Virus record (IMG/VR): IMGVR_UViG_3300028392_000054
Coordinates: 17,730-81,729 of that record
DNA from: a virus
Length of the DNA stretch: 64,000 nt
Strand: one strand, 5' to 3'
The notes below the pieces were generated by a model. It was not told where the DNA came from, made no database searches, and saw only the letters and a program-made list of their open reading frames with translations. Below, in pieces: positions 1 through 64,000 of this stretch (the first letter of the stretch is position 1; each line of letters starts with the position of its first letter). A program made the position numbers and the translations under genes.

Positions 1-75
1 AGCTGCGCCATCCGCAGCTTCCATTTGACTATCATCTTTACGGTCATTCATAGTACCGACTTGTGGGGTATTCAT
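1..75 (-). CDS. hypothetical protein, truncated by window edge
   Basis: ATG at 75-73 overlaps the TAA of the upstream gene (TAATG); frame open to position 1 (MNTPQVGTMNDRKDDSQMEAADGA...). Confidence 0.5.
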   Translation of the reverse strand, partial: MNTPQVGTMNDRKDDSQMEAADGAA

Positions 76-338
76 TAGCCCTTTAATTCGTGTTGAGCCG
101 CAGTAGCCATAGCAGCATCCTGCTGACCTACATTAAATGAGCCCATCCTAGATTCGCCACTGTTACTGCGTTCTGCATAGCCGTGTCCACCGCCAGTAGG
201 CATGAACCCGCCCTTACCTAACTTACTAAGTAAACCGCTTCCGCCTTCAGCGGCTGCGCCGCCTTCAGCTGCGGCAGCTGCTCCACCAGCGGCTTCTCCT
301 GCTACTAATCCTTCGGCTAAAGGTGCTAAAAATGCCAT
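75..338 (-). CDS. small Gly/Ala-rich hypothetical protein
   Basis: 87-aa ORF, GGAG RBS, tightly packed with neighbours. Confidence 0.6.
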   Translation of the reverse strand: MAFLAPLAEGLVAGEAAGGAAAAAEGGAAAEGGSGLLSKLGKGGFMPTGGGHGYAERSNSGESRMGSFNVGQQDAAMATAAQHELKG

Positions 339-339
339 T

Positions 340-861
340 TTATCTCCATTGCGGGCTTAAGCCGCGTAGCTGTGTGTTGCGGACTTTATTCATTTCTAGT
401 AGGCTACTAGAGCGTGTGTTTGCCTTACCGTCGTTTACTAAGTGAGGCGCTGGTGCCAAAGCAAATGCTGGAGCAAATCTAGAAGCAGGCTTACCTCTCT
501 TAGCGGCAGCCATCTGCCTTGCAATACCACGGTTTGCAGCAAATCCTGAAGGCAAATAGTAATCACTCGGGTCAATTCGCTCGCCGCGATGAACGCCGCG
601 CTGATAACCACGTTGCGTTTGGCGTACTTTTAGGCCGTCTAAGACCTGCTCAGATACGCTATTAGGGCGACCACGATCATCGCGACGAGTTCGAATTGTT
701 CCAAGATAACCGTCTGGATATTCCGCAGACGGTTCTCGGCCAACACCTAAGCGCAGGAAGTCAAGGTCAGAGCGGGCAACAGCCACGCCACCGCCACCAT
801 AGTTGGTGTAGGTGCCATACATACCATTGGCACCGAGGCTTTGAACGTTTTGACTAGGCAT
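340..861 (-). CDS. hypothetical protein (Arg/Gly-rich)
   Basis: 173-aa ORF; TAAACT -10 box 6 nt before ATG suggests a leaderless mRNA. Confidence 0.7.
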   Translation of the reverse strand: MPSQNVQSLGANGMYGTYTNYGGGGVAVARSDLDFLRLGVGREPSAEYPDGYLGTIRTRRDDRGRPNSVSEQVLDGLKVRQTQRGYQRGVHRGERIDPSDYYLPSGFAANRGIARQMAAAKRGKPASRFAPAFALAPAPHLVNDGKANTRSSSLLEMNKVRNTQLRGLSPQWR

Positions 862-881
862 ACCTATAGTTTATACACTAA

Positions 882-1898
882 TTAAGCTAAATTAGTTCTA
901 AACTCTTGTCCCATAAATACTGCCCAGTCATCTAGGATTGGAACTGATAGTAGGGTAAATTCGCCTGTGTCTTTATACCACGCAAAACCTACTCCCTGTT
1001 GCCAGTTTTCCCAGTATTTAACTGGTTTCTCATTAGGGGTAATTCCACCCTTGACGCTAGGTACCGAACCATCTACACGACATAGACATCCAGGGCTAAA
1101 CGCAGCATTACGAGCTGGCCCATTACTGGTGTGGTTAGTGTGGTACATCATTTCAATTCGGTGGATGTGCCCATAAATTACGGAAACATGGTGATTTGAA
1201 TTAATATACTTCATAGCCGTACTACCGGCCGAATTAACCCGGTCGCCGTGGATACAGCGTAGGTTCTCATTCAACCAGTATTCGCCCGCTGGGTATCCGC
1301 TGGCGTACTTGATGTTTAGTTCATCCATACGTAACAAATGTGGAAGGCTGTTTACTGGCCAATCACTTGGAGTAGTTCCTGCCTGACGCATATTTGATAC
1401 GGCTGGTGCGTTCTCTGCCAAATACTTATATATACGGCAATCGTGGTTACCTTCTAGGAATACAATTTCTGCATCCGGAACTGTAGCGCGCTGGGCAGCC
1501 AGATACTCATAGCCACGCTGGATGGCTAGATTAGTCGAGTTCTGGAACGCAATCTCCTGATGGTGACGGCTCTGTGCTGGTAGGTCTAGGGTATCCCCTA
1601 GGTTTACCACAGTATCCACGCCAAACTGTTGATGTGCATAGTTTATAATCTGTAGGGCAATGTCAATTGCTTTCTCGGAATGAAATTCAATTACTGTCCC
1701 ATCCTCATAGACACGGTAACCGATTTGGGTATCCGGCAGCAGCGCAGCCAATTTCCAATCGTTCTTTCCCTTTTTAGGTTTAGTAATAGTTGACGGTTTA
1801 ATCGTCATTTTTTGAGCCTGTATGATTGGAAATTCTTTTAGCGGGTCTTCTCTCAGAAGTTTCGCTAATTCTTTGGCTAAGCTGTCGGACAAGTGCAT
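882..1898 (-). CDS. calcineurin-like metallophosphoesterase
   Basis: motifs PDTQ, GDTLD, GNHD, HGD, GHIH in canonical order. Confidence 0.9.
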   Translation of the reverse strand: MHLSDSLAKELAKLLREDPLKEFPIIQAQKMTIKPSTITKPKKGKNDWKLAALLPDTQIGYRVYEDGTVIEFHSEKAIDIALQIINYAHQQFGVDTVVNLGDTLDLPAQSRHHQEIAFQNSTNLAIQRGYEYLAAQRATVPDAEIVFLEGNHDCRIYKYLAENAPAVSNMRQAGTTPSDWPVNSLPHLLRMDELNIKYASGYPAGEYWLNENLRCIHGDRVNSAGSTAMKYINSNHHVSVIYGHIHRIEMMYHTNHTSNGPARNAAFSPGCLCRVDGSVPSVKGGITPNEKPVKYWENWQQGVGFAWYKDTGEFTLLSVPILDDWAVFMGQEFRTNLA

Positions 1899-2119
1899 AC
1901 TCCTCGCATGTGGTAGTTAAATGACGTTTGCTTAAATGGGATATCTGGATGGTACTTTTTAATTAACTTTAATGCTTCTGACATGTTTAAATTAGGTTTC
2001 CCCTGAAGGGTGGCAAAAACTTCTTGGAAATCTTTGTCTTGCGCTTGAACCCAGATGTTTACTACACACCCTATTGCATCTGACTTAGCTGCCAGTAGCT
2101 TCAGTTCATCTATTAACAT
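1877..2119 (-). CDS. hypothetical protein
   Basis: ORF track; start moved to MLIDELK after GGGAGAGG RBS. Confidence 0.7.
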   Translation of the reverse strand: MLIDELKLLAAKSDAIGCVVNIWVQAQDKDFQEVFATLQGKPNLNMSEALKLIKKYHPDIPFKQTSFNYHMRGVCTCPTA

Positions 2120-2173
2120 AAACCTCTCCCGGTCTCTATATATTATTATCACACAAGAATGTGATGTACGTTG

Positions 2174-2202
2174 ATTATCGCCGATAATTTTTGGTTTGTC
2201 AA
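2174..2202 (-). promoter_or_regulatory. sigma70/SigA-type promoter with overlapping palindrome
   Basis: TTGACA (2202-2197), 17 bp, GATAAT (2179-2174); ATTATCG-N-CGATAAT palindrome 2174-2188. Confidence 0.7.
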
Positions 2203-2208
2203 GACAAT

Positions 2209-2236
2209 AAAAAAGCCCCCATCGCTGGGGGCTTTT
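2209..2236. terminator. intrinsic terminator, potentially bidirectional
   Basis: AAAAGCCCCCA-TCGC-TGGGGGCTTTT hairpin with T-tracts on both strands. Confidence 0.85.
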
Positions 2237-2253
2237 CCTATACCTTGTCGGGG

Positions 2254-2571
2254 TTAGTTATGGTCAGACATTCCGTCTGTAAACTGTGCTGATGTGCGGT
2301 TAGTAGACGCTGGCAGAATACGACCGTTACCCTGTGTAGGACCAATCTGAGGGTCTACATATGAAGGCATCTTTGTAGTAATACCGTATTGCTTAGTGCT
2401 TGTTGCTTTAATTTTTGTGCGGCTAGGCTTTGCCTGCTTGTAAGGGTCGCCTGATGCTGTGTTCTTCTTCTTTACAAGCGTTCCTCTTTCAGGTTTTCCT
2501 GAAGGATTATTAGCAGTTGAAGCTGCGCTAGTTCCCATTGTAGGGAATTTGCCTTGTGGTTGTTTATCCAT
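2254..2571 (-). CDS. hypothetical basic protein
   Basis: 105-aa ORF with GAGG RBS. Confidence 0.65.
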   Translation of the reverse strand: MDKQPQGKFPTMGTSAASTANNPSGKPERGTLVKKKNTASGDPYKQAKPSRTKIKATSTKQYGITTKMPSYVDPQIGPTQGNGRILPASTNRTSAQFTDGMSDHN

Positions 2572-2636
2572 GGTTTTTACCTCTTTGGCCTAAGATGGTT
2601 GATACTTTAACGATACAGGTAATTGGCTAAATATGC

Positions 2637-2918
2637 TTAATTAACTGAATTTACTTTAAATACGATTGCGCTGATACTTTCGCCATTAATCTCTACGGAC
2701 TGAAATCCTGGAATACATACTAGGCTTATTCCGCGTGGCGCGGTATATCCGCTGGCAATGGCAATGGCTTTTACAGCTTGGTTAACTGGTCCCGCGCCTA
2801 CAGCGCGAATCTTACAAGTTCCTTTTTCGTAAATAGCGTGTGCAATAGCTGACGCCACTGCTTGGGGGTTACTAGACGCGCTTACGCGTAATACATTTTC
2901 ATCTTGTGATTCAGACAT
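2637..2918 (-). CDS. spoVS: stage V sporulation protein S (SpoVS) family
   Basis: VLRVSASSNPQAVASAIA...IRAVGAGPVNQAVKAIAIASG...LVCIPGF matches the SpoVS signature. Confidence 0.9.
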   Translation of the reverse strand: MSESQDENVLRVSASSNPQAVASAIAHAIYEKGTCKIRAVGAGPVNQAVKAIAIASGYTAPRGISLVCIPGFQSVEINGESISAIVFKVNSVN

Positions 2919-2981
2919 TTAATTACCTTAAATTGTGTTAGTACTCCCGTACTTCTACTATAAAGGTAAAATAGGCTTAAT

Positions 2982-3419
2982 TTAGGCCCAATCCAAATTT
3001 TCTCTGATGTCTGGCATTACCCCGATTTCACGGTTATCCCAGTTTCCATCAAGTACCATAAGGGCAATAATCGAGTAATTGGCCATATCGATAAAGCTAT
3101 CGCGCAGGCTCTCGTTTTCAGGCTTAGCCCCGCTATCGTACAGGTGATTGATTCTGGCTAACTTATCGTGCATACGTACTCTAAGTCCGTTCAAAGGGCC
3201 GCCAGGGCTTTCGCTGATGTTCTTTGGTCCATAATCTTTGTGCTTTTTAACCAGCAACTGCTCTGCCTCTAAAAACTTAGTAGCCAGCATATTTTCAAAG
3301 TTTTCTTGAAGTACCTGTGCTTTTAGCTCCTCTGTCGTAGGTCCTGATTTACGGATAAATTCTCTTGCTGCTTCTGATAGGCCATTGAAATCGCCTGGGT
3401 CTCCTGGTTTAAACGCCAT
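2982..3419 (-). CDS. nucleotide modification associated domain 1 (DUF1599-like, all-alpha NTP pyrophosphohydrolase-like)
   Basis: KKHKDYG...RMHDKLARI...ESLRDSFIDMANYSII pattern; start placed at MAFKPG after AAGGAG. Confidence 0.75.
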   Translation of the reverse strand: MAFKPGDPGDFNGLSEAAREFIRKSGPTTEELKAQVLQENFENMLATKFLEAEQLLVKKHKDYGPKNISESPGGPLNGLRVRMHDKLARINHLYDSGAKPENESLRDSFIDMANYSIIALMVLDGNWDNREIGVMPDIRENLDWA

Positions 3420-3420
3420 G

Positions 3421-3570
3421 TTATTCTCCTTGTTCATTGTGGCAGGAACATCCGCAGATTTTCTCTGAGGCTGTCCCCATTGATAGTTTTACTACTTTTG
3501 GGCAATTATCATGATGCCCAGTTATACACCAACCAGTACGATCGGTTCCTTGTAAATTTTTATTCCTCAT
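3421..3570 (-). CDS. small Cys/His-rich hypothetical protein
   Basis: hand-translated 49 aa MRNKNLQGTDRTGWCITGHHDNCP...CGCSCHNEQGE; fills the gap. Confidence 0.55.
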   Translation of the reverse strand: MRNKNLQGTDRTGWCITGHHDNCPKVVKLSMGTASEKICGCSCHNEQGE

Positions 3571-3697
3571 CGTCGTGAAAGTGCTCTAAGTCTATACCTT
3601 TTACAACGCCAATTAGTGTCATTATTCCAGCCAATACTAAAGTAACAACTACAGTAATGGATACGAATAATACTACTGCTGCAATAATTTCTACCAT
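3560..3697 (-). CDS. small single-TM membrane protein
   Basis: hand-translated 45 aa MVEIIAAVVLFVSITVVVTLVLAGIMTLIG...DDEE. Confidence 0.55.
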   Translation of the reverse strand: MVEIIAAVVLFVSITVVVTLVLAGIMTLIGVVKGIDLEHFHDDEE

Positions 3698-3700
3698 TTA

Positions 3701-3946
3701 TTAATCCTTTAGTTCTCGTATGAATTGTACAATTATATGTGCATCACAGCTATTTCCGCAAGATGCTGATTTGTGTGGAGCACCGTCTTCTATAAGCTGT
3801 GCTACTCTAGCTCGTTCATCAAACTTACTAGTTTTTAACTCTTTATTTTGTCGCTTTATTATTAACCAGTATGAGGCCAAGATATACGCAAATATACGGG
3901 CAGCAAACCCTGTTCGTTTTTTTGCGTCCTCAAACCCCATAAACAT
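3701..3946 (-). CDS. hypothetical protein
   Basis: 81-aa ORF, TAATG-coupled to upstream gene. Confidence 0.6.
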   Translation of the reverse strand: MFMGFEDAKKRTGFAARIFAYILASYWLIIKRQNKELKTSKFDERARVAQLIEDGAPHKSASCGNSCDAHIIVQFIRELKD

Positions 3947-4536
3947 TAAGGTTTTTCCCTAAAATTAGGGCCTTTAATCTTTTCAAGAATTTCTAATTCA
4001 TAGGCTAGGTTACCTTTACCGGCAGCTAGCATAGCTAGGGCATATGAGTCCGCGGCGTTATCGTCGTTAAACTCTACGCCCCACTTTTTATATACCGCTA
4101 AAAGTACCTGATTTTTTTGTACGCCTGTGCCTTTACCTGTGATGTATTTCTTTAAAGTAGTTGGCGGAATAATGTATGGGTACTTACCCTCAAATTCATC
4201 CAGTTCATTGTAGCAAACCAGTTTTACTATGGCACCTAATTCGCCCAGCATATGGGCCATTGTGGTGCCAAAGGCATAGCCTTCCATGGCTACAATAATT
4301 GACGAAGGCTTATTATAGAAAGTATAGTAGTCCAATATTTCTGTAAGTTTTTCTTGAATCCAAACCAAACGGTCAATGTGTAGCCCTTCTGCTTTAAACA
4401 CATTAGTTTTATAATCCGCTACGTCTTCTGCGTCAAGTACGGTTATCCCAAACCCGGAATAAGATTGGTCTATACCAATTGCAATACTATTTACATCTCG
4501 CCCTAGTCCTGGCCCAAATACCTTATCTTTTGCCAT
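3946..4536 (-). CDS. ruvC: RuvC-like Holliday junction resolvase
   Basis: IGIDQSYSGFG, MEGYAFG, PTTLKKYITGKG, DNAADSYALA RNase H-fold motifs. Confidence 0.85.
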   Translation of the reverse strand: MAKDKVFGPGLGRDVNSIAIGIDQSYSGFGITVLDAEDVADYKTNVFKAEGLHIDRLVWIQEKLTEILDYYTFYNKPSSIIVAMEGYAFGTTMAHMLGELGAIVKLVCYNELDEFEGKYPYIIPPTTLKKYITGKGTGVQKNQVLLAVYKKWGVEFNDDNAADSYALAMLAAGKGNLAYELEILEKIKGPNFREKP

Positions 4537-5039
4537 TATGCGGTAAACTTACGACTTCTGGTTTTAAAGTTATCGCTTGATGTTCTACGGGTCAGCTCAC
4601 GGCTACATACCGCGGTGCTACGTTCGTAGTTATTAACCATGGTCTCTAGCATTTTGCGATACGAGTACTTTACCAAGGCCTCCTGGCGCACTTCACCGAG
4701 TGTAGGGTCGCCATCAACTAAGGCTTTAATAATAGTTACTGTGGTCTTAGCGTTGTTTGTCTGATGACGTAGCATTGCCTCTGACTCAGCATAATCTCTG
4801 TTACGTTCTGCATCTTTTTCATCGATAATGGCACAGGCTAATTGCGTACTTAGAAACTCACTGTAAGCCGATAAATGTGTGTATAAACGCATTAGGTCTT
4901 CATCATCTAACTCTGTGATATCAGCTGGAAGCTCTGGGCGTGGCATAGACGTTTCACGGTCTACAGTCAATCCTTGTTCATCAAGCATATCTAAGATGTA
5001 CTTGCTGGTGTCATTTGTGATTAATGTTGTCTTACTCAT
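4536..5039 (-). CDS. helical hypothetical protein, possibly a UvsY-like recombination mediator
   Basis: all-helical 167 aa within the recombination cluster; family assignment tentative. Confidence 0.45.
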   Translation of the reverse strand: MSKTTLITNDTSKYILDMLDEQGLTVDRETSMPRPELPADITELDDEDLMRLYTHLSAYSEFLSTQLACAIIDEKDAERNRDYAESEAMLRHQTNNAKTTVTIIKALVDGDPTLGEVRQEALVKYSYRKMLETMVNNYERSTAVCSRELTRRTSSDNFKTRSRKFTA

Positions 5040-5907
5040 TGAACCCTCCGCATTGTTTGCATTTTAACGCTCCGCCAACATTACAGTCTGGGGCGTTGTT
5101 CTTGGATAACGAGTCTACCACAATTTGTGCGCCATCAATAATCGGTTGAATTGCCCAATCATCTTTGCGAACGATAAACTCTTTAACTTCCTGTGTAGGC
5201 TTTGCTTCGTACAATAACACAGCTTCCTGTGGTACATCTGTGCGACCAGATAACTCTAACACTTTCATATATAACTGAACCTGGGCTACGTGAGCCTCAA
5301 ATGGTGACTTAAGGTTTTTCCATGCTTCAGCAAAATCTTGATTTGATGCAAACCAGTTTGACCGGTCGTACCACATAAATGTACCGGCACCTACTGACTT
5401 AATTTCAAGCATTAGGTCATCGCCAAATCCTTTTAGCCAACCATCTGAATGGCCAGTAATCATCAACTTGTCATATTCTACGGGAACTTCTTTATAACGC
5501 ATTGTTCCTTGCGTACTACAGGCGTCACAACCTTCTGGGCTAGTTTCCCAAATTTTAATAAAGCAGCTCTTACACTCCCATACACCATACAGCTTACCCA
5601 TGTCACGAAACCAATTTTGCCAAGTAGCATGAATACCATGGCCTTGTGCAAAAATTAATTCACGTTTAAATTGGCGAGCTTCTGGTGTAGGGTGATTACC
5701 TTTTAAATGAAAGTAAGACGCACGATGGCACCAATAAGGGCTAACCATGGCGGATGGGTGCAGACCGTTAAACGATCTAGAATTATCTATAGGTTGCGAT
5801 AGTACAAAGCGTTCTACTTTGCTAATCACTCTTGTGGTTGATTTACCGGCATCTACAAAGCTTTTCAATGCACCTGCTGGTATTTTTTTTAGTTTTTTCT
5901 CTGGCAT
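5032..5907 (-). CDS. Cas4-like PD-(D/E)XK exonuclease
   Basis: GHSDG...LEIKS, QVQLYM; N-terminal Cys plus C-terminal C-x7-C-x2-C; internal CxxC...CxxC. Confidence 0.85.
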   Translation of the reverse strand: MPEKKLKKIPAGALKSFVDAGKSTTRVISKVERFVLSQPIDNSRSFNGLHPSAMVSPYWCHRASYFHLKGNHPTPEARQFKRELIFAQGHGIHATWQNWFRDMGKLYGVWECKSCFIKIWETSPEGCDACSTQGTMRYKEVPVEYDKLMITGHSDGWLKGFGDDLMLEIKSVGAGTFMWYDRSNWFASNQDFAEAWKNLKSPFEAHVAQVQLYMKVLELSGRTDVPQEAVLLYEAKPTQEVKEFIVRKDDWAIQPIIDGAQIVVDSLSKNNAPDCNVGGALKCKQCGGFNE

Positions 5908-5944
5908 GTTTTATGTCCTCCACTGAAGAACATAGCACACTTTT

Positions 5945-6319
5945 CTATGGTTGTCTACTAGCTTTTTTAGCAAGTTCTTCTAAAGTAGTTCCTTGCTTTT
6001 TAGCTTTACGTTTTAAGGCGTTTCGTTCACGATGGCTCATGCCGCCCCAGATACCGTGCACTTCATCGTTCTTATCCGCAAACATAAGGCATTGTAATCT
6101 TACTGGGCATTCACCTTTGCCATCACGGCCAAAACAAATTGATTTAGCTTTGTCTGCTATTGGCTTATACAGGTCTTTATCTCTTGGCGGAAACCAAAGG
6201 TCTGGATTATATACGAATACATAATCTTTGGTTTTGTCATCATATTTTCTGGTACCGCACTTGGATTCATATTGCCAAGGGTCTGGTTCTGAAAGAAAGC
6301 TAGTAAACGGGGTAGACAA
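5945..6319 (-). CDS. whiB: WhiB family Fe-S transcription factor
   Basis: four Cys pattern, PDLWFP, AKSIC...CPVRLQCL, GIWGG, basic C-terminus. Confidence 0.92.
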   Translation of the reverse strand: MSTPFTSFLSEPDPWQYESKCGTRKYDDKTKDYVFVYNPDLWFPPRDKDLYKPIADKAKSICFGRDGKGECPVRLQCLMFADKNDEVHGIWGGMSHRERNALKRKAKKQGTTLEELAKKASRQP

Positions 6320-6338
6320 ATAAACTCCAATAGTTGAG

Positions 6339-6683
6339 CTACTTCTCTTCCGTGTGCTCCTCTATACATTGTAACAGAAATTCTCTCATTGTCAAAAAGT
6401 CATTTTCGTCCATAACCACGTAATTAACCTCATTTAAGCTTATGCCCAAAACGGGCGTACGGCTGTCTAGGAGGGCCTCTGTGGTTATCTTTTCTAATAC
6501 ATCAGACTTCAGGGTAAACGACTTCTTACCGGTCCATTTATGCTCAATTAGAAGGTCTTGTGACCGTACATCGCCTTTGCGAAACCAAAAAGCACCGGAG
6601 GCAACACTACGTTGACCTCCGACGGCTTTAGCAAGGCGTTTCTCATGCTTAAGGGATTGTTTTTGGCCTTCTGACTTAGCCAA
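6339..6683 (-). CDS. Hjc-type PD-(D/E)XK Holliday junction resolvase/endonuclease
   Basis: HEKRLAK...ASGA...KGDV...LIEHKWT. Confidence 0.75.
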   Translation of the reverse strand: MAKSEGQKQSLKHEKRLAKAVGGQRSVASGAFWFRKGDVRSQDLLIEHKWTGKKSFTLKSDVLEKITTEALLDSRTPVLGISLNEVNYVVMDENDFLTMREFLLQCIEEHTEEK

Positions 6684-7695
6684 GCTTTAGGGTACCCATC
6701 ACATCTTTAGTTAATTGGTCTTGCAAATCAACTTCTTCTCGAATTGAATTAAGCAAGGCATCTGCACCTTGCCACTGGCGCTCTGAGTAGCGGTAGTATG
6801 CACCGGCTCTTACAACAATTTTATTAATAATTGCTAAGGATACGATTTCTTTGGCAAAATCATACTCGCCTTTATCAATACCAGAACCGTCGTCAAAGTA
6901 AAAGTCTACAAATGCAGTCTGTCCCGGAGGTGATGACTTGTTCTTTCTAGTCTGGAATTTAATAGTTTGACCTACCTTGCGCTTTTCCTGACCTGTACCA
7001 ATTTCAATCCATTCATCGCGCTTTACATCAACGCGGGTAAAGAAAAAGTAATTCTTACCTTCGCCACCTGGAGTAGTGCGTGGGTCTCCATACATTACGC
7101 CAATTTTCATACGGAACTGGTTAATAATTAAACCAATAAATGGTCGCTCTTCGCCTAACATACTGCGTTTGCCAGCTCGTTCCATTTTACGGAAGAATTT
7201 ACCCATAAGCATTGCGCCACGGCCAACTGTAAATTCTTCCATTTCCTTTTCGTCTTCTGCTGAAGGTACAAGGGCTGGAAGGGAGTCAATAACTACACAA
7301 TCAACTTCTTTAGTTTCTACAAATTCTAAGACAGCTGTTAAAGCAATTTCCATGACGTTGCTACTAAACACAAACACTCGTGAGGAATCTACTCCGCACA
7401 TTTCTGCATATTCTGGAACCCATTGCTCAGCAGCAATCCAAATAGTAGTAAAATCAGGGTTAATTTTCTGGTTAGCTGCAATGGTTTTAAGGGCTAGTGC
7501 GGTCTTACCATTACTTGCTTCACCAATAATCTCATGCCATTGGTTAGTTGGCCAACCACCGCCCAAAATCATATCCAATGACAATGAGCCCGAGGTAAAC
7601 CTAGTCATAGGTACAATCTCAGACGCTTTGACAATAGTATTTTCACCAAGTTTTTTATTTAATTTTGCTACTACAGCATCTACTACTTTAGACAT
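6676..7695 (-). CDS. recA: RecA recombinase
   Basis: SGSLSLDMILGGGWP, Walker A GEASNGKT, VVIDSLPALVP, INQFRMKIGVMYGDPRTTPGG. Confidence 0.95.
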   Translation of the reverse strand: MSKVVDAVVAKLNKKLGENTIVKASEIVPMTRFTSGSLSLDMILGGGWPTNQWHEIIGEASNGKTALALKTIAANQKINPDFTTIWIAAEQWVPEYAEMCGVDSSRVFVFSSNVMEIALTAVLEFVETKEVDCVVIDSLPALVPSAEDEKEMEEFTVGRGAMLMGKFFRKMERAGKRSMLGEERPFIGLIINQFRMKIGVMYGDPRTTPGGEGKNYFFFTRVDVKRDEWIEIGTGQEKRKVGQTIKFQTRKNKSSPPGQTAFVDFYFDDGSGIDKGEYDFAKEIVSLAIINKIVVRAGAYYRYSERQWQGADALLNSIREEVDLQDQLTKDVMGTLKLG

Positions 7696-8114
7696 TAACC
7701 GATCCTATCTATGATTGTGCCAGGGTTGAAATTGTTTGCGGTGCTAACTTGTTTAGCAGCTTCAGTATTACCATTGCTAGGTATTCTAACTCCTGGCATA
7801 CCTGAACCAGACTGTTGAATTGGATAACCGCAATCATAGCAACGAGGTGCTGTCTCTGGGGTCATTTTTCCATAATTACCACTAGAACAGTTTGGACAAC
7901 GACTTGGGGTCAATGCACTGGCTGGGAGCCTATGTCCGGCTAGTTCTGGGTTGTATGGGGGCTGTTGGGTAACCGGAGGATAACCTTGATTAGGAGTATA
8001 CCCAGGATACTGCGGTGTTATACCAGGCTGGACTACAGGAACTTGTTGTTCAGGTAATCGTGGTTGCTGTGGTTGTCTTGGGGTGCCTAATTTATCTGCC
8101 CACCAATTACTCAT
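7695..8114 (-). CDS. Pro/Gln-rich protein with CxxC...CxxC zinc ribbon
   Basis: CPNC...CYDC. Confidence 0.65.
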   Translation of the reverse strand: MSNWWADKLGTPRQPQQPRLPEQQVPVVQPGITPQYPGYTPNQGYPPVTQQPPYNPELAGHRLPASALTPSRCPNCSSGNYGKMTPETAPRCYDCGYPIQQSGSGMPGVRIPSNGNTEAAKQVSTANNFNPGTIIDRIG

Positions 8115-8562
8115 TATCTGTCTCCTTTAATCCGGTATAAGTACCGTGAAGTTTAATTAAATTAAGCTCTACAGCAGCTGAGATAGTTGCTAACAATCCA
8201 TTAAAAGTTAAATTGCTATAGAACTCTTTTAAAGTTGTGGAACTTGATTCTAACATACTTTCATCAACACCTGGGATTTTTAACATCTCTTTGCGGTGAG
8301 CTTCAAAAGAAAACTCAGCATTCATGTTTGCATAGATAGTTAAGAAAGGTAACAGCGCGTCGATATTAAAAAGTCGGTTATCAGAATCATCTTGTTCTTT
8401 TTCATGTCCTTCTTCACTAACGGGTGACAGATTAAAAACTCCAATATTTTTATTAGCATCAGAACCAACGGTATCGTATAAGTACCACCTAAACAAAGTT
8501 GTGACCGGTACTTGATGTATTTCTCCCACACCTTCTGGTTCAGGTATTGGCCAATCGGTCAT
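8107..8562 (-). CDS. hypothetical protein
   Basis: ORF track; start moved to the ATGA overlap with the polA stop. Confidence 0.65.
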   Translation of the reverse strand: MTDWPIPEPEGVGEIHQVPVTTLFRWYLYDTVGSDANKNIGVFNLSPVSEEGHEKEQDDSDNRLFNIDALLPFLTIYANMNAEFSFEAHRKEMLKIPGVDESMLESSSTTLKEFYSNLTFNGLLATISAAVELNLIKLHGTYTGLKETDNE

Positions 8563-10541
8563 TTTGCTTCTCCCCACTTATCAACAATTTTAATATCAGC
8601 AATTAATGGTACTTTTAACACTTGAATATCCTCCATAGCCTCACGCAGCTTTTCTGCTGTTTCTTCTGCCAGTTCTGCTGGTGTAGTAACTACCAATTCA
8701 TCGTGAACAGTAAGTATTATCTTAGCCTCTTTTGGAATCATTGTCCAAGCACGTACCATGGCGATTTTAATAATATCTGCGGCACTACCTTGAATCTTTG
8801 TGTTAAACGCTTGACGCTCAGCTCCTGCACGAAGTCCATTATCTCTTGACATAATTTCAGGAAGATAGCGACGGCGTCCCGTAATAGTTTTGATATGTGC
8901 AACTGGTTTACCTGCACGAGTGGCTGAAATAACTTTGGAACGATAAGCAGAAATAGCAGGGAACTCTTTAGCAAACCTATCTAATAAGTCTTTAGCTTCA
9001 GTTTTAGAACAACCAATAGATGCGGCAATCTTATCTGGACCAACACCATATGCCATAGCTAACACAAGTACTTTACCCGCTTTACGGTCTACGCCCATAG
9101 TGTCACCAATAGTGGTATAGATATCTTTACCCTCTAGATAGTTGTCCATCATAATCGGATCTTCCGAGAAAGACGCAATAACACGCGGCTCAATCTGTGA
9201 GTAGTCAGCCACAACTAATACTTGGCCCGGAGGTGCTGTAAACAAATTACGAATAGCTTTACCGTGTGCGGTATGAGGTGCTGGTACGTTCTGTAAGTTA
9301 GGGTTACGGCTTGAAAAACGGCCTGTCTCAGCTCCGTGCTGTACAAAGTCACCGTGTAATCGCCCGTTAATTAAAAGGCTTTCCTTGGTCTCTGTACGAG
9401 TTTTTCCAGAAGTTGTGCGTTCAATATCTCCGCCTAAATATGGAATTACGTAAGTTGAAAGAAGCTTATTATAGTCAGCGTATTCCAACATAGCTGTGAC
9501 TAGTGGGTCTTTATCACGGTAAGGTTCTAGTGCCTCGGCTGATACTGAGTAATCTGACTGTGATAGGTCTGCGCCTTCTTTGTCTTTTTGACTACCTTTA
9601 GTCGTAAGAACTTTAGGCTTTAGCCCTCGTCCGCCGTCTTCTTTAGCGCCATACAGTAATACTTGTTTTTCTTGATTAGAATTAATATTAAACTCGCGAC
9701 CGGCAGCTTTATAGATATTGGCTCGTGCCTCATCTACTTTAGCTTCTAAATCAATCTTTAATTGTTCTAGGGATACCGTATCAATAACTGCACCAGTTAA
9801 TTTCATGTCGCATAAAACACGCAATACATCCATTTCTAATGCAAATACTCGGTTAAGGTCTGCGGCGTCTAATTTAGGTACAAGCGACTTCCACAATAAA
9901 AAAGTGTACTTAGAGTCTAGATAAGCATATTTAGCTACAGTATTAAAGTCATAAACTTCAACTTCTTTACCAACACCTTTTTCCATCTCATACCCAAACT
10001 CGCGCTTAAGGCAGTCAGCAAGACCACACTTATTTTTATTGCGGTTGTCTGAGATAAATGAAGCAATCATAGTGTCGAAGTAAGGGCCGGCAGGAACGCG
10101 GCCACCGTAATACTTTGCAACTGATGTAAGGTCAAAAACTAAGTTATGGCCAATAGTAAGGACATCTGGGCTAAACATCAATGGCTCTAATGCCTTAAAC
10201 ACCTCAGCTGGATACAGCTGTTCTGGTGCGGGACCAAAAACTTTAGTGGCTTTCTTCGAGTCACGGCTGTAGTCGCTAGGTCTAAGGGTTAGCCCCTTTT
10301 CTTTGCGAACTTCGCCCTGACCGGTGAGCGGAAAAACTTCTTCAATAAAGTCGCCGTGTGGGTGGCCCATAGGGATGACGTCACAGCGTCCGTTAGTTGC
10401 AAATGTAATCCATAAGACTTCATTTACAGGAGTCATGCCTCGGCGTGGGCCTACGGTTTCAACGTCAAAGGCAAAGGCATCTTGAGTTAGGTAGTAATCT
10501 ACCATCTCGGCAAGTTGTTCGGCAGTAGTAATAATATTCAT
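8559..10541 (-). CDS. polA: family A DNA polymerase with 3'-5' exonuclease and no 5'-3' exonuclease domain
   Basis: ExoI FDVET, HNLVFD, TGRFSSRNPNLQNVP, motif A ADYSQIEPR, motif B RKAGKVLVLAMAYG, motif C VHDELV. Confidence 0.95.
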   Translation of the reverse strand: MNIITTAEQLAEMVDYYLTQDAFAFDVETVGPRRGMTPVNEVLWITFATNGRCDVIPMGHPHGDFIEEVFPLTGQGEVRKEKGLTLRPSDYSRDSKKATKVFGPAPEQLYPAEVFKALEPLMFSPDVLTIGHNLVFDLTSVAKYYGGRVPAGPYFDTMIASFISDNRNKNKCGLADCLKREFGYEMEKGVGKEVEVYDFNTVAKYAYLDSKYTFLLWKSLVPKLDAADLNRVFALEMDVLRVLCDMKLTGAVIDTVSLEQLKIDLEAKVDEARANIYKAAGREFNINSNQEKQVLLYGAKEDGGRGLKPKVLTTKGSQKDKEGADLSQSDYSVSAEALEPYRDKDPLVTAMLEYADYNKLLSTYVIPYLGGDIERTTSGKTRTETKESLLINGRLHGDFVQHGAETGRFSSRNPNLQNVPAPHTAHGKAIRNLFTAPPGQVLVVADYSQIEPRVIASFSEDPIMMDNYLEGKDIYTTIGDTMGVDRKAGKVLVLAMAYGVGPDKIAASIGCSKTEAKDLLDRFAKEFPAISAYRSKVISATRAGKPVAHIKTITGRRRYLPEIMSRDNGLRAGAERQAFNTKIQGSAADIIKIAMVRAWTMIPKEAKIILTVHDELVVTTPAELAEETAEKLREAMEDIQVLKVPLIADIKIVDKWGEAK

Positions 10542-10550
10542 AATATCTCC

Positions 10551-10591
10551 ACAATAGCGTAATAGGCGGGGATGTCAAGTCCCCGCCTATT
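10551..10591 (-). promoter_or_regulatory. terminator-like hairpin with a TTGACA -35 box in its loop; -10 TATTGT
   Basis: AATAGGCGGGGA-CTTGACA-TCCCCGCCTATT (10591-10561); TATTGT 16 bp downstream of TTGACA. Confidence 0.65.
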
Positions 10592-10601
10592 GCTATTGAA
10601 T

Positions 10602-11261
10602 CTAGATTAGCGAATCCGCGATTTCATCGAGCTCTTCAAAGGAGTGCTCTTTGATTAGTCCGCGGGTGTAAACCTCTGAAGCACTGACAACTTTAGATGC
10701 AGCATCTGCATCTAGTTTCCAGTCTTCCTCTAGGTCGCGTTCCTTGATTGGAGATACGGTGTAAGAAGTCGATGGACCCTTACCGATACGCACAATCGCC
10801 CAGTATCCCTTTGTAAGAGGACCCTGTGGTGAGTAGTGAGCTGCGTGCAAAGCCTGATATAGGCGTGCACCTGAAATTAGCATCTGACGCTGCATTCCAA
10901 TTGGTGAGTTTAATGACACAACTGTAAAAGCGCGCTTGTTCTCCGGGCGGTCCTGGAGCTTGACGCAAAGTGGGCAATTAGCACCAATACAGACATACGA
11001 GCGCTTACCGCTTGTCTTCTGCTTTAGGAAGTGCTGCTTGTAAATAGCAAACGGGCCGTTCTCGTCAAGAAACTTGAAGACCTGGTGCTGGTTTTCCTCA
11101 AACTTAACTTCCGTTGGAAATTCGCTTGAGACTGCAAGGCTTTCGGCAGCATCCCAACCAGACTGAACTGATGTAGATGTTGCTGTGGCCTGTGATGGGC
11201 GGGCGTCGATGTCGTCGGCAAGGTAGCTAGCGGCATCTGGGGCATTATTGTTTAGGGGCAT
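10602..11261 (-). CDS. single-stranded DNA-binding protein (gp32-like, Zn-binding)
   Basis: YVCIGANCPLC, RIGKGPSTSYTV; adjacent to the polymerase. Confidence 0.7.
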   Translation of the reverse strand: MPLNNNAPDAASYLADDIDARPSQATATSTSVQSGWDAAESLAVSSEFPTEVKFEENQHQVFKFLDENGPFAIYKQHFLKQKTSGKRSYVCIGANCPLCVKLQDRPENKRAFTVVSLNSPIGMQRQMLISGARLYQALHAAHYSPQGPLTKGYWAIVRIGKGPSTSYTVSPIKERDLEEDWKLDADAASKVVSASEVYTRGLIKEHSFEELDEIADSLI

Positions 11262-11268
11262 GTTTTCC

Positions 11269-11739
11269 TTAGTTGATTATTTTGTTTTCTTCTGCGCGGA
11301 TTGATTCCCACGCCTCGGCTATCCTACTAGTAAGATTCCGGTGTATATTCCAGTCTATACGATCTGTGCCCAAAAGTCCAGCTTTTGCAAACAATTCAAC
11401 TGTAATTTTTACCATTGCCTTACTATAAAGACGCCTTCCCTCATGCATCTTACCGTTCTTATCGGGTTTAGCCGGTAAGCGATAAGGTGACTGAGGAAGC
11501 TTTCCTCTATCCATCCATTGCCTAAGCGTAGGGATGGTTTTATTTAATGCTTTGGCTAATGAGCCTAACATATAAACTTCAATTTCTCTACCATTTGGTA
11601 AAGTTTTTAACACAAAATCTTTTTCCCAGTCTGTATCTAATGCAGGCATTTCTGGGGCCTCTTTACGCTTACGTTTACTGCCGGGATAATAAACATCAAG
11701 CTCGCCAAACATATCGTCAATAAAATCTTTTTCACTCAT
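11269..11739 (-). CDS. MerR-like helix-turn-helix DNA-binding protein
   Basis: YMLGSLAKALNKTIPTLRQWMDRGKLP...RRLYS. Confidence 0.75.
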   Translation of the reverse strand: MSEKDFIDDMFGELDVYYPGSKRKRKEAPEMPALDTDWEKDFVLKTLPNGREIEVYMLGSLAKALNKTIPTLRQWMDRGKLPQSPYRLPAKPDKNGKMHEGRRLYSKAMVKITVELFAKAGLLGTDRIDWNIHRNLTSRIAEAWESIRAEENKIIN

Positions 11740-11912
11740 TAGTCGTGAACCTCACAGTGCAAAATAGCTTCATTCTCAGTTGTATATAAATCCCAACATG
11801 ATTTAGGTTTATCTTCTTTAATTAAAAAATAGCCGTATAGTAAAGAACCAAGCATAGCTAAAATTATTCCCGCAATTGCAATAATTTCTTTTTTAGTTAT
11901 GCGTTGATTCAT
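11739..11912 (-). CDS. small membrane protein
   Basis: hand-translated 57 aa MNQRITKKEIIAIAGIILAMLGSLLYGYFL...; AAGGAG RBS, coupled at both ends. Confidence 0.65.
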   Translation of the reverse strand: MNQRITKKEIIAIAGIILAMLGSLLYGYFLIKEDKPKSCWDLYTTENEAILHCEVHD

Positions 11913-12394
11913 GAGTTAACTCCTTTAAAAATTACTATAGCACTTGGAAAAGGTGCTGAACTATTTTTTACAAACCCTGGTTGTTCAAACTTTAGTCTGC
12001 CTTTTAAAAACCTTATCTCACCTTTAATAGCATAATCATGCCACCAAGCGGTATCGGTTCTAGCGGGTACTAAACAAACTACAGTAGCACCTTTTTGAGA
12101 TTCTTCAAATGCTTTTTTCATCCATTGCCCAATAGTACGACCATAAGGCGGGTTCATCCATACGATGCCCGCCCAGTCCTGCACTAGCGCATCAATTTTT
12201 TCATTAAAATAAACATTTACTTTAAAGTTGTGTGCGCTAGCACAGGCATCCAGGGTAAAACTAAATTCATCGTTTAACTCGTCAAACAATGCTTGAGGCG
12301 TACCCCAATCATCAGTTGCACTAGAGTATAAACCAGAATTTATTTGGCTAATTGGTTTCTCCCTTGATAAGAGCAATAACTTCATCCACTGCAT
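11909..12394 (-). CDS. phage N6-adenine DNA methyltransferase (Dam-like); start uncertain
   Basis: DWGTPQ..F..L..EF.FTLDACA, WMNPPY, LVPARTDTAWW, GRLKF, APFPS. Confidence 0.9.
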   Translation of the reverse strand: MQWMKLLLLSREKPISQINSGLYSSATDDWGTPQALFDELNDEFSFTLDACASAHNFKVNVYFNEKIDALVQDWAGIVWMNPPYGRTIGQWMKKAFEESQKGATVVCLVPARTDTAWWHDYAIKGEIRFLKGRLKFEQPGFVKNSSAPFPSAIVIFKGVNS

Positions 12395-12584
12395 CTAAAA
12401 AGATTTGGTCAAAGTTGTGTTGATTTTCTAGCAGCTTAACGATGCGCTCACGTTCTGCAAAAGCACCTTCTTCTTGACCTATAGCAAGTCCTTCGGCGCG
12501 GCCTCTGTTAAACCCGTGCATAAAGTCTTTAATTTCGTCAGGAAGTTCGTGTAGTTCTGCGTCTAAATCTGACATGCGTCCCAT
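12348..12584 (-). CDS. hypothetical protein
   Basis: ORF track; start moved to MGRMSD (TAATG coupling). Confidence 0.6.
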   Translation of the reverse strand: MGRMSDLDAELHELPDEIKDFMHGFNRGRAEGLAIGQEEGAFAERERIVKLLENQHNFDQIFLDAVDEVIALIKGETN

Positions 12585-13021
12585 TAGTTTTTCTCCAATA
12601 TTAGTGCCCATGTAACCTTTTCAGGAAACATAGTTTCAATGTCTTCGTCGGTTAGCTTACCATCATAGTATGCAGCCATGACAGCATCTTGGTCAAGTAC
12701 GGTAATTGTTTTAGTTACTGAATCAAACAAACCTTTTTCCTTTAATAAGTTATCGGCCTTGTCTTCATCAAACACTTTAGAAACACGGCGTTGTTTTATT
12801 ACGCTACCCGTGTTGCTGACATGATCGTTAATAGGAAGTACTAGGCTTCCCTTTTCGTTAGTCTCTCCGATTTCTTCAATAACAGCAAGAATACGTTTTC
12901 TGAGAGTGCCCACGCGGGCTTCAATAGCAGTAACTTCTTCCTTTAGGAATACGTACTGCTGAACTTCTTTACGGATTTCTTCCAAACTTGGGTCTGGAAT
13001 TGAATCATTATTAATTGGCAT
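12584..13021 (-). CDS. hypothetical coiled-coil phage protein
   Basis: 145-aa ORF with GAGG RBS. Confidence 0.7.
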   Translation of the reverse strand: MPINNDSIPDPSLEEIRKEVQQYVFLKEEVTAIEARVGTLRKRILAVIEEIGETNEKGSLVLPINDHVSNTGSVIKQRRVSKVFDEDKADNLLKEKGLFDSVTKTITVLDQDAVMAAYYDGKLTDEDIETMFPEKVTWALILEKN

Positions 13022-13072
13022 TTATACCTCTTAGTCTAACCCCCGTGGGGGATGCTATGTCTTAGCTGTATA

Positions 13073-13102
13073 AATCTAAACCCTACTCAGCGACTTTGTC
13101 AA
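13073..13102 (-). promoter_or_regulatory. sigma70/SigA-type promoter for the methylase-SSB-polA operon
   Basis: TTGACA (13102-13097), 18 bp, TAGATT (13078-13073). Confidence 0.6.
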
Positions 13103-13247
13103 GTCCTTCAGCAATAAATTTTTCCATAGCTTCTAGAAGAATGCTAGTAACGGTTACACCCTGCTTAGCGGCTTCTTTTTGTACGGCTAGCCATAGGGCG
13201 TCAGGCACACGGATAGTGCGTGTTGGGGTTTTAGGTGCGTTAGGCAT
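13083..13247 (-). CDS. ribbon-helix-helix (CopG/Arc-like) DNA-binding protein
   Basis: hand-translated 54 aa MPNAPKTPTRTIRVPDALWLAVQKEAAKQGVTVTSILLEAMEKFI...; TAAACT-N6-ATG leaderless start. Confidence 0.75.
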   Translation of the reverse strand: MPNAPKTPTRTIRVPDALWLAVQKEAAKQGVTVTSILLEAMEKFIAEGLDKVAE

Positions 13248-13269
13248 ACCTATAGTTTACCATAAAAAG

Positions 13270-13340
13270 CTGGTTCTGTAGGAGTCGAACCTACGCCTGC
13301 GGTGTTGGAGACCGCCGTGCTACCGTAACACTTAGAACCA
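13270..13340 (-). tRNA. tRNA-Trp (CCA)
   Basis: acceptor TGGTTCT/AGAACCA, anticodon arm GCGGT-CTCCAAC-ACCGC, T arm GTAGG-TTCGACT-CCTAC; no encoded CCA end. Confidence 0.92.
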
Positions 13341-13353
13341 TAGCCATCATAGT

Positions 13354-13905
13354 TTACTTGATATCAATGACTTTTGGCTTCTTTTCATCAGGGATATTCT
13401 TAAACAACTTGACTGACAAAAGCCCGTTTTCTACCTTGGCTGATTCTACTTCGTAAAATTCAGCAAGGGCAAAAGTGAGCTTAAAATCGCGTCCAGCGAT
13501 ACCGTTGTGAACGAGTTCGCCTTCTTGTTCTTTGTCTTTCTTTTTACCTTCAATTTTCAACGCCTGTTCTTCTACTGTGATTGATAGTTCTTTCTTATCG
13601 AAACCAGCAACAGCTACATTGATGACTGTGGTATCGTCTTTGTGGTCAATAATGTCATAAGGCGGATAACTTGCCTTAGCATTTGACAACTCTTTAAGCT
13701 GCTCTAGCAGCGGGGACCAGCCAATAGACCAGCGGTCTAGGCTTGGAAATAGGTCATTGATGGTAATAACCTTTGGGGCAGGCGGTTTCTGCCATTTCTT
13801 ATAAATATCCGCAGGGTCATGCGGATTTGGAATTGCTTTACCATATGGGTCATATGGATTGTTGTGTTTATCCCACGGGTCTGGGAATTGATCACGTATT
13901 TTCAT
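13354..13905 (-). CDS. small heat shock protein (Hsp20/alpha-crystallin)
   Basis: SYPPYDI, VAVAGFDKKEL, HNGIAGRDFKLTF.L, AKVENGLLSV.L, PKVIDIK. Confidence 0.93.
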   Translation of the reverse strand: MKIRDQFPDPWDKHNNPYDPYGKAIPNPHDPADIYKKWQKPPAPKVITINDLFPSLDRWSIGWSPLLEQLKELSNAKASYPPYDIIDHKDDTTVINVAVAGFDKKELSITVEEQALKIEGKKKDKEQEGELVHNGIAGRDFKLTFALAEFYEVESAKVENGLLSVKLFKNIPDEKKPKVIDIK

Positions 13906-14025
13906 GTTGTCTCCTTAGACGACAACTGTGCCTTGGTACATTTACTGCCCGTAGCACAGTATTTATTTACGGTACCCAATTGGCGTACCTATATAGATTT
14001 TAACAGAATCTATACAAGTTGTCTA
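13906..14025 (-). promoter_or_regulatory. hsp20 promoter and structured 5' UTR (candidate RNA thermometer)
   Basis: TAGACA-17-TAAAAT; three hairpins, the last (GTTGTC/GACAAC) enclosing AAGGAG next to the ATG. Confidence 0.55.
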
Positions 14026-14039
14026 TACATGTATATAGG

Positions 14040-14282
14040 TTATTTTTTAGGAAAACATTTAGGACATAATTGGTTATCTAAACCTGGCCCTACTACAGCA
14101 GCTGCTTTGTCACGAGTCAATTTACCGCCAGGATGGGAATATTTGGTGGGTTCGTGTACATCACCTAATTTAGTACATTTAGTAGAGGTATCTCCAGTGA
14201 CTAGGTGTAAAGACCTTCCTCTACCCATAGGCGCTATACCAAAAGTTTCTCCACCGTGAAAATCTGCATTATTTCTAGTCAT
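14040..14282 (-). CDS. hypothetical protein (H-x8-C ... CxxC, possibly Zn-binding)
   Basis: 80-aa ORF; TGATAAAAT-N6-ATG leaderless start. Confidence 0.6.
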   Translation of the reverse strand: MTRNNADFHGGETFGIAPMGRGRSLHLVTGDTSTKCTKLGDVHEPTKYSHPGGKLTRDKAAAVVGPGLDNQLCPKCFPKK

Positions 14283-14303
14283 GTGAATATTTTATCAGTT
14301 TAG

Positions 14304-14376
14304 AGCCCCCAACAGGACTTGAACCCGTCACCTACGCATTACAAGTGCGTCGCTCTACCAGATGAGCTATAGGGGC
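14304..14376 (-). tRNA. tRNA-Thr (TGT)
   Basis: acceptor GCCCCTA/TGGGGGC, D arm GCTC/GAGC, anticodon arm ACGCA-CTTGTAA-TGCGT, T arm ACGGG-TTCAAGT-CCTGT. Confidence 0.93.
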
Positions 14377-14413
14377 AAAGTGGGCCGGAGAGTGAGAGGC
14401 ACATCCGGCCCAC
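14377..14413 (-). terminator. terminator or processing hairpin between nlpC and tRNA-Thr
   Basis: GTGGGCCGGA / TCCGGCCCAC 10-bp stem, CU-rich loop, short TTT. Confidence 0.55.
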
Positions 14414-14420
14414 AATTAGT

Positions 14421-14948
14421 TTACAGTGTTTTTACTATACGGACAAATCGGATTTGCCCGCTTTTGTAATCTGTAAGCGGTTGAATTATCGTGGCATGAG
14501 CTCCACGATGTGCATTAATTATTTTTCCATTTCCAATGTAAATGGCGGCGTGATAGAAGTCTGTGCTGCCATTGTAGGCAAACAAGACAATGTCTCCAAG
14601 CTTTGGCTTTGAGACTCTAGTTCCAATATGCCCTTGGGCATTTGCCGAGTGCGGTAGTTCTATACCGAATCGTTCATAGGCCCAGCGTACTAGACCTGAA
14701 CAGTCCCATCCACGGGGACTGGCACCTGAAAACACATAAGATGTGCGTCCTACGCGAGTTTTCAGATACTTAACTACATTCCTCATTTGAGCAGTATTGC
14801 GGTGTGCTTTAGCTGTCTCAATTAAGGTTAATGGTTTAACTTGGTGTTGCTTTGTTTCTTGTGTAATTTGAGCTACAGCTGTTGCTGTAGAGGCGGAACA
14901 ACCAGCAAGTGTTACAAGTATGCTGGCTATAATTACGTACTTTTTCAT
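14421..14948 (-). CDS. NlpC/P60 (C40) peptidoglycan endopeptidase, predicted lipoprotein
   Basis: YVFSG..P.GWDCSGLV, GDIVLF, HAAIYIGNGKIINA; lipobox LAGC. Confidence 0.92.
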   Translation of the reverse strand: MKKYVIIASILVTLAGCSASTATAVAQITQETKQHQVKPLTLIETAKAHRNTAQMRNVVKYLKTRVGRTSYVFSGASPRGWDCSGLVRWAYERFGIELPHSANAQGHIGTRVSKPKLGDIVLFAYNGSTDFYHAAIYIGNGKIINAHRGAHATIIQPLTDYKSGQIRFVRIVKTL

Positions 14949-15194
14949 TTGGCGACCTTACCTTTCATTGCTTTAGTACTGGGGTCGTTTATTGTCGAAG
15001 TGACACTATATTCAGTTATAGGTAAGACCATAGCATAGAAATACGGAGCCAAACAACGTTTAGCCAAAAAAACACACCTGGCTAGTAGATAATGGAATTG
15101 ACCCTATTTGTCAAATTAATCGCGCAGTTACCTGCTTAAAACACGCGTTTCTATACCTAAACTCCCCTATAAATCTTTAGTTTAGAAAATTATT

Positions 15195-15491
15195 ATGAAA
15201 CTTTTTGGCAATGTAATGTTGCGTGTACTTGCAACATTTGTCGCCTCAGCACTGGGCGTAATCGGTGCGGGTACAGTCGCCGGCTCTATGAGCGGTATCC
15301 AAATTCCTATTTGGTTTAGCGCTGTAATGGGCGGTGTAATGGCCGTAGCTAAAGTAGTTGAACTGCTTGCTTTGGCTTTCTTAGAAGATGGAAAGCTTAC
15401 CCTAAATGAAATTAATGCTGCTTTCCAGCAAACCGTATCTTTAAAAAATGTCGAAAATGAAAAGGAAAAAACCAATGAAAAAAATGCGTAA
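15195..15491 (+). CDS. holin-like membrane protein
   Basis: two hydrophobic segments, DGKLTLNEINAAF, charged tail; first gene of the plus-strand island. Confidence 0.6.
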   Translation: MKLFGNVMLRVLATFVASALGVIGAGTVAGSMSGIQIPIWFSAVMGGVMAVAKVVELLALAFLEDGKLTLNEINAAFQQTVSLKNVENEKEKTNEKNA

Positions 15492-16941
15492 GTTCTCTAC
15501 TTTATTTGTAGCCGCAACTTCACTATTTCTTATGTTTGGGTTGTCTAGCCCCGCTATGGCTGATAGCACAACTGACTATAACCAAAAAGTTGCTGAGGCA
15601 CAGGCAAAGGTACAAGACCTTCAGAATCAGTTATCCAACGCACAAGCTAACCTTGATAGTTGGACTAACTCGTCTAACTCTCAGGCTGACCTTATTAACT
15701 CTGCCCAGACTGCCGCTACTGAAGCAAAAGATGCTTTAGAGGCTGCTGTGTCCGATTACAACAGTAAAAAGTCTGACTATGATGTGGCTTTTGCTGATGT
15801 TCAGGCTGCTGAAGTAGTAGTCGCTCAGGCAGTGGCCGCAGTAAATGCTGCTGCTGATGTAGTGGACTCTACCTATAATTCTTACGCAGTAACCCAGCAG
15901 AACGCTGATAACGCTCAGGCTGTTATGAATCAAGCACAAAATGATTATGACACCAAGTTAATTACCGAGGGTGGTAGCGTTAAAAATGCCGCTGGTTTGG
16001 TTGTTGATGTTTACACAGGCATTAACCGTTACGGAAACCCTCCACAAAAATCAGACACTGCTTACACCAAATGTAAGACAACTACTGTAGCCAACATTGA
16101 CGCCAACTGGGGTGGCGGTGACATTCTAGGTTGTGGTTCTGATTACATCATGCTTCACTACAAGGGTTACATTACCTACCCAACAACAACTAAAGTTTAC
16201 TTCCAGGCCCCTGCTGATGATGGTTTCTATATGCAAATTGGCGGAACTCAGGTAATCAACGACTGGTCGCTAAAAGGCTGTGGAGCAAACTCTACAGGCA
16301 TGTTCTCCTTTACAGGTGGAAAGTCTTACGCTATTGACGCTTGGTTCTATGAGTGGGGTGGCGGTGCTTGTTCTAGTTTAAACTACAAACCTCTAGGCGG
16401 TAGTTCTTATGCAGTAGCCCCAGCGTCATTCTTCACACAGGGCGCAGTAGCCAACTTGGTTAAAAACCCAGCACTGCTTGCTGTACTAAACGCTAAGACC
16501 GCTCTTTATGTTCAGGCAGTAGCCGCTGAAGAGCAGGCAAATGTGGTTTACAGCAATGCTTGTGATGATTATGACGGCAAACAAGCAGCCTATGGATACG
16601 CTGGAAGTTCGTTAGCAAATAAGCACACTATTTTAGTTCCACTAGAGTACGTCATGAGTAACGCCGAATCTAACTGGCAAAACAGAAGTGATGACAAAGT
16701 AGTCGCTGATGCCAACTTGCGTGACCTAAAAGCCGAGTACAGTAGCACATTTGCTGCTATTGAGTCTGCGGTACAACAGGTAGACGACCTAGAAGCCAAA
16801 GTTGTTCAAGCAAAAGTAGACCTAGCAAACATTCCAAAGCCTACTGCTGCTGATAAGCGTAAACCAAAAAAGAATAACCCAAAGTATTTTGCTGATGGTG
16901 CGTACCTTCCTAGGCAAGCGTTTGTAATCAATTTAAAATAA
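15475..16941 (+). CDS. secreted coiled-coil protein with a central PA14 carbohydrate-binding domain
   Basis: signal peptide ending PAMA-D; heptad Ala/Gln regions flank IDANWGGG...YKGYI...ADDGF.MQIGG..VINDW...WFYEWGGGA. Confidence 0.8.
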   Translation: MKKMRKFSTLFVAATSLFLMFGLSSPAMADSTTDYNQKVAEAQAKVQDLQNQLSNAQANLDSWTNSSNSQADLINSAQTAATEAKDALEAAVSDYNSKKSDYDVAFADVQAAEVVVAQAVAAVNAAADVVDSTYNSYAVTQQNADNAQAVMNQAQNDYDTKLITEGGSVKNAAGLVVDVYTGINRYGNPPQKSDTAYTKCKTTTVANIDANWGGGDILGCGSDYIMLHYKGYITYPTTTKVYFQAPADDGFYMQIGGTQVINDWSLKGCGANSTGMFSFTGGKSYAIDAWFYEWGGGACSSLNYKPLGGSSYAVAPASFFTQGAVANLVKNPALLAVLNAKTALYVQAVAAEEQANVVYSNACDDYDGKQAAYGYAGSSLANKHTILVPLEYVMSNAESNWQNRSDDKVVADANLRDLKAEYSSTFAAIESAVQQVDDLEAKVVQAKVDLANIPKPTAADKRKPKKNNPKYFADGAYLPRQAFVINLK

Positions 16942-17207
16942 TACCCCCAAAGGAATTTAACAACAATAATCCAGTTGCAGATATTCCATTGTTGGGGGCA
17001 GCATTTCAAGGATTAGCTGATGCGTTTAACGCTTTAGGCAACATTGGTGCAGATTTACCTCCTGCTGTGCGAGCAAAAGCACAGAAAGTGGTTATTTCGG
17101 CCATTATTGTTACACAAGTAGCAACACAAGCTGCATCTATGGCTGCTCAAAGCGCAGCAAGTGCAGCATCAAGTTCATCAAGTTCTAGCCGAAGGAAAGA
17201 AAAATGA
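16938..17207 (+). CDS. -1 frame C-terminal extension of the PA14 protein (hydrophobic anchor)
   Basis: frame open from 16914 with no SD-led start; slippery T TTA AAA at 16932-16938 plus downstream hairpin. Confidence 0.65.
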   Translation: MIPPKEFNNNNPVADIPLLGAAFQGLADAFNALGNIGADLPPAVRAKAQKVVISAIIVTQVATQAASMAAQSAASAASSSSSSSRRKEK

Positions 17208-17368
17208 AGTTTTTAAATGACCTTATAGGCCAAATATGGACTCTTTTAGGTATGTTTGTAGCCTGGGTTGTACTAGAAGGCTCTGCTAAGGCGGTAGTTG
17301 GCTGGTGCATCATAGGTTCATTGGTTATATGGATAGCCACGTTCCCCCTGCGAAATAGAGACGAATAA
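17204..17368 (+). CDS. small two-TM membrane protein
   Basis: hand-translated 54 aa MKFLNDLIGQIWTLLGMFVAWVVLEGSAKAVVGWCIIGSLVIWIATFPLRNRDE; ATGA overlap. Confidence 0.75.
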   Translation: MKFLNDLIGQIWTLLGMFVAWVVLEGSAKAVVGWCIIGSLVIWIATFPLRNRDE

Positions 17369-17414
17369 GAGACAATAGAACTGTCCCCTCCAACCCTTCG
17401 AAAGGAACCCCACT

Positions 17415-17939
17415 ATGGGTAACTGGATTTTCCCGGTAAAGAAGGTCAAACTCGGATCACTATTTGGCGCAGTAGACCAGTGGCACAAAGCTCCAGGTCA
17501 TCGTGGAACCGATTATAACGGTTTCCCTGTTGGCGAGCCTTTGCTTGCTGTAAATGATGGAACAATCGTACTTAATAGACCTTTAGCAAAAAGCACCGTT
17601 CTTGGTAACGTTGTTGTACTACAGACAGATAACGGCCACTACTTCGGTTACTGCCACATGAATGAACCATCACCACTTAAGGTTGGAACAGTCGTGAAGT
17701 CAGGCGACGTAGTTGGTAAAGCAGGTAACACAGGCTCAGCGAGTTTTGGTTGTCACCTACACTTCACACTAAGCGGTTCTGCTGAAGGTGTGTTTGGTGG
17801 CAAAGTTTACAACGCTCACGAGTACATTAAAGGCCAAATTGCAAAGCAAAAAGCTGTTAAGCCAGTTGCTAAGCCAGTGGCTGCCCCGGTCCATGCAGAC
17901 CCAAAGGTTTGCCCAACTTGTAAGCAAGAGGTTAAATAA
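17415..17939 (+). CDS. M23 family metallopeptidase (endolysin candidate)
   Basis: HRGTD, YCHM, VKSGDVVGKAGNTG...HLHF; C-terminal CPTC. Confidence 0.92.
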   Translation: MGNWIFPVKKVKLGSLFGAVDQWHKAPGHRGTDYNGFPVGEPLLAVNDGTIVLNRPLAKSTVLGNVVVLQTDNGHYFGYCHMNEPSPLKVGTVVKSGDVVGKAGNTGSASFGCHLHFTLSGSAEGVFGGKVYNAHEYIKGQIAKQKAVKPVAKPVAAPVHADPKVCPTCKQEVK

Positions 17940-18307
17940 TGAAAGCACTTGGTAATTTAATTAAGCGCACTATTGGTGTGGTTATGTTTGCTGCAATCCC
18001 AGGTATGGCTACTGGTGCTGCATCAGGCATTGGTCCACTACTTGGTGCTTTAAATGGTGTTGCTACTGTATTCTCATCAATCATCATTTACTTTGGTGTT
18101 CAACTAGCTTGGGATGCAAGTATTTCAAACGAAGACATTGAAAAAGGTTTCCGTGCTGCTGTTGCAAAACAATCAGCAAATGACCCTGAAGTTAAACAAG
18201 CACTAGAAGAATCAGCTGCTGAAACTCCAGAACTTGCTGACTTTGGTGACCTGACAGAACTAACAGACCATGTAGATGCCCCTGAAGAAGAAGAGCCATT
18301 GGCTTAA
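17939..18307 (+). CDS. holin-like membrane protein with acidic tail
   Basis: two hydrophobic segments, DASISNEDIEKGF; directly follows the endolysin. Confidence 0.6.
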   Translation: MKALGNLIKRTIGVVMFAAIPGMATGAASGIGPLLGALNGVATVFSSIIIYFGVQLAWDASISNEDIEKGFRAAVAKQSANDPEVKQALEESAAETPELADFGDLTELTDHVDAPEEEEPLA

Positions 18308-18316
18308 ATCTTAAGT

Positions 18317-18349
18317 AAAAACCCCCTGTTGTTTAGCAGGGGGTTTTTT
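18317..18349. terminator. bidirectional intrinsic terminator at the convergent junction
   Basis: AAAAACCCCCTG-N8-CAGGGGGTTTTT. Confidence 0.88.
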
Positions 18350-18368
18350 ATTAACTACTTTTTAGACT

Positions 18369-18923
18369 TTATATCTCATTGCCCCAAACATCCCAACCAT
18401 CCATCGGCCTACGAGCAAACATTTCAAGCTTTAATTGATTTGGGTACAGACGCTCAATTCTTCGGTGAACTTCGTCTGGCTTCCTTGAATGCTCCATTTT
18501 TGCAGCAAGGACCACGTGGGAAACACCTTCGTCTGCAAGGGGCAGGGGTCGGCCCTTCGTAACGTTTGAGGCAACAATAACAAACTCGGTTGTCGGTTTT
18601 ACGATGCTCGGGCGGACGCCCTGCGCGCCTATTGGGGTCAAGCCGTCTTTGCGAGTCTTTACCCATGTAAACGCAACTCCTCTATATGTAAACCCCCATG
18701 CTCGTAGAAGATCAATAGCAAAGTCCAGGCGAGGCGATGTTACCCACATAAAAATTACGCCAGGTTTGTTTAGGATACTTTGGATATCCATAGCTATTAA
18801 GTCTTCATCCGACATAGTTGGATAAAACTTTGCAGCAGCCCCCATCTTGTCTTGTGCGCCATAGTAAGACCATGGCGGGTCCATTAAAATAACGTCGTAT
18901 TTTTTATTAGGGAGTAATAACAT
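18369..18923 (-). CDS. MT-A70 family adenine methyltransferase
   Basis: YDVILMDPPW, FMWVT, WGFTY...FTWVK, HSRKP, KLEMFAR...GWDVWGNE. Confidence 0.92.
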   Translation of the reverse strand: MLLLPNKKYDVILMDPPWSYYGAQDKMGAAAKFYPTMSDEDLIAMDIQSILNKPGVIFMWVTSPRLDFAIDLLRAWGFTYRGVAFTWVKTRKDGLTPIGAQGVRPSIVKPTTEFVIVASNVTKGRPLPLADEGVSHVVLAAKMEHSRKPDEVHRRIERLYPNQLKLEMFARRPMDGWDVWGNEI

Positions 18924-18925
18924 CT

Positions 18926-19054
18926 TTACTTCTTGCGAACTAATTTGCGCTTGATAGCGTCAAAAATCTTTGGTCGCTTTTTTGGTGCTTTACCGTTATT
19001 GCGGCCGTCTCCGGCTTTCTTAACTGGTGCTGGTGCTGGCTTTCCTTTTGCCAT
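18926..19054 (-). CDS. small Lys-rich protein
   Basis: hand-translated 42 aa MAKGKPAPAPVKK...KRKLVRKK; AAGGAG RBS. Confidence 0.6.
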   Translation of the reverse strand: MAKGKPAPAPVKKAGDGRNNGKAPKKRPKIFDAIKRKLVRKK

Positions 19055-19063
19055 TTTATCTCC

Positions 19064-19318
19064 TTATACTTCATAGCCTGAATTAGTTGCTCGCCACACG
19101 CTAGGTGAGTGGTTTTCCTCTACGGCAGCCTTAATTTCTGGGCTGTTGTAAAGTCTTAATATATGAATACATGGGTCATCTCCGCTGTCATACTCCTTGT
19201 ATTCTTCTTCGCTCATAGGTAAGCCATCGTGAGTATGACAGATAGTAGGACCTACCCAACCTTGGGTAAGCCCAAGCCATAGCCATTTTTCAAAAGTCAT
19301 CATTTGTCCAAGTGCCAT
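19064..19318 (-). CDS. hypothetical protein
   Basis: 84-aa ORF with C-x-T-H-D-G...D-P-C motif. Confidence 0.7.
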   Translation of the reverse strand: MALGQMMTFEKWLWLGLTQGWVGPTICHTHDGLPMSEEEYKEYDSGDDPCIHILRLYNSPEIKAAVEENHSPSVWRATNSGYEV

Positions 19319-19491
19319 TAGTTTCCTCTTCCCCAGCCGCCGCCTCTAAACTGAACTGCAAGGTTTCCAAAAACCCTGGTCATCAATTTATTGCAAGCAA
19401 GGCATTTAGGTGTCTTTGCTTCTTCGTTTATATTTTGTGTAATCGTGCAAGTAGCTTCACAGTCAGGGCATTTATATTGATAGTTAGGCAT
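19318..19491 (-). CDS. FmdB-like zinc ribbon protein
   Basis: hand-translated MPNYQYKCPDC...PKCLACNKLMTRVFG...FRGGGW. Confidence 0.8.
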   Translation of the reverse strand: MPNYQYKCPDCEATCTITQNINEEAKTPKCLACNKLMTRVFGNLAVQFRGGGWGRGN

Positions 19492-19492
19492 G

Positions 19493-21076
19493 TTACACCG
19501 ACATATCTAATAGGAAACCACGAAGTGTGCCAATTGTCAAATCCACCCCACCGTTATCGTTAATACCCTCACCATCAATTACGGCTGAGGCAATTGCGTT
19601 CTTTTGCTGAAGAGCTGAATGTTGGCGTACTTCAATTGAGTTAGTAACCAGCACATCTTGAATCACAATGGTTTTCCACTCAGAAGAAGCCCTACGAATG
19701 CGGCCGTTACGCTGAGTAGCCAAACCAGAAGACCAAGGTAAATCATAGTTAATGAGCATGTTCGCCGCCGGAAGGTCCACGCCATAACCACCGGCGTCAG
19801 AACTAACGAACACACGAATAGAAGGGTCGTTATTGAGAGCATTTTTATGTTTTTCCTTTGTCTTAGCGTCAAGTTGTCCTGTATATGTAACACTGATGTC
19901 ACGCCCAAGGCGGTCAGCAATGATATCTACCATATCTACATAGGTACAAAATACTACTAGTTTATTATGTTCATCCTGTTCTAGAAAGTCTTTAGCGTAA
20001 CTTACAAACGCCTCAAGTTTTGGGCTAGAAAGTCCTTCTAATAACTCTTCTTCATCTAATTGAGCAGCATAAGCAGAACCTTCACCGTTACCGTTTCTAA
20101 ATTTTTTTGCGCTTACTTTAAGAAGTTCAGGAGAACAGGTAAGCATTTTAAGACAACCTAATTTAGACATAACCTGCCCGCGTAGTTCATCTGCTGGGCC
20201 ACCCCATGACTTTTCAAAGCCATAATGAGCTAATACGTTAAAAGAGCTTCCAAAAAGCGTTTGAGCGTTATCTAAATCCATTAGCAAGTCATCTGAAATA
20301 CGTTTATATAACTTAGCTGTCTTTCGGTCCATCATTACAAATATTGGATCTTTATGTATTGTGTCCGGTAAAAATGGAGCAACGTCAGGGTCTTTTTGAG
20401 CTTTACGAACAGACGCTGTCTTCATGCGCTCATGCAAGGTAGATAGATTGCGATAGCGGTCTACGCCACCCCACGCGTTACGAACAATAAATGTCATGTC
20501 AAACTTATCAAATCGCCCCAAAACGCTGTCATCAACAAACTGCATGATGCTGAATAGTTCCTCTGGCTTGCCGTTTTCTACTGGGGTTCCAGTAAGAGCA
20601 AACCGATATTCGCAAGTAGCCAGTTTCTTAACAGCCTTGGCACGCTTTGACTTAAACGACTTGATAGCAGTGGCTTCATCTAAAACAATAAATCCTCTAG
20701 GCAACTTGCTTACAGAATCCCAGTCGTTTACTACTTGCTCATAGTTCATGATTACGTAATCGATTTTAGAAGTTTTCCAGCGCATCGCACGGTCATATTG
20801 CTTTTTGCGCTGCTCTGGGTTGCCGTCAATAACGATTGAGTTTGAGCCGTTAGTAAACTTAGTAATAGAAGACTGCCATTGGTATTTAAGGCTAGATAGG
20901 CAAATTATCAAACCTGGCTCAGTTATATTGCCTTCATCCATTAATTCTTCAATAGCCGCAATCGTCAATACGGTTTTACCAAGCCCTAAGTCATAAGCAA
21001 CAAGCATCTTGCCGCGCTCAATCATCTTATCAACAGCCTCTGGCTGATAAGGAAGCAGCGTTCCTACGAATCCCAT
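19493..21076 (-). CDS. SNF2/SF2 helicase
   Basis: LLPYQ, DLGLGKT, VLDEA, LTGTPVEN, GGYGVDL, QRNGRIRR. Confidence 0.92.
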   Translation of the reverse strand: MGFVGTLLPYQPEAVDKMIERGKMLVAYDLGLGKTVLTIAAIEELMDEGNITEPGLIICLSSLKYQWQSSITKFTNGSNSIVIDGNPEQRKKQYDRAMRWKTSKIDYVIMNYEQVVNDWDSVSKLPRGFIVLDEATAIKSFKSKRAKAVKKLATCEYRFALTGTPVENGKPEELFSIMQFVDDSVLGRFDKFDMTFIVRNAWGGVDRYRNLSTLHERMKTASVRKAQKDPDVAPFLPDTIHKDPIFVMMDRKTAKLYKRISDDLLMDLDNAQTLFGSSFNVLAHYGFEKSWGGPADELRGQVMSKLGCLKMLTCSPELLKVSAKKFRNGNGEGSAYAAQLDEEELLEGLSSPKLEAFVSYAKDFLEQDEHNKLVVFCTYVDMVDIIADRLGRDISVTYTGQLDAKTKEKHKNALNNDPSIRVFVSSDAGGYGVDLPAANMLINYDLPWSSGLATQRNGRIRRASSEWKTIVIQDVLVTNSIEVRQHSALQQKNAIASAVIDGEGINDNGGVDLTIGTLRGFLLDMSV

Positions 21077-22011
21077 TGTAAAGCTCCTAATCCGTTTACA
21101 GAGTGCTTAGCTGTAAGTAGCCCATAAAGAATTTCAGTTCTGCTCATAGCACCTACATCTTTCATATCCGTCTGGCCGTAGTTAAAATACCAAGCCTCTA
21201 GATTTTGCTCTAGCATCTTTTTAGAAGAGTTAATTCCAGATTCGTCATTATCAAATGCAAACACAATCTCATCTGCTTCTTTTATTAGTTCTAATTGAGT
21301 ATTAGAAATCATTGAGCCATAGGTAGACACTCCACCGGGGACCCCGATTGACTCTAATCTTACCACGTCTAACGGAGACTCTACGATAATCATGCGTCCA
21401 CCTGTGTACTTATTAAGGCCGAACAGCGTTGTGGATTTTTCTACACCCTGTGGGTAGTTTCGGAAATAACGGCGACTAAAGCCTTTCTCCTGCCAACCCA
21501 ACAATTTATTTGAATGCGGGTCACGGATTACGGAAATCCAATTTGAGTGCGCTGTATCCCAAAGTAACTGATGTTTTTCTGCCGCTTGTAAAGTAAACCC
21601 GCGGGCAGTTAATGCGTGCTGTGGTGGATATGTGAACAAGGCAAGCCTAGACTCTGTAATAGTCGTAACTTCTTTAAACACCGACTCTTGTTCTTCTTCT
21701 TCATGCGTACCTAGTTGAATGTTATCGAATGATAGGTATAACCAGTCTTTAGCGTCTGCGTAATCTAAGAAACCATTAGCATCTCGTAATCCTTGTGCAG
21801 TTGCAATAAGAGCCCATAGGTTACCCTTAAACCCGCAAGAAAAACAAATGTGTGCGCCTGTGTCAGAGTTAATCCACCAAGATGGGCTACGATCTTCTTT
21901 ACCCGTAATCTCTTTATGGCCTGGACATAAAGCAAGTATCTCTGAGCCGCGTGCATTAACTGGCTCAATATCTAAGCGTCTTAATACGCTTTCCATCTCT
22001 TCTAGTCTCAT
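21064..22011 (-). CDS. DNA primase (CHC2 Zn finger + Toprim)
   Basis: CPGH...CFSC, IIVESPLD, FAFDNDESG, KDVG. Confidence 0.88.
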   Translation of the reverse strand: MRLEEMESVLRRLDIEPVNARGSEILALCPGHKEITGKEDRSPSWWINSDTGAHICFSCGFKGNLWALIATAQGLRDANGFLDYADAKDWLYLSFDNIQLGTHEEEEQESVFKEVTTITESRLALFTYPPQHALTARGFTLQAAEKHQLLWDTAHSNWISVIRDPHSNKLLGWQEKGFSRRYFRNYPQGVEKSTTLFGLNKYTGGRMIIVESPLDVVRLESIGVPGGVSTYGSMISNTQLELIKEADEIVFAFDNDESGINSSKKMLEQNLEAWYFNYGQTDMKDVGAMSRTEILYGLLTAKHSVNGLGALQWDS

Positions 22012-23234
22012 ACGTCGTCGCTTGTCATTTCGCGGAATAAACCGCTAGACCAATCCCACATTAGGGATGCCTCTACGTTAGCGCTGTTACGAGCAGCCAT
22101 AACCTTTAGGGTTCTAGTATCATCTACGTTTTCATCTTCGCGCTCAAGACCAAACACGACATCTGCGTCCTGTAGGAATGAGGATGAGTAACCGATTGAG
22201 TCAGTAGATACCTTACCCTTTTTGGTTTTCCAGTTAAGCGCCTGTGTAGTAATAACAATAGGCTTATTAGTTCTCTGAGCTAGACGTTTCAAAGAACGAG
22301 TAATACCAGTCAAAGCTTGTGGGGTGTTTGACTCGCCAGTCTGTTCATCCATCATTAAATACACACCGTCAATAAACACGACATCTGGGTTAAGCGTTTG
22401 AATTTTGCTTTGGATAGATGACACGGTAATACCGTGAGCGGCATCTACAAGCCAGAAGTTTGTAGGGTCATCCGCCATAGTCAATAGGGCATCTTGGAAT
22501 CGTTTTTCTTCTTCTTTACTTAACGTACCTGAGATAAGGCGGTTATGTGAAACAAGCGCACGCATTGAGTCATAACGATTTTGCTGTTCACGGTTAGTCA
22601 TCTCAAAAGATTGGAACATTGGAGATAGGTTTTGCTTATGTACGTTATTGGCAATCTGCAAAGCCAGTGTTGACTTACCGGTCTTAGGTGTAGCAACAAT
22701 TACAATCAGTTGGCCATTCTGCAACCCATTAGTTACGGTGTCAATTGTAGGAAATCCGGTAGCGACTCCCAATAGACCTGGGTTATTCTTACGGAATAAA
22801 TAATCTTCCCAGCGTGACTCTGTGGTTGTAATCAAGTTGATATCGGAGGTTTTGTTCAAACCTTCTTCTTCAAGCTTTACAAGACCTCCCTGCATCAAAA
22901 GTAATGCGGCTTCATGGTCTTTCTCAGTTTGAATTGCTTCTACGGCAAGACGTAGCGTGTTGCTAATAGAAAGTTTACGACGTTTGTCTACAAGGTCATC
23001 AAGTAGAAAATCTATTGAGTCAGTTAGTTCCGCTACACGATATGTAGGAAAGTTTGCTGCAATTACTTCTTCGCTAGGACTTTCGCCATACTTAGCAAAG
23101 TGAGTCCGTAAGTAGGTCCATACACGTTTGTCTTCTTCGTTAGAAAACCACGAGTCTGATACACCGCGCTCAAATAACGGGGATAGGTCGCGGACACGAA
23201 TGGCCGCACCAATTAGTTTTGTTTCTGTACTCAT
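22008..23234 (-). CDS. dnaB: DnaB-like replicative helicase
   Basis: GVATGFPTID, ATPKTGKS, SFEM, VFIDG, LKRLA, QDADVV. Confidence 0.9.
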   Translation of the reverse strand: MSTETKLIGAAIRVRDLSPLFERGVSDSWFSNEEDKRVWTYLRTHFAKYGESPSEEVIAANFPTYRVAELTDSIDFLLDDLVDKRRKLSISNTLRLAVEAIQTEKDHEAALLLMQGGLVKLEEEGLNKTSDINLITTTESRWEDYLFRKNNPGLLGVATGFPTIDTVTNGLQNGQLIVIVATPKTGKSTLALQIANNVHKQNLSPMFQSFEMTNREQQNRYDSMRALVSHNRLISGTLSKEEEKRFQDALLTMADDPTNFWLVDAAHGITVSSIQSKIQTLNPDVVFIDGVYLMMDEQTGESNTPQALTGITRSLKRLAQRTNKPIVITTQALNWKTKKGKVSTDSIGYSSSFLQDADVVFGLEREDENVDDTRTLKVMAARNSANVEASLMWDWSSGLFREMTSDDV

Positions 23235-23638
23235 AATGAAGGAAAGTCCATCCCCCATCGACCATACCGAAGTAGTCGCGATGGGATATCAATTACACCG
23301 ATAACCTCTGGTCGATAAGGAAGTTCTGCAACTAACTTATCTACCGATTTGTAAGACGAGCCGTAACGAAATGGGTTCGTTCCAAGCTTGTCTAAGTGAA
23401 GCATTAACTCTACCACTTCATCTTCTGAATGAGTAAAGCTAATAAGCTCCATTGTAATACCGCGTTTAAGAGTAGTCATATACAAGTGGCTAAGCACCAT
23501 TCTGTTATATTCCTTACGTCTTTTTTTAACTGGTACAAACCCAAGAACTTTTCTATTGTCCTCGTAAACATCTACAATTACATCAGCAGTCACTATAACA
23601 CGTTGCGGTAACGAATTGCTAATGTCATTCCCTTGCAT
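23231..23638 (-). CDS. hypothetical protein
   Basis: 135-aa ORF coupled at both ends. Confidence 0.7.
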   Translation of the reverse strand: MQGNDISNSLPQRVIVTADVIVDVYEDNRKVLGFVPVKKRRKEYNRMVLSHLYMTTLKRGITMELISFTHSEDEVVELMLHLDKLGTNPFRYGSSYKSVDKLVAELPYRPEVIGVIDIPSRLLRYGRWGMDFPSL

Positions 23639-23958
23639 TAGTAAATCTCCACTTTAGCGTGTTTAATTATGAAGTCTCTAAATGTTTGTTCGGTCCTCAT
23701 TGCAACTCGTATTTGTTCTGTGTTAACTCTGTCAGAAAAATCAAATGGATACATTCCCCCACCTTCTTCAATTCTGCGCTCTACTAACGCTGTGTGTTTG
23801 CAACTATCTTTGGCAGCAAACCCTGGACAATTACATGACAAATATTTATCTGGAGTAGTGTTTACTTCAAAAATTCCTGGACCTGGACTGTCCGACCTAT
23901 GGCTAAGAAATATTTGTAGCAGTCGTTTGTTTTCTGGTGCGCTTTTTCCTGGGGCCAC
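23638..23958 (-). CDS. SWIM zinc-finger protein
   Basis: LSCNCPGF...CKH. Confidence 0.75.
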   Translation of the reverse strand: MAPGKSAPENKRLLQIFLSHRSDSPGPGIFEVNTTPDKYLSCNCPGFAAKDSCKHTALVERRIEEGGGMYPFDFSDRVNTEQIRVAMRTEQTFRDFIIKHAKVEIY

Positions 23959-23959
23959 G

Positions 23960-24652
23960 TTACTTCCTCAAATCCGCAGATGAATCCATGTTCACGTAAA
24001 TAAAAGCCTCGTGAACAAACGACTGAGTAGCAGACCCATAGTGAGCCTCCCAATCGTCCATCTTGATATTGGTGGTAACTATGGTAGGCAAACCATTATT
24101 GAAACGTGTACGAAGAACGTGATGAAGCATATTCTTCTGCCAGCCTGAAGCACTTGCGTGCTCTTTACCTACGTCATCCAAAACAAGGACTCGTACGTTA
24201 TACGCATCATCATAAGCTTCACCAAGAATACCGTTGTAAAGCAACTCGTCATCGCTCTCGTGGTCTTCCATGATTGCGCCCTTAAGGTCAAGTAACCCGT
24301 TGTAAGTGATGAAATAGCAAGGGCGCGAAACTGTCTTGCCTGGCTCCATACCTAGAATTTCTGGAGCTGCTTTACGAAGCACTTCTTGAATCAAAGTATT
24401 AGCCATTGTGGTCTTACCGCGACCCGGAAGTCCATAAAGCATTAAACCAAGACCACAAGTTTGCTTACCTTCGGCTCGGATTACCTTATCTGAAGTTACT
24501 GCGGAAAACCACTTAGAGACGGCCGTCATTACGTCCGCAGAGACGTCAGAACAGTCCTCAAGGGTCCAACCAAGCTTGGCTGGGGGTATACTCGCAATCT
24601 TCACCCAAGTCCGCCTACGGGCCGGCAAATCGTTTGGCTTATACATTTTCAT
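23960..24652 (-). CDS. DnaC/IstB-like AAA+ helicase loader
   Basis: GLMLYGLPGRGKT, LVLDDVGKE, RFNNGLPTIVTTN. Confidence 0.88.
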   Translation of the reverse strand: MKMYKPNDLPARRRTWVKIASIPPAKLGWTLEDCSDVSADVMTAVSKWFSAVTSDKVIRAEGKQTCGLGLMLYGLPGRGKTTMANTLIQEVLRKAAPEILGMEPGKTVSRPCYFITYNGLLDLKGAIMEDHESDDELLYNGILGEAYDDAYNVRVLVLDDVGKEHASASGWQKNMLHHVLRTRFNNGLPTIVTTNIKMDDWEAHYGSATQSFVHEAFIYVNMDSSADLRK

Positions 24653-25511
24653 CCTCGTCTAGCAAAGCAAGCTTACGGTTAGTTAGCTCTTGGTCACGAA
24701 TAATGTTCGTTTCCAGCTGCTCTACCGTGATGATACTCTCACGAGCCTGCATTAGCAAGCTGGGGGCTTTGTAGAGGAAGGCTCTCCATAGATGGTTCCC
24801 GTCGGTGTACTTCTCGGACTTGAGGGTGCTGAAGAATAGCTCGATAATCTTGAGCTCCACTTCACCGTTCGTATCATGCTGTTTCCGGAATACCGAGAGT
24901 GCCTGTACAAACCGGGACTGAGTGATACTGAAGGGTTTGATGGACCAAATATCGGCCATGCGGTCCCCAAATTCGTATGCAACGTCTTTGCATGTCCAGT
25001 CTGATGGAGCAATCTTGGAGCGGTGCTGGTCTTTGCGTTTTTGCGCCTTAGCCTCGCGAACCTCCACGTACTCGGCTTTCTTCTGCGCCAGATGCTTTGC
25101 GCGGTCAACCAGAGTATCGTCATCTGGAGACGACATCTTTTTAAAGTACTCATAACCCACTTCTTTTTCCTTCCCCTCGACCTCGTCGAGGAATTTATTT
25201 GTAGCTATATTAGTAGTACTAGCTGTATTGCTATTAGAAATATGGCTTACTAGCTGTACTGCTATATGGCGATAACCTGATATGACCGATTTGGTCACGT
25301 CAGACATTACCACTTTAGTTTTAGTACCTGCACCAACTATTCTAGTCATTTTGATGCAATTTGCGTCTCGTAGCTCTTGTAAAACAACCAAGCTTTTGCG
25401 TCTGCTCAAGCCCTTGTGTTCCATCAGGGTACGGTGATTTATTATAAGAGTTGGATTTAGGTATAGGAAAGCTAGGCAGTCCTGTGCCTGCCGACTAATA
25501 TTGATAGACAT
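24639..25511 (-). CDS. putative replication initiator protein
   Basis: N-terminal HTH-like region and S/T/N linker carrying DNA repeats; directly upstream of the DnaC-like loader. Confidence 0.6.
   Translation of the reverse strand: MSINISRQAQDCLAFLYLNPTLIINHRTLMEHKGLSRRKSLVVLQELRDANCIKMTRIVGAGTKTKVVMSDVTKSVISGYRHIAVQLVSHISNSNTASTTNIATNKFLDEVEGKEKEVGYEYFKKMSSPDDDTLVDRAKHLAQKKAEYVEVREAKAQKRKDQHRSKIAPSDWTCKDVAYEFGDRMADIWSIKPFSITQSRFVQALSVFRKQHDTNGEVELKIIELFFSTLKSEKYTDGNHLWRAFLYKAPSLLMQARESIITVEQLETNIIRDQELTNRKLALLDEDENV
25217..25265. repeat. 18-bp direct repeat pair (candidate iterons)
   Basis: TACTAGCTGTATTGCTAT (25217-25234) and TACTAGCTGTACTGCTAT (25248-25265). Confidence 0.55.
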
Positions 25512-25512
25512 G

Positions 25513-26121
25513 CTATTCCTTGATGATGCGTTTAAATTCTTTAGCAAATGATCGGGCAAAAATCTTACCCATCTCTGACATTAGCACAACCAAATTTTCT
25601 TCTAAGTCGTACTCGCTGTCATATGCTTCATCTTCTTCATCATCAGGCAAAGCTTCTTTAATAGCTTTAATTGCCTTTTCATCAGGAACAGTCTCCTCAG
25701 TTACTTGAGTCTCTACCACAGGCATTACAACTCGTGGGGGACTTGCAATAGTTCCTTGGCTTAAGGGTATTAACATAAGACCGTTTGTAAGGTCATAGAC
25801 AGGGATATTGTGTTGCTGAGCTATTGCAGCGGCGGCTTGACATTCTGAGTCGTCATCATCCCATAAGGCAAAGAATCTAAGTTCTTCCTTAGTATTATCA
25901 ACCAAAAGTTCTTCATAATTATTCCTAGAATAATCAAGAATTGGTAGTTCTTTATCGATTGCGTATTGATAAGTCCATTCGACTCCATCAGACTTTTTTT
26001 CATTATATACAATAGCGATAGTTGCTTCATCAACTGAATCTACAACATCACTAATAAGGGCCTCTACGTTAGCCCGGGTTGTTTTACCATTACCCATAAC
26101 CGCGATGGTTACTCGTCTCAT
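25513..26121 (-). CDS. hypothetical protein with acidic C-terminus
   Basis: 202-aa ORF, strong AGGAGG RBS; first gene of the replication operon. Confidence 0.75.
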   Translation of the reverse strand: MRRVTIAVMGNGKTTRANVEALISDVVDSVDEATIAIVYNEKKSDGVEWTYQYAIDKELPILDYSRNNYEELLVDNTKEELRFFALWDDDDSECQAAAAIAQQHNIPVYDLTNGLMLIPLSQGTIASPPRVVMPVVETQVTEETVPDEKAIKAIKEALPDDEEDEAYDSEYDLEENLVVLMSEMGKIFARSFAKEFKRIIKE

Positions 26122-26147
26122 AATTACCTCCTATGAACGGAAGTATT

Positions 26148-26175
26148 AGTATACAGAAGAATTAAAAAACGTCAA
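26148..26175 (-). promoter_or_regulatory. sigma70/SigA-type promoter of the replication operon
   Basis: TTGACG (26175-26170), 16 bp, TATACT (26153-26148). Confidence 0.65.
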
Positions 26176-28832
26176 GTAGCGGTAGTACCAATAAATACCG
26201 CGTAAGTAGACCCTAGAGGTAGGTAGTCAGCTAGTACAGCGTTTAAACGATTTTGAGTTAAGAATTTGTTAGGGTAATAAAGGCTTCTACCAGTGCTTGC
26301 TGTACCTTTAGTACCGGCAGCATTTTGCTCCCAAACTAAATCATCCGTGTTATTGTACCCAGTACCGCCATCGAAATAGGCATTTACAGTAGCACTTGAT
26401 TCAAACAAAATAGAATCTACATAGTAAATATGAGTGCTAGCTCCAGTAAAAGTTAATGTAATTGTTGCTGTTGCAGCAGTTGCTGGGGAAATCATTTGTG
26501 TAGAACCTGAGATAGGAGTTAACGACAAACGGCTAAAAGTAGCGGTAGGTAAAGTTAAGGCGGCTGAGGTATCGGTTTGTAAAGTAGTACCGCCAGAATC
26601 TTTCCAAATAACGCTTACAGTAACAGTATCTGCGTTTGAACCTTTTACATAAGCACTAAACGAATATTGTGTATTTGCAGATATTGCAATAGTACTACTT
26701 GGGGTTAATGTAGTAGATGCAGCATTTGCGGTAAGTTTAGCCGACTTTGTGCTATTTGCAGTACCTAAGCCGATTGAACTAGTTGGATACACATTTCCAG
26801 CCGTAGCATCTGTTGCAAAAGCGCTAGTACCAGTAGTAGACCAGTTAGTAGTAGCAAGCTCAAATCCAGGGTTAATAACCTGGTTAATTCTAGGAGCGTT
26901 TAAATAAAGGTCCACGCGTCTAGGATCAGAATATTTTGTAGCAAATGGGGAAGCTTCAAATTGGAAAGCATCAAAGTAATATTTATCACCTACCGTAATT
27001 AAATTAGCTATACCTATAGTTGTAGTGTTGTAAATCTGTATAAAAGGAACACCATAGGCAGCATAAGTAGGGGCTGTATTAGTGTATGATTTGTTAGTCC
27101 AAATATTTGCATCAATATCGTAAATTGCTGTACTACTACCTAACGCGGTAGAGATGAATGATCCGTATTGGTCATACCATTTAATTCCGGGACCAATTTC
27201 ACGTCCGGTTGGAAAATAACCGTAAAAAGAAAATTTATAACTTGTTCCACCGGTTACTGGGATTCCATAAAGAACTGGGTTATATGAGTTAATTGTTCCA
27301 GAACCGCTTGTTGGAGAAACTGTAATTGGACCGCCAGAAACACCAGCGGCTGCAATTGCTGAGTTATAGAAAGTAAAAGAAGTAGGGCTAGGAACGCTAA
27401 TTATTTTAATTATGCCGTTTATATAATTCGGGGTCATGCCTTGAAGAACTATAGATTGTCCAACAGAAAAACCATGTTCAGCAGTAGTAGTAAGCGTAAC
27501 AAAACCATAACCATCCACAGCATTAGTGGTTGTAGTTGCCGTTATGCTAAAACTATCTGTAGATATTCCATATGATAACTCCCATGCTGATTGGCCAGCT
27601 GTTGAAGTTATAGTAGCTTTTAAATAACCAAGACGACTATTTGCATAACCAGTAGGGGAGTTAGACTCAGAGTAAGCTGCTGGGCTTCCTCCTTCTAACG
27701 CTGGGGTAGTATTTACGGCCGTCATAGCGTTTCCGCTAGTACCCCAATATCCATCAGATGTCTCAAAAGAAGCACAATCAAGTGTCAAAAATAAGTTTTT
27801 AAAAGGGTTAATAGTCGCCGGGTAACCGGTAAATGAAGTAACAAATTGTTTTACGCCTTGGCCAGTTCCTTTATTAAGGTAGATATAATCAGCGTTATTA
27901 AGCATCCTTCTGCTTTGTTGTATGCCCAATCCGCTTTCATATGAAAAGCCCATTTGGTCCATAAGAGCTGGCAATAACTTGCCGTCTAAATTATTTACAT
28001 CGTATCTATTTTTAGCGTTCTCTACTTTTGTTTTAATGAGGTCATACTGAACACCAATAACTCTTAATAAGTTATATAAGTCATTATTTTTATTAGAGCT
28101 AGTTGAGGAAGATAAATAAACTTGAGGCAAGGAGTTATACATTACATTAGCGGTATTATAGTCCTTAATAGATGTGCCCATGGCAGTTCCAACACGTTGC
28201 CAATAACTATTTGTGTAAACAAACGCGGAATAGTAATAGGACTTACCTGGAGTTAAGAACGTTGGAGAAAATGTTAAAGTAGTGCCGTCTGGAATATAAG
28301 CAGGTTTGCTTAAAGTTAAGGTAGTTCCGTTAATTGCAGCTACAGTAGTGTTTCCTACAACTCCACTACCTGAGTTGGGGCCGGTTAAATAAATCGTTGG
28401 GGTATAAGTAACTAGTTGACCAACTTTAATGTTTGCGTTAGCCGCAGTAAGAGTTACGTAAATGCTAGCGTCTACTGTGCCCGTAGTGATAGAAGTATAA
28501 GTAGTAGTTGCAGAGCCGGTAATAGGATCGTAAAAAGAACCTGTATCTGTAAGCGTACCAGTAGTTCCTAAAAGGCTTGATAATTCAGATGTAGTAGCTT
28601 TATAAATTACATTTCCACCATCAGGCGTAATAGGAAAACCAACTGCGCTTCTTACTATTAAAAACGTTGTTCCAGATACAGGAAAAGTGCTTGTATTATT
28701 TGGATACACCCAAGACAGTTTAATAGTTCCATAGTCTAAAGACTGTGTAGTAAACGGGTATGCGCTTATATCGGTAGTGGCTCCAATACCATACCTAAAA
28801 ACCCCATATACTTTAGAACCATAAGTTGTCAT
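26172..28832 (-). CDS. baseplate/tail protein (P2 gpI-like core plus CBM-like domains)
   Basis: SLPQVY...LLPALMDQMGF...IYLNKGTGQGV; N.VINPGFE carbohydrate-binding-like repeats; follows baseplate J. Confidence 0.7.
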   Translation of the reverse strand: MTTYGSKVYGVFRYGIGATTDISAYPFTTQSLDYGTIKLSWVYPNNTSTFPVSGTTFLIVRSAVGFPITPDGGNVIYKATTSELSSLLGTTGTLTDTGSFYDPITGSATTTYTSITTGTVDASIYVTLTAANANIKVGQLVTYTPTIYLTGPNSGSGVVGNTTVAAINGTTLTLSKPAYIPDGTTLTFSPTFLTPGKSYYYSAFVYTNSYWQRVGTAMGTSIKDYNTANVMYNSLPQVYLSSSTSSNKNNDLYNLLRVIGVQYDLIKTKVENAKNRYDVNNLDGKLLPALMDQMGFSYESGLGIQQSRRMLNNADYIYLNKGTGQGVKQFVTSFTGYPATINPFKNLFLTLDCASFETSDGYWGTSGNAMTAVNTTPALEGGSPAAYSESNSPTGYANSRLGYLKATITSTAGQSAWELSYGISTDSFSITATTTTNAVDGYGFVTLTTTAEHGFSVGQSIVLQGMTPNYINGIIKIISVPSPTSFTFYNSAIAAAGVSGGPITVSPTSGSGTINSYNPVLYGIPVTGGTSYKFSFYGYFPTGREIGPGIKWYDQYGSFISTALGSSTAIYDIDANIWTNKSYTNTAPTYAAYGVPFIQIYNTTTIGIANLITVGDKYYFDAFQFEASPFATKYSDPRRVDLYLNAPRINQVINPGFELATTNWSTTGTSAFATDATAGNVYPTSSIGLGTANSTKSAKLTANAASTTLTPSSTIAISANTQYSFSAYVKGSNADTVTVSVIWKDSGGTTLQTDTSAALTLPTATFSRLSLTPISGSTQMISPATAATATITLTFTGASTHIYYVDSILFESSATVNAYFDGGTGYNNTDDLVWEQNAAGTKGTASTGRSLYYPNKFLTQNRLNAVLADYLPLGSTYAVFIGTTAT

Positions 28833-28842
28833 TATTTACCTA

Positions 28843-29547
28843 TTACTTAACGCCGTAGATATAATATGTCGATGTAGTAGGAGCAGTGGCGTGAGAAAAA
28901 GTAATGTTTGTAATTGCTCCAGTAATTGTTCCACCAGAAATATATGAACCAGCTCCCCAACCAAGTGCGTTTGTCCAGTTAATTGGTTTAGTACCTGATG
29001 CGGATGCGTTATAAATTTCTGCTTGCAATGCGTCACCGCTAGCAGGGGCAGCATTATTAGTTATTGGAAGACCAGTAGTAGCAGCATTATCTCCTACAAC
29101 AGTTGGAGAAGCGGCATAGTTAAACCTACCAAATTTTTGTAAAGTAGAGCTATTAACGTTCATATCAACTTTGCTTCCAGAAGTCATGTTTTGGAAATAA
29201 ATAATTACAACTACTTTATTATATCCCGTAGTAGTGATTGAAACTGAAGTTGAGGTGCTAGCTAGAGAACCAGTAGCAAGTTGTGTATATCCGACACGTG
29301 TACCGTTAGTACCATCACCTGTAAGTCCGGCTTCTAAGTTATTTAATCTAGCTGCTACAGTAGTGTTTGTTCCGGATGCGTTATACGTACCACCAGTTGC
29401 AATTATAGAAGTCCTTGGAGTAGTACCGAGCTCGCCTTCAATTGCCTGGATTTCTCCTTGAACGCTGTTCATATCAGCAGCTAATACTGTGTCAACACCA
29501 TCTACTTTATTAGTATAGGTTTTTAACGAAGCTGGATAAGTTGCCAT
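28843..29547 (-). CDS. putative tail fiber/structural protein
   Basis: YPASL..YTNKVDGVDTVLAADMNSVQ.EI.AIE.ELG N-terminus; C-terminal ITNITF...YYIYGVK. Confidence 0.65.
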   Translation of the reverse strand: MATYPASLKTYTNKVDGVDTVLAADMNSVQGEIQAIEGELGTTPRTSIIATGGTYNASGTNTTVAARLNNLEAGLTGDGTNGTRVGYTQLATGSLASTSTSVSITTTGYNKVVVIIYFQNMTSGSKVDMNVNSSTLQKFGRFNYAASPTVVGDNAATTGLPITNNAAPASGDALQAEIYNASASGTKPINWTNALGWGAGSYISGGTITGAITNITFSHATAPTTSTYYIYGVK

Positions 29548-29561
29548 TTATTTATTCTCCT

Positions 29562-31802
29562 TTATTGAAGTCCGCCAGTAGCGGCAATAGTGAATGTACC
29601 TTTAATAGGAATTTCATTAGCGGCACAAACAATTCCAGATGTAACAACTCCATTTAAAGTAGTTGAATCTACCGCTGTTACAGAAGCTAAGTTTAAGTAT
29701 GTGCTAGGCGGCCAGCTAAACGAAAGGGCTGTACCGCTTGCTGTAACAGAACCAATAATTACTGAAATAGTAATTGAGGCTGCACTTACTAATGTAACTA
29801 TAGCTGGGTTATACGATTCAGTAGGTAAGTTAGTTCCAGTAACATACATACCTGCAACAATTCCTTTAGCAGCTGGAGTTGCAATAGGAATGGTGTAAGC
29901 TCCAGGAACCGTCACAGCTGATGATGTGACACCCGTAGGTGTTGCTGTACCCGCAGGTACTGTAATTGTTACTGAGTTAGTAGTAACAGAGTTTACAGCG
30001 TATGTGCCGTCAAAAGTAGCTACGCCAGAAACTGTTATTATTTGTCCAGCGGTAATGTTGTGGTTATTTGGAAAAAATAATGTGGCAGTACCAGCAGTAC
30101 GAGTATAGTAATAAACCCAATAGCGTTGTTCATTAGAGTTTTTACGTAAATGCTCAACAGTGGCATAATCAACACCGTCAATATTTGTAATAGAATTTAA
30201 AACAAAATGTGGCGGAACCCTATCGGCAAAGAATGAGTTATTGTAAGAAACTAAACTAGATAAAGCATTTTGAACCTGAGTTACCACCGATGCTTGACTG
30301 TATTGTGGAAGCACATGCAAAGTCATATTAAGGTTAACAGGAACATATGTAGGAGGCAATACAGATAAGCTAACGTTAGGTGCAACTTTATCTGTAAAAT
30401 AATTAACTACATCTGTTTTAAGTGTGGTAAAAGCACTGGTGTTACTACCAGTAGCAGTAACTACAGCATTAGGGCCAGCAGCAATTGCTGCTTTATTAGG
30501 AAGCGTAGTAATTCCAGAAGGTTTAGCTACAGTAAATTTTGTATTGTCTGCATATGTAACCATGGTAGGGGTGACTATATCATAAGTAACCCAGGTACAT
30601 CCTGTAACTGTTACATAACTTTGATTGGTAACAAGGCTTGTAGTTGCAACAGTATAAGTAAGATATCCGGTACCAGCAGTGCTATCGCTAGCCGTTTCAG
30701 CTACAGCAGTAATATTAGTAAATGGACCATAAGTATTTATGGCACTGCTACTAAAAGGTGCAATGTATAAATTAACGTTAGACCAAACAGATGCGTCTGC
30801 GTTAGCTTTAGATATCCCAGATACTTGAAGAGCCAGATAACCGTAGTCTTTTAAAGATACCGCACGGCGTAGGGTTCTCAATGCCCTAGGTGCATTAACT
30901 CTAATAGAGTCAGTAGACTCAAGGTCTGCGCCACCAGTACCGGCATTAAGTTGAGTAACAGTTACATTGTAGCTACCAGTGAGAGTTTTTTGGGCTAAAG
31001 AACCTAAAGCAATGTTTCCAGCTGAGCCGACTCCGGTACGATAGGTAGCTGTAATTGTGTAAGTTGCAGGTGGGATACGACCACCAACTCCGTCACCAAA
31101 TACAATATAGGTATAGCCATCTGCATCCATGTTTGTTGTAAAGGATGAATCGTAAGGGTTATTGTCTACAAGAGCAGAGCTGTATGTATATGGAACACCA
31201 CCAACTTTTACGGTAATGTTGCTTCCAGTGCTGTTAATTACAACACCGGCTTGAGAAATTTTAAATACTTGACTTGGTGTTCCATTAGAGGTTCCAAGTG
31301 ATTCGTCAGTAGTTGTGATACCTTGAGTAGCGGTTGTATTGACCGTAACACCAAATGCTACAGACACATCAGAGTCAAGCTCAAATACTACTTGAGTGCT
31401 TTGCCCATTAACATTAGTTGTAGAAGCAACTTGAGTACCAGCTGGAATTGTTAAAGTTCCGCTAGCGTTATTGTTTTTAATGGATAAAGATACTGTAGCT
31501 GCGCTGCTTGGGGTAGGAGTATAGCCAAGCATGTTAGCTATTTGCAGAACGCTAGCACGCTGGCTAGCGGTACCTAAAAACCCTTCAGAAGCCATACGGT
31601 CAGTGTAAAAGCTAAGAATGTCACCAAGGTAAGCAAAGGTTTCAAGAAGGGCTACGCCAATGTCGGTCGGATCGCTAACAGCCCAGGTAGGGTTGAATTG
31701 CTTAGCGATAGCAGTTAAGTCCGTTAAAATTGCTGTATAGTCACGTGAGACGTAGTCAATTTGCGGAATATAGTTTTTAGTAACGCTAACGTTAGTAGCC
31801 AT
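29562..31802 (-). CDS. baseplate wedge protein (gpJ/gp6-like)
   Basis: IDYVSRDY, DIGVALLETFAYLGDILSFYTD, FGDGVGGRIP, GGADLES.DSIR, RAVSLKDY. Confidence 0.9.
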   Translation of the reverse strand: MATNVSVTKNYIPQIDYVSRDYTAILTDLTAIAKQFNPTWAVSDPTDIGVALLETFAYLGDILSFYTDRMASEGFLGTASQRASVLQIANMLGYTPTPSSAATVSLSIKNNNASGTLTIPAGTQVASTTNVNGQSTQVVFELDSDVSVAFGVTVNTTATQGITTTDESLGTSNGTPSQVFKISQAGVVINSTGSNITVKVGGVPYTYSSALVDNNPYDSSFTTNMDADGYTYIVFGDGVGGRIPPATYTITATYRTGVGSAGNIALGSLAQKTLTGSYNVTVTQLNAGTGGADLESTDSIRVNAPRALRTLRRAVSLKDYGYLALQVSGISKANADASVWSNVNLYIAPFSSSAINTYGPFTNITAVAETASDSTAGTGYLTYTVATTSLVTNQSYVTVTGCTWVTYDIVTPTMVTYADNTKFTVAKPSGITTLPNKAAIAAGPNAVVTATGSNTSAFTTLKTDVVNYFTDKVAPNVSLSVLPPTYVPVNLNMTLHVLPQYSQASVVTQVQNALSSLVSYNNSFFADRVPPHFVLNSITNIDGVDYATVEHLRKNSNEQRYWVYYYTRTAGTATLFFPNNHNITAGQIITVSGVATFDGTYAVNSVTTNSVTITVPAGTATPTGVTSSAVTVPGAYTIPIATPAAKGIVAGMYVTGTNLPTESYNPAIVTLVSAASITISVIIGSVTASGTALSFSWPPSTYLNLASVTAVDSTTLNGVVTSGIVCAANEIPIKGTFTIAATGGLQ

Positions 31803-32221
31803 TAGTTAATCTCCTGAAGCAAGTCACCAGAACGGTTGAATATTCCAGTATTAATTGTAACACTATCTGCCTCTCCGTTGGGCAGTCCATAGGTAATACT
31901 TACGGTTAAAGTGCCTGTAGCTGGGTCAAATAACGGACTAATTTGACGCAATTCAAGGTTTGGCAACCAAGCGGTAAAAGTTTGAGTAATGCTGTCTTTG
32001 GCTATTTGACCAGCCGTAGCTTCTGGTTCAAATACAACAGTATGCAAATTACTACCAAAATCAGGGCGCATTAAGCGTTCTCCTGGCCTAGTTCCTAATA
32101 CTAACAACACTCGTTGCTGCCATATTTTCTTAGGGTCGGTAGTAGCTGCAACCGTATTAATATAAGTGCCAGCAATGTTTTTGCTTAAAGAAAATGGGTA
32201 ATTTATTACATTAATTGCCAT
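31802..32221 (-). CDS. baseplate wedge protein gp25/gpW-like
   Basis: LGTRPGERLMRPDFGSNL...FEP. Confidence 0.9.
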   Translation of the reverse strand: MAINVINYPFSLSKNIAGTYINTVAATTDPKKIWQQRVLLVLGTRPGERLMRPDFGSNLHTVVFEPEATAGQIAKDSITQTFTAWLPNLELRQISPLFDPATGTLTVSITYGLPNGEADSVTINTGIFNRSGDLLQEIN

Positions 32222-32451
32222 TAGAATGTTCCTAACCATAATGGGAAATCGGGGTCTCCGCCTTCAAACATAATCCAACATAAATTTTCAGACACTACAG
32301 TATCATTTTTTCTAATAGGCCAAGCCCAATTAGTAACTTCAGTACCAAAAACTTGTGGGACTCTTACAGTAATTCTGCCTAGGTTTTCAGGGTCATTAGT
32401 AGCTACTACTATGCCGCGATAAATTCCTTGGTATTTAATATCAGATTGCAT
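32221..32451 (-). CDS. baseplate spike gp5/gpV N-terminal OB-fold only
   Basis: GIYRGIVV..NDPENLGRITVRVPQV..WAWP..WIMFEGGDPDFPLWLG, then stop. Confidence 0.8.
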   Translation of the reverse strand: MQSDIKYQGIYRGIVVATNDPENLGRITVRVPQVFGTEVTNWAWPIRKNDTVVSENLCWIMFEGGDPDFPLWLGTF

Positions 32452-33751
32452 TAGACCTCAATTTTGCCCATACAGCTTCGGGCATACGTTCATCTACTAT
32501 TTTATAATTTAAATCACGGTGAGTGGAGCCCCAACGAGAAGTGGCCACAAAAGGTCCGGTCTGAGCAGCTCGGTTAATTCTATTTACAAGCTCCGTTTGC
32601 TGATAACGTTTAGTAGTAATTGTAGGCAGATTTATAATTGTTTTAGGTTTAACGTTAGTATTTCTTTGATTTGGGATAAGTCTTCTTGTTGGGTTGACAG
32701 AAGGTACTTCAGGTATTCTAATGTCAGATGCCCTACCAAGAGAGTCAGATGCTACCATTAACTCACAAGTATACATTTGCTGGTTTAAGTTATCTTCAAC
32801 AACTTCATGGGTAACACTAAGTACTGTCCAATAGCCAGAGTATTCTGCGCCAACATTTTTAAGGTATACAGGTAAACATGGGCGCATAGAAGACACACCA
32901 ATTGTCTGCACTTTAGCGGCGTAAGGAAATCTGCTGTACTCATCAGAAGCTTTTGCTAATTGATTAGCTGTCTGATAATCATTAGCCACTACACCCGTAG
33001 CATGGTCATCAAAAAACTCTTGATTAGAAAATTGGCGACTAGGGTTAAATGAAGTTTGCGTAGTTATCTTAAATTCTTGACCAGTAACAGGGTTTACACC
33101 CGCTACTGAAGTTGCAGCTTTTTTAAACCCAAACTGTCTTAAAGTTTCGCTAATAACAGTTTTAAATGAGTAAATAGGATTTGTAGGTTTAAACCCACCA
33201 TCAGCTTTTTGAAAACTTACAGCTTCTGTAATAAGATTAGTAAAGTCCTCAGTAAGTGGTTGAAAATAAATTTCAGTGTTTTCAGCTCTTAAAAAGTAAC
33301 CAGACTGTTTAGCAAGGCGAACCATAAATTCCCAGTCAGTCATTCCAGCTTGAGCTAGTTGGTCATAGATACGTGGGTGTGGCGTAACCTTATATGCAAA
33401 ATTATATTTCTTAGCTATTTCAGCAACTATTTGATCGGCAGACATGTTTTGATAAATTTTTTGGCTAGCCTGTTTCATAACATATGATGCGCCAATAAAA
33501 CCTACTTTTGTAAAGCTTTTAGTAGCAGACTGATTGCCTTGTAAATCATGCACATAACCGTGATAGTCTTTATCTTTAATGGTAAGTATCATCAAAGAAC
33601 CAGGTTTAATGTTTAACGGGTCTAAGTTCCAGTCTCTAAATTCAACAGTTGCGTAGTCATGAGCAAAAATTTCTTGAGTAAGGCTCACTCTATACACCCT
33701 TTTAGGTTGTATAGCACTAGTTGGAAAGTTAACGGTAACGTAATTAGACAC
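32441..33751 (-). CDS. baseplate hub protein (gpD/VgrG-like)
   Basis: IVAEIAKKYNF, QAGMTDWEFMVRLAKQSGY, YSGYWTVLSVTH. Confidence 0.8.
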   Translation of the reverse strand: MSNYVTVNFPTSAIQPKRVYRVSLTQEIFAHDYATVEFRDWNLDPLNIKPGSLMILTIKDKDYHGYVHDLQGNQSATKSFTKVGFIGASYVMKQASQKIYQNMSADQIVAEIAKKYNFAYKVTPHPRIYDQLAQAGMTDWEFMVRLAKQSGYFLRAENTEIYFQPLTEDFTNLITEAVSFQKADGGFKPTNPIYSFKTVISETLRQFGFKKAATSVAGVNPVTGQEFKITTQTSFNPSRQFSNQEFFDDHATGVVANDYQTANQLAKASDEYSRFPYAAKVQTIGVSSMRPCLPVYLKNVGAEYSGYWTVLSVTHEVVEDNLNQQMYTCELMVASDSLGRASDIRIPEVPSVNPTRRLIPNQRNTNVKPKTIINLPTITTKRYQQTELVNRINRAAQTGPFVATSRWGSTHRDLNYKIVDERMPEAVWAKLRSNAI

Positions 33752-34028
33752 GTGGAATCCTAATGTTTGTGCCAGCAGGTACGTTTAACCAGTCTGAAAT
33801 CTTAGGGTTAAACTCAGCAATAATCCACCAACGAGTAGGAAACAAGAAAAACTTAGTGGCTAAGTTATCCAAGCGGTCACCGTTTTTCCATTCGTAATCA
33901 ATATAGTTCAGTGCACCAAATTCGCTAAAATCATAGAATAAGACTGGCGCGTTTTCACCAGTAGGTTTTGTAGCAAAGTAATCTACTGTAGAGTCATAGT
34001 ATCTTGAATCATTAGATGGTGCTGCCAT
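33744..34028 (-). CDS. LysM/tail X-like baseplate protein
   Basis: GDRLDNLATKF...WWIIAEFNP...GTNIRIP; start moved to MAAPS after GGAGGA. Confidence 0.8.
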   Translation of the reverse strand: MAAPSNDSRYYDSTVDYFATKPTGENAPVLFYDFSEFGALNYIDYEWKNGDRLDNLATKFFLFPTRWWIIAEFNPKISDWLNVPAGTNIRIPRV

Positions 34029-34029
34029 T

Positions 34030-35442
34030 TTAAAGTCCTCCTCCGCCGCCGCCGCCGCTACCGCCGCCAGAATAACCTTGGCCTCCAGAACCACCAGTAT
34101 TGCTAATATCACTGCTAATACCAGCACTAGCGGTAGTAAGACCAGCAGTAGCCAATAGATTAAACGCAACTTGCACTGTACTTTGAATTGGAATCATATC
34201 TTGAGTAAACATAGTATGTGTAACAGCCATGTTAGTTACATAACCTAAATAAGATAATGGACCTATATCAATATTTAATAGTGTAGGCATTAAGAAACCA
34301 ATGTCAGCAGTAATTATACCACGGCCATTCTTCCAGTAATCTCCTCCAGCTGCGGTGCTTCCAGGACCTGGGCCATTGATAGCAGTATATAGATATTCAA
34401 TATCCGCTAAAGTTCCACGTTGAAATAAATCAACAAGCTTTTTTTCAACAGTTTTTAAACGCCCATTTCTAAGCAAAGATGCAGTAAAACTTCCATTGTT
34501 TGAGTAGTAAGGAACAAAATTAGCCACATCAGCTTCTGTAATAAAGTTATTAGTTCCAGGATTACCTAGCGCACTACCAATATTACTAGGGCGTTTAAAT
34601 AAAGCGTTTGCACAAGCAAAGTCATTTATACGATTAACTTCAATAGTAAATGATATAGATTCAGTAGCAGGAAACGCACCTACTTGACCTAGGAAACGGT
34701 CATTAACGTTTGGCGTAGCATCCATTTGAACAGATACGCTTGTACCAAAACTTGTAGGGTTCCACAAAAACTGAAAGCCATATTTACGGTCAGCATTATC
34801 AATTTTTGTAGTTTTACCGTTGCCATCGATAGTGCTCAAAGAATTGTCTGTGGCTCTCCACCAAATACGGCCTCTGCGATAGCGGTCATCTGAAGCAGGC
34901 TTGTGGTTTTCAGGAGGCATGTTATTAGGGTCTGAGCTAGCAAATCTAGGCATACTCCATTTGTGTGGCGGCAAGTTCCACTGGTATTCCCCAGGATTTG
35001 CTGGAGCTACAGGAACCTTAACGTTAAACTTATTGTCAGAGGTAGCATTTACTTTTTGGTCAAATCTAGGGATTACTTTTGTAATATCTCCATAAGTTAT
35101 AGAAGGAGTAATTGACCCATTACCTTTAGTAAGTTTAATAGGCGAACCAATAGTTTGAATAGATGTTCCATCTTTAGTAGATAAGCCAGGAGTGACTGAA
35201 TCAAAAAAGAATTTGCCAGATGCGTTTGGCACAGTCGGAACATACTTATAACTTTTCTTTAATGAAGTAGTAATTCCAGGGCTAACTTCATAATTAACTG
35301 ACGCTGGCAAAGTTGTAGAGGTATCCCCTACAACATAAGATGAGCTATCTACATATACGTTTACAATAGTGTTATTAGCATTAGTGCTTGTAATGTAGCC
35401 CATAGACCTTGCGCTTGCTGAGCTGCTAGTATTTCCCGCCAT
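34030..35442 (-). CDS. tail tube initiator/baseplate-proximal protein
   Basis: FQFLWNPTSF, YLGYVTNMAVTHTMF..DMIP; lies between the tape measure and LysM genes. Confidence 0.65.
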   Translation of the reverse strand: MAGNTSSSASARSMGYITSTNANNTIVNVYVDSSSYVVGDTSTTLPASVNYEVSPGITTSLKKSYKYVPTVPNASGKFFFDSVTPGLSTKDGTSIQTIGSPIKLTKGNGSITPSITYGDITKVIPRFDQKVNATSDNKFNVKVPVAPANPGEYQWNLPPHKWSMPRFASSDPNNMPPENHKPASDDRYRRGRIWWRATDNSLSTIDGNGKTTKIDNADRKYGFQFLWNPTSFGTSVSVQMDATPNVNDRFLGQVGAFPATESISFTIEVNRINDFACANALFKRPSNIGSALGNPGTNNFITEADVANFVPYYSNNGSFTASLLRNGRLKTVEKKLVDLFQRGTLADIEYLYTAINGPGPGSTAAGGDYWKNGRGIITADIGFLMPTLLNIDIGPLSYLGYVTNMAVTHTMFTQDMIPIQSTVQVAFNLLATAGLTTASAGISSDISNTGGSGGQGYSGGGSGGGGGGGL

Positions 35443-37625
35443 TAGTGTCTTCCTCCTGAGCCTCTAGCCTCATCTTTAATTGCTTCATCAGCTAAATATT
35501 GTTTAATAGCTTCTACAATTCCTACGGTATCTTGAGCACCATTAACATTAATAGTAATATTTCTAGCAATACCTATTTCTTTAGTTCCCCATTCATCAGC
35601 TTTTACAGCTACATTTAATGCTTCAAGGCCTTTATCTTTTTTAAGCACAGTAGCAATATCTTTAAAATTATCTTGTTGCAAAGTTGCAATAGTCGCCGCA
35701 ATTCCGGCATCTTCATTAGCAAATTCTTGCACACCGCCATTTGGATTTGATAATGACCAGCCAGCATAATTTTTAGCAATTGAATTACCGTCAGAACGAG
35801 TAGTGTTTAACGGGTTATTCCAACCTTGATAGTTATTACCAGAAGAGCTTTCTGAGGAAGCCCAAGATACCATAGCAGCTAAATTTGATTTAGTTACCGG
35901 AGCGCCCATGCCTTTTAGTACTTTTCCAGCCCACCCTAAAATGCTGTCGTTAGACTGTTTAAATCCTTTAGGATGAAGTTTTTGATTTCTTAATTCGGAA
36001 GAATCATGAGTTTCTTTTTTAGGTTTAGGAATAATTGTGTTTCCACCGCCACCCCCGCCAGTAGGGCTTCCTCCAGGAAATCCGTTATTACCCGTACCTG
36101 AAGTTCCGTTGGGGGTCATTCCGTTAGTGCCATTCGAGCTGTTGTCGTAGTTTTGATTAAGCATCAAACTACCTAAAATTCCTACGTCCCAACCGCTACC
36201 TGCCCAAGCAGAAGTTCCGCTATCAGGAGTGCTCTTACCAGACATAATGTCCTTGTACCATTGCTCATCACGTTGTTGCGTAACGTTTCTAGATATAGCT
36301 CCCACACCTAAAGCAAGAGCTGCGGCTAAAGCAACATATTTAATTGCTTTAATTCCTTCCAGAGAAACATCAGCAGCGCCTTTAGTTGCATCAATAAGTC
36401 CTTTAATAAGGATACCTCCGGTGCCATTACCTGCTCCACCTAGAGTTTGGCTAAACGTGGTTGCTGTAACTAAACTTTCCATTAAAGGCATCATTGCTGT
36501 AGCCATTGTAGTAAAACTTGTAATTAAATCATTAGCGCCTTGAATACCTAAAACACCACCTGTTGTATAGGCGTTTACGTTTGCACTACCTGCGGCATTT
36601 CTACGACCAATACTTTGAGTAATACCCGGGTTAGCGCCGGTAGTAAGAAGTTCTTTTTTACCCGCTTCGGTTTGATAACCGCCGCCAACTTTTGCACCAT
36701 TATTTTTAGCAAATTGAAACAAATAAGAAATAACGGATTGTTTAAGAACAGCATCTGTTCCGAAATACTGGTCAAGCAACATGGCCACTGAGTTACCTGC
36801 TTGCAAAGAGTATGATAAATCAGCTTCAGTAATTCGTGCAGTTCCAGATTTACTGCCATTTAGTGAACGCCAAAGATCGCGTGCAATGTCTTCAACGTTG
36901 CGCATAAAACCATTTTGGTCACGTACGTTAATACCAATCATACGAAGCTTATTAATACTTGAGCCTTGGTTAAGGGCGCTTACCGCGTTCATACCACCTT
37001 CAAGACCAATACCCGGCATTACGTTAGAAATACCAGCTGTGCTGTTAATAATGGTGTTATAGTTTTTAAGGCCAGACATAAGGCCCATAGAGTTACCGGC
37101 CATAGTCGCATTAGCGGCGTCCATAGCGCTAATTGGAGTACCACGGCTAGACATAGAGGCAAACGCAAAACCTCCACCTATGGTACCAATATTATCATTT
37201 TTTCTACTATACGACCCTTGGAAGAAACCAAAACGACGACGGGCTATATCGTTGGTTATATATTGCTCACCATCAACACCCGTAGCAAGAGCAGTAAGAG
37301 CCGCACCCGCCATTGATTTTACGGCAGAAGAAAAACTACTCGCACTAGAACCAGAAGCGCTAGCGCCTCTTGGGCCACCCGGTCCACCCGGTCCACCCGG
37401 CTCTCCTGGCTCTGGCGGCTCACTAGGTTCCGACATAGAAGAAGCACCGCCACCACGACGTTTTTTACCAGAGTTTTGTAAATTACCAGCAATGCTTTTA
37501 GATAACTTTTCAGTTTCTTTAAGGGTAATATTAAGCTTTTTATATTCGTCGTTAAGATCAGCGACTAGGCGGGTTTTAGATGTACCTCCGCCTAAACCAA
37601 AAGAGCTTTTTACACTCGCCGCCAT
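35442..37625 (-). CDS. tape measure protein with probable C-terminal lysozyme-like domain
   Basis: Ala/Gly-rich and helical, follows the chaperone; C-terminal AMVSWASSES...NNPLNTT...GVQEF..EDAGIAATIATL. Confidence 0.75.
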   Translation of the reverse strand: MAASVKSSFGLGGGTSKTRLVADLNDEYKKLNITLKETEKLSKSIAGNLQNSGKKRRGGGASSMSEPSEPPEPGEPGGPGGPGGPRGASASGSSASSFSSAVKSMAGAALTALATGVDGEQYITNDIARRRFGFFQGSYSRKNDNIGTIGGGFAFASMSSRGTPISAMDAANATMAGNSMGLMSGLKNYNTIINSTAGISNVMPGIGLEGGMNAVSALNQGSSINKLRMIGINVRDQNGFMRNVEDIARDLWRSLNGSKSGTARITEADLSYSLQAGNSVAMLLDQYFGTDAVLKQSVISYLFQFAKNNGAKVGGGYQTEAGKKELLTTGANPGITQSIGRRNAAGSANVNAYTTGGVLGIQGANDLITSFTTMATAMMPLMESLVTATTFSQTLGGAGNGTGGILIKGLIDATKGAADVSLEGIKAIKYVALAAALALGVGAISRNVTQQRDEQWYKDIMSGKSTPDSGTSAWAGSGWDVGILGSLMLNQNYDNSSNGTNGMTPNGTSGTGNNGFPGGSPTGGGGGGNTIIPKPKKETHDSSELRNQKLHPKGFKQSNDSILGWAGKVLKGMGAPVTKSNLAAMVSWASSESSSGNNYQGWNNPLNTTRSDGNSIAKNYAGWSLSNPNGGVQEFANEDAGIAATIATLQQDNFKDIATVLKKDKGLEALNVAVKADEWGTKEIGIARNITINVNGAQDTVGIVEAIKQYLADEAIKDEARGSGGRH

Positions 37626-37634
37626 GTTCTACCT

Positions 37635-37781
37635 TTATTTACGGGCTGCCCTAGACAGCCAATTTCTACGTTCTCTTACGGACAAACTTCTGATGTCAGA
37701 CAGCGTCCAGCCGGGAAATGTTCTAGATAGTGCTTCATATTGGTCGAGTAGTTGTTCGTAATCTTTTTCTTTATAGACGAA
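37635..37781 (-). CDS. tail assembly chaperone frameshift extension (+1 frame)
   Basis: FVYKEKDYEQLLDQYEALSRTFPGWTLSDIRSLSVRERRNWLSRAARK; no usable start codon. Confidence 0.75.
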   Translation of the reverse strand, partial: FVYKEKDYEQLLDQYEALSRTFPGWTLSDIRSLSVRERRNWLSRAARK

Positions 37782-38571
37782 ACAAGTCAGCTAACGACAG
37801 TGGAAGAGGGATATCCTCACCACAAGCCTCGCAAGTCGTCTTCACCTCCCCGAGGCGTGGGCCCGGGTTACGCTTAATAATCTCATTAATCACACCGTCA
37901 CGGTCAGCCATACCTAATGTAAGGGCAGTGCTAGCACCTAATGATGGCTCACCGTTTATTGATTTGAGACATGAAGCGAGTAAAATGGTGTTGAGCTCTG
38001 AGTTTGTCTTATCAGAGTTTTCAACAAGTTTCCTTTGAGCAGCCCCAGTAGGAAGACCTACTACAATTGCTCCATGCTTTTTAGACATGTATGTAAAAGT
38101 TCTGTCATTGATTGGGTCTTCAAGCTCCCTGACAGGGACATCTTTAACCAAATCAACAGCTACTTCTAAATCAGTGTTACAGTGTGGGCAAGGGAACTCA
38201 TAGTCAACGGTATCGCCAAAAGTAACTCGACGAATACCAATCAACAAAGCGTCTCGGTCACCGCTCAATAATTGGTCAAGGTCTGCCTTATCTACTGCGT
38301 TAGCTCCAATAGAAATTACGCCTCGCTGCAACATTGCAGCAAGTGCTTTACCGGCAGAACCGGCCTTTGATACAGCTTCTTCATCCATGCCGTTTAACTC
38401 ACGAACTTCACCATATTTAATCAAAGAACCATCCTTAGCCAAGAACCCACCCGGAAGAATTACATTCGAGTTTGACGGTGCAACGGTTTTAATTTCGGCC
38501 TCTGGACCTTTTTCCAAATCCTGTGCGTACTGGGAAATAAGGTTTGGGTCGTTAGAGATATTGTTTGCCAT
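37771..38571 (-). CDS. tail assembly chaperone / baseplate hub assembly protein
   Basis: VRELNGMDEE, GDRDALLIGIRRVTFG, CPHC and CEAC; between tube and tape measure. Confidence 0.8.
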   Translation of the reverse strand: MANNISNDPNLISQYAQDLEKGPEAEIKTVAPSNSNVILPGGFLAKDGSLIKYGEVRELNGMDEEAVSKAGSAGKALAAMLQRGVISIGANAVDKADLDQLLSGDRDALLIGIRRVTFGDTVDYEFPCPHCNTDLEVAVDLVKDVPVRELEDPINDRTFTYMSKKHGAIVVGLPTGAAQRKLVENSDKTNSELNTILLASCLKSINGEPSLGASTALTLGMADRDGVINEIIKRNPGPRLGEVKTTCEACGEDIPLPLSLADLFRL

Positions 38572-38621
38572 GTTGTACTCCTAATTAGATATAGCTATTT
38601 TATCAGATTTTAAATGTTAAA

Positions 38622-39251
38622 TTACGTTAGTGTAGCTGATACGTTTGAACCAAAGTTAGCTAGCTGAACTGATAGACCTTCGTGAACCAAAGTCATAGTT
38701 TCATACATCAATGAGTTGTCAGAAGCGCTTAGGTCTGAATAGCTAAGGCCTGAAATCCATGCGTTGTGCACAATAAACTTCATCTTGTAAGAAGACTTAT
38801 TAATGATGTCTGAGGCGCTAATAGCAGGAGCACCAGTAGCTGGGTGGTCTAGTACGTAGATATCCATGTCACAGCGGAATGATGAACCATCTACTCCGGC
38901 AATACCTTCACCAGAGCTAGCAGCAAACAACTGCTTAAACCAGTTGATACCTTCGCTCTGACCTAGGATTACACCACGTGAAAGAGTAATTGGCTGGAAA
39001 GTAACACGACCAGGAAGCTGGTGCAAAGATGTATTCATACCACCTTCACGGTAACTAATTCCATCAATAGTCATACCTAGACCTGATACAGATGTAAACC
39101 CGCCCTTGAACTTCAAGAAGCTGTTTACACCGGCAGCAGATGAACCTGGTACACCAGTATCTCCATTTATACGGAAATCAACAATGAACCTAAAGTTTCT
39201 TAAAGGGTCAGTTTGTAGTTTTGAAAAGCGTGAAATTGCGCTCTGTGCCAT
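38622..39251 (-). CDS. tail tube protein (T4 gp19-like)
   Basis: DPLRNFRF.V, GFTSVSGL, YREGG, LPGRVTFQPITLSRGV, ETMTLVHEG. Confidence 0.92.
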   Translation of the reverse strand: MAQSAISRFSKLQTDPLRNFRFIVDFRINGDTGVPGSSAAGVNSFLKFKGGFTSVSGLGMTIDGISYREGGMNTSLHQLPGRVTFQPITLSRGVILGQSEGINWFKQLFAASSGEGIAGVDGSSFRCDMDIYVLDHPATGAPAISASDIINKSSYKMKFIVHNAWISGLSYSDLSASDNSLMYETMTLVHEGLSVQLANFGSNVSATLT

Positions 39252-39263
39252 TTATTTTTCCTC

Positions 39264-41990
39264 CTACAGGACTGTTACAACAGAACCACTGTCGTACTGG
39301 CTAATACGGATTACCACAAATTCAGCAGGACGCTGAAGTGCTACACCGATTTCTAAGTGAACCTCACCAGCAGCAATGCTAGATACGGTGTTGATGGAGC
39401 TATCGGATTTTACGTAGAAAGCGTCCAATGCTGTAGTTCCTTTTAGACCTCCGGATTGCCAGAAGTTAATTAGGATTGCTTCACAAGTGGTCTGTAGACG
39501 GTTCCATAGGCGCTCGTCGTTTGACTCAAATAAAGCAAAAGCTGTTGAATCTGTCAGGGTCTTACGTAAGTAAATAAGGCTTCTACGTACTGAAATATAG
39601 CGGTTGCTGTATGTGCTGCTAAGTGTACGAGCACCCATTACTACGATTCCAGAACCTGGGATATAACGAATAGCGTTCACAGGAGTAGCAGTAGCAAACG
39701 TATTAGGATTAGTTGTTCCGTTGTTTAGGTAATCCAATTCGTTGTTTGTCAAAGTAGTAACTGATACAACACCAGACAAACGAGCTTCTAGACCAGCAGG
39801 TGACTTAAAGACACCACGTGAGCTATCGGTTGTAGCATACTTAGCAGCAATCGCTCCACCAGGATAAGCAGTAGTAATTGCGCCAGGGCTGCTGGATGTA
39901 GGGTTTGGAATTGTTAGGTTGGGATAGTAAACCGCACCATAACCAAGAGCCGCAGAACCAGCAGAACCACCTGTGTATGAGTTAGCCAAAGTAAGTTGAC
40001 TTGTCACATCTAGAGTAGCTTGTGTAGGGTCAATTATTACAAAAACATCACCACGGTTATACGCGTATGTAAGAAGCGCGTTTACGTTAGCTGCTTCAGT
40101 AACACCAGAAGCATTTAGCAAAATAGGCTGGTTAATGGCATCCAACTTTGCAGTAGCACTAGTAGCTGCTACAGCAGTGTTGGTTACAGTAGAACCATCG
40201 CTACCACCGGTAAGGGCGGCATTTGTAAATGTTAAAGAAGTGTTTGCAGGTACCGTCATTGATGCGCTTAAAACCGCAGTATTAGAAGTAACTGTTCCAA
40301 GGGCAGTAATTGCACCTGGGTTTGAGCCCACGTTAATTACCAATGTTGTACCAGTCGTACCGGTTTGAGCTGTGAAAGTACCGTTGTAACCTGTTGGAGT
40401 AACGCCAGAAACAACTACAGTTGCACCTACAGCAATATTGTGATTGCTAGCAGTAGACAATGTAATGTTTGGAGCAGAATAGCTAACAGTTTGCGCAATA
40501 ATAACCGCAGCAACACCATAACTAGAAACAGTAGTTCCAGAAGTGATACCATTACCAGCAACGTTCATACCCGCATTAATGCTAGAGCTAGTGCTAGTTA
40601 AGTTAACCAAAGTGCTTGCACCAAGTGCGCCCGTTGAAGTAGCTGTTTGAGATACTAACGCTGTTGTAACAGGAGTATTTGTAGTAGCAAAGTTAACTGC
40701 GGTGTGGTTAGCTGCGTTAGAATCAGTAGCAATTACGTAGTTAGACGAAGCGTTAATAATAGTAGGCGCATATGATGATTCTGTTGCAAGTAATGTAAGA
40801 TCGCTAAAACGTTCTACAATGTAACCAGCAGAAGTTCCACCTGAATAAATAGCCAAGTTAAAATACTTACCAGGATATGAAGTGTTTGAGGTAGAATTTG
40901 AAATTTCATAATAAAGACCATTAGTCCATAAACCAGGGGTCTTAGCGGTTAGTGTAAGCTCATCTGTACCGCTTTGTGAAGTAGCCGTGCCCGCAGTAGT
41001 AAGAATTGCAGAAGGTGACTGAACATTTGTAACCGTGAATGATGAGGTGGTCGGCACAGCCGTTACTACGAATGTACCATTGTAAGTAGAAGGAACAGCA
41101 CCTGCTACCACAACAGTTTGTCCAACCTTTATATTGTGAGCTGTGTTAACCACAATGTTACCGGCAACAGTAATCGCACCTAAGTTTGCACCTGTGTTAA
41201 TTACCAAAGATGTGGTAGTTGTACCAGTCTGTGCGGTCCAAGTACCGTTATAACCGGCTGGAGTAACACCAGAAATAGTAACTACTGTACCAACAGTTAA
41301 ACCGGTAATTGCGCTAATTCCAATAGAGCTGTTTGGGGCAGAATATGTAGGAGTAGGGGTACCAGTAGGGTAACCAGTACCTGTAGTAAGAGTTACGCTA
41401 GTTCCGCTGGTTACTGGAGTCTGAAGACCAACAGCAACTGTAGTATTTCCCTTAATCTTTACAGAAGAAGCTATAGTGCTTGTAACTGTAAGCGGAGTTC
41501 CTGCTGGAACAGTAGCATTTTTGCTTAAAGTCAAAGTTGTACCAGCTACCACGGTAATAATAGTTCCTGCTGAAATACCATTACCAGTAATAGTTGCGCC
41601 AACAGCATTTGCAGAAGTAATTGTGCCCGCGGTAGTTCCATCCGATGTAGCAAGGCCAGAAGCAGCGGCAATAGTTAACGTAGCGCTATTTGAAGTAGCA
41701 GAACCTGAAACAGCAGCTGTAGTAACTACTACACGCTGGATGTAACACTGGCTTCCACCATTAGCAAAAAATAGGTAAACAGCAGTCGCAGAATCTGCGT
41801 CTGTAGAGTTAGCCAAAATATCACCATACAGAGATGTGAACTGGCTCCATGAAGACACTAGAGTGGCGTCAAGTGGGCCTTTTGCAAAATAGCCCATAAA
41901 AGTAGCTACTGTGGCAGTAGGGGTAGAGGACAGCGCTACAGAAGAAGCGACTTCTTCTAGGTATACTCCGGGGCGGTTATAAGTCGCCAT
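39264..41990 (-). CDS. tail sheath protein with inserted repeat modules
   Basis: RPGVYLEE, FFANGGSQCYIQRV, RGVFKSPAG, VMGARTL, YISVRR, FESNDERLW, PAEFVVIRI. Confidence 0.93.
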   Translation of the reverse strand: MATYNRPGVYLEEVASSVALSSTPTATVATFMGYFAKGPLDATLVSSWSQFTSLYGDILANSTDADSATAVYLFFANGGSQCYIQRVVVTTAAVSGSATSNSATLTIAAASGLATSDGTTAGTITSANAVGATITGNGISAGTIITVVAGTTLTLSKNATVPAGTPLTVTSTIASSVKIKGNTTVAVGLQTPVTSGTSVTLTTGTGYPTGTPTPTYSAPNSSIGISAITGLTVGTVVTISGVTPAGYNGTWTAQTGTTTTSLVINTGANLGAITVAGNIVVNTAHNIKVGQTVVVAGAVPSTYNGTFVVTAVPTTSSFTVTNVQSPSAILTTAGTATSQSGTDELTLTAKTPGLWTNGLYYEISNSTSNTSYPGKYFNLAIYSGGTSAGYIVERFSDLTLLATESSYAPTIINASSNYVIATDSNAANHTAVNFATTNTPVTTALVSQTATSTGALGASTLVNLTSTSSSINAGMNVAGNGITSGTTVSSYGVAAVIIAQTVSYSAPNITLSTASNHNIAVGATVVVSGVTPTGYNGTFTAQTGTTGTTLVINVGSNPGAITALGTVTSNTAVLSASMTVPANTSLTFTNAALTGGSDGSTVTNTAVAATSATAKLDAINQPILLNASGVTEAANVNALLTYAYNRGDVFVIIDPTQATLDVTSQLTLANSYTGGSAGSAALGYGAVYYPNLTIPNPTSSSPGAITTAYPGGAIAAKYATTDSSRGVFKSPAGLEARLSGVVSVTTLTNNELDYLNNGTTNPNTFATATPVNAIRYIPGSGIVVMGARTLSSTYSNRYISVRRSLIYLRKTLTDSTAFALFESNDERLWNRLQTTCEAILINFWQSGGLKGTTALDAFYVKSDSSINTVSSIAAGEVHLEIGVALQRPAEFVVIRISQYDSGSVVTVL

Positions 41991-42029
41991 AAGATTTTCT
42001 CCTTGAGGTTAGTTGAGGGTAAACAAATA

Positions 42030-42647
42030 TTAAACGGGTTGTTGTCCAGATGGGATATCGGTTGTTGTTTTTGTATTAATATTTACAGTGGATACTGTGT
42101 TTGTAGCTGTTGTGTATGTAGCTGCGGTTCCTTCGCTACTCACGGTCACGGTGAATACATTTCGGTATAACCGGCGGTTATCTTCAATGGTATCACGTTT
42201 TGTGAACTCTTCTAATATCAAATGCCTATAAGATGTCTCGGTCGCTAAGTCATTAGGAACCGATAAATAGCCGCGTTTTGATATAAAAACCTTATTTAAA
42301 AGATGAGCAATAATAGCTCTATCATGCCTAGGATGGCGGGAATAAGTAGTAATCTGGTACATTAAATCCCAAGCCACAGGAATTTCATAGCTATAAACAG
42401 TATTACCGCTAGGAGCAATTGTGCCCTGTAAGTCATTATCTTGGAATACCCCAGAGTGCTGGCGGTAAGTAGCTGGGTCAAAGTCTAATAACTCAATAGT
42501 AATATAAGGGTAACTTTGGGCTCTAGACTCTAAATCTGGGTTAGAAAACCATACACCAACTGAGCGGGTAGCATTTTTGTCATCCGCTACTACAATCCCA
42601 GTAAGCAAGGTTTTAAGGGCAAGGTCTTCACTTAGGATAAAACTCAT
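42030..42647 (-). CDS. tail completion/terminator protein
   Basis: directly before the sheath; YPYITIEL, LMYQITTYSRHPRHD. Confidence 0.6.
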   Translation of the reverse strand: MSFILSEDLALKTLLTGIVVADDKNATRSVGVWFSNPDLESRAQSYPYITIELLDFDPATYRQHSGVFQDNDLQGTIAPSGNTVYSYEIPVAWDLMYQITTYSRHPRHDRAIIAHLLNKVFISKRGYLSVPNDLATETSYRHLILEEFTKRDTIEDNRRLYRNVFTVTVSSEGTAATYTTATNTVSTVNINTKTTTDIPSGQQPV

Positions 42648-42970
42648 GGAATAATCCCCTGCTCAGCTAAATAATCTAGGGATGAACCAGCTAAATCTTT
42701 AGCAATGAAGTTCATGTTTTTAGTAACAAATCTTCTAAATATAGGCTTAGGGCTCTCAATACCGTCGCCATACTCTAAGTCATCAATTTGCTGGGTATAT
42801 CGTTCAGGATAATAAACAATGATTTTTAAATCTTTTATTTCAACTTTAAGTTGAGAAGATATGTTTCTTGGCCACTCTGCGTTTTCAGCGTCTATCTTTA
42901 ATAACTTAGTAAGGTCTTTGTTTATTCCCGTAAAAGCCTTTTTTGAATATGCTACAAATTCTACGCTCAT
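42644..42970 (-). CDS. neck protein (HK97 gp10-like)
   Basis: DLEYG...P.PIFR motif and position. Confidence 0.55.
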   Translation of the reverse strand: MSVEFVAYSKKAFTGINKDLTKLLKIDAENAEWPRNISSQLKVEIKDLKIIVYYPERYTQQIDDLEYGDGIESPKPIFRRFVTKNMNFIAKDLAGSSLDYLAEQGIIP

Positions 42971-43113
42971 TTTTTACGCCGCATCGATTTATTTAAAATA
43001 AGCGCAATCAATAATTTTTTGTCGTCTGGAAAGCCATCCAAAAAACCTAAAAAGAACTTCTTGTCTGAAGGTTTAGATACCTTGGACTTAGGGTCCTTGT
43101 CAATAGATGACAT
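42967..43113 (-). CDS. small hypothetical protein
   Basis: hand-translated 48 aa; GGAG RBS, ATGA overlap with the next gene. Confidence 0.55.
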   Translation of the reverse strand: MSSIDKDPKSKVSKPSDKKFFLGFLDGFPDDKKLLIALILNKSMRRKK

Positions 43114-43185
43114 GATAGTCTCCAATGGAGTAGCAATATACAACGCAAATTTGAATCAGCCCCCGCATAGGGCTACTATTAGGAT

Positions 43186-43213
43186 AAAAGAAAAGCCCCG
43201 CTTTCGCAGGGCT
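43186..43213 (-). terminator. intrinsic terminator
   Basis: AGCCCTGC-GAAA-GCGGGGCT followed by TTTCTTTT. Confidence 0.85.
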
Positions 43214-43227
43214 AAACTTTTTAATTA

Positions 43228-43563
43228 TTACGGCTTCTTTTTCTTGAAAGAAGGACCATCTTTCATAGGCTTATTAACAGGGTTTTTAGCCTTACCCTCA
43301 GACCAAACACCGGCAACATTACCTTTTCTTACAGCTTTTTTAGTGCCCTTTAAGTCCTTGTTAATGTTCAAAGCTTCGTTAACAAGCTTGCCTTTCTTAT
43401 CGTAAGACGGCCTGTCTGTTCTAGAATAGCTAGTACCTTTAGTTTGAGTCCATTTACTTTTATCATCTTTATTACTTTGAACAGTGACTTTAGCACCGCT
43501 TGGGGTTCTAACCGTATTGGTAATAATTTTTTTACGAGTTGGTTTTGGATTATTCTTTCCCAT
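43228..43563 (-). CDS. Lys-rich hypothetical protein
   Basis: 111-aa ORF in the basic-protein cluster. Confidence 0.65.
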   Translation of the reverse strand: MGKNNPKPTRKKIITNTVRTPSGAKVTVQSNKDDKSKWTQTKGTSYSRTDRPSYDKKGKLVNEALNINKDLKGTKKAVRKGNVAGVWSEGKAKNPVNKPMKDGPSFKKKKP

Positions 43564-43565
43564 GG

Positions 43566-43835
43566 TTACTTTTTCTTTCCTTTACAGGTAGGGCACTTGC
43601 CACACTTACCATTAGTACACTTCTTAACCTTAGCGGCTAGAGCTTTGTCCATCTTCATGTCGGCAGACTTAGACGGGTTCTTAGCATCCATCTTCTTGTC
43701 GCCCTTTTTAAAGGCGGTTTTCTGCTTAGGGCTCATGCCCTGCATCATTTTCTTATCAGCTTTTTCGTCAGCCTTTGAGCCGGTCCAAGGGTTCTTGCCC
43801 TTGTTTGCTGCGTTCTTTTTAGCGTGCATCGCCAT
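43566..43835 (-). CDS. Lys-rich protein with C-terminal Cys cluster
   Basis: 89 aa ending CTNGKCGKCPTCKGKKK. Confidence 0.65.
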   Translation of the reverse strand: MAMHAKKNAANKGKNPWTGSKADEKADKKMMQGMSPKQKTAFKKGDKKMDAKNPSKSADMKMDKALAAKVKKCTNGKCGKCPTCKGKKK

Positions 43836-43892
43836 TTGACGGGTCCTTTCGACAGTTACAATTATTACATTTACACTCTGGCATTATTGGTC

Positions 43893-44072
43893 TTACTCCT
43901 TAAAATCTTCAACAGCTTTATTCTTAGCCGCCGATCTTGTTCTAGCTCTTTTAGTAGCAGGGTTTTTATGCCCACCAGTTTTAAATTTGCCCATATTTTC
44001 GTGCAATTCAGCAGACGCCGCTTTACGCATAGCCGCCTCAGCTTTATTTAGATTTTGCTTTTTTGGAAACAT
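43893..44072 (-). CDS. small basic protein
   Basis: hand-translated 59 aa MFPKKQNLNKAEAAMRK...RARTRSAAKNKAVEDFKE. Confidence 0.5.
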   Translation of the reverse strand: MFPKKQNLNKAEAAMRKAASAELHENMGKFKTGGHKNPATKRARTRSAAKNKAVEDFKE

Positions 44073-44376
44073 TCTTCTTGCCCTCTAAACGCTTAGACAT
44101 AGCCGCAGCCTTCTTCCTAGCATCAGCTTTTGAAGAAGCACCCCAAGCCTGCAACGACAGTAGGAGCCTTGTAGGCTCGCCATTAGGCTTACGCTCAGGG
44201 CCTGGATTACCTGCCATACGAGCCAAGAAAGAAGCCCTACGCGGGTTATCACCGGACTTTACAGGTGCCTTTAGGTCGGAGCCTGGATTAGCCCTCTCAT
44301 AGGACTTACGGCCCTTTTCATTAAGGCCGCCTTTAGCGTTTTTACCTGACTTTTTCTGCCATGCTTCACTTGCCAT
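44044..44376 (-). CDS. basic phage protein (DUF6321-like)
   Basis: AWQKKSGKNAKGGLNEKGRKSY...LKAPV...RRASFLARM...SLQAWG. Confidence 0.75.
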   Translation of the reverse strand: MASEAWQKKSGKNAKGGLNEKGRKSYERANPGSDLKAPVKSGDNPRRASFLARMAGNPGPERKPNGEPTRLLLSLQAWGASSKADARKKAAAMSKRLEGKKNVSKKAKSK

Positions 44377-44540
44377 TATTTCTTCTTCTTCTTAGCAGCT
44401 GCCATATTGTCTACAAGATTAGGATAAGGTCTACCAGCAGCTTTAGCACGAGCCTTAGCAGCAGCCTTCTTAGGCTTAGTTAGTTTCTTATCTTTTTTAG
44501 TAGGGTCTGGAGTTTCCCAGACTTTTTTCTCTTTAGCCAT
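44376..44540 (-). CDS. small basic protein
   Basis: hand-translated 54 aa ...AAAKARAKAAGRPYPNLVDNMAAAKKKK; TAATG coupling. Confidence 0.7.
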   Translation of the reverse strand: MAKEKKVWETPDPTKKDKKLTKPKKAAAKARAKAAGRPYPNLVDNMAAAKKKKK

Positions 44541-44755
44541 TATTTAATCCTTGGGTGTTCTTTGTGAAATTTCTTAGTAGCCTTTACGCCTTGTTTAACA
44601 GTCTTAGAGCCAGCAAGCTTAGTAAGATTCATACGTTGCTTTTTACCAGTCTTACTGTTTTGTTCAACAATAATGTCACCTTTTTTACCAGCGCCTTTGT
44701 CAACCTTCTTTTTAGTGACTTTATGCGCTTTTCCAGAAGCAGTTACTTTAGTCAT
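44540..44755 (-). CDS. small basic protein
   Basis: 71-aa Lys-rich ORF. Confidence 0.65.
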   Translation of the reverse strand: MTKVTASGKAHKVTKKKVDKGAGKKGDIIVEQNSKTGKKQRMNLTKLAGSKTVKQGVKATKKFHKEHPRIK

Positions 44756-44867
44756 TTTTCTTCTTCTTTACTTCAACAACTGCCTTAGCAATAATTGCTA
44801 CAACAGACACAATAGTTAATCCAACAATAAGTAGTATTCCGGTGTAATAAGGCAGGTCGATAGTCAT
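44748..44867 (-). CDS. small single-TM protein with poly-Lys tail
   Basis: hand-translated 39 aa MTIDLPYYTGILLIVGLTIVSVVAIIAKAVVEVKKKKND. Confidence 0.55.
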   Translation of the reverse strand: MTIDLPYYTGILLIVGLTIVSVVAIIAKAVVEVKKKKND

Positions 44868-44995
44868 TTCTTCTTCTTTACGTTTACTTTTTTAGGTAAA
44901 GCATTTTGATTAGGGGTTTCTTTAGCCCAACGCTTAGCCATTTCCGGCTTAGTGGCAAACATCCATTTTTCTTGTTTCTTAGACTTAAAAGGCAT
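44864..44995 (-). CDS. small basic protein
   Basis: hand-translated 43 aa MPFKSKKQEKWMFATKPEMAKRWAKETP...LPKKV. Confidence 0.7.
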   Translation of the reverse strand: MPFKSKKQEKWMFATKPEMAKRWAKETPNQNALPKKVNVKKKK

Positions 44996-45348
44996 TATTT
45001 AGCCTTCTTAGGTGCTGCCTTCTTTGCAGCTGGCTTAGCGGCTGGTTTAGCAGCAGCTTTTTTAGGTGCTGGCTTTGCAGCATCTGGAGTACCACTAGTC
45101 TTAGGTATTGAAGACTTTTCTGATGCTGCGTATCCAGGCTTACGAATAGCGGCATAACGAAGAGTAGTCTTATAACCCTGCTTAGCCAATTCAGCCATGT
45201 GGTTAGCAATATCTACGTGAGGAGCACCTCGCATAGCGGTAGTGCCTTTTTCTTTGTCTTTAGCGTGATCTACAATAGGCACAATATCGTGGGTCTCATC
45301 CGAGTACTCCGGTGTTGATGGTGCCGCTGCGGCTGCTTTCTTAGCCAT
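44995..45348 (-). CDS. protein with histone H1-like AKP-rich tail
   Basis: AAKPAPKKAAAKPAAKPAAKKAAPKKAK; AGGAG RBS. Confidence 0.7.
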   Translation of the reverse strand: MAKKAAAAAPSTPEYSDETHDIVPIVDHAKDKEKGTTAMRGAPHVDIANHMAELAKQGYKTTLRYAAIRKPGYAASEKSSIPKTSGTPDAAKPAPKKAAAKPAAKPAAKKAAPKKAK

Positions 45349-45357
45349 TTATATCTC

Positions 45358-45891
45358 CTATGGTTGGGCGTAACTTAAGAACTGTGAATCATTAACAAGC
45401 TCATCTGGAGCTAGTTGTGAAAGGTCCATAACTACTAAAGTATACCTGTTAGCAACTAAACCTGCTGGCTGAGCTTTAGTAGGTCTAAAAACTTCGCCTT
45501 TATAGACAACGCGGTATTTATCCAAGAGGTCTACTGAGGAAGTAATAGCGCCAATATTGGTAAATACTTCTGGGGCTACTGCCTGAACATCATCTACATT
45601 TAGGGTTAAGTGTAGAGTGTCTACGTTGTAGAAACCGCGTTCATTTAGCAAGGAAGAGCCTTGAGTAAGACTAGCTCTAATTACAGAAATAGTCTTAGGG
45701 CCAATCCAAACACGACCAGTGCCAATAGGCTCAACATCATAAATGGTATCTTTGACAGAACTAGCGGCATCAAACTTCCACCACTCAGCAGATGTTCCTA
45801 CTGGGTTAGTGAGGTCAGCTGTAATGCCTTCGCTAATCTGGTCTGATTCGAAATCAGAATCAAACCTACCACCTGGTGTGTAGGCTCTCAT
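45358..45891 (-). CDS. head closure/neck protein
   Basis: position among neck genes; beta-rich 177 aa. Confidence 0.5.
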   Translation of the reverse strand: MRAYTPGGRFDSDFESDQISEGITADLTNPVGTSAEWWKFDAASSVKDTIYDVEPIGTGRVWIGPKTISVIRASLTQGSSLLNERGFYNVDTLHLTLNVDDVQAVAPEVFTNIGAITSSVDLLDKYRVVYKGEVFRPTKAQPAGLVANRYTLVVMDLSQLAPDELVNDSQFLSYAQP

Positions 45892-45894
45892 ATA

Positions 45895-48800
45895 TTACGC
45901 CTGAGCTTCGGTCCAAGACAAACGCCCTACTACCTGCGCTGCTGCAAGAGAGTTAAGGTTTTGAACCACAATTGTAAGAACGTCAGGACCATCAGGGTAA
46001 ATACCAGTGTTAACCACGGTAGTTCCGCCGCCAAGGATTGAATTACCAAGGTCACGAACAATTGAAAGGTCGATGCTGTTGGTACCATTAACAAAGAATC
46101 CGCCAGTAACTTCACCACCAGTAACCGTAGGAGCCGTAGTTGCTGTTGAATGGTCAGCAATTTGTGCAAGGCTTGAGGTAGGTGAACTTAGTGCGTTCCA
46201 TGTTGTTGATACAGTAGGAACACCGTTTAGTACAGCTGTTACAAGCAGGTTACCAAAAGTAGAACCTTGAAGAGCAATGTCTAGGTTACGAAGAACCAGT
46301 TGCATACGGTTAACCAAATCACGTCTACCGAAGTTAGCGGCTTTACCATTATCCACTGAAGGCGCAACACGAATAGAGAACAACGCTTTTTGCGATGCAC
46401 CTGATACTGTAGTGGTAGCTGATGCAAAAGCAGTAGACGGGGCGGGGTTAACTGTAAAAGTGGTTGTGCTGTTTACTGCTGTAACTAACGTTACTCCAAC
46501 TACTGCTCCCTGGGTAGTTACTGCGCCTGGATTACCTCCCACGTTGATAACTAAGTTTGAACCTCCAGTTGTGCCTGTCTGAGCTACCCAAGTTCCGTTA
46601 TATGCAGCTGGAACAGCTCCAGTAATAGTTACGCTTTGGCCATTTACAAAGTTGTGAGCAGCTGAAGTAACGAGAGTTATGTTAGGCGCAGTATATGATG
46701 GAGCAGTGTTTGCAGCAACGGTGATGTTAACTGAAGCTTCTCCCTGCAAAACCCCAGTTCCAGCAGTTTTAGGAGATACAGATTGACCAACTACAACGTT
46801 CTGAGTTCCGCTAGGAACAGTGAACACTGCACCGACAGAGCTAACGTTAGTGGTTCCAAGAGACACAGGAGATGTAGAACCAAGTCCTGTAGCAGTTGTT
46901 TGGCCATATGTAAATAGCAAGGACTTGTCATCATCAAAACGACCATCCATAATTGCAGAAGTACCCCAGTGTGAAATGGTCGGAGCAAATGTTGGGAAAG
47001 CAAGCTCTACACCAATTGGGGCGGTTGCTGAATAAGTAAAAGCTTGACCAGTAGTTGCGCCCATAGGGATATAAGTTACTGATAAGGCCGCAGTGCTTCC
47101 AGTTAAAGCTTGGCTAAGAGTTAATGTTTTAGCATCAGCACTGATTGCAGTAATAAAGGTACCATCCGGGTAAACAGCGTTAGCGGTATTTGAAATAACT
47201 CGTTGACCTATTTGCACGCCTGTAAATGCCGCAGAGTTAACAATGCTGTTTGAGCCAACAACAGTCGTTAAGCCAGAAGCAACTGTTGCGCCAGCTTGAG
47301 CACGAATAAGCCCCGTAAAAGTAGTGTCAGTTTTTCCAGTGTAATTAACGTGTTCATATGTAGAACCACTTTTAATAAATAAAGTACCTGAGCTTGGAAA
47401 ATTTGCTGTACTTGTAACTACAAGAGTAGTACCAGAAGCGGATAGGTCAGCAGTAACAGCAGTAATTGGCGGTTGAGTTACGGACTCATAACGGCCCGGT
47501 AAGTTACCAGAACGCATGTAAGCTTCAAAGTTAGCGTTATTATTGGCCAACTTGTGCACATAGGTTACGTCGCCATCAGTACCGCGAAGTCCCCAACGGA
47601 TAAAGCCTGCACCATACCATGAGTAGTCAATATAGAACATTTGCATACGAGATAGGTCTAAAACATAACCTGATGGGGCGGTTAAAGTACTTCCATTAGT
47701 TCCATTAGCGCCACTACCATCCATTTTGTCTAAATTCCATTGCGATTGAGGGACTTTAGTATCAATAGTTTTAGTTACGCTTGTAGCAACTACGTTATCG
47801 GCTCCACGATATGAAGGTGAAATAGTCATGCTTGTATCTGATGCAATAGCGTCTACACGATAAGACTGTCCACGAAGAACAATATAATCTCCAATAGACA
47901 ACTGTTTTGAAAAAATTGTAGTAAAACCGGTAGCTTGTGTAACTGTATTAGAACCAGCGTTAACGCTCACACGGCCAGAAATCTGATACGTAGAGTTACG
48001 GCGAACAGCATAAAGTGTTTGACCGTCAAACTCAAAAAACAAACCATTTTGCTGGTCAAAAATACCAAGACGATTTACAGCACCATACCAGTTAACAATA
48101 GAAACGTAGAAAGTACCTGATGCAGTGGTATTTACTCCGGGATTAGTTAGTGGAGCATAAGTAAATGTGTTGTAACCCGTTACTGAGTAAGCGGTAAATG
48201 TGCCATTGAAAAATGCTTCATTAGCGCCTGAAATAGTAATAGAAGAGCCCGGTTGAAGGTTGTGTTGGTCTTTAGTAGTAACTGTTACCAAACCTGTTGA
48301 CTGAGTATAAGTTAACCCATCCAACTGGAAGTTTGGCTTAAGGATAGTACCAGATGAAAATTGAATACCTTTACCTGATTGATAACGGAAATAACGACGA
48401 GTCTGACGAGTAGTTGCCTCATAATTAGACGAACCGTTAGAAGAAAAAATAACTCCGCCATCAAATGGGCGGTGAAGAATAGCGCCCTGTGGACGAGGGT
48501 AAACAAGGCCACCAGAAATAGTACCGACTGGGGTAACTGAGGAGTAGAAATAGAAAGTAGTAGGATTTTCTACCTGAGATACTACCCACGCACCATTAGG
48601 CGCGCCTGATGTGGAAGCTACTGTACCAGTAACTTGAATTTCGTTACCAATAGAAAGGCCATGAGGCACTGTCGTAACTACTTTAATTTTATTAGCAACA
48701 AAAGTTATAGTTGGAGCAGTGCCAATAGCCGCATTTGTGTAATAGCTTGCTTGGCTAATTTGAGTTTTGTAAGTGTCAAAAATAGAAACAGCCGAAGTTG

Positions 48801-49170
48801 CAGCAGAACGCGCAAGGTAAGTAAAGCTAGTAGCTGATGGAGCAGAGCCGGTATCAATTGCAAAAACACCATTAGCAACTGGGTTTAAAGTGTCTTGAAT
48901 TACTAAAGGTAGTCCGTAAGAAGCAGGTGAAAATGAAAATCCAGAACCTGTAACAGTTACTACACGAGAACCGGCAGTTGTTTGAATATCGCTAATAGTA
49001 CCTGTGATATTGGCACCAGTTGTATAAGCGTATGGGCGTAAGTTAGTGGTAGATAAGTTCTCCCACTTAGATACCTGAGTACCATACTCAAAGTCAGTAT
49101 CAATCAGCGCCTGTGGGGCTGACGTACGTAGCTTATTGGTAGCGTCTAACTGAGGGTTATTTACGGTCAT
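45895..49170 (-). CDS. large virion fiber/appendage protein with repeat modules
   Basis: 1091 aa, Thr/Gly-rich, several H.L..G..I.ISG....YNG modules; RQTRRYFRYQSGKG. Confidence 0.7.
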   Translation of the reverse strand: MTVNNPQLDATNKLRTSAPQALIDTDFEYGTQVSKWENLSTTNLRPYAYTTGANITGTISDIQTTAGSRVVTVTGSGFSFSPASYGLPLVIQDTLNPVANGVFAIDTGSAPSATSFTYLARSAATSAVSIFDTYKTQISQASYYTNAAIGTAPTITFVANKIKVVTTVPHGLSIGNEIQVTGTVASTSGAPNGAWVVSQVENPTTFYFYSSVTPVGTISGGLVYPRPQGAILHRPFDGGVIFSSNGSSNYEATTRQTRRYFRYQSGKGIQFSSGTILKPNFQLDGLTYTQSTGLVTVTTKDQHNLQPGSSITISGANEAFFNGTFTAYSVTGYNTFTYAPLTNPGVNTTASGTFYVSIVNWYGAVNRLGIFDQQNGLFFEFDGQTLYAVRRNSTYQISGRVSVNAGSNTVTQATGFTTIFSKQLSIGDYIVLRGQSYRVDAIASDTSMTISPSYRGADNVVATSVTKTIDTKVPQSQWNLDKMDGSGANGTNGSTLTAPSGYVLDLSRMQMFYIDYSWYGAGFIRWGLRGTDGDVTYVHKLANNNANFEAYMRSGNLPGRYESVTQPPITAVTADLSASGTTLVVTSTANFPSSGTLFIKSGSTYEHVNYTGKTDTTFTGLIRAQAGATVASGLTTVVGSNSIVNSAAFTGVQIGQRVISNTANAVYPDGTFITAISADAKTLTLSQALTGSTAALSVTYIPMGATTGQAFTYSATAPIGVELAFPTFAPTISHWGTSAIMDGRFDDDKSLLFTYGQTTATGLGSTSPVSLGTTNVSSVGAVFTVPSGTQNVVVGQSVSPKTAGTGVLQGEASVNITVAANTAPSYTAPNITLVTSAAHNFVNGQSVTITGAVPAAYNGTWVAQTGTTGGSNLVINVGGNPGAVTTQGAVVGVTLVTAVNSTTTFTVNPAPSTAFASATTTVSGASQKALFSIRVAPSVDNGKAANFGRRDLVNRMQLVLRNLDIALQGSTFGNLLVTAVLNGVPTVSTTWNALSSPTSSLAQIADHSTATTAPTVTGGEVTGGFFVNGTNSIDLSIVRDLGNSILGGGTTVVNTGIYPDGPDVLTIVVQNLNSLAAAQVVGRLSWTEAQA

Positions 49171-49245
49171 TTCACATTCCTAAATTTGGTTAAAGCATGA
49201 ACCTTGTTTAATTTTACGGCAAAAGCTAAGTTAATTGAGCCTGAA

Positions 49246-50517
49246 CTATACAATCGTAGCCTGTTGGTCCGTAAAGACCTGGCCTTTAAAATATGTAGTA
49301 ACAGCACTTGTAGAAGTTGAAGTTCCTTGAATATCCCAAAACGTACGAACTGGAAGAGTTGTAGTAACTGAACCAGCCAAAGATAGACTTACAGTTCTTG
49401 CAGCAGTGTCTACGATAGCAATAGTAAATGTTGCCCATAACGTAGGTGAGTTTGGATAAGTTCTAATCTGAGATGCAAGAGTCTGGTCAATAAAGTTAAG
49501 TTTAGTTCCAGAAATGTTTACAGCAGCGCTTAGCCAAATAGTGGTAGAGTTAACCACTTTAGTAACAGTCACTCCTGTAGGGAATGTAGTAATTGTTCCG
49601 CCAGTTGCTGAAACATTCATGCCAACTGTAATAGAAGAGTTAGTTGGAATAGTAATATTTGTGTTAGCCGCTACGTTAGCTGTAACTCCCGCAGAGCTAG
49701 TCATAGTGACAGTGTTTGGAAGAGTAATAGTCTTAGTAAAGGTATCGCCTTGATATGCCTGCAAATCAAGAGTAGTAGCAGTAGATGCTATAACAGTTCT
49801 ACCATTAAGGTCATTCTGCATATAGACGCGCTCAGGTGCTCTTGAATCATCTACTTCCTGCGGCATATATACTGGAACAAGCTTATTAGTAGTGCGACTC
49901 ACTCTACGTAGGGTTCCTATCTCAATGCGCCATAGGCCAATGTTAAGGGCAGCACAGATACTCTTGTAGTGCTCCATACGTTGATTAATTAACGAACTCA
50001 TTTGAGTGAATCTCTGACCGCGGGGAATAGACACGCCATCAGGAGCATTAATGTTAATATCGTAGGAAGCGTCCGTAGCTAGGGCAAATAAGGCTTCTAC
50101 GGTGCATAGAACGACTAAAGGATAAACTTCAATCTCTGGTAGGGTAGCTATGGTTATAGCGCTTCCAAAGGAGTCTGTGCGGTTATTGGTGTGCTGTAAA
50201 ACAGCGGTATTAACAAAATTCGTAATCTCATCATCTGAAAAATATCTAAATACGTTACCAGTTACAGTCAACGTGTGCCCAGAAACAGGAGCAGTAGTGG
50301 TGTGAATAACGCCATATAGAGTTTCTACTGTGTAATCAGCAGGATTAAGAAGAGTAGTGCTATTGTCTTTGACTAGAAGAGTTGCGGAATCAACTGGGTG
50401 CACACCTAAATTAAAGGTAGTAATAGCACCATCGCAAGTAAAAGTTTTAGTAAACTGTTTAGCTTGGTCGTTAATTTCAGTACGAACCTTAGATATAAGG
50501 TCTGCAAGAGTAGCCAT
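49246..50517 (-). CDS. head-tail connector/adaptor with C-terminal extension
   Basis: LADLISKVRTEIND, YFSDDEI..F; follows the capsid genes. Confidence 0.6.
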   Translation of the reverse strand: MATLADLISKVRTEINDQAKQFTKTFTCDGAITTFNLGVHPVDSATLLVKDNSTTLLNPADYTVETLYGVIHTTTAPVSGHTLTVTGNVFRYFSDDEITNFVNTAVLQHTNNRTDSFGSAITIATLPEIEVYPLVVLCTVEALFALATDASYDININAPDGVSIPRGQRFTQMSSLINQRMEHYKSICAALNIGLWRIEIGTLRRVSRTTNKLVPVYMPQEVDDSRAPERVYMQNDLNGRTVIASTATTLDLQAYQGDTFTKTITLPNTVTMTSSAGVTANVAANTNITIPTNSSITVGMNVSATGGTITTFPTGVTVTKVVNSTTIWLSAAVNISGTKLNFIDQTLASQIRTYPNSPTLWATFTIAIVDTAARTVSLSLAGSVTTTLPVRTFWDIQGTSTSTSAVTTYFKGQVFTDQQATIV

Positions 50518-50581
50518 ATTAAGCCCAACCTAACAAATGAGTCACTTCTATAATGACTTAGAACGTACAAAAAGTCTGGAT

Positions 50582-50610
50582 AAACGAAACAGCGGGCATT
50601 AAGCCCGCTG
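50582..50610 (-). terminator. intrinsic terminator
   Basis: CAGCGGGC-TTAAT-GCCCGCTG followed by TTTCGTTT. Confidence 0.75.
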
Positions 50611-50628
50611 CCCCGTCTGAAGTAGTGT

Positions 50629-50997
50629 TTAGTATCTTGCTGATACGTAACCCTTTAGCTCAAGATGAGCTGCTAGTTCTGGAGTAACTTCATACTTTTG
50701 ACCTGCTTTAAAGTTGTAGTAGTTTCCAGGACCGAAGGTCATACCTTCAATATCATCAGATACTCTAATAGTGACTGTTGCAGCCTTATCTTCGCTCTTA
50801 ACAACTTCATCCAAAAGGATTGGCTGTGGCCTGTTAGGCACTGTAGCGTCGATGACTTCTGTCTCTACTTTACGAGCAGCTTCTGCGGTAGCCATAGCAA
50901 GTTCGTTTGCACGACTTGCCTGGTCCTCTAGCTGCTGTGCGACAAGGGCATCTCTTTGGCGACCTGTAAAGTCTGCCGGTTTCTTTTGTGTTGCCAC
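50629..50997 (-). CDS. hypothetical head-associated protein
   Basis: 122 aa, GTG start with AGGAG RBS, directly after the capsid gene. Confidence 0.7.
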   Translation of the reverse strand: MATQKKPADFTGRQRDALVAQQLEDQASRANELAMATAEAARKVETEVIDATVPNRPQPILLDEVVKSEDKAATVTIRVSDDIEGMTFGPGNYYNFKAGQKYEVTPELAAHLELKGYVSARY

Positions 50998-51039
50998 GGG
51001 GTATTCTCCTAATTAGTGTCTCGGTATTGCGGGGGTTGT

Positions 51040-51066
51040 AAAAGGGGGGCCATTGCTGACCCCCCT
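51040..51066 (-). terminator. intrinsic terminator after the major capsid gene
   Basis: AGGGGGGTCA-GCAA-TGGCCCCCCT-TTT. Confidence 0.85.
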
Positions 51067-51073
51067 AGCACAA

Positions 51074-52162
51074 TTAGTTTGTTGAAGCTACGATTACAGC
51101 CTGGTCAGTGATTAGACCTAGACCGAAGATCGAGTACCATGCTAGTGCGTGTTCACGACCGAAGTCTAGAATACCACCGTCACGAAGCTCAACTGGAAGT
51201 GAGATAGCGTGTCCGAATGCGTTATCTCCAATGAAGATAGCGTCATAGCGATCCTGGTTACCGTTACCGGTCCATTCAGCAGGAGCTACATAACCACCAC
51301 CGGCAGCAGGAACTGGGTTAGAAACAGCTGTGTCAACAGTCCAACCAGAACCAGCACCGTTAGTTACCTTACGGACCTGTGTTGTTTCGATGAACACGGT
51401 GTCATATAGACGACCGATTTCACCTAGCATGAAGTTACCAGGAGCAGCGTACTTAGTTACTTCGATGAACTCAGCAGTGTCGCGTAGACGACGTGACTGG
51501 TGAGGGTGAACGAATGCAACATAGGTTTCGCCTAGTCTTGGAATGTTCTTGGTTGATAGGTTCTCGACTGCGTCCTTAACGGTACGTGGAGTCAAGTGAT
51601 AGTTACCAGTCATACCAGCGTTGCTTGTACCGTTTGTACCATAACCGTACTGGTTGAAGTTACCAGTTCCGTTAGTTATAGCGGTCATGTTTGTGCGGTC
51701 TTCACCCCAGATTTGAGATGTTGCACCGTACAAAGTGTCGCGGCTTAGCTTGTCTAGGTATAGAGCCATGTTACGTCCAAGCAGACGAGAAGCTGAAGCC
51801 ATAACGTCATCGAAAGATGCGTTTAGCAATAGCTCTGAAACTGCAAGTGCGTAGCCGTGCTCTGATACTGTGATTGAGAACTGCTGTGCTGTTAGTGCGT
51901 TGGTCTGCATACGAACACCTTCAACAAGCGCCGAAGCGAAGCCTAGGTTGTTGTAACGCAGGAAGTTAATCTGAAGACCTGGTGCAACACCAAGTTCTGT
52001 CTTCTTAACTGCGAACTGCTCAAAGCGAAGGATTGGCATAGCCTGGAAAAGGATTTCCTTTGACCAGATTTGCTGAATCGCCTGAGTTAGCTGGGTGTTT
52101 GTACCTGAGTACGAGGTTGGGGCGGCAGCTAGATTGCCGGTTCCCGTAATACCTGATGCCAT
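51074..52162 (-). CDS. major capsid protein (N4-gp56-like, HK97 fold)
   Basis: PILRFEQFA, GLQINFLRY, LVEGV, YVAFVHPHQ..LR, GEIGRL...FIET; strong codon bias. Confidence 0.9.
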   Translation of the reverse strand: MASGITGTGNLAAAPTSYSGTNTQLTQAIQQIWSKEILFQAMPILRFEQFAVKKTELGVAPGLQINFLRYNNLGFASALVEGVRMQTNALTAQQFSITVSEHGYALAVSELLLNASFDDVMASASRLLGRNMALYLDKLSRDTLYGATSQIWGEDRTNMTAITNGTGNFNQYGYGTNGTSNAGMTGNYHLTPRTVKDAVENLSTKNIPRLGETYVAFVHPHQSRRLRDTAEFIEVTKYAAPGNFMLGEIGRLYDTVFIETTQVRKVTNGAGSGWTVDTAVSNPVPAAGGGYVAPAEWTGNGNQDRYDAIFIGDNAFGHAISLPVELRDGGILDFGREHALAWYSIFGLGLITDQAVIVASTN

Positions 52163-52199
52163 TTGTGTGGGCTCCTAAATTAAATTGACGTTATTAGTT

Positions 52200-53003
52200 T
52201 TATGGGTTCCCGAACAAACCCTGTCCGCGTCCTCGAGCTTTATCGCTTAGAAGACGTTGACGATATTGTGCATATTCGTTCATCGGCATGGCTGCAATTT
52301 CTTGAGCCGTGAGTGTACGTTGTTCCGAATTGATATCCAATGGTCCGGTGGGTGGCGCGGTTACCCGACTACCCGTCATTTCCTTGCGGGCATTCTGCAT
52401 CGCTGCCTGTGCCGAATCAAGGATACGAGCTGAACGTTCTTTCAAACCTTCAACACTCGCGGAGACCTCTTCCGGGGTGTTACCCGCTACAAGGTCCAAC
52501 AATTCGGGAATAATATTATCCCGCTCAGTTTCAAGCAATTGCTGCTTGTAACTGGTTAGTTCAGCATAGTTTTTTTCACGCTCGAATAGTGCAAATGCGC
52601 GTTCACGTTCTTGACGCTCACGCTCCAATTGCTCCTGCCACTCGCCTTCCTTCTGTTTAAGAAGGTCACGAATGTCCATATCAGCTTCGGCCTTTACGCG
52701 CTCTTCAGCGGCACGGGCCTCTTCTTCCGCACGCTTCGCTGCAAGCTCTTCTTCACGTTGACGTTTAATCTCTGCGAGTTCTGCTTTTAGTGAATCGATT
52801 TGCGGATAAAGCTTATCTTTTTCCTGTGTACGAACCTTAGACAAGTCCTCGTCTGTGTAGACTCTGGCATTTGTTGCAGGTACTTCAGTAGAAGATACTG
52901 ACGTAGCAATTGACGCATTAGCGTCAGGCGTTGCTACTGTTGGAGCTGTTCCTGCTTCAGCCTGGAAGGCTTCTGCATTCGGTGTTGATTCTGCTGTACT
53001 CAT
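52200..53003 (-). CDS. capsid scaffolding protein
   Basis: charged coiled coil between portal and capsid; C-terminal IAAMPMNEYAQYR. Confidence 0.8.
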   Translation of the reverse strand: MSTAESTPNAEAFQAEAGTAPTVATPDANASIATSVSSTEVPATNARVYTDEDLSKVRTQEKDKLYPQIDSLKAELAEIKRQREEELAAKRAEEEARAAEERVKAEADMDIRDLLKQKEGEWQEQLERERQERERAFALFEREKNYAELTSYKQQLLETERDNIIPELLDLVAGNTPEEVSASVEGLKERSARILDSAQAAMQNARKEMTGSRVTAPPTGPLDINSEQRTLTAQEIAAMPMNEYAQYRQRLLSDKARGRGQGLFGNP

Positions 53004-53128
53004 TTATATCCTTAGTTTTATAGGGCGTTTTCCGAATATGTCTTTCGACACGTAGCACATGTAGCCGCACGTTATGTTCTAATATTAAGTTTTACGCTTT
53101 ATATAGCGTTTTTGTTGCTAAATCAAAA

Positions 53129-54853
53129 TTATTTTTGATAATCTTGCGGAACATTCTTAGTAGGTAATTTTGTTCCGTAAGCTTCTGTGACCAAGCGGTT
53201 TCGTAGTTCTGCTTCGCCAAGTTGTAGGTTACCCATAGTCTCTGGGTCTAATGCAGGACCAGCAACTGGTGGTTGTGCTCCAGCAGCAGGGCCCGCGGCA
53301 CCTGCACCTGGAGTAGCACCGCCACCTCCAGTAGTTCCATCAGGCGGAGCCATTTGGCCTGTCATAGCCATAATCTCTTGGTCAATTTCAGTTTGTACAA
53401 GGCGTAGCGCACCATCAGCAACTGCGTCATCAATAAGTTCTTTACGAATTTCTTGAAGCACTGCCGCAGGGAACTCTTCACCAAGCTCACGCAAAGCGCC
53501 TTCTTTAGACTGCAAACCAAGCGATAGCAATGACTGAATTTCGTTCAATACGATTAGCTTATCTAGAGGCAGTGGTGGAGGGAAATGGCAGTAAGTTCGG
53601 TAAGTTTCTGGGTCAGCAGGGTCTAGTTGAATAACTTGGTCTGGCTCAGGGGTACCTTCTGTATTTGGGTCATACGAGAATGTTTCAGGCTCTTTAAATG
53701 CAAGAGTACGAAGGATAAGTTCATTAACACGCTCTAGTCCATGGGCATATTGAACAATCTTTTGGTGGTAACGGTTCATCAAAGGCTGGAATTGAATAGA
53801 AAGCGCAACACCAGAAGTATTAGAAATAGGCTGTGCTTGACCTAGAGCGGTCTCAGGCACACCAGTCATTTCATGCATGGCTTTCTTTAGGCGGTCCATG
53901 AACTCCATAGCGCCCTTTAGACCTTGGCCTCCACCTTCAAGGTTTTCAACTTTAGCATCCTTTGGTAGACCACCCCAAACTTTATTAGCGCCCTTCTCCA
54001 ATTGAGAAGCTTTAGCACCAATAATCACGGTAACAGGAGCTGAGTGGTAATTGATAATATCTGCAATATCTGTGGCAGTTTCGTTATAAACACGGTTAAT
54101 GCTAATCATTTCATTACAGTCAGATAGACCCCAAGGAGAACCTGATACACGAACGTTAGCAATATGGATAACAGGAATAACACCCAATGGATTTGGGCGA
54201 GAGTCAATCATCTCGTCATTGATGTACTCTTCAATGGTGTCATCAGTAAGAATCTCAGTATAGGTATAAACCTGGCGAGTACCTTCTAAAGATGTGCCCC
54301 AGAAACGATACTTAAGCTTAAATCTGATTAAGCGCTCACGGTCGTGAGGGTGAAACTCAGGAAAGGCAAAAGAGGAGTTAAGTGGAAGAACACGAACACG
54401 GCCTGGATGGATACCACCAGCAGGGTCTTCATAACCTTCTTCATAAGCTACTTTAATAAAACAATCTCCAGATACACCGCCCTGTTGGCCAATTTCCCAA
54501 AGTACAGTGGCTTTATTATTATCTACTTCCCAAACACGCTCAAGTAGCGTAGGCACAATAGCTTCGGTAGCTTTAGCGCTACGGAATTGTACACCCTTGC
54601 TAAATGTGAAGTTAATAATAAAGTCCGTAATAGCACGGTAATAATTCAATACAATAGATGGCTCACCGGCTTGACGGCGAAAAGAAGTGTGGTGGCCAAG
54701 GTACATAGCCCAGTTAAGTGAGTAACGGTTTAAACGAGGACCGTGTACTTCAAACTCCTCATCAGCAAGCTCTACAAGGCCCAGAGGGGAAATGCTGATT
54801 GTAAGGTCAGACGATGCGGCTCTATATGACGGTGGGGAAAAGTCAATCGACAT
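53129..54853 (-). CDS. portal protein (SPP1 gp6-like)
   Basis: NYYRAITD, NPLGVIPVIHIAN, WGLSD, NTSGVALSIQFQPL. Confidence 0.88.
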   Translation of the reverse strand: MSIDFSPPSYRAASSDLTISISPLGLVELADEEFEVHGPRLNRYSLNWAMYLGHHTSFRRQAGEPSIVLNYYRAITDFIINFTFSKGVQFRSAKATEAIVPTLLERVWEVDNNKATVLWEIGQQGGVSGDCFIKVAYEEGYEDPAGGIHPGRVRVLPLNSSFAFPEFHPHDRERLIRFKLKYRFWGTSLEGTRQVYTYTEILTDDTIEEYINDEMIDSRPNPLGVIPVIHIANVRVSGSPWGLSDCNEMISINRVYNETATDIADIINYHSAPVTVIIGAKASQLEKGANKVWGGLPKDAKVENLEGGGQGLKGAMEFMDRLKKAMHEMTGVPETALGQAQPISNTSGVALSIQFQPLMNRYHQKIVQYAHGLERVNELILRTLAFKEPETFSYDPNTEGTPEPDQVIQLDPADPETYRTYCHFPPPLPLDKLIVLNEIQSLLSLGLQSKEGALRELGEEFPAAVLQEIRKELIDDAVADGALRLVQTEIDQEIMAMTGQMAPPDGTTGGGGATPGAGAAGPAAGAQPPVAGPALDPETMGNLQLGEAELRNRLVTEAYGTKLPTKNVPQDYQK

Positions 54854-54928
54854 GCTATAAAGCGCCTTCAGTAAGTTTAGTGATAGTTATAGTGTAACGC
54901 ATAATCCACTTATTTTTTTACGGTATTA

Positions 54929-55246
54929 CTATTTAGCAATTGGCCTAGTAACCTTTTTAGTTACTTTCTTATTTACATCTTTGCGTACAGAGGCTTTTTG
55001 TTGCTCTTCTTTTTTGTCCATCTCTTCTTGAGCACGGTCACGCATACGCGGGTCAACATCTTTTTTAGAGTCAACGAATTGACCGCCAAGTTGAATATAT
55101 TTGGTGTGCACCCAGTGAGCAGCGGCCGGGGAAGGATACTTAGAGAAACGAGTTCTTGCTTGAGTAGTAATTAAGTTCCAGAGACGTGGATTTGTGGGGT
55201 ATTGATGTGGCGTCTCTTTTACTTCTTGACCCTTAATGAGAGCCAT
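54929..55246 (-). CDS. hypothetical protein
   Basis: 105 aa; YPSPAAAHWV...Y.QLGG.F. Confidence 0.7.
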   Translation of the reverse strand: MALIKGQEVKETPHQYPTNPRLWNLITTQARTRFSKYPSPAAAHWVHTKYIQLGGQFVDSKKDVDPRMRDRAQEEMDKKEEQQKASVRKDVNKKVTKKVTRPIAK

Positions 55247-55268
55247 AATTCACCGCCTTAAAAGTACT

Positions 55269-55310
55269 TAAACCACCTCGCATCCCATCATCAGTGGTAT
55301 GCGAGGTAGC
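55269..55310 (-). terminator. terminator-like long hairpin
   Basis: GCTACCTCGCAT...ATGCGAGGTGGT followed by TT. Confidence 0.6.
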
Positions 55311-55325
55311 CTAAGAGTTTTTTAC

Positions 55326-55724
55326 CTAGTCCTGAACCTGAGCAGGGTTTGGATGCTGTTGACGTGAACCGCTACGAGTAACAGTTTCAATAACGTTTGA
55401 GCCGTGGTCTTCAAAGGCAGAGCCCGAGAATTCACTTAGGTAATCTGGTGCTTCCACCCATGCAGCTGAACCAACGTGAGCACGTTCGCTCATGGTTTCT
55501 TCAGCAGTCTTGGTGTGTACAGCGGCGTTGCGGTTTGGACGACCAGCAGCTGGAGTGTACCCCTGCTGAGCTCCGAGCATAAACTCGTCTGGTACGTCTG
55601 TGTCAGTTCCGATACCTTCTTCAAAACGAAGAGGTCCACGCTGACCAGGAACTGCTGGAGACATCTTACGGTCGTAAGTGACTGGAGCGCGTTCTGGGAA
55701 TTTTGGGTCTGGTGCAATTGACAT
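55326..55724 (-). CDS. hypothetical protein, probably virion-associated
   Basis: 132 aa, AGGAG RBS, between terminase and portal. Confidence 0.75.
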   Translation of the reverse strand: MSIAPDPKFPERAPVTYDRKMSPAVPGQRGPLRFEEGIGTDTDVPDEFMLGAQQGYTPAAGRPNRNAAVHTKTAEETMSERAHVGSAAWVEAPDYLSEFSGSAFEDHGSNVIETVTRSGSRQQHPNPAQVQD

Positions 55725-55800
55725 TAATATCTCCTAATAAAGGTTGAGGCCTCTATACAAGTTTTATACTAAAACCGACTTTTTGCAGGATAAACGTAAT

Positions 55801-57384
55801 TTATCTGAAAAATGGTGAAGAAGTTACTTCTACAGAAGGCATAGTTAAATCGAGTGTTAGGCTGATAGCAATAGCCAAACTGTCGGCATAGTCATCATGG
55901 GCATGGGCTTCTTCTGGAGCATGAGCAAGGAAGTTAGGGCCTTGGAACTTAACTTCAAGGTCAGTCATCTGTTGGTAAAAACGCTTCCAAGAACGTGACC
56001 TACGAGTTTCAGCGTGAGCTGGCCAACCAATAAGACGGCGTTCAATAAGGGTCTTAAGGTGCTTCCAACGTTTAGATTGCTCTGGCTGGCTACTACCAAC
56101 AGATATAACTTCTGCTCTAGGCAATAGCAAACGAAGGCGCTGGGCTACCGCATCTCCAACACCGTTGGCATCCACACCTACATACAGAATGTTGTAGTTC
56201 TCAAGAAAACTTACAATTTGAAAATACTGGTCCTCCCAGTCGTCATTTTGTATCTCAAGCCAATTAAGGATACGGTGGTCATAATACCCAAACTCATCAG
56301 GCCTATCCCAATCTACCCAGATAACAGTAACTACTGTGGAGTCCATCTTACGGGCTGGGTCAATACCTACGATAACTGGGGTACGGTGCCACGCTTTTAC
56401 AGTTTTTTGAGAAGTATCTCCCAGTTGGTCCATAACGGTAGATGATACAAACATACCGCGTTCTAGAAGCCACTTACAGTTATAAGCCATCTGGAACTCG
56501 TCAGAATCTTCGCCAATACGAAGCATCTCTTTACGAACGAACTTACCGTACTCATCACTAACTTTAGCTACGTCACGCCAGTCCCATTGGAAGTGATTTT
56601 GCTTTCCACCACGGCCAGTAGAACGGCGTTTGTTCAATTGGATAGCCCTATAGAAATTATTTTTGTGCGTGGTAGGGGTACCGGTTTTAACCATAGTACC
56701 GTTAGTAGACGCAAGCATAGGACCAATTGACTTAGCCACAATAAAGTCATCTGCTTCCTGACACTCATCAATAACAATAAGATGGAAAGTTTTAGACTCA
56801 ATCTTGGCCCTAGGGTTAGCTGTCATCATCATGACTGATGAGCCTGAGTTAAGGAGCTTAACTTGTTTAGTTACACCAGCAACCTTTTTAGCCTCATCAT
56901 CAATCTCAGGGTCTTCCAAAACAGCAAGGGCGTGTTCACTAGTAAGGCGTGAGATAACGCGGGAGAACAAGGTTTCAGCCTGACCTTCAACAGGGGCAAA
57001 CAAACCTACCCATAGGCCATCTTTAAACCTGCCCAACAAATCAGGGTACATTTTGGCAAGGCGTGGAAGAATAACCATTAACGCGGCTACAGTATCGGCA
57101 ACAGTCTCAGACTTACCTGACTGACGAGAAGCAAGGGCAGTGATTTCCTCACCCTCATTAATTACTACTGATTCGATAATACGGCGAGCTAATGGTTGCT
57201 GATAAGGGCGAAGTGGATGACCTACAAGAGCAGTCATAAAGATCATAATCTTATCGATTAACTGGTCTACAAACTCACGCGATAGCTCATCTAAGCCATC
57301 ATCATATTCTTCAAACTCAGAATCGCCCGAATCTTCATGTTCTTCAAGTTCTTCATCTTCGTAAAATTCGTCGTCGTTATTCAT
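55801..57384 (-). CDS. terL: terminase large subunit
   Basis: LRPYQ, Walker A SRQSGKS, Walker B IVIDE, GTP, nuclease VGIDPAR and HDDYADS. Confidence 0.93.
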   Translation of the reverse strand: MNNDDEFYEDEELEEHEDSGDSEFEEYDDGLDELSREFVDQLIDKIMIFMTALVGHPLRPYQQPLARRIIESVVINEGEEITALASRQSGKSETVADTVAALMVILPRLAKMYPDLLGRFKDGLWVGLFAPVEGQAETLFSRVISRLTSEHALAVLEDPEIDDEAKKVAGVTKQVKLLNSGSSVMMMTANPRAKIESKTFHLIVIDECQEADDFIVAKSIGPMLASTNGTMVKTGTPTTHKNNFYRAIQLNKRRSTGRGGKQNHFQWDWRDVAKVSDEYGKFVRKEMLRIGEDSDEFQMAYNCKWLLERGMFVSSTVMDQLGDTSQKTVKAWHRTPVIVGIDPARKMDSTVVTVIWVDWDRPDEFGYYDHRILNWLEIQNDDWEDQYFQIVSFLENYNILYVGVDANGVGDAVAQRLRLLLPRAEVISVGSSQPEQSKRWKHLKTLIERRLIGWPAHAETRRSRSWKRFYQQMTDLEVKFQGPNFLAHAPEEAHAHDDYADSLAIAISLTLDLTMPSVEVTSSPFFR

Positions 57385-57397
57385 ATATCGCCTTAAA

Positions 57398-57434
57398 GTA
57401 AAGTAACCCTGAGCCGTTATGACTCAGGGTTACT
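57398..57434 (-). terminator. strong hairpin with T-tract just upstream of terL
   Basis: AGTAACCCTGAG...CTCAGGGTTACT then TTACTTT. Confidence 0.75.
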
Positions 57435-57497
57435 AAGTGCCATACGGGAGAGAAGGAAGGTTGGCTTAACAATACTATCACAAATAAGCATTAAACT

Positions 57498-57743
57498 TTA
57501 TAAAGTAGTATTTGTTCTTTTATTCAATTCCTCTACGACCGCATGGAACGCTTCTGCGCTAATCACCAGCTCTTTTAAAGCTTCTGGTGTGCGAACTCTT
57601 TGATAAATGCTAATTAAACGGCCTAATTCATATAAAGTTTGATCTGCCCAAGTTATAAGGTCTGCGCTAGGAATCCTAGATACGCGTTTAGAAATCTTTT
57701 CTGGAAATGGTTTATTCCAACGTTTTTTCTTAAAACTTACCAT
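57498..57743 (-). CDS. hypothetical helical protein
   Basis: 81-aa ORF; position compatible with a small terminase but no motif support. Confidence 0.6.
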   Translation of the reverse strand: MVSFKKKRWNKPFPEKISKRVSRIPSADLITWADQTLYELGRLISIYQRVRTPEALKELVISAEAFHAVVEELNKRTNTTL

Positions 57744-57991
57744 TTCTTGATTTCCTCGCTAGGAGTATCAAGTTTACGTAGCACCTTGCCTAGTGCTTCG
57801 TCTTCATCAACAGAACTACCCCAAATACCAAAAGCATAACCTCGCGGAGCAAACGGTACCCAAACCACTAGGCAAGTTTTACTTGCTCTAAATGGGTATT
57901 CAGTTTCTTGACTCCAGCCCCATTCAAACAGGGGAAAAACTGGGTGCTTTAATTTAATAGTATCAACATATAGTGAACCGAATGATTGCAA
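57737..57991 (-). CDS. hypothetical protein
   Basis: 84-aa ORF, TTG start. Confidence 0.55.
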   Translation of the reverse strand: MQSFGSLYVDTIKLKHPVFPLFEWGWSQETEYPFRASKTCLVVWVPFAPRGYAFGIWGSSVDEDEALGKVLRKLDTPSEEIKKW

Positions 57992-57992
57992 T

Positions 57993-58484
57993 TTATTTAT
58001 CCTTTTTATCGTACGTATAATCTAAGAAATTTTTCATCTCTGTCATCTGGACTCTGCGGTGTTTAGGCATAGCATTGATATCAACTGGGCCCATATCTGC
58101 CCACTGGTCAAGGCCTGATTGCCTAAGAAATCTACCTTTAGATTCAGACGATAAAAAATCATACCATATGAACTCAGATACTCCGCGATACTCCCACCAA
58201 GTTCCATCTCTAAATACGACTATTAACTTTTCTTCATTAAAGTCATATCCGGCTTTTACAGTTCTTGGTTTTTCTGGGTTAGTAGATGAGGTGGCAGTAA
58301 GAGACGGAAAACTAGTTTGAGTATCTACTTCAAACTTGTCATCATTTGGGCCATCAACATCAGGGTTTTCTTCATCCGTAAGCACATCTAACCAATATTT
58401 AGTGTTTTTAGTTTGGTCATTGCCAGCTGTTTGCGCTTCGGCTCTTCTTCTATTACTCCAAGGATTATTACTTTTATTAGCCAT
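57993..58484 (-). CDS. KTSC domain protein
   Basis: AGYD...KLIVVFRDGTWWEYRGVS...DFLSSESKGRFL. Confidence 0.8.
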   Translation of the reverse strand: MANKSNNPWSNRRRAEAQTAGNDQTKNTKYWLDVLTDEENPDVDGPNDDKFEVDTQTSFPSLTATSSTNPEKPRTVKAGYDFNEEKLIVVFRDGTWWEYRGVSEFIWYDFLSSESKGRFLRQSGLDQWADMGPVDINAMPKHRRVQMTEMKNFLDYTYDKKDK

Positions 58485-58651
58485 TATTCTTCGACCTCTT
58501 CTTCAGAATCATCTACAAGCTCATCGTCTTCATATACCCTTTCAGGTTCATCAAGTACCCCATAGTCAAACGGAGTTTCATCAGGGTTTACATAATAGAC
58601 ATGTTTAGGGACTGGATGCCCTTGATAAGCTTGATGTTTAATGATTCGCAT
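58484..58651 (-). CDS. small acidic-tailed protein
   Basis: hand-translated 55 aa MRIIKHQAYQGHPVPK...DDSEEEVEE; TATCAT-N6-ATG leaderless start. Confidence 0.6.
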   Translation of the reverse strand: MRIIKHQAYQGHPVPKHVYYVNPDETPFDYGVLDEPERVYEDDELVDDSEEEVEE

Positions 58652-58669
58652 TAAACTATGATACCAGAG

Positions 58670-58939
58670 TTAAGACAGGTTCTCTGCGATGTGTTGGTCA
58701 AACTTACCCTCTAAAGTAGCAACATCTACTTTGAGGCTAGTCAAGTCAGTTTTTATGCAAATAATGTCATCCCTAAGAGATGAACCGTGATTTGGCTTAA
58801 GTTCTGACAAATAGTCTTTTACAAGAGTGCTCACTATCTCAGACGTATAACCCTTAACTAAACGGGCAACAACGAAGCCACCTAAGCTAAGAATAGTACA
58901 GAGGGTAGCAATAAGGGCAATTAATTGGTCGGTAGACAT
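58670..58939 (-). CDS. single-TM coiled-coil protein
   Basis: N-terminal TM, ELKPNHGSSLRD, heptad tail. Confidence 0.7.
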   Translation of the reverse strand: MSTDQLIALIATLCTILSLGGFVVARLVKGYTSEIVSTLVKDYLSELKPNHGSSLRDDIICIKTDLTSLKVDVATLEGKFDQHIAENLS

Positions 58940-58948
58940 AAGTTCCTA

Positions 58949-59116
58949 TTATCTGGTTCCCCACCAGCTACGGCCGGGATTAGCGTATGAAAAAGTTTGT
59001 GGCTTTTCCGATTGATTCAGATATATTTTACGAATACCAAAGCGCGTATCATTTATTTGCACAGGCTTAAACTGTGCTTCTTTTTTAAACTCTGTTTTAC
59101 GTTTTACGTTCGCCAT
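58949..59116 (-). CDS. small basic protein
   Basis: hand-translated 55 aa MANVKRKTEFKK...ANPGRSWWGTR. Confidence 0.5.
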   Translation of the reverse strand: MANVKRKTEFKKEAQFKPVQINDTRFGIRKIYLNQSEKPQTFSYANPGRSWWGTR

Positions 59117-59310
59117 CTTCCCCACTCTTTCATGTGAGTAGGAATACCGGCAATCGCAGAGTCTCCAGCACGCATAAGCGCGTCTGTAAACTCTCTAGAG
59201 CGCCCTACAGGGCGTGCATCACGTTCGTATACGTCAGTAGAGGTTATAGCGCCTGTACGAGCCGCTAAAGGCCCTTTACGACGTATATCTACTTTAAGCC
59301 TTTTTTCCAC
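59104..59310 (-). CDS. hypothetical protein
   Basis: 68-aa ORF, GTG start. Confidence 0.5.
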   Translation of the reverse strand: MEKRLKVDIRRKGPLAARTGAITSTDVYERDARPVGRSREFTDALMRAGDSAIAGIPTHMKEWGRWRT

Positions 59311-60193
59311 GAGGTTTAGTTGCAGCAGTCTTAGCTTGTCCGGCAGTAGTGCCTGGCTTAAAAGGAGTTGCGTATGACCTAGCAGCAGTATTTTGACGTT
59401 TTTGCGCTGGAGTTAGCTTATCGCCTTTAGTAACGTAACTATTAGCAACATCTCTACGTTCTTTTTTGTCAATTACGGCCCAGTCTTTTGCGGTCAAGGT
59501 AGTGCCCAAGTAATCTTGGCTTCCTTTAGCGTCTTCATCACGATAACGAGTTTCAAAAGGACTTTTTTCTCTAGGCTTACGTTTACCAGCAGGAGCTCTT
59601 TTACCGCCAGGTTGACCTTGCTGTGTGCTTCCGCCTTGGTTACCTGCGCCATTTCCAGGGTTAGTTTCTCTAACCGGAGAGTCGTTAAATCTAATCTGTT
59701 GGCGTCCACTTTTGTGGTCCACATCTATGCTAGATACTTGGCCGTTGTTTTTTGCGTTTTCAAGTATCGTGTTATTACGAGTAACATCATTGTTTCTTTG
59801 GGACTCTTTGCGAAGGTGCTTTAGGTCTTTAGAAGTATTTTGACGTGTAAATTCAGCGTCTTTGGATGCGTTATCTAGGGTAATATCATGAGAGCTTTTT
59901 GTAACATGTCTTGTAACATCATTATCCGCAGTCTCATTGAGTCTTCGATTTTCGTTCTCTTTATACTCATTGTGGTTCTTATAGTCTTCAGCAGTCCAGC
60001 CATTACCGGTTGTGCCTTGCCCACCTACTGTAGAGCTAGAGCTAGAAGATGAACTACCTGAGTTTGATCCAGAGTTATTCCGGTTATTACCAGACAAAGT
60101 ACTAAATTTAAGCAAATCTTTTAAGTAACTGGTGCCTTTACTTTGTGAGCCTGCCATAGCTTCGGCAGCAGATTTTTCAATATTATCAGCCAT
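59294..60193 (-). CDS. hydrophilic, probably disordered protein
   Basis: 299 aa, Ser/Asn/Gly/Lys-rich. Confidence 0.7.
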   Translation of the reverse strand: MADNIEKSAAEAMAGSQSKGTSYLKDLLKFSTLSGNNRNNSGSNSGSSSSSSSSTVGGQGTTGNGWTAEDYKNHNEYKENENRRLNETADNDVTRHVTKSSHDITLDNASKDAEFTRQNTSKDLKHLRKESQRNNDVTRNNTILENAKNNGQVSSIDVDHKSGRQQIRFNDSPVRETNPGNGAGNQGGSTQQGQPGGKRAPAGKRKPREKSPFETRYRDEDAKGSQDYLGTTLTAKDWAVIDKKERRDVANSYVTKGDKLTPAQKRQNTAARSYATPFKPGTTAGQAKTAATKPRGKKA

Positions 60194-60235
60194 AATTAAA
60201 TCCTATTCCTTTTTTTTAAGTTTAGCAGTTTAAAT

Positions 60236-60267
60236 AAAAAAACCCCAGCCAAACGACTGGGGCTTTT
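60236..60267. terminator. intrinsic terminator
   Basis: minus strand GCCCCAGTC-GTTT-GGCTGGGGT followed by a long T-run. Confidence 0.85.
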
Positions 60268-60278
60268 CTATTTAACTA

Positions 60279-62663
60279 TTAAGCCCAGAGGCCAGTAGTA
60301 ATTGCAGTAGTTGTACGCGCAGTACCAGCAGCATACTGCTGAGCGTGGACTGTACCAACACGTGGGGTTAGGGTTAGGGTACCTGATGAAAGTACTACGC
60401 TAGAGCCTGAGTTAACTACAACGTTCTTAGCGTCAATCTTGGCTACGACCTGGTAATCAAGTGCGTTTACAAGACCTGCAAGTGATGAGCTAGATACTGT
60501 CAAAACGTCACCTACAACGATGTTGGTGAAGTCCGTGCTGGTGCTGTTTGTAAGAACAGCCAAGGTGCTACCAGCAGTACGGGCTACAGAGCTTACACCA
60601 ACTGCGTTAGAGCTTGATGATGTGGTTGAACCAGCGCTTTGTACAAAACCACGGTCCTTTAGGGCGTCGTTTGCCAAAGCGTCATACTTACCAATTACGC
60701 TAGGAACTAGGTAACCAAAAGTACCTGTAGCGAAAGCACCATCCACGTTAGCCAAAGCGTTTGTGTATTCTGCTTTACCAACCTGACCAGTAAATCCGTA
60801 GCTAACAGTTGAAGCAGTCTGACCAGTTACTGTAAAGCTAGTAGCAGTTGCAGAAGCCACAGTTACGTTGCTGATGTTAGGGTTCAATGTAGCGTTGCTA
60901 ACCAAACCAGTAATTGTAACCTTGTCACCCTTTTGCAAGTTGTTCTGTGCAGTGTAGATGTAAGTGGTGTTAGTAGTACCATCAACAGTAACGGCAGTTA
61001 CGTTGTAGTTTGCAATACCCCAGCCAACAACCTGTACTAGAGCGGTTCCTGTTACGGTTGTACCTAGAAGCGCGTTAGTACCTGCAACTACAAAGTAGTC
61101 AGAAGTAGCTGAAACAACGGTTGCACCAGTTAGGGCTGTAGTTAGAGCAGTGTTGTTGAAACCAGTTACGTTTACTGTGCTTGTACCTAGAGTTAGGGTC
61201 TCAGCAAAGTTGTTTGGGCAAGTTACTACGATATATGAGTTACCTGTGCTTCCACCAACAGTAGCGGCTGAAGCCGAGTACTTACCAGTGTTGAAGTTAG
61301 GGAAACCGTAGAAACCTGAATCTACAAGAAGAGCACCGTCAATTGGAGTCTCTAGAGAGTTTCCGTTTACAGTGTTGCTAATTACGAATCTGTCTTTGCT
61401 TGCGCTGTCAGTAAGCTTAGAAACAGCTAGACGTGAGCTCTGTGCCTTAGTAGTAGCTGACCAGCTTGAGTCATAAACAACTTCAAGAGAAGCGGTCTTA
61501 CCTGTAGGAGCAACTGCGTTGATGTTTGAAAGCGCTTGAGCAATTGTAAATGTATAAGGGCTAGTTGTTGTAGCGGATAATACAAGAGCTTCTTTAACAT
61601 CGAAGTGGTTAACAGCAAGAGTACAAGCTGTAGTTGTTGCAGCAGGTGAAGCAACAGCAGCAGTAGCGTTAGCAACTACTAGTGTGCTACCAGTTGTACC
61701 AGTCAAAGCTGTGAAAGTACCGTTGTAAACAGCGGCTGTAGTCAAACCACCTGAGATAGTTACTAGTTCACCAACGCTGATATTGTGGGCAGCAGAAGTG
61801 GCTAGAGTTACAGTTCCCTGAGTAGTGTCAGCGGTTGGAGTAGCAGCAGCAAGAGTTACTGAAGTAGAAGTACCTGTAGTAGCTGATACTGTTGTACCCG
61901 CTGTTGGAACAGCAACTGTACCACCAATAGCATAGATACCGGTGTTTACGTACTGACCTGCCGAAATACCGTGGGCTACGTCAGTTGTAAAAGTAGTAAT
62001 CTTACCAGTGCTAGATGCATCTGTAATTTTTGCAGTTGTAACACCAGAAGCAACAAAGTTACCAGCAGGAGTGGTTGCACGGTCATCGTTTGGCTGAATT
62101 GCATAGTTACCCCATACAAAGTCAGTACCGATGTTAGCGTTAGCCAAGTTCCAGAACACTAGAACAGCCTTGTCTGCAACTGCCGCAGAAGTAGCAGCGT
62201 TAAGAACCAAGGTAGTGGAGGTAGCGTTGTTATTTACAGTGTTAGCTGTTGTAGCAGTAGCTGCGTTGATACCGACACCAGAAACAAGCTGACCAACAGC
62301 AATTAGGGTGTTAGCAACAATAGTAACTGAGTTAGTTGCGCTTGAGATAGCACCGTTTACAGTAGTAGTAGCAGTAGGTGCGTAAACAGATAGGAAGACA
62401 AGAGTCACCTTGTCTACAAGAGTTGCAGGGTTGCTAAGGGTTAGGGTTAGTCCATCAGCGCTAATTGCTGTGACTTTAGTAGCTCCTGTGATACCGTTAG
62501 CGTTTTGGATACCAGAACCAGTTACGGTCTGACCAACGAATATGTAAGGGTTAGCTGTGGCAATGATGACGCTAGTGCTGTTTGTAGTGGCACCGTTCAC
62601 AATTGCATTGGTGTTTTGGACTAGCGTACCGCTGTCCTGAAGGTCACCTAGGTTGTTTGCCAT
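60279..62663 (-). CDS. Thr/Ala/Val-rich virion protein with repeat modules and a C-terminal PASTA-like domain
   Basis: 794 aa, strong codon bias; VPSVIG...ANDALKDRGF ... GTVHAQQYAAGT. Confidence 0.7.
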   Translation of the reverse strand: MANNLGDLQDSGTLVQNTNAIVNGATTNSTSVIIATANPYIFVGQTVTGSGIQNANGITGATKVTAISADGLTLTLSNPATLVDKVTLVFLSVYAPTATTTVNGAISSATNSVTIVANTLIAVGQLVSGVGINAATATTANTVNNNATSTTLVLNAATSAAVADKAVLVFWNLANANIGTDFVWGNYAIQPNDDRATTPAGNFVASGVTTAKITDASSTGKITTFTTDVAHGISAGQYVNTGIYAIGGTVAVPTAGTTVSATTGTSTSVTLAAATPTADTTQGTVTLATSAAHNISVGELVTISGGLTTAAVYNGTFTALTGTTGSTLVVANATAAVASPAATTTACTLAVNHFDVKEALVLSATTTSPYTFTIAQALSNINAVAPTGKTASLEVVYDSSWSATTKAQSSRLAVSKLTDSASKDRFVISNTVNGNSLETPIDGALLVDSGFYGFPNFNTGKYSASAATVGGSTGNSYIVVTCPNNFAETLTLGTSTVNVTGFNNTALTTALTGATVVSATSDYFVVAGTNALLGTTVTGTALVQVVGWGIANYNVTAVTVDGTTNTTYIYTAQNNLQKGDKVTITGLVSNATLNPNISNVTVASATATSFTVTGQTASTVSYGFTGQVGKAEYTNALANVDGAFATGTFGYLVPSVIGKYDALANDALKDRGFVQSAGSTTSSSSNAVGVSSVARTAGSTLAVLTNSTSTDFTNIVVGDVLTVSSSSLAGLVNALDYQVVAKIDAKNVVVNSGSSVVLSSGTLTLTPRVGTVHAQQYAAGTARTTTAITTGLWA

Positions 62664-62769
62664 TGATTTGTACTTTCTCTAGAGATAGATTTAAAGACGC
62701 TTGATCGGAACGCCATAGTAATAAGTATGGCGTGAGTTGTTTCAGATTTCTTATCTAAACCGAATTATT

Positions 62770-62988
62770 TTACAAGAAGTCGCAAGGACCCGAGCTGCCG
62801 CCCATTTTACCGCAGTGAGATGTTTGCTGTTTGCTATCTGTACCTGGCGGAATAAAGTCTCCACCAATATGCCTACCATCGCCTAGGTAAGTGCAGCCAC
62901 AGCTTGACGACATTATCTTTAGACCGGCCTCCCTAGAAGGCGTAGAAGTCTTAGGGGTTTTAGAGGTTTTAGGTTTTTTACTTGCCAT
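62770..62988 (-). CDS. small Cys-containing hypothetical protein
   Basis: 72-aa ORF, TAATG coupling. Confidence 0.55.
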   Translation of the reverse strand: MASKKPKTSKTPKTSTPSREAGLKIMSSSCGCTYLGDGRHIGGDFIPPGTDSKQQTSHCGKMGGSSGPCDFL

Positions 62989-63329
62989 TACTTTTCATTC
63001 TCTTTCTTACCTGCACGACGCTTGTTCTCTTTAGCAGTGTTCTTACCGTGCTTCATAGGGCGAAGGTTAGACATGCTGTCATTAGAATGGTTGTTGTCCT
63101 TGTGATCAACGTCGGTACCTTTAGGCAACTTCTTGCCTGTTTTCTTCTCGTACTTGTACTTAGCAGCGTCAATAGATGTACGAGAACCATCTTTGTTCAC
63201 GACAGACATCATAGGACGTCCACCGTTCTTAGCAGAGCCTTTAAACGGGCCATAAACTTTTTTACCGTCTTTAGTAGTACCAGCCTTTGTCTTAGCCTTA
63301 CTTGCGGTTGCTTTTTTCTTTTCAGCCAT
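62988..63329 (-). CDS. HNH endonuclease
   Basis: DVDHKDNNHSNDSMSNLRPMKHGKN. Confidence 0.8.
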   Translation of the reverse strand: MAEKKKATASKAKTKAGTTKDGKKVYGPFKGSAKNGGRPMMSVVNKDGSRTSIDAAKYKYEKKTGKKLPKGTDVDHKDNNHSNDSMSNLRPMKHGKNTAKENKRRAGKKENEK

Positions 63330-63655
63330 TATCTACCCTTATCATACCTAGCAGGTTCGCCGGCTCTAATACGAGCAATGGCCCCACCACTAGCTTCTAC
63401 TGTTTTACCAGTTGTTTTATACATTCGGTCAAGGTCTTTAACACTTTTACCAGAATTGCGAAAGTTCTCAAGTTCTCTCTTATTGGTTGACATCGCAGTG
63501 TCAACAACTTTCTTTCTACCGCTTGTAGTAGATGGACTTAAAGATTCAGAAGCTAAATGCCCTTGAGTTACACGGTATTCTCCACCTTGAGCAGTACGAG
63601 CAGATTTTTTCTGCTCAGGCGTTAAGCCTTTAAATTGTCTTCCTTTAAAGGGCAT
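63329..63655 (-). CDS. hypothetical basic protein
   Basis: 108-aa ORF, TAATG coupling. Confidence 0.65.
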   Translation of the reverse strand: MPFKGRQFKGLTPEQKKSARTAQGGEYRVTQGHLASESLSPSTTSGRKKVVDTAMSTNKRELENFRNSGKSVKDLDRMYKTTGKTVEASGGAIARIRAGEPARYDKGR

Positions 63656-63807
63656 TATTTCTTATCCTTTTCTTCAGCTTCTACAATGCAGTCGTCGCAA
63701 GTCGTAGGGTGTCCATAAAAACCGTTGTGGAAGCCGCCACCGCAAGTATCACACTTGCTTGGTAACGAATTACGCTTAGGGTCTAGCTGTTTATCTTTAG
63801 GCTCCAT
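63655..63807 (-). CDS. small CxxC...CxxC protein
   Basis: hand-translated 50 aa ...KCDTCGGGFHNGFYGHPTTCDDC... Confidence 0.6.
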   Translation of the reverse strand: MEPKDKQLDPKRNSLPSKCDTCGGGFHNGFYGHPTTCDDCIVEAEEKDKK

Positions 63808-64000
63808 TATTTATTCCTATCTGGGTTAACGCCAATAATTAAGTCCATAGACTCACCGTTACGGGCTCTTCTTATAGCCCCGCCTTTAACTTGAATTGTG
63901 GCATCGTGTCTTTGAGCGTTATTCTTTGCTGCTTTATAGCGTCTATCTGCCTCGTTAACAGTTAATCCGGTATCTACAGCATTTCGCACTTTTCCTTCTA
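63807..64000 (-). CDS. hypothetical protein, probably truncated at window edge
   Basis: frame open to the edge; resembles 63329..63655. Confidence 0.55.
   Translation of the reverse strand, partial: EGKVRNAVDTGLTVNEADRRYKAAKNNAQRHDATIQVKGGAIRRARNGESMDLIIGVNPDRNK

Follow-up and report, generated by a model that had tools for sequence, protein, structure and literature searches.

The 3' end of a PA14-domain gene in the window (the whole 64,000-nucleotide stretch of viral DNA analysed here) very probably bears a true signal for −1 programmed ribosomal frameshifting (PRF), maintained in evolution, by which one gene would give rise to two protein forms. A programmed −1 shift producing two forms of this PA14 coiled-coil protein had been proposed in a sequence-only reading, and the proposal was supported in every comparative test: among homologous loci the heptamer, the stop codon and the hairpin are retained, and the heptamer alters only as a whole.

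The zero-frame PA14 open reading frame (ORF list: 497 aa, positions 15448..16941, plus strand) encodes a signal-peptide-like N-terminus, a coiled-coil-like segment, the PA14 domain (approximately residues 212–321), a second coiled-coil-like segment and a Lys-rich tail ending in ...VINLK. The N-terminal segment comprises a K/R-rich n-region, a hydrophobic core (Kyte-Doolittle peak of 1.68, residues 19–37) and the sequence AMA|DS; according to the AXA rule, the signal peptide would be cleaved at AMA|D. The Pfam PA14 match of the window protein is borderline (PF07691; E = 8.8e-5, 22.8 bits versus a cut-off of 24), and two further findings speak for the assignment: in the PDB, the protein matches RsgI3 over the PA14 region of the latter (6qe7, E = 4.5e-6), and relatives with the same C-terminal module exceed the Pfam cut-off (P0011: 37 bits); PA14 profile matches were present in 29 of 88 module carriers (best E = 1.4e-13). 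The 3' end of the ORF reads AAT TTA AAA TAA and thus contains a slippery heptamer, T_TTA_AAA (16932..16938, plus strand; X_XXY_YYZ in zero-frame phase), directly abutted by the zero-frame stop TAA (16939..16941, plus strand). The −1 frame is closed upstream by a TAG (16911..16913, plus strand) and is open from 16914 to the TGA at 17205–17207; in consequence, a productive shift could only occur between this TAG and the zero-frame stop. Read from base 16938, the −1 frame provides an extension of 89 codons plus TGA (16938..17207, plus strand; IIPPKEF...RRKEK), the hydrophobic and basic-tailed piece of 89 aa described in the sequence-only reading, whose positions for the heptamer, the stop, the hairpin arms and the limits of the −1 frame were all confirmed. 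A heptamer abutting its own stop in phase was found in only one of 89 window frames, that of the PA14 gene (chance control; frames counted from stop to stop, with a minimum of 100 codons, on either strand).

The comparison was based on 38 distinct junction sequences from IMG/VR contigs of approximately 33 metagenome data sets. Wherever a locus contains both parts, the extension is offset by −1 from the frame of the PA14 ORF, and an in-phase X_XXA_AAA heptamer is present in 38 of 38 sequences (CCCAAAA in 21, TTTAAAA in 16 and AAAAAAA in one). On a tree built without the heptamer positions, the heptamer type switched three times; all three X bases changed together, and no intermediates were observed. 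In 34 of the 38 sequences, the heptamer is followed immediately by the zero-frame stop; in the other four (L039, L040, L042 and L044), this stop is shifted one codon downstream, with the heptamer kept in place. Immediately 5' of the heptamer, 15 of the 38 sequences contain a −1-frame stop, which leaves the heptamer as the sole place for a productive shift in these loci. Conservation of the new-frame peptide (IIPPKEF...) sets in with the first −1 codon: over the 51 nt that separate the slip site from a TTG at 16989, the column entropy by −1 codon position amounts to 0.45/0.29/0.77 (33 sequences, the five most divergent being left out), and the pattern is the same further downstream. The extension peptide upstream of this TTG includes the stretch IIPPKEFNNNNPVADIP, and the tryptic peptide spanning the extension before the TTG is EFNNNNPVADIPLLGAAFQGLADAFNALGNIGADLPPAVR. 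A one-base assembly error is excluded by the presence of this arrangement in 38 distinct sequences. Contigs of related strains from four freshwater DNA runs showed no indel between 16920 and 17146, but as none of them covered the heptamer together with 31 nt on each side, this comparison is uninformative by itself.

The proposed 3' stimulator of the frameshift is a three-part stem-loop (16944..16998, plus strand; minimum free energy fold) separated from the heptamer by a spacer of 5 nt (TAATA). Its outer helix CCCCCAA/UUGGGGG is formed by the arms 16944–16950 and 16992–16998 and its second helix GGAAU/AUUCC by 16952–16956 and 16983–16987, followed by the inner helix CAAC/GUUG. The fold of 16925–17020 has a free energy of −21.5 kcal/mol (z = −2.37), and 4 of 200 shuffled sequences folded as well or better. 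From all 38 sequences, RNAalifold retained just a C:G stem of 4 bp (covariation term −0.16). Two subgroups of 14 sequences each (28 of the 38) were folded separately; both consensus hairpins comprise 15 bp and start 5 nt after the heptamer, with double changes at just two pairs within each subgroup. In the 38-sequence alignment, 85.6% of the cells were paired versus 37–61% with the partners slid, and helix 3 displayed 15 double-change cells at one pair. The outer CCCCC/GGGGG helix does not vary within the main group, and as Pro-Pro and Gly codons likewise dictate its sequence, it is uninformative either way. Analogous hairpins at a distance of 5–6 nt were obtained for all ten divergent relatives that were folded, with z-values weaker than −1.5 in five of them; those of L020 (z = −0.44), L037 (z = −0.45) and L055 (z = −1.25) were no better than shuffles. 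The hairpins of L039 (z = −4.67) and L040 (z = −3.81) begin 6 nt after the heptamer and show a replacement of CCCAAC/GUUGGG by CCCAGC/GCUGGG. In Rfam, the sole matches were two at chance level on the other strand (E = 0.32 and 0.71). Four marks by which −1 PRF is recognized are present at the junction: an in-phase heptamer inside the frame overlap, a potentially stimulatory structure within 5–9 nt of it, a −1 ORF that is conserved from the shift site and has no conserved start, and a signal retained while the sequence changes (by whole-triplet switches in the heptamer and by moderate co-variation in the hairpin).

The extension is composed of a short linker (IIPPKEFNNNNPVAD), a conserved amphipathic stretch (IPLLGAAFQGLADAFNALGNIGAD), an LPPAVR turn and a hydrophobic helix (VVISAIIVTQVATQAASMA), with a Ser-rich spacer leading to the final RRKEK. 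Its family is characterized by an NxGADxxPxxR turn (GAD-x-x-P-x-V-R), of which G, D, P and R do not vary in the module alignments, and by a helix in which a Gln is conserved; a spacer of Ser/Ala/Gly and a tail of Arg/Lys follow. The turn, the hydrophobic helix with Gln and the basic tail are all found in the window extension, at the far C-terminal end of the protein. With a profile of the extension, 552 representative proteins were matched (E ≤ 1e-3). In each of the best 150 of these 552 matches, the module is located at the very C-terminus (≤25 aa from the end); 131 of these 150 are in-frame proteins of at least 150 aa, many of them PA14, fn3 or SUEL lectins, and a Pro-rich linker is present in 90 of the 131. 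Among the in-frame relatives, which stem from contigs of uncultured freshwater phages, L054 (505 aa, ORF 1970..3487), L061/P0004 (514 aa) and L046 (908 aa, ORF 2080..4806) combine a signal peptide, a coiled-coil-like stalk, a PA14-type domain and a Pro-rich linker with the same module. In contrast to the window gene, they are single ORFs without heptamer or internal stop, and every molecule would consequently carry the module; the further viral loci were in frame in nine of nine cases. As the single-ORF form is the norm among these relatives and looks ancestral, the state of the window clade is suggested to be derived, and the absence of a slippery site in distant homologues does not point to a mutation private to the window. 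No NCBIfam or Pfam match was obtained for the extension, and no LPXTG/LAXTG motif was found in it (the nearest string, DLPPAV, lacks T-G). When 185,579 species genomes were scanned with two patterns, no cellular relatives of the module came to light, which is weak evidence of absence because the patterns were narrow, and the ESM Atlas gave no usable match for the P0004 module. With regard to the "membrane-anchored" form of the sequence-only reading, the hydrophobic helix and the basic tail are indeed present; the hydropathy of the helix, which contains Gln and Thr, is borderline (1.64 on the Kyte-Doolittle scale versus the usual membrane threshold of 1.6), and the module may act as a type-I membrane anchor, as judged from this helix, the RRK tail and the family architecture.

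The PA14 gene is part of a plus-strand island, whereas the sheath and baseplate genes are located at 29–42 kb on the minus strand. The first gene of the island encodes a 98-aa membrane protein (15195..15491, plus strand; hydropathy) that is putatively holin-like by its shape and matches PHROG 26427 (labelled 'nuclease', E = 4.5e-21). Downstream of the PA14 gene, the TGA of the −1 frame overlaps as ATGA with the ATG at 17204 of an ORF for a 54-aa microprotein (17204..17368, plus strand) with two hydrophobic segments in the hydropathy plot, in agreement with the overlapping two-TM partner gene noticed earlier. An M23 peptidase without signal-like segment (17415..17939, plus strand; Pfam Peptidase_M23, E = 2.8e-18; PHROG endolysin/metallo-endopeptidase matches) and a 122-aa membrane protein (17939..18307, plus strand; hydropathy) follow. 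The microprotein is encoded directly downstream in every PRF-clade locus with enough sequence. L054 and L061 likewise have a small membrane protein upstream, the two-helix microprotein adjacent downstream and an M23 peptidase; of these neighbours, the microprotein alone was seen near L046, two genes downstream. The sequence-only reading had further assumed that the frameshift gates translation of the downstream gene. This is not supported, since the latter keeps its own Shine-Dalgarno-type run (in the window GAAGGAAAG, 17191..17199 on the plus strand, approximately 7 nt before the ATG and within the RRKE codons; 35 of 37 loci have an AAGGA/AGGAG-type run no more than 18 nt upstream of the start) and the constitutively fused relatives have the same overlap.

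According to the proposed mechanism, most ribosomes would decode AAU UUA AAA and terminate at the UAA, giving an exported protein of 497 aa without the C-terminal tail. Some ribosomes would pause over U_UUA_AAA against the stem-loop 5 nt downstream, both tRNAs would re-pair one base back (P-site UUA to UUU, A-site AAA to AAA), and the 89 further codons would be translated in the −1 frame to yield a protein of 586 aa. The piece gained in this way would be the C-terminal module that nearly all relatives of the family carry in frame. With signal peptide and module, the long form would stay attached to the cytoplasmic membrane of the host during infection as a stalk with a lectin tip; the short form would be set free. 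From the sequence we infer the shifting itself, its rate, the membrane insertion, the sugar binding and the use of the two forms; the location at the infected cell surface and the glycan binding attributed to the PA14 protein in the sequence-only reading are likewise presumptive. It is tentatively proposed, at slightly less than even chances, that an anchored lectin stalk was converted in this clade of freshwater myophages to two forms of fixed ratio by a shift at the joint of stalk and anchor, with the module acting together with the microprotein.

Among the alternative explanations, it is very improbable that recoding is absent and the −1 ORF represents a separate small membrane-protein gene, initiated at TTG 16989 or at equivalent GTG/CTG codons, with the heptamer as a coincidental succession of Lys/Leu/Pro codons. 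A TTG or GTG at +48..+54 in 26 of the 38 sequences, by which some independent initiation would be possible, and 13 short stand-alone proteins (predicted by gene callers) among the best 150 of the 552 profile matches would be in line with such a gene. The first ATG/GTG/TTG of the −1 ORF, however, ranges from +3 to +141 nt across the 38 sequences; it is found elsewhere in 12 of them, and in five loci (L020, L031, L032, L037 and L055) it lies 93–141 nt downstream, inside the most conserved block. In the window, TTG 16989..16991 (plus strand) is the sole canonical start in the −1 ORF; as stated in the sequence-only reading, it is enclosed in the hairpin, where it is positioned between the two 3' arms of a stable stem, and no AGGAG-like run was seen by eye in the 15 nt before it. 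Furthermore, the 17 codons preceding the TTG are conserved at the protein level with third-position variation, the identity of the three X bases was kept through all three heptamer switches, and the module otherwise forms the C-terminal part of long proteins (131 of the best 150 matches). An inherited one-base loss that split the gene and left the extension as a decaying, unexpressed remnant would accord with the single-ORF relatives being the norm and the window clade being derived, yet it is barely conceivable in view of the conservation of the extension, which is higher than that of the C-terminal 120 residues of the PA14 protein in the same loci (64–96% versus 30–93% identity). The extension is open in 38 of 38 sequences over branch lengths of up to 0.7 changes per site and varies in a coding pattern, a dead remnant would not retain heptamer, stop and hairpin, and the tree excludes a near-clonal clade. 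Transcriptional slippage, in which RNA polymerase adds or drops an A, has a negligible probability as well: an A-run does exist at the site and comprises seven As in L037, but just four consecutive As are present in 37 of 38 sequences, far below the roughly eight to nine As that productive polymerase slippage needs, and neither the conserved two-triplet phase nor a hairpin at ribosomal spacing is required by the polymerase.

It is less likely, though a fair possibility, that the frameshift is real and the module serves another purpose than anchoring, as a sorting or recognition signal acting with the microprotein (e.g. in cleavage and wall attachment or in complex assembly) or as an oligomerization or membrane-active element in lysis timing. 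Such a function would be consistent with a conservation far above the need of an anchor (invariant G, D, P and R, conserved Gln in the helix), with the merely borderline hydrophobicity of the helix, with the microprotein that is encoded directly downstream in the PRF clade and nearby in the in-frame forms, and with the position of the cassette among holin-like genes and the M23 peptidase. In contrast, neither the sortase motifs nor any curated C-terminal sorting model of NCBIfam or Pfam was matched, and the order of elements, with the helix and the RRK tail placed behind a signal peptide and a Pro-rich linker (90 of 131), is that of a classical type-I anchor.

Several other identities of the gene were considered and rejected. 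A tail assembly chaperone of the G/GT type is not supported: no chaperone family occurred among the PHROG matches, and the sheath and baseplate genes reside elsewhere. The reading as a spanin (Rz-like) was dropped because the match to PHROG 739 is sub-threshold (E = 0.0013, residues 17–102, covering the signal and coiled-coil region), and the same applies to the surface-exclusion protein, for which the TIGR04320 matches of the relatives are far under the cut-off (E = 0.006–0.007, approximately 16 bits versus 70). A sortase-anchored (LPXTG) protein or a curated CTERM signal was discarded for lack of both motif and model match.

The island gave no blastn match among 50,697 phage records, and tblastn of an in-frame relative retrieved just a PA14 match of 20% coverage in Pelagibacter phage HTVC008M; the gene family is consequently without an annotated cultured relative among those records. 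The major head protein is 68–70% identical to those of the Streptomyces phages LuckySocke, Alone3 and BRock, and on this sole basis the host is probably actinobacterial.

The frameshift of the lambda-type tail assembly chaperone G/GT, described in PMC10885494 after Xu et al. (2004), is reportedly conserved across very divergent phages. The PA14 junction resembles this system in the −1 slip, the in-phase heptamer near the end of the upstream ORF, the dsDNA phage background and a less abundant, C-terminally extended product at a (presumably) fixed ratio; it differs in its location in a plus-strand envelope/lysis island instead of between tail tube and tape measure, in the signal peptide, PA14 domain and membrane-type extension, and in protein family and role. 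In E. coli dnaX (tau/gamma), the shift results in early termination and a shorter product and is helped by an upstream Shine-Dalgarno-like stimulator. The shift proposed here would instead lengthen the protein; the heptamer runs directly into the zero-frame stop, and no conserved upstream Shine-Dalgarno-like run was seen by eye in the related junction loci. Common to both are an X_XXA_AAZ-type heptamer, a tRNA-Lys in the A-site and a 3' stem-loop few nt downstream (dnaX frameshift: 10.1101/2025.10.02.679949, PMC5009743). E. coli copA/CopA(Z) is described in PMC5009743 as a case in which a −1 frameshift determines whether one gene yields a soluble or a membrane-integral product. Shifting gives the short soluble form in that case, and the protein is a cytoplasmic/inner-membrane copper pump, whereas the PA14 protein is exported and would gain a membrane part by the shift. 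The same paper gives 70, 25 and 5% for the soluble, transmembrane and small soluble glycoproteins of Ebola virus GP/sGP (PMC5009743); one viral gene likewise provides secreted and anchored forms of a glycan-related surface protein at a set ratio by slippage at an A-run, but it is the polymerase of an animal RNA virus that slips, and the analogy is functional only. The architecture of Enterococcus PrgA/Sec10 is similar with its signal peptide, coiled-coil stalk and globular head, Pro-rich wall-spanning segment, hydrophobic helix and basic tail; the phage protein differs by the lack of LPXTG. Programmed frameshifts of tailed phages are documented mainly for tail chaperones and for capsid or tail proteins. 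Among the annotated cases of PRFect, 2397 of 2476 are chaperones (PMC10885494). No paper on a frameshift in a phage PA14 or envelope gene was found in the literature search; the non-chaperone categories of PRFect might bear on this novelty.

The analysis draws attention to an uncurated C-terminal module of 552 representative clusters that is combined with PA14, fn3 and SUEL-lectin heads, and it indicates that short 'orphan' ORFs behind such genes in metagenomic phage annotations may be mis-called. With its three natural heptamer variants, the clade offers a natural test bed for signals composed of heptamer, adjacent stop and hairpin. The mechanism as such is canonical and its comparative support unusually good, but its site is an exported, non-virion gene in which the shift would add or withhold a whole localization module. 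If true, this would be, within the literature searched, the first phage case of recoding that controls the localization of an exported, non-virion protein, and it would lead to the question of what purpose a lectin in free as well as tethered form serves for a phage.

The window forms the final 64 kb of an 81.7-kb IMG/VR record (window GC content 42.6%), a myovirus record in which the terminase, portal, major head, sheath and baseplate genes (PHROGs) lie on the minus strand; the major head proteins of Streptomyces phages, e.g. BRock and LuckySocke, share 68-70% identity with that of the window, and parts of the locus occur in sequencing runs of freshwater and lake metagenomes. The sole plus-strand block comprises the genes at 15195-18307: a 98-aa membrane protein (15195-15491; hydropathy and a match to PHROG 26427), the PA14 ORF of 497 aa (start as listed, 15448), the -1 ORF (open frame 16914-17207), a 54-aa protein (17204-17368) containing two hydrophobic segments, an M23 peptidase without signal-like segment, and a 122-aa membrane protein (17939-18307). 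The two small membrane proteins flanking this island are alike in layout, with N-terminal hydrophobic segments followed by acidic tails of the types D-G-K-L-T-L-N-E-I and S-N-E-D-I-E-K-G-F, respectively; the PHROG 26427 label "nuclease" is improbable for the 98-aa protein. The listed PA14 ORF overlaps the latter's gene by 44 nt (15448-15491), an overlap that would shrink if one of the further in-frame ATGs (codons 4, 10 and 13) were used. Divergent from the island, an NlpC/P60 peptidase with a lipobox (LAGC) is encoded on the minus strand (14421-14948); together with the M23 peptidase it makes up a pair of wall hydrolases that is also kept in the related locus L054.

The sequence-only reading had proposed a programmed -1 frameshift at the end of the PA14 gene, and all of its coordinates were borne out on re-inspection of the sequence. 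An in-phase heptamer T_TTA_AAA (16932-16938) directly precedes the zero-frame stop TAA (16939-16941) and is separated by a 5-nt spacer from a hairpin of nested helices (CCCCCAA/TTGGGGG and GGAAT/ATTCC; -21.5 kcal/mol, z -2.37), and an ATGA overlap joins the -1 ORF to the next gene. Among the 89 long frames of the window, the PA14 ORF alone possesses an in-phase heptamer abutting its own stop. Its Lys-rich tail contains two more in-phase heptamers 48-66 nt 5' of the main site, A_AAA_AAG (16866-16872) and C_CCA_AAG (16878-16884); a slip at either would only truncate the protein, because TAG 16911-16913 closes the -1 frame.

Comparison of the PA14 protein with viral contigs yielded 49 loci (29-88% identity) and a scan with the M23 peptidase 10 further loci; after removal of duplicates, 38 distinct junctions were left. 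The extension was in the -1 frame at every locus containing both parts, and the heptamer, whose presence in related loci the sequence-only reading had marked for comparison, proved to be conserved as in-phase X_XXA_AAA in 38/38 junctions (CCCAAAA 21, TTTAAAA 16, AAAAAAA 1). On a maximum-likelihood tree of 37 junctions (600 nt 5' and 240 nt 3' of the heptamer, the heptamer itself being excluded; L007 was too short), the type switched three times, each time with all three X bases swapped together, and no intermediate heptamers were found among the 38 junctions. The stop abuts the heptamer in 34/38; in the four most divergent junctions (L039, L040, L042, L044) it follows one codon further on, and the -1 frame begins exactly at the heptamer. 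A -1-frame stop lies immediately 5' of the heptamer in 15/38 junctions, which leaves the heptamer as the sole productive frame-change point in these loci.

With regard to an independent start of the -1 ORF, the TTG at 16989 falls within the hairpin structure, and a TTG or GTG at +48 to +54 nt is present in 26 of the 38 junctions and missing from 12. The first canonical start is situated anywhere between +3 and +141 nt; in L020, L031, L032, L037 and L055 it is located 93-141 nt downstream, within the most conserved block. Conservation of the -1-frame peptide sets in at its very first codon (IIPPKEF, then xNPVAxIPxLG), and over the 51 nt that separate the slip site from the TTG the column entropy at codon positions 1/2/3 amounts to 0.45/0.29/0.77 (33 main-group sequences), the same pattern as in the clearly coding part downstream.

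The three-helix structure of the window, placed on the 38-sequence alignment, was paired in 85.6% of cells, compared with 37-61% for slid 3' partners as control, and in 14 sequences one inner AU pair was replaced by GC. For each of two 14-sequence subgroups, a 15-bp consensus hairpin starts 5 nt 3' of the heptamer, with different inner helices (CAAC/GUUG versus UUUGAGG/UCUCAAA). The four most divergent junctions lack the CCCCC/GGGGG run, yet each forms a long hairpin 6 nt 3' of the heptamer (z -4.67, -3.81, -2.15 and -1.39), with CCCAAC/GUUGGG in two of them and CCCAGC/GCUGGG in a third. RNAalifold over all 38 sequences retained only 4 pairs, the outer helix is invariant in the main group, where coding also fixes the same bases, and the hairpin folds of several individual relatives were no better than shuffles. 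The hairpin can be rated as conserved in place and shape, with covariation that is moderate, not strong.

The 89-aa extension had no match among Pfam, NCBIfam and PHROG models. When 1.84 billion representative proteins were searched with a profile built from 37 extensions, 552 matched at E<=1e-3, 189 of them at E<=1e-10. In all of the best 150 matches, which were re-scored locally, the module ends no more than 25 residues from the C-terminus; 131 of these proteins have at least 150 aa (maximum 1148 aa), 13 fewer than 110 aa, and the remaining 6 an intermediate length. Among the 131 long carriers, 105 begin with M, 79 of them with an N-terminal hydrophobic segment, and 90 contain a Pro-rich stretch ahead of the module; Pfam analysis of the 88 within the size limit detected PA14 (29), fn3 (9), SUEL lectin (6) and GLEYA (1) domains. 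On these results, the module is a C-terminal component of lectin-type proteins that are exported. In three relatives from viral contigs, L054 (505 aa), L061 (P0004, 514 aa) and L046 (908 aa), a PA14-type protein includes the module in a single reading frame, all with the same two-helix microprotein nearby and, in L054 and L061, also with a small membrane protein upstream and an M23 peptidase downstream; nine of nine additional carriers likewise have the module in frame. Members of the module-protein cluster are all metagenomic, none with a curated name, the longest contigs measuring 83-132 kb. Judged by its reading frames, the clade of the window gets to the module only via the frame change. 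In L063 (79% identity to P0004), an in-frame TAG (3276-3278; TAT in L061) in the Pro-rich linker places the module behind a same-frame stop; on this single contig it may be a nonsense mutation, an error of sequencing or a readthrough site.

The 54-aa microprotein (17204-17368) matched nothing in Pfam, NCBIfam or PHROGs and is strongly conserved (QxWTLLG...W..LEGSA...G...I...W..T..R invariant in 35 sequences). It lies directly 3' of the module in every locus of the frameshifting clade with enough sequence, adjoins the module gene in L054 and L061, and is found two genes downstream in L046. The proposal that the shift gates its translation was unsupported: 35/37 loci, in-frame forms included, carry an AAGGA/AGGAG-type run no more than 18 nt from its start, so that its translation need not rely on shifted ribosomes, although some coupling to them may exist.

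On these sequence comparisons, the -1 frameshift is very likely programmed. Stops adjoining shifty sites can increase shifting; ribosomes paused at the hairpin would slip on U_UUA_AAA, possibly assisted by the abutting stop. The short form would be exported and released after AMA|D cleavage, whilst in the long form the borderline hydrophobic helix (KD 1.64) would keep the protein in the membrane and RRKEK would face the cytoplasm, the PA14 head presumably binding sugar; a function of the module as membrane anchor is probable. The site shares the classical heptamer-plus-hairpin mechanism. Phage frameshifts in print, as far as covered in the relevant part of PMC10885494, mainly concern tail chaperones and capsid/tail proteins, lysins, polymerases and transposases being listed too. 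Functional parallels to free versus tethered forms appear in passages of the review by Atkins and colleagues (2016, PMC5009743), namely the soluble versus membrane-integral products of E. coli copA and the soluble versus transmembrane products of Ebola GP/sGP, the latter by polymerase slippage. A full-text literature search found no frameshift in a phage PA14 or envelope gene. The conserved recoding signal, as read from the compared junctions, is real, its kind known and its gene context new; the outcome of the shift would be new as well, namely the optional addition of a localisation module.
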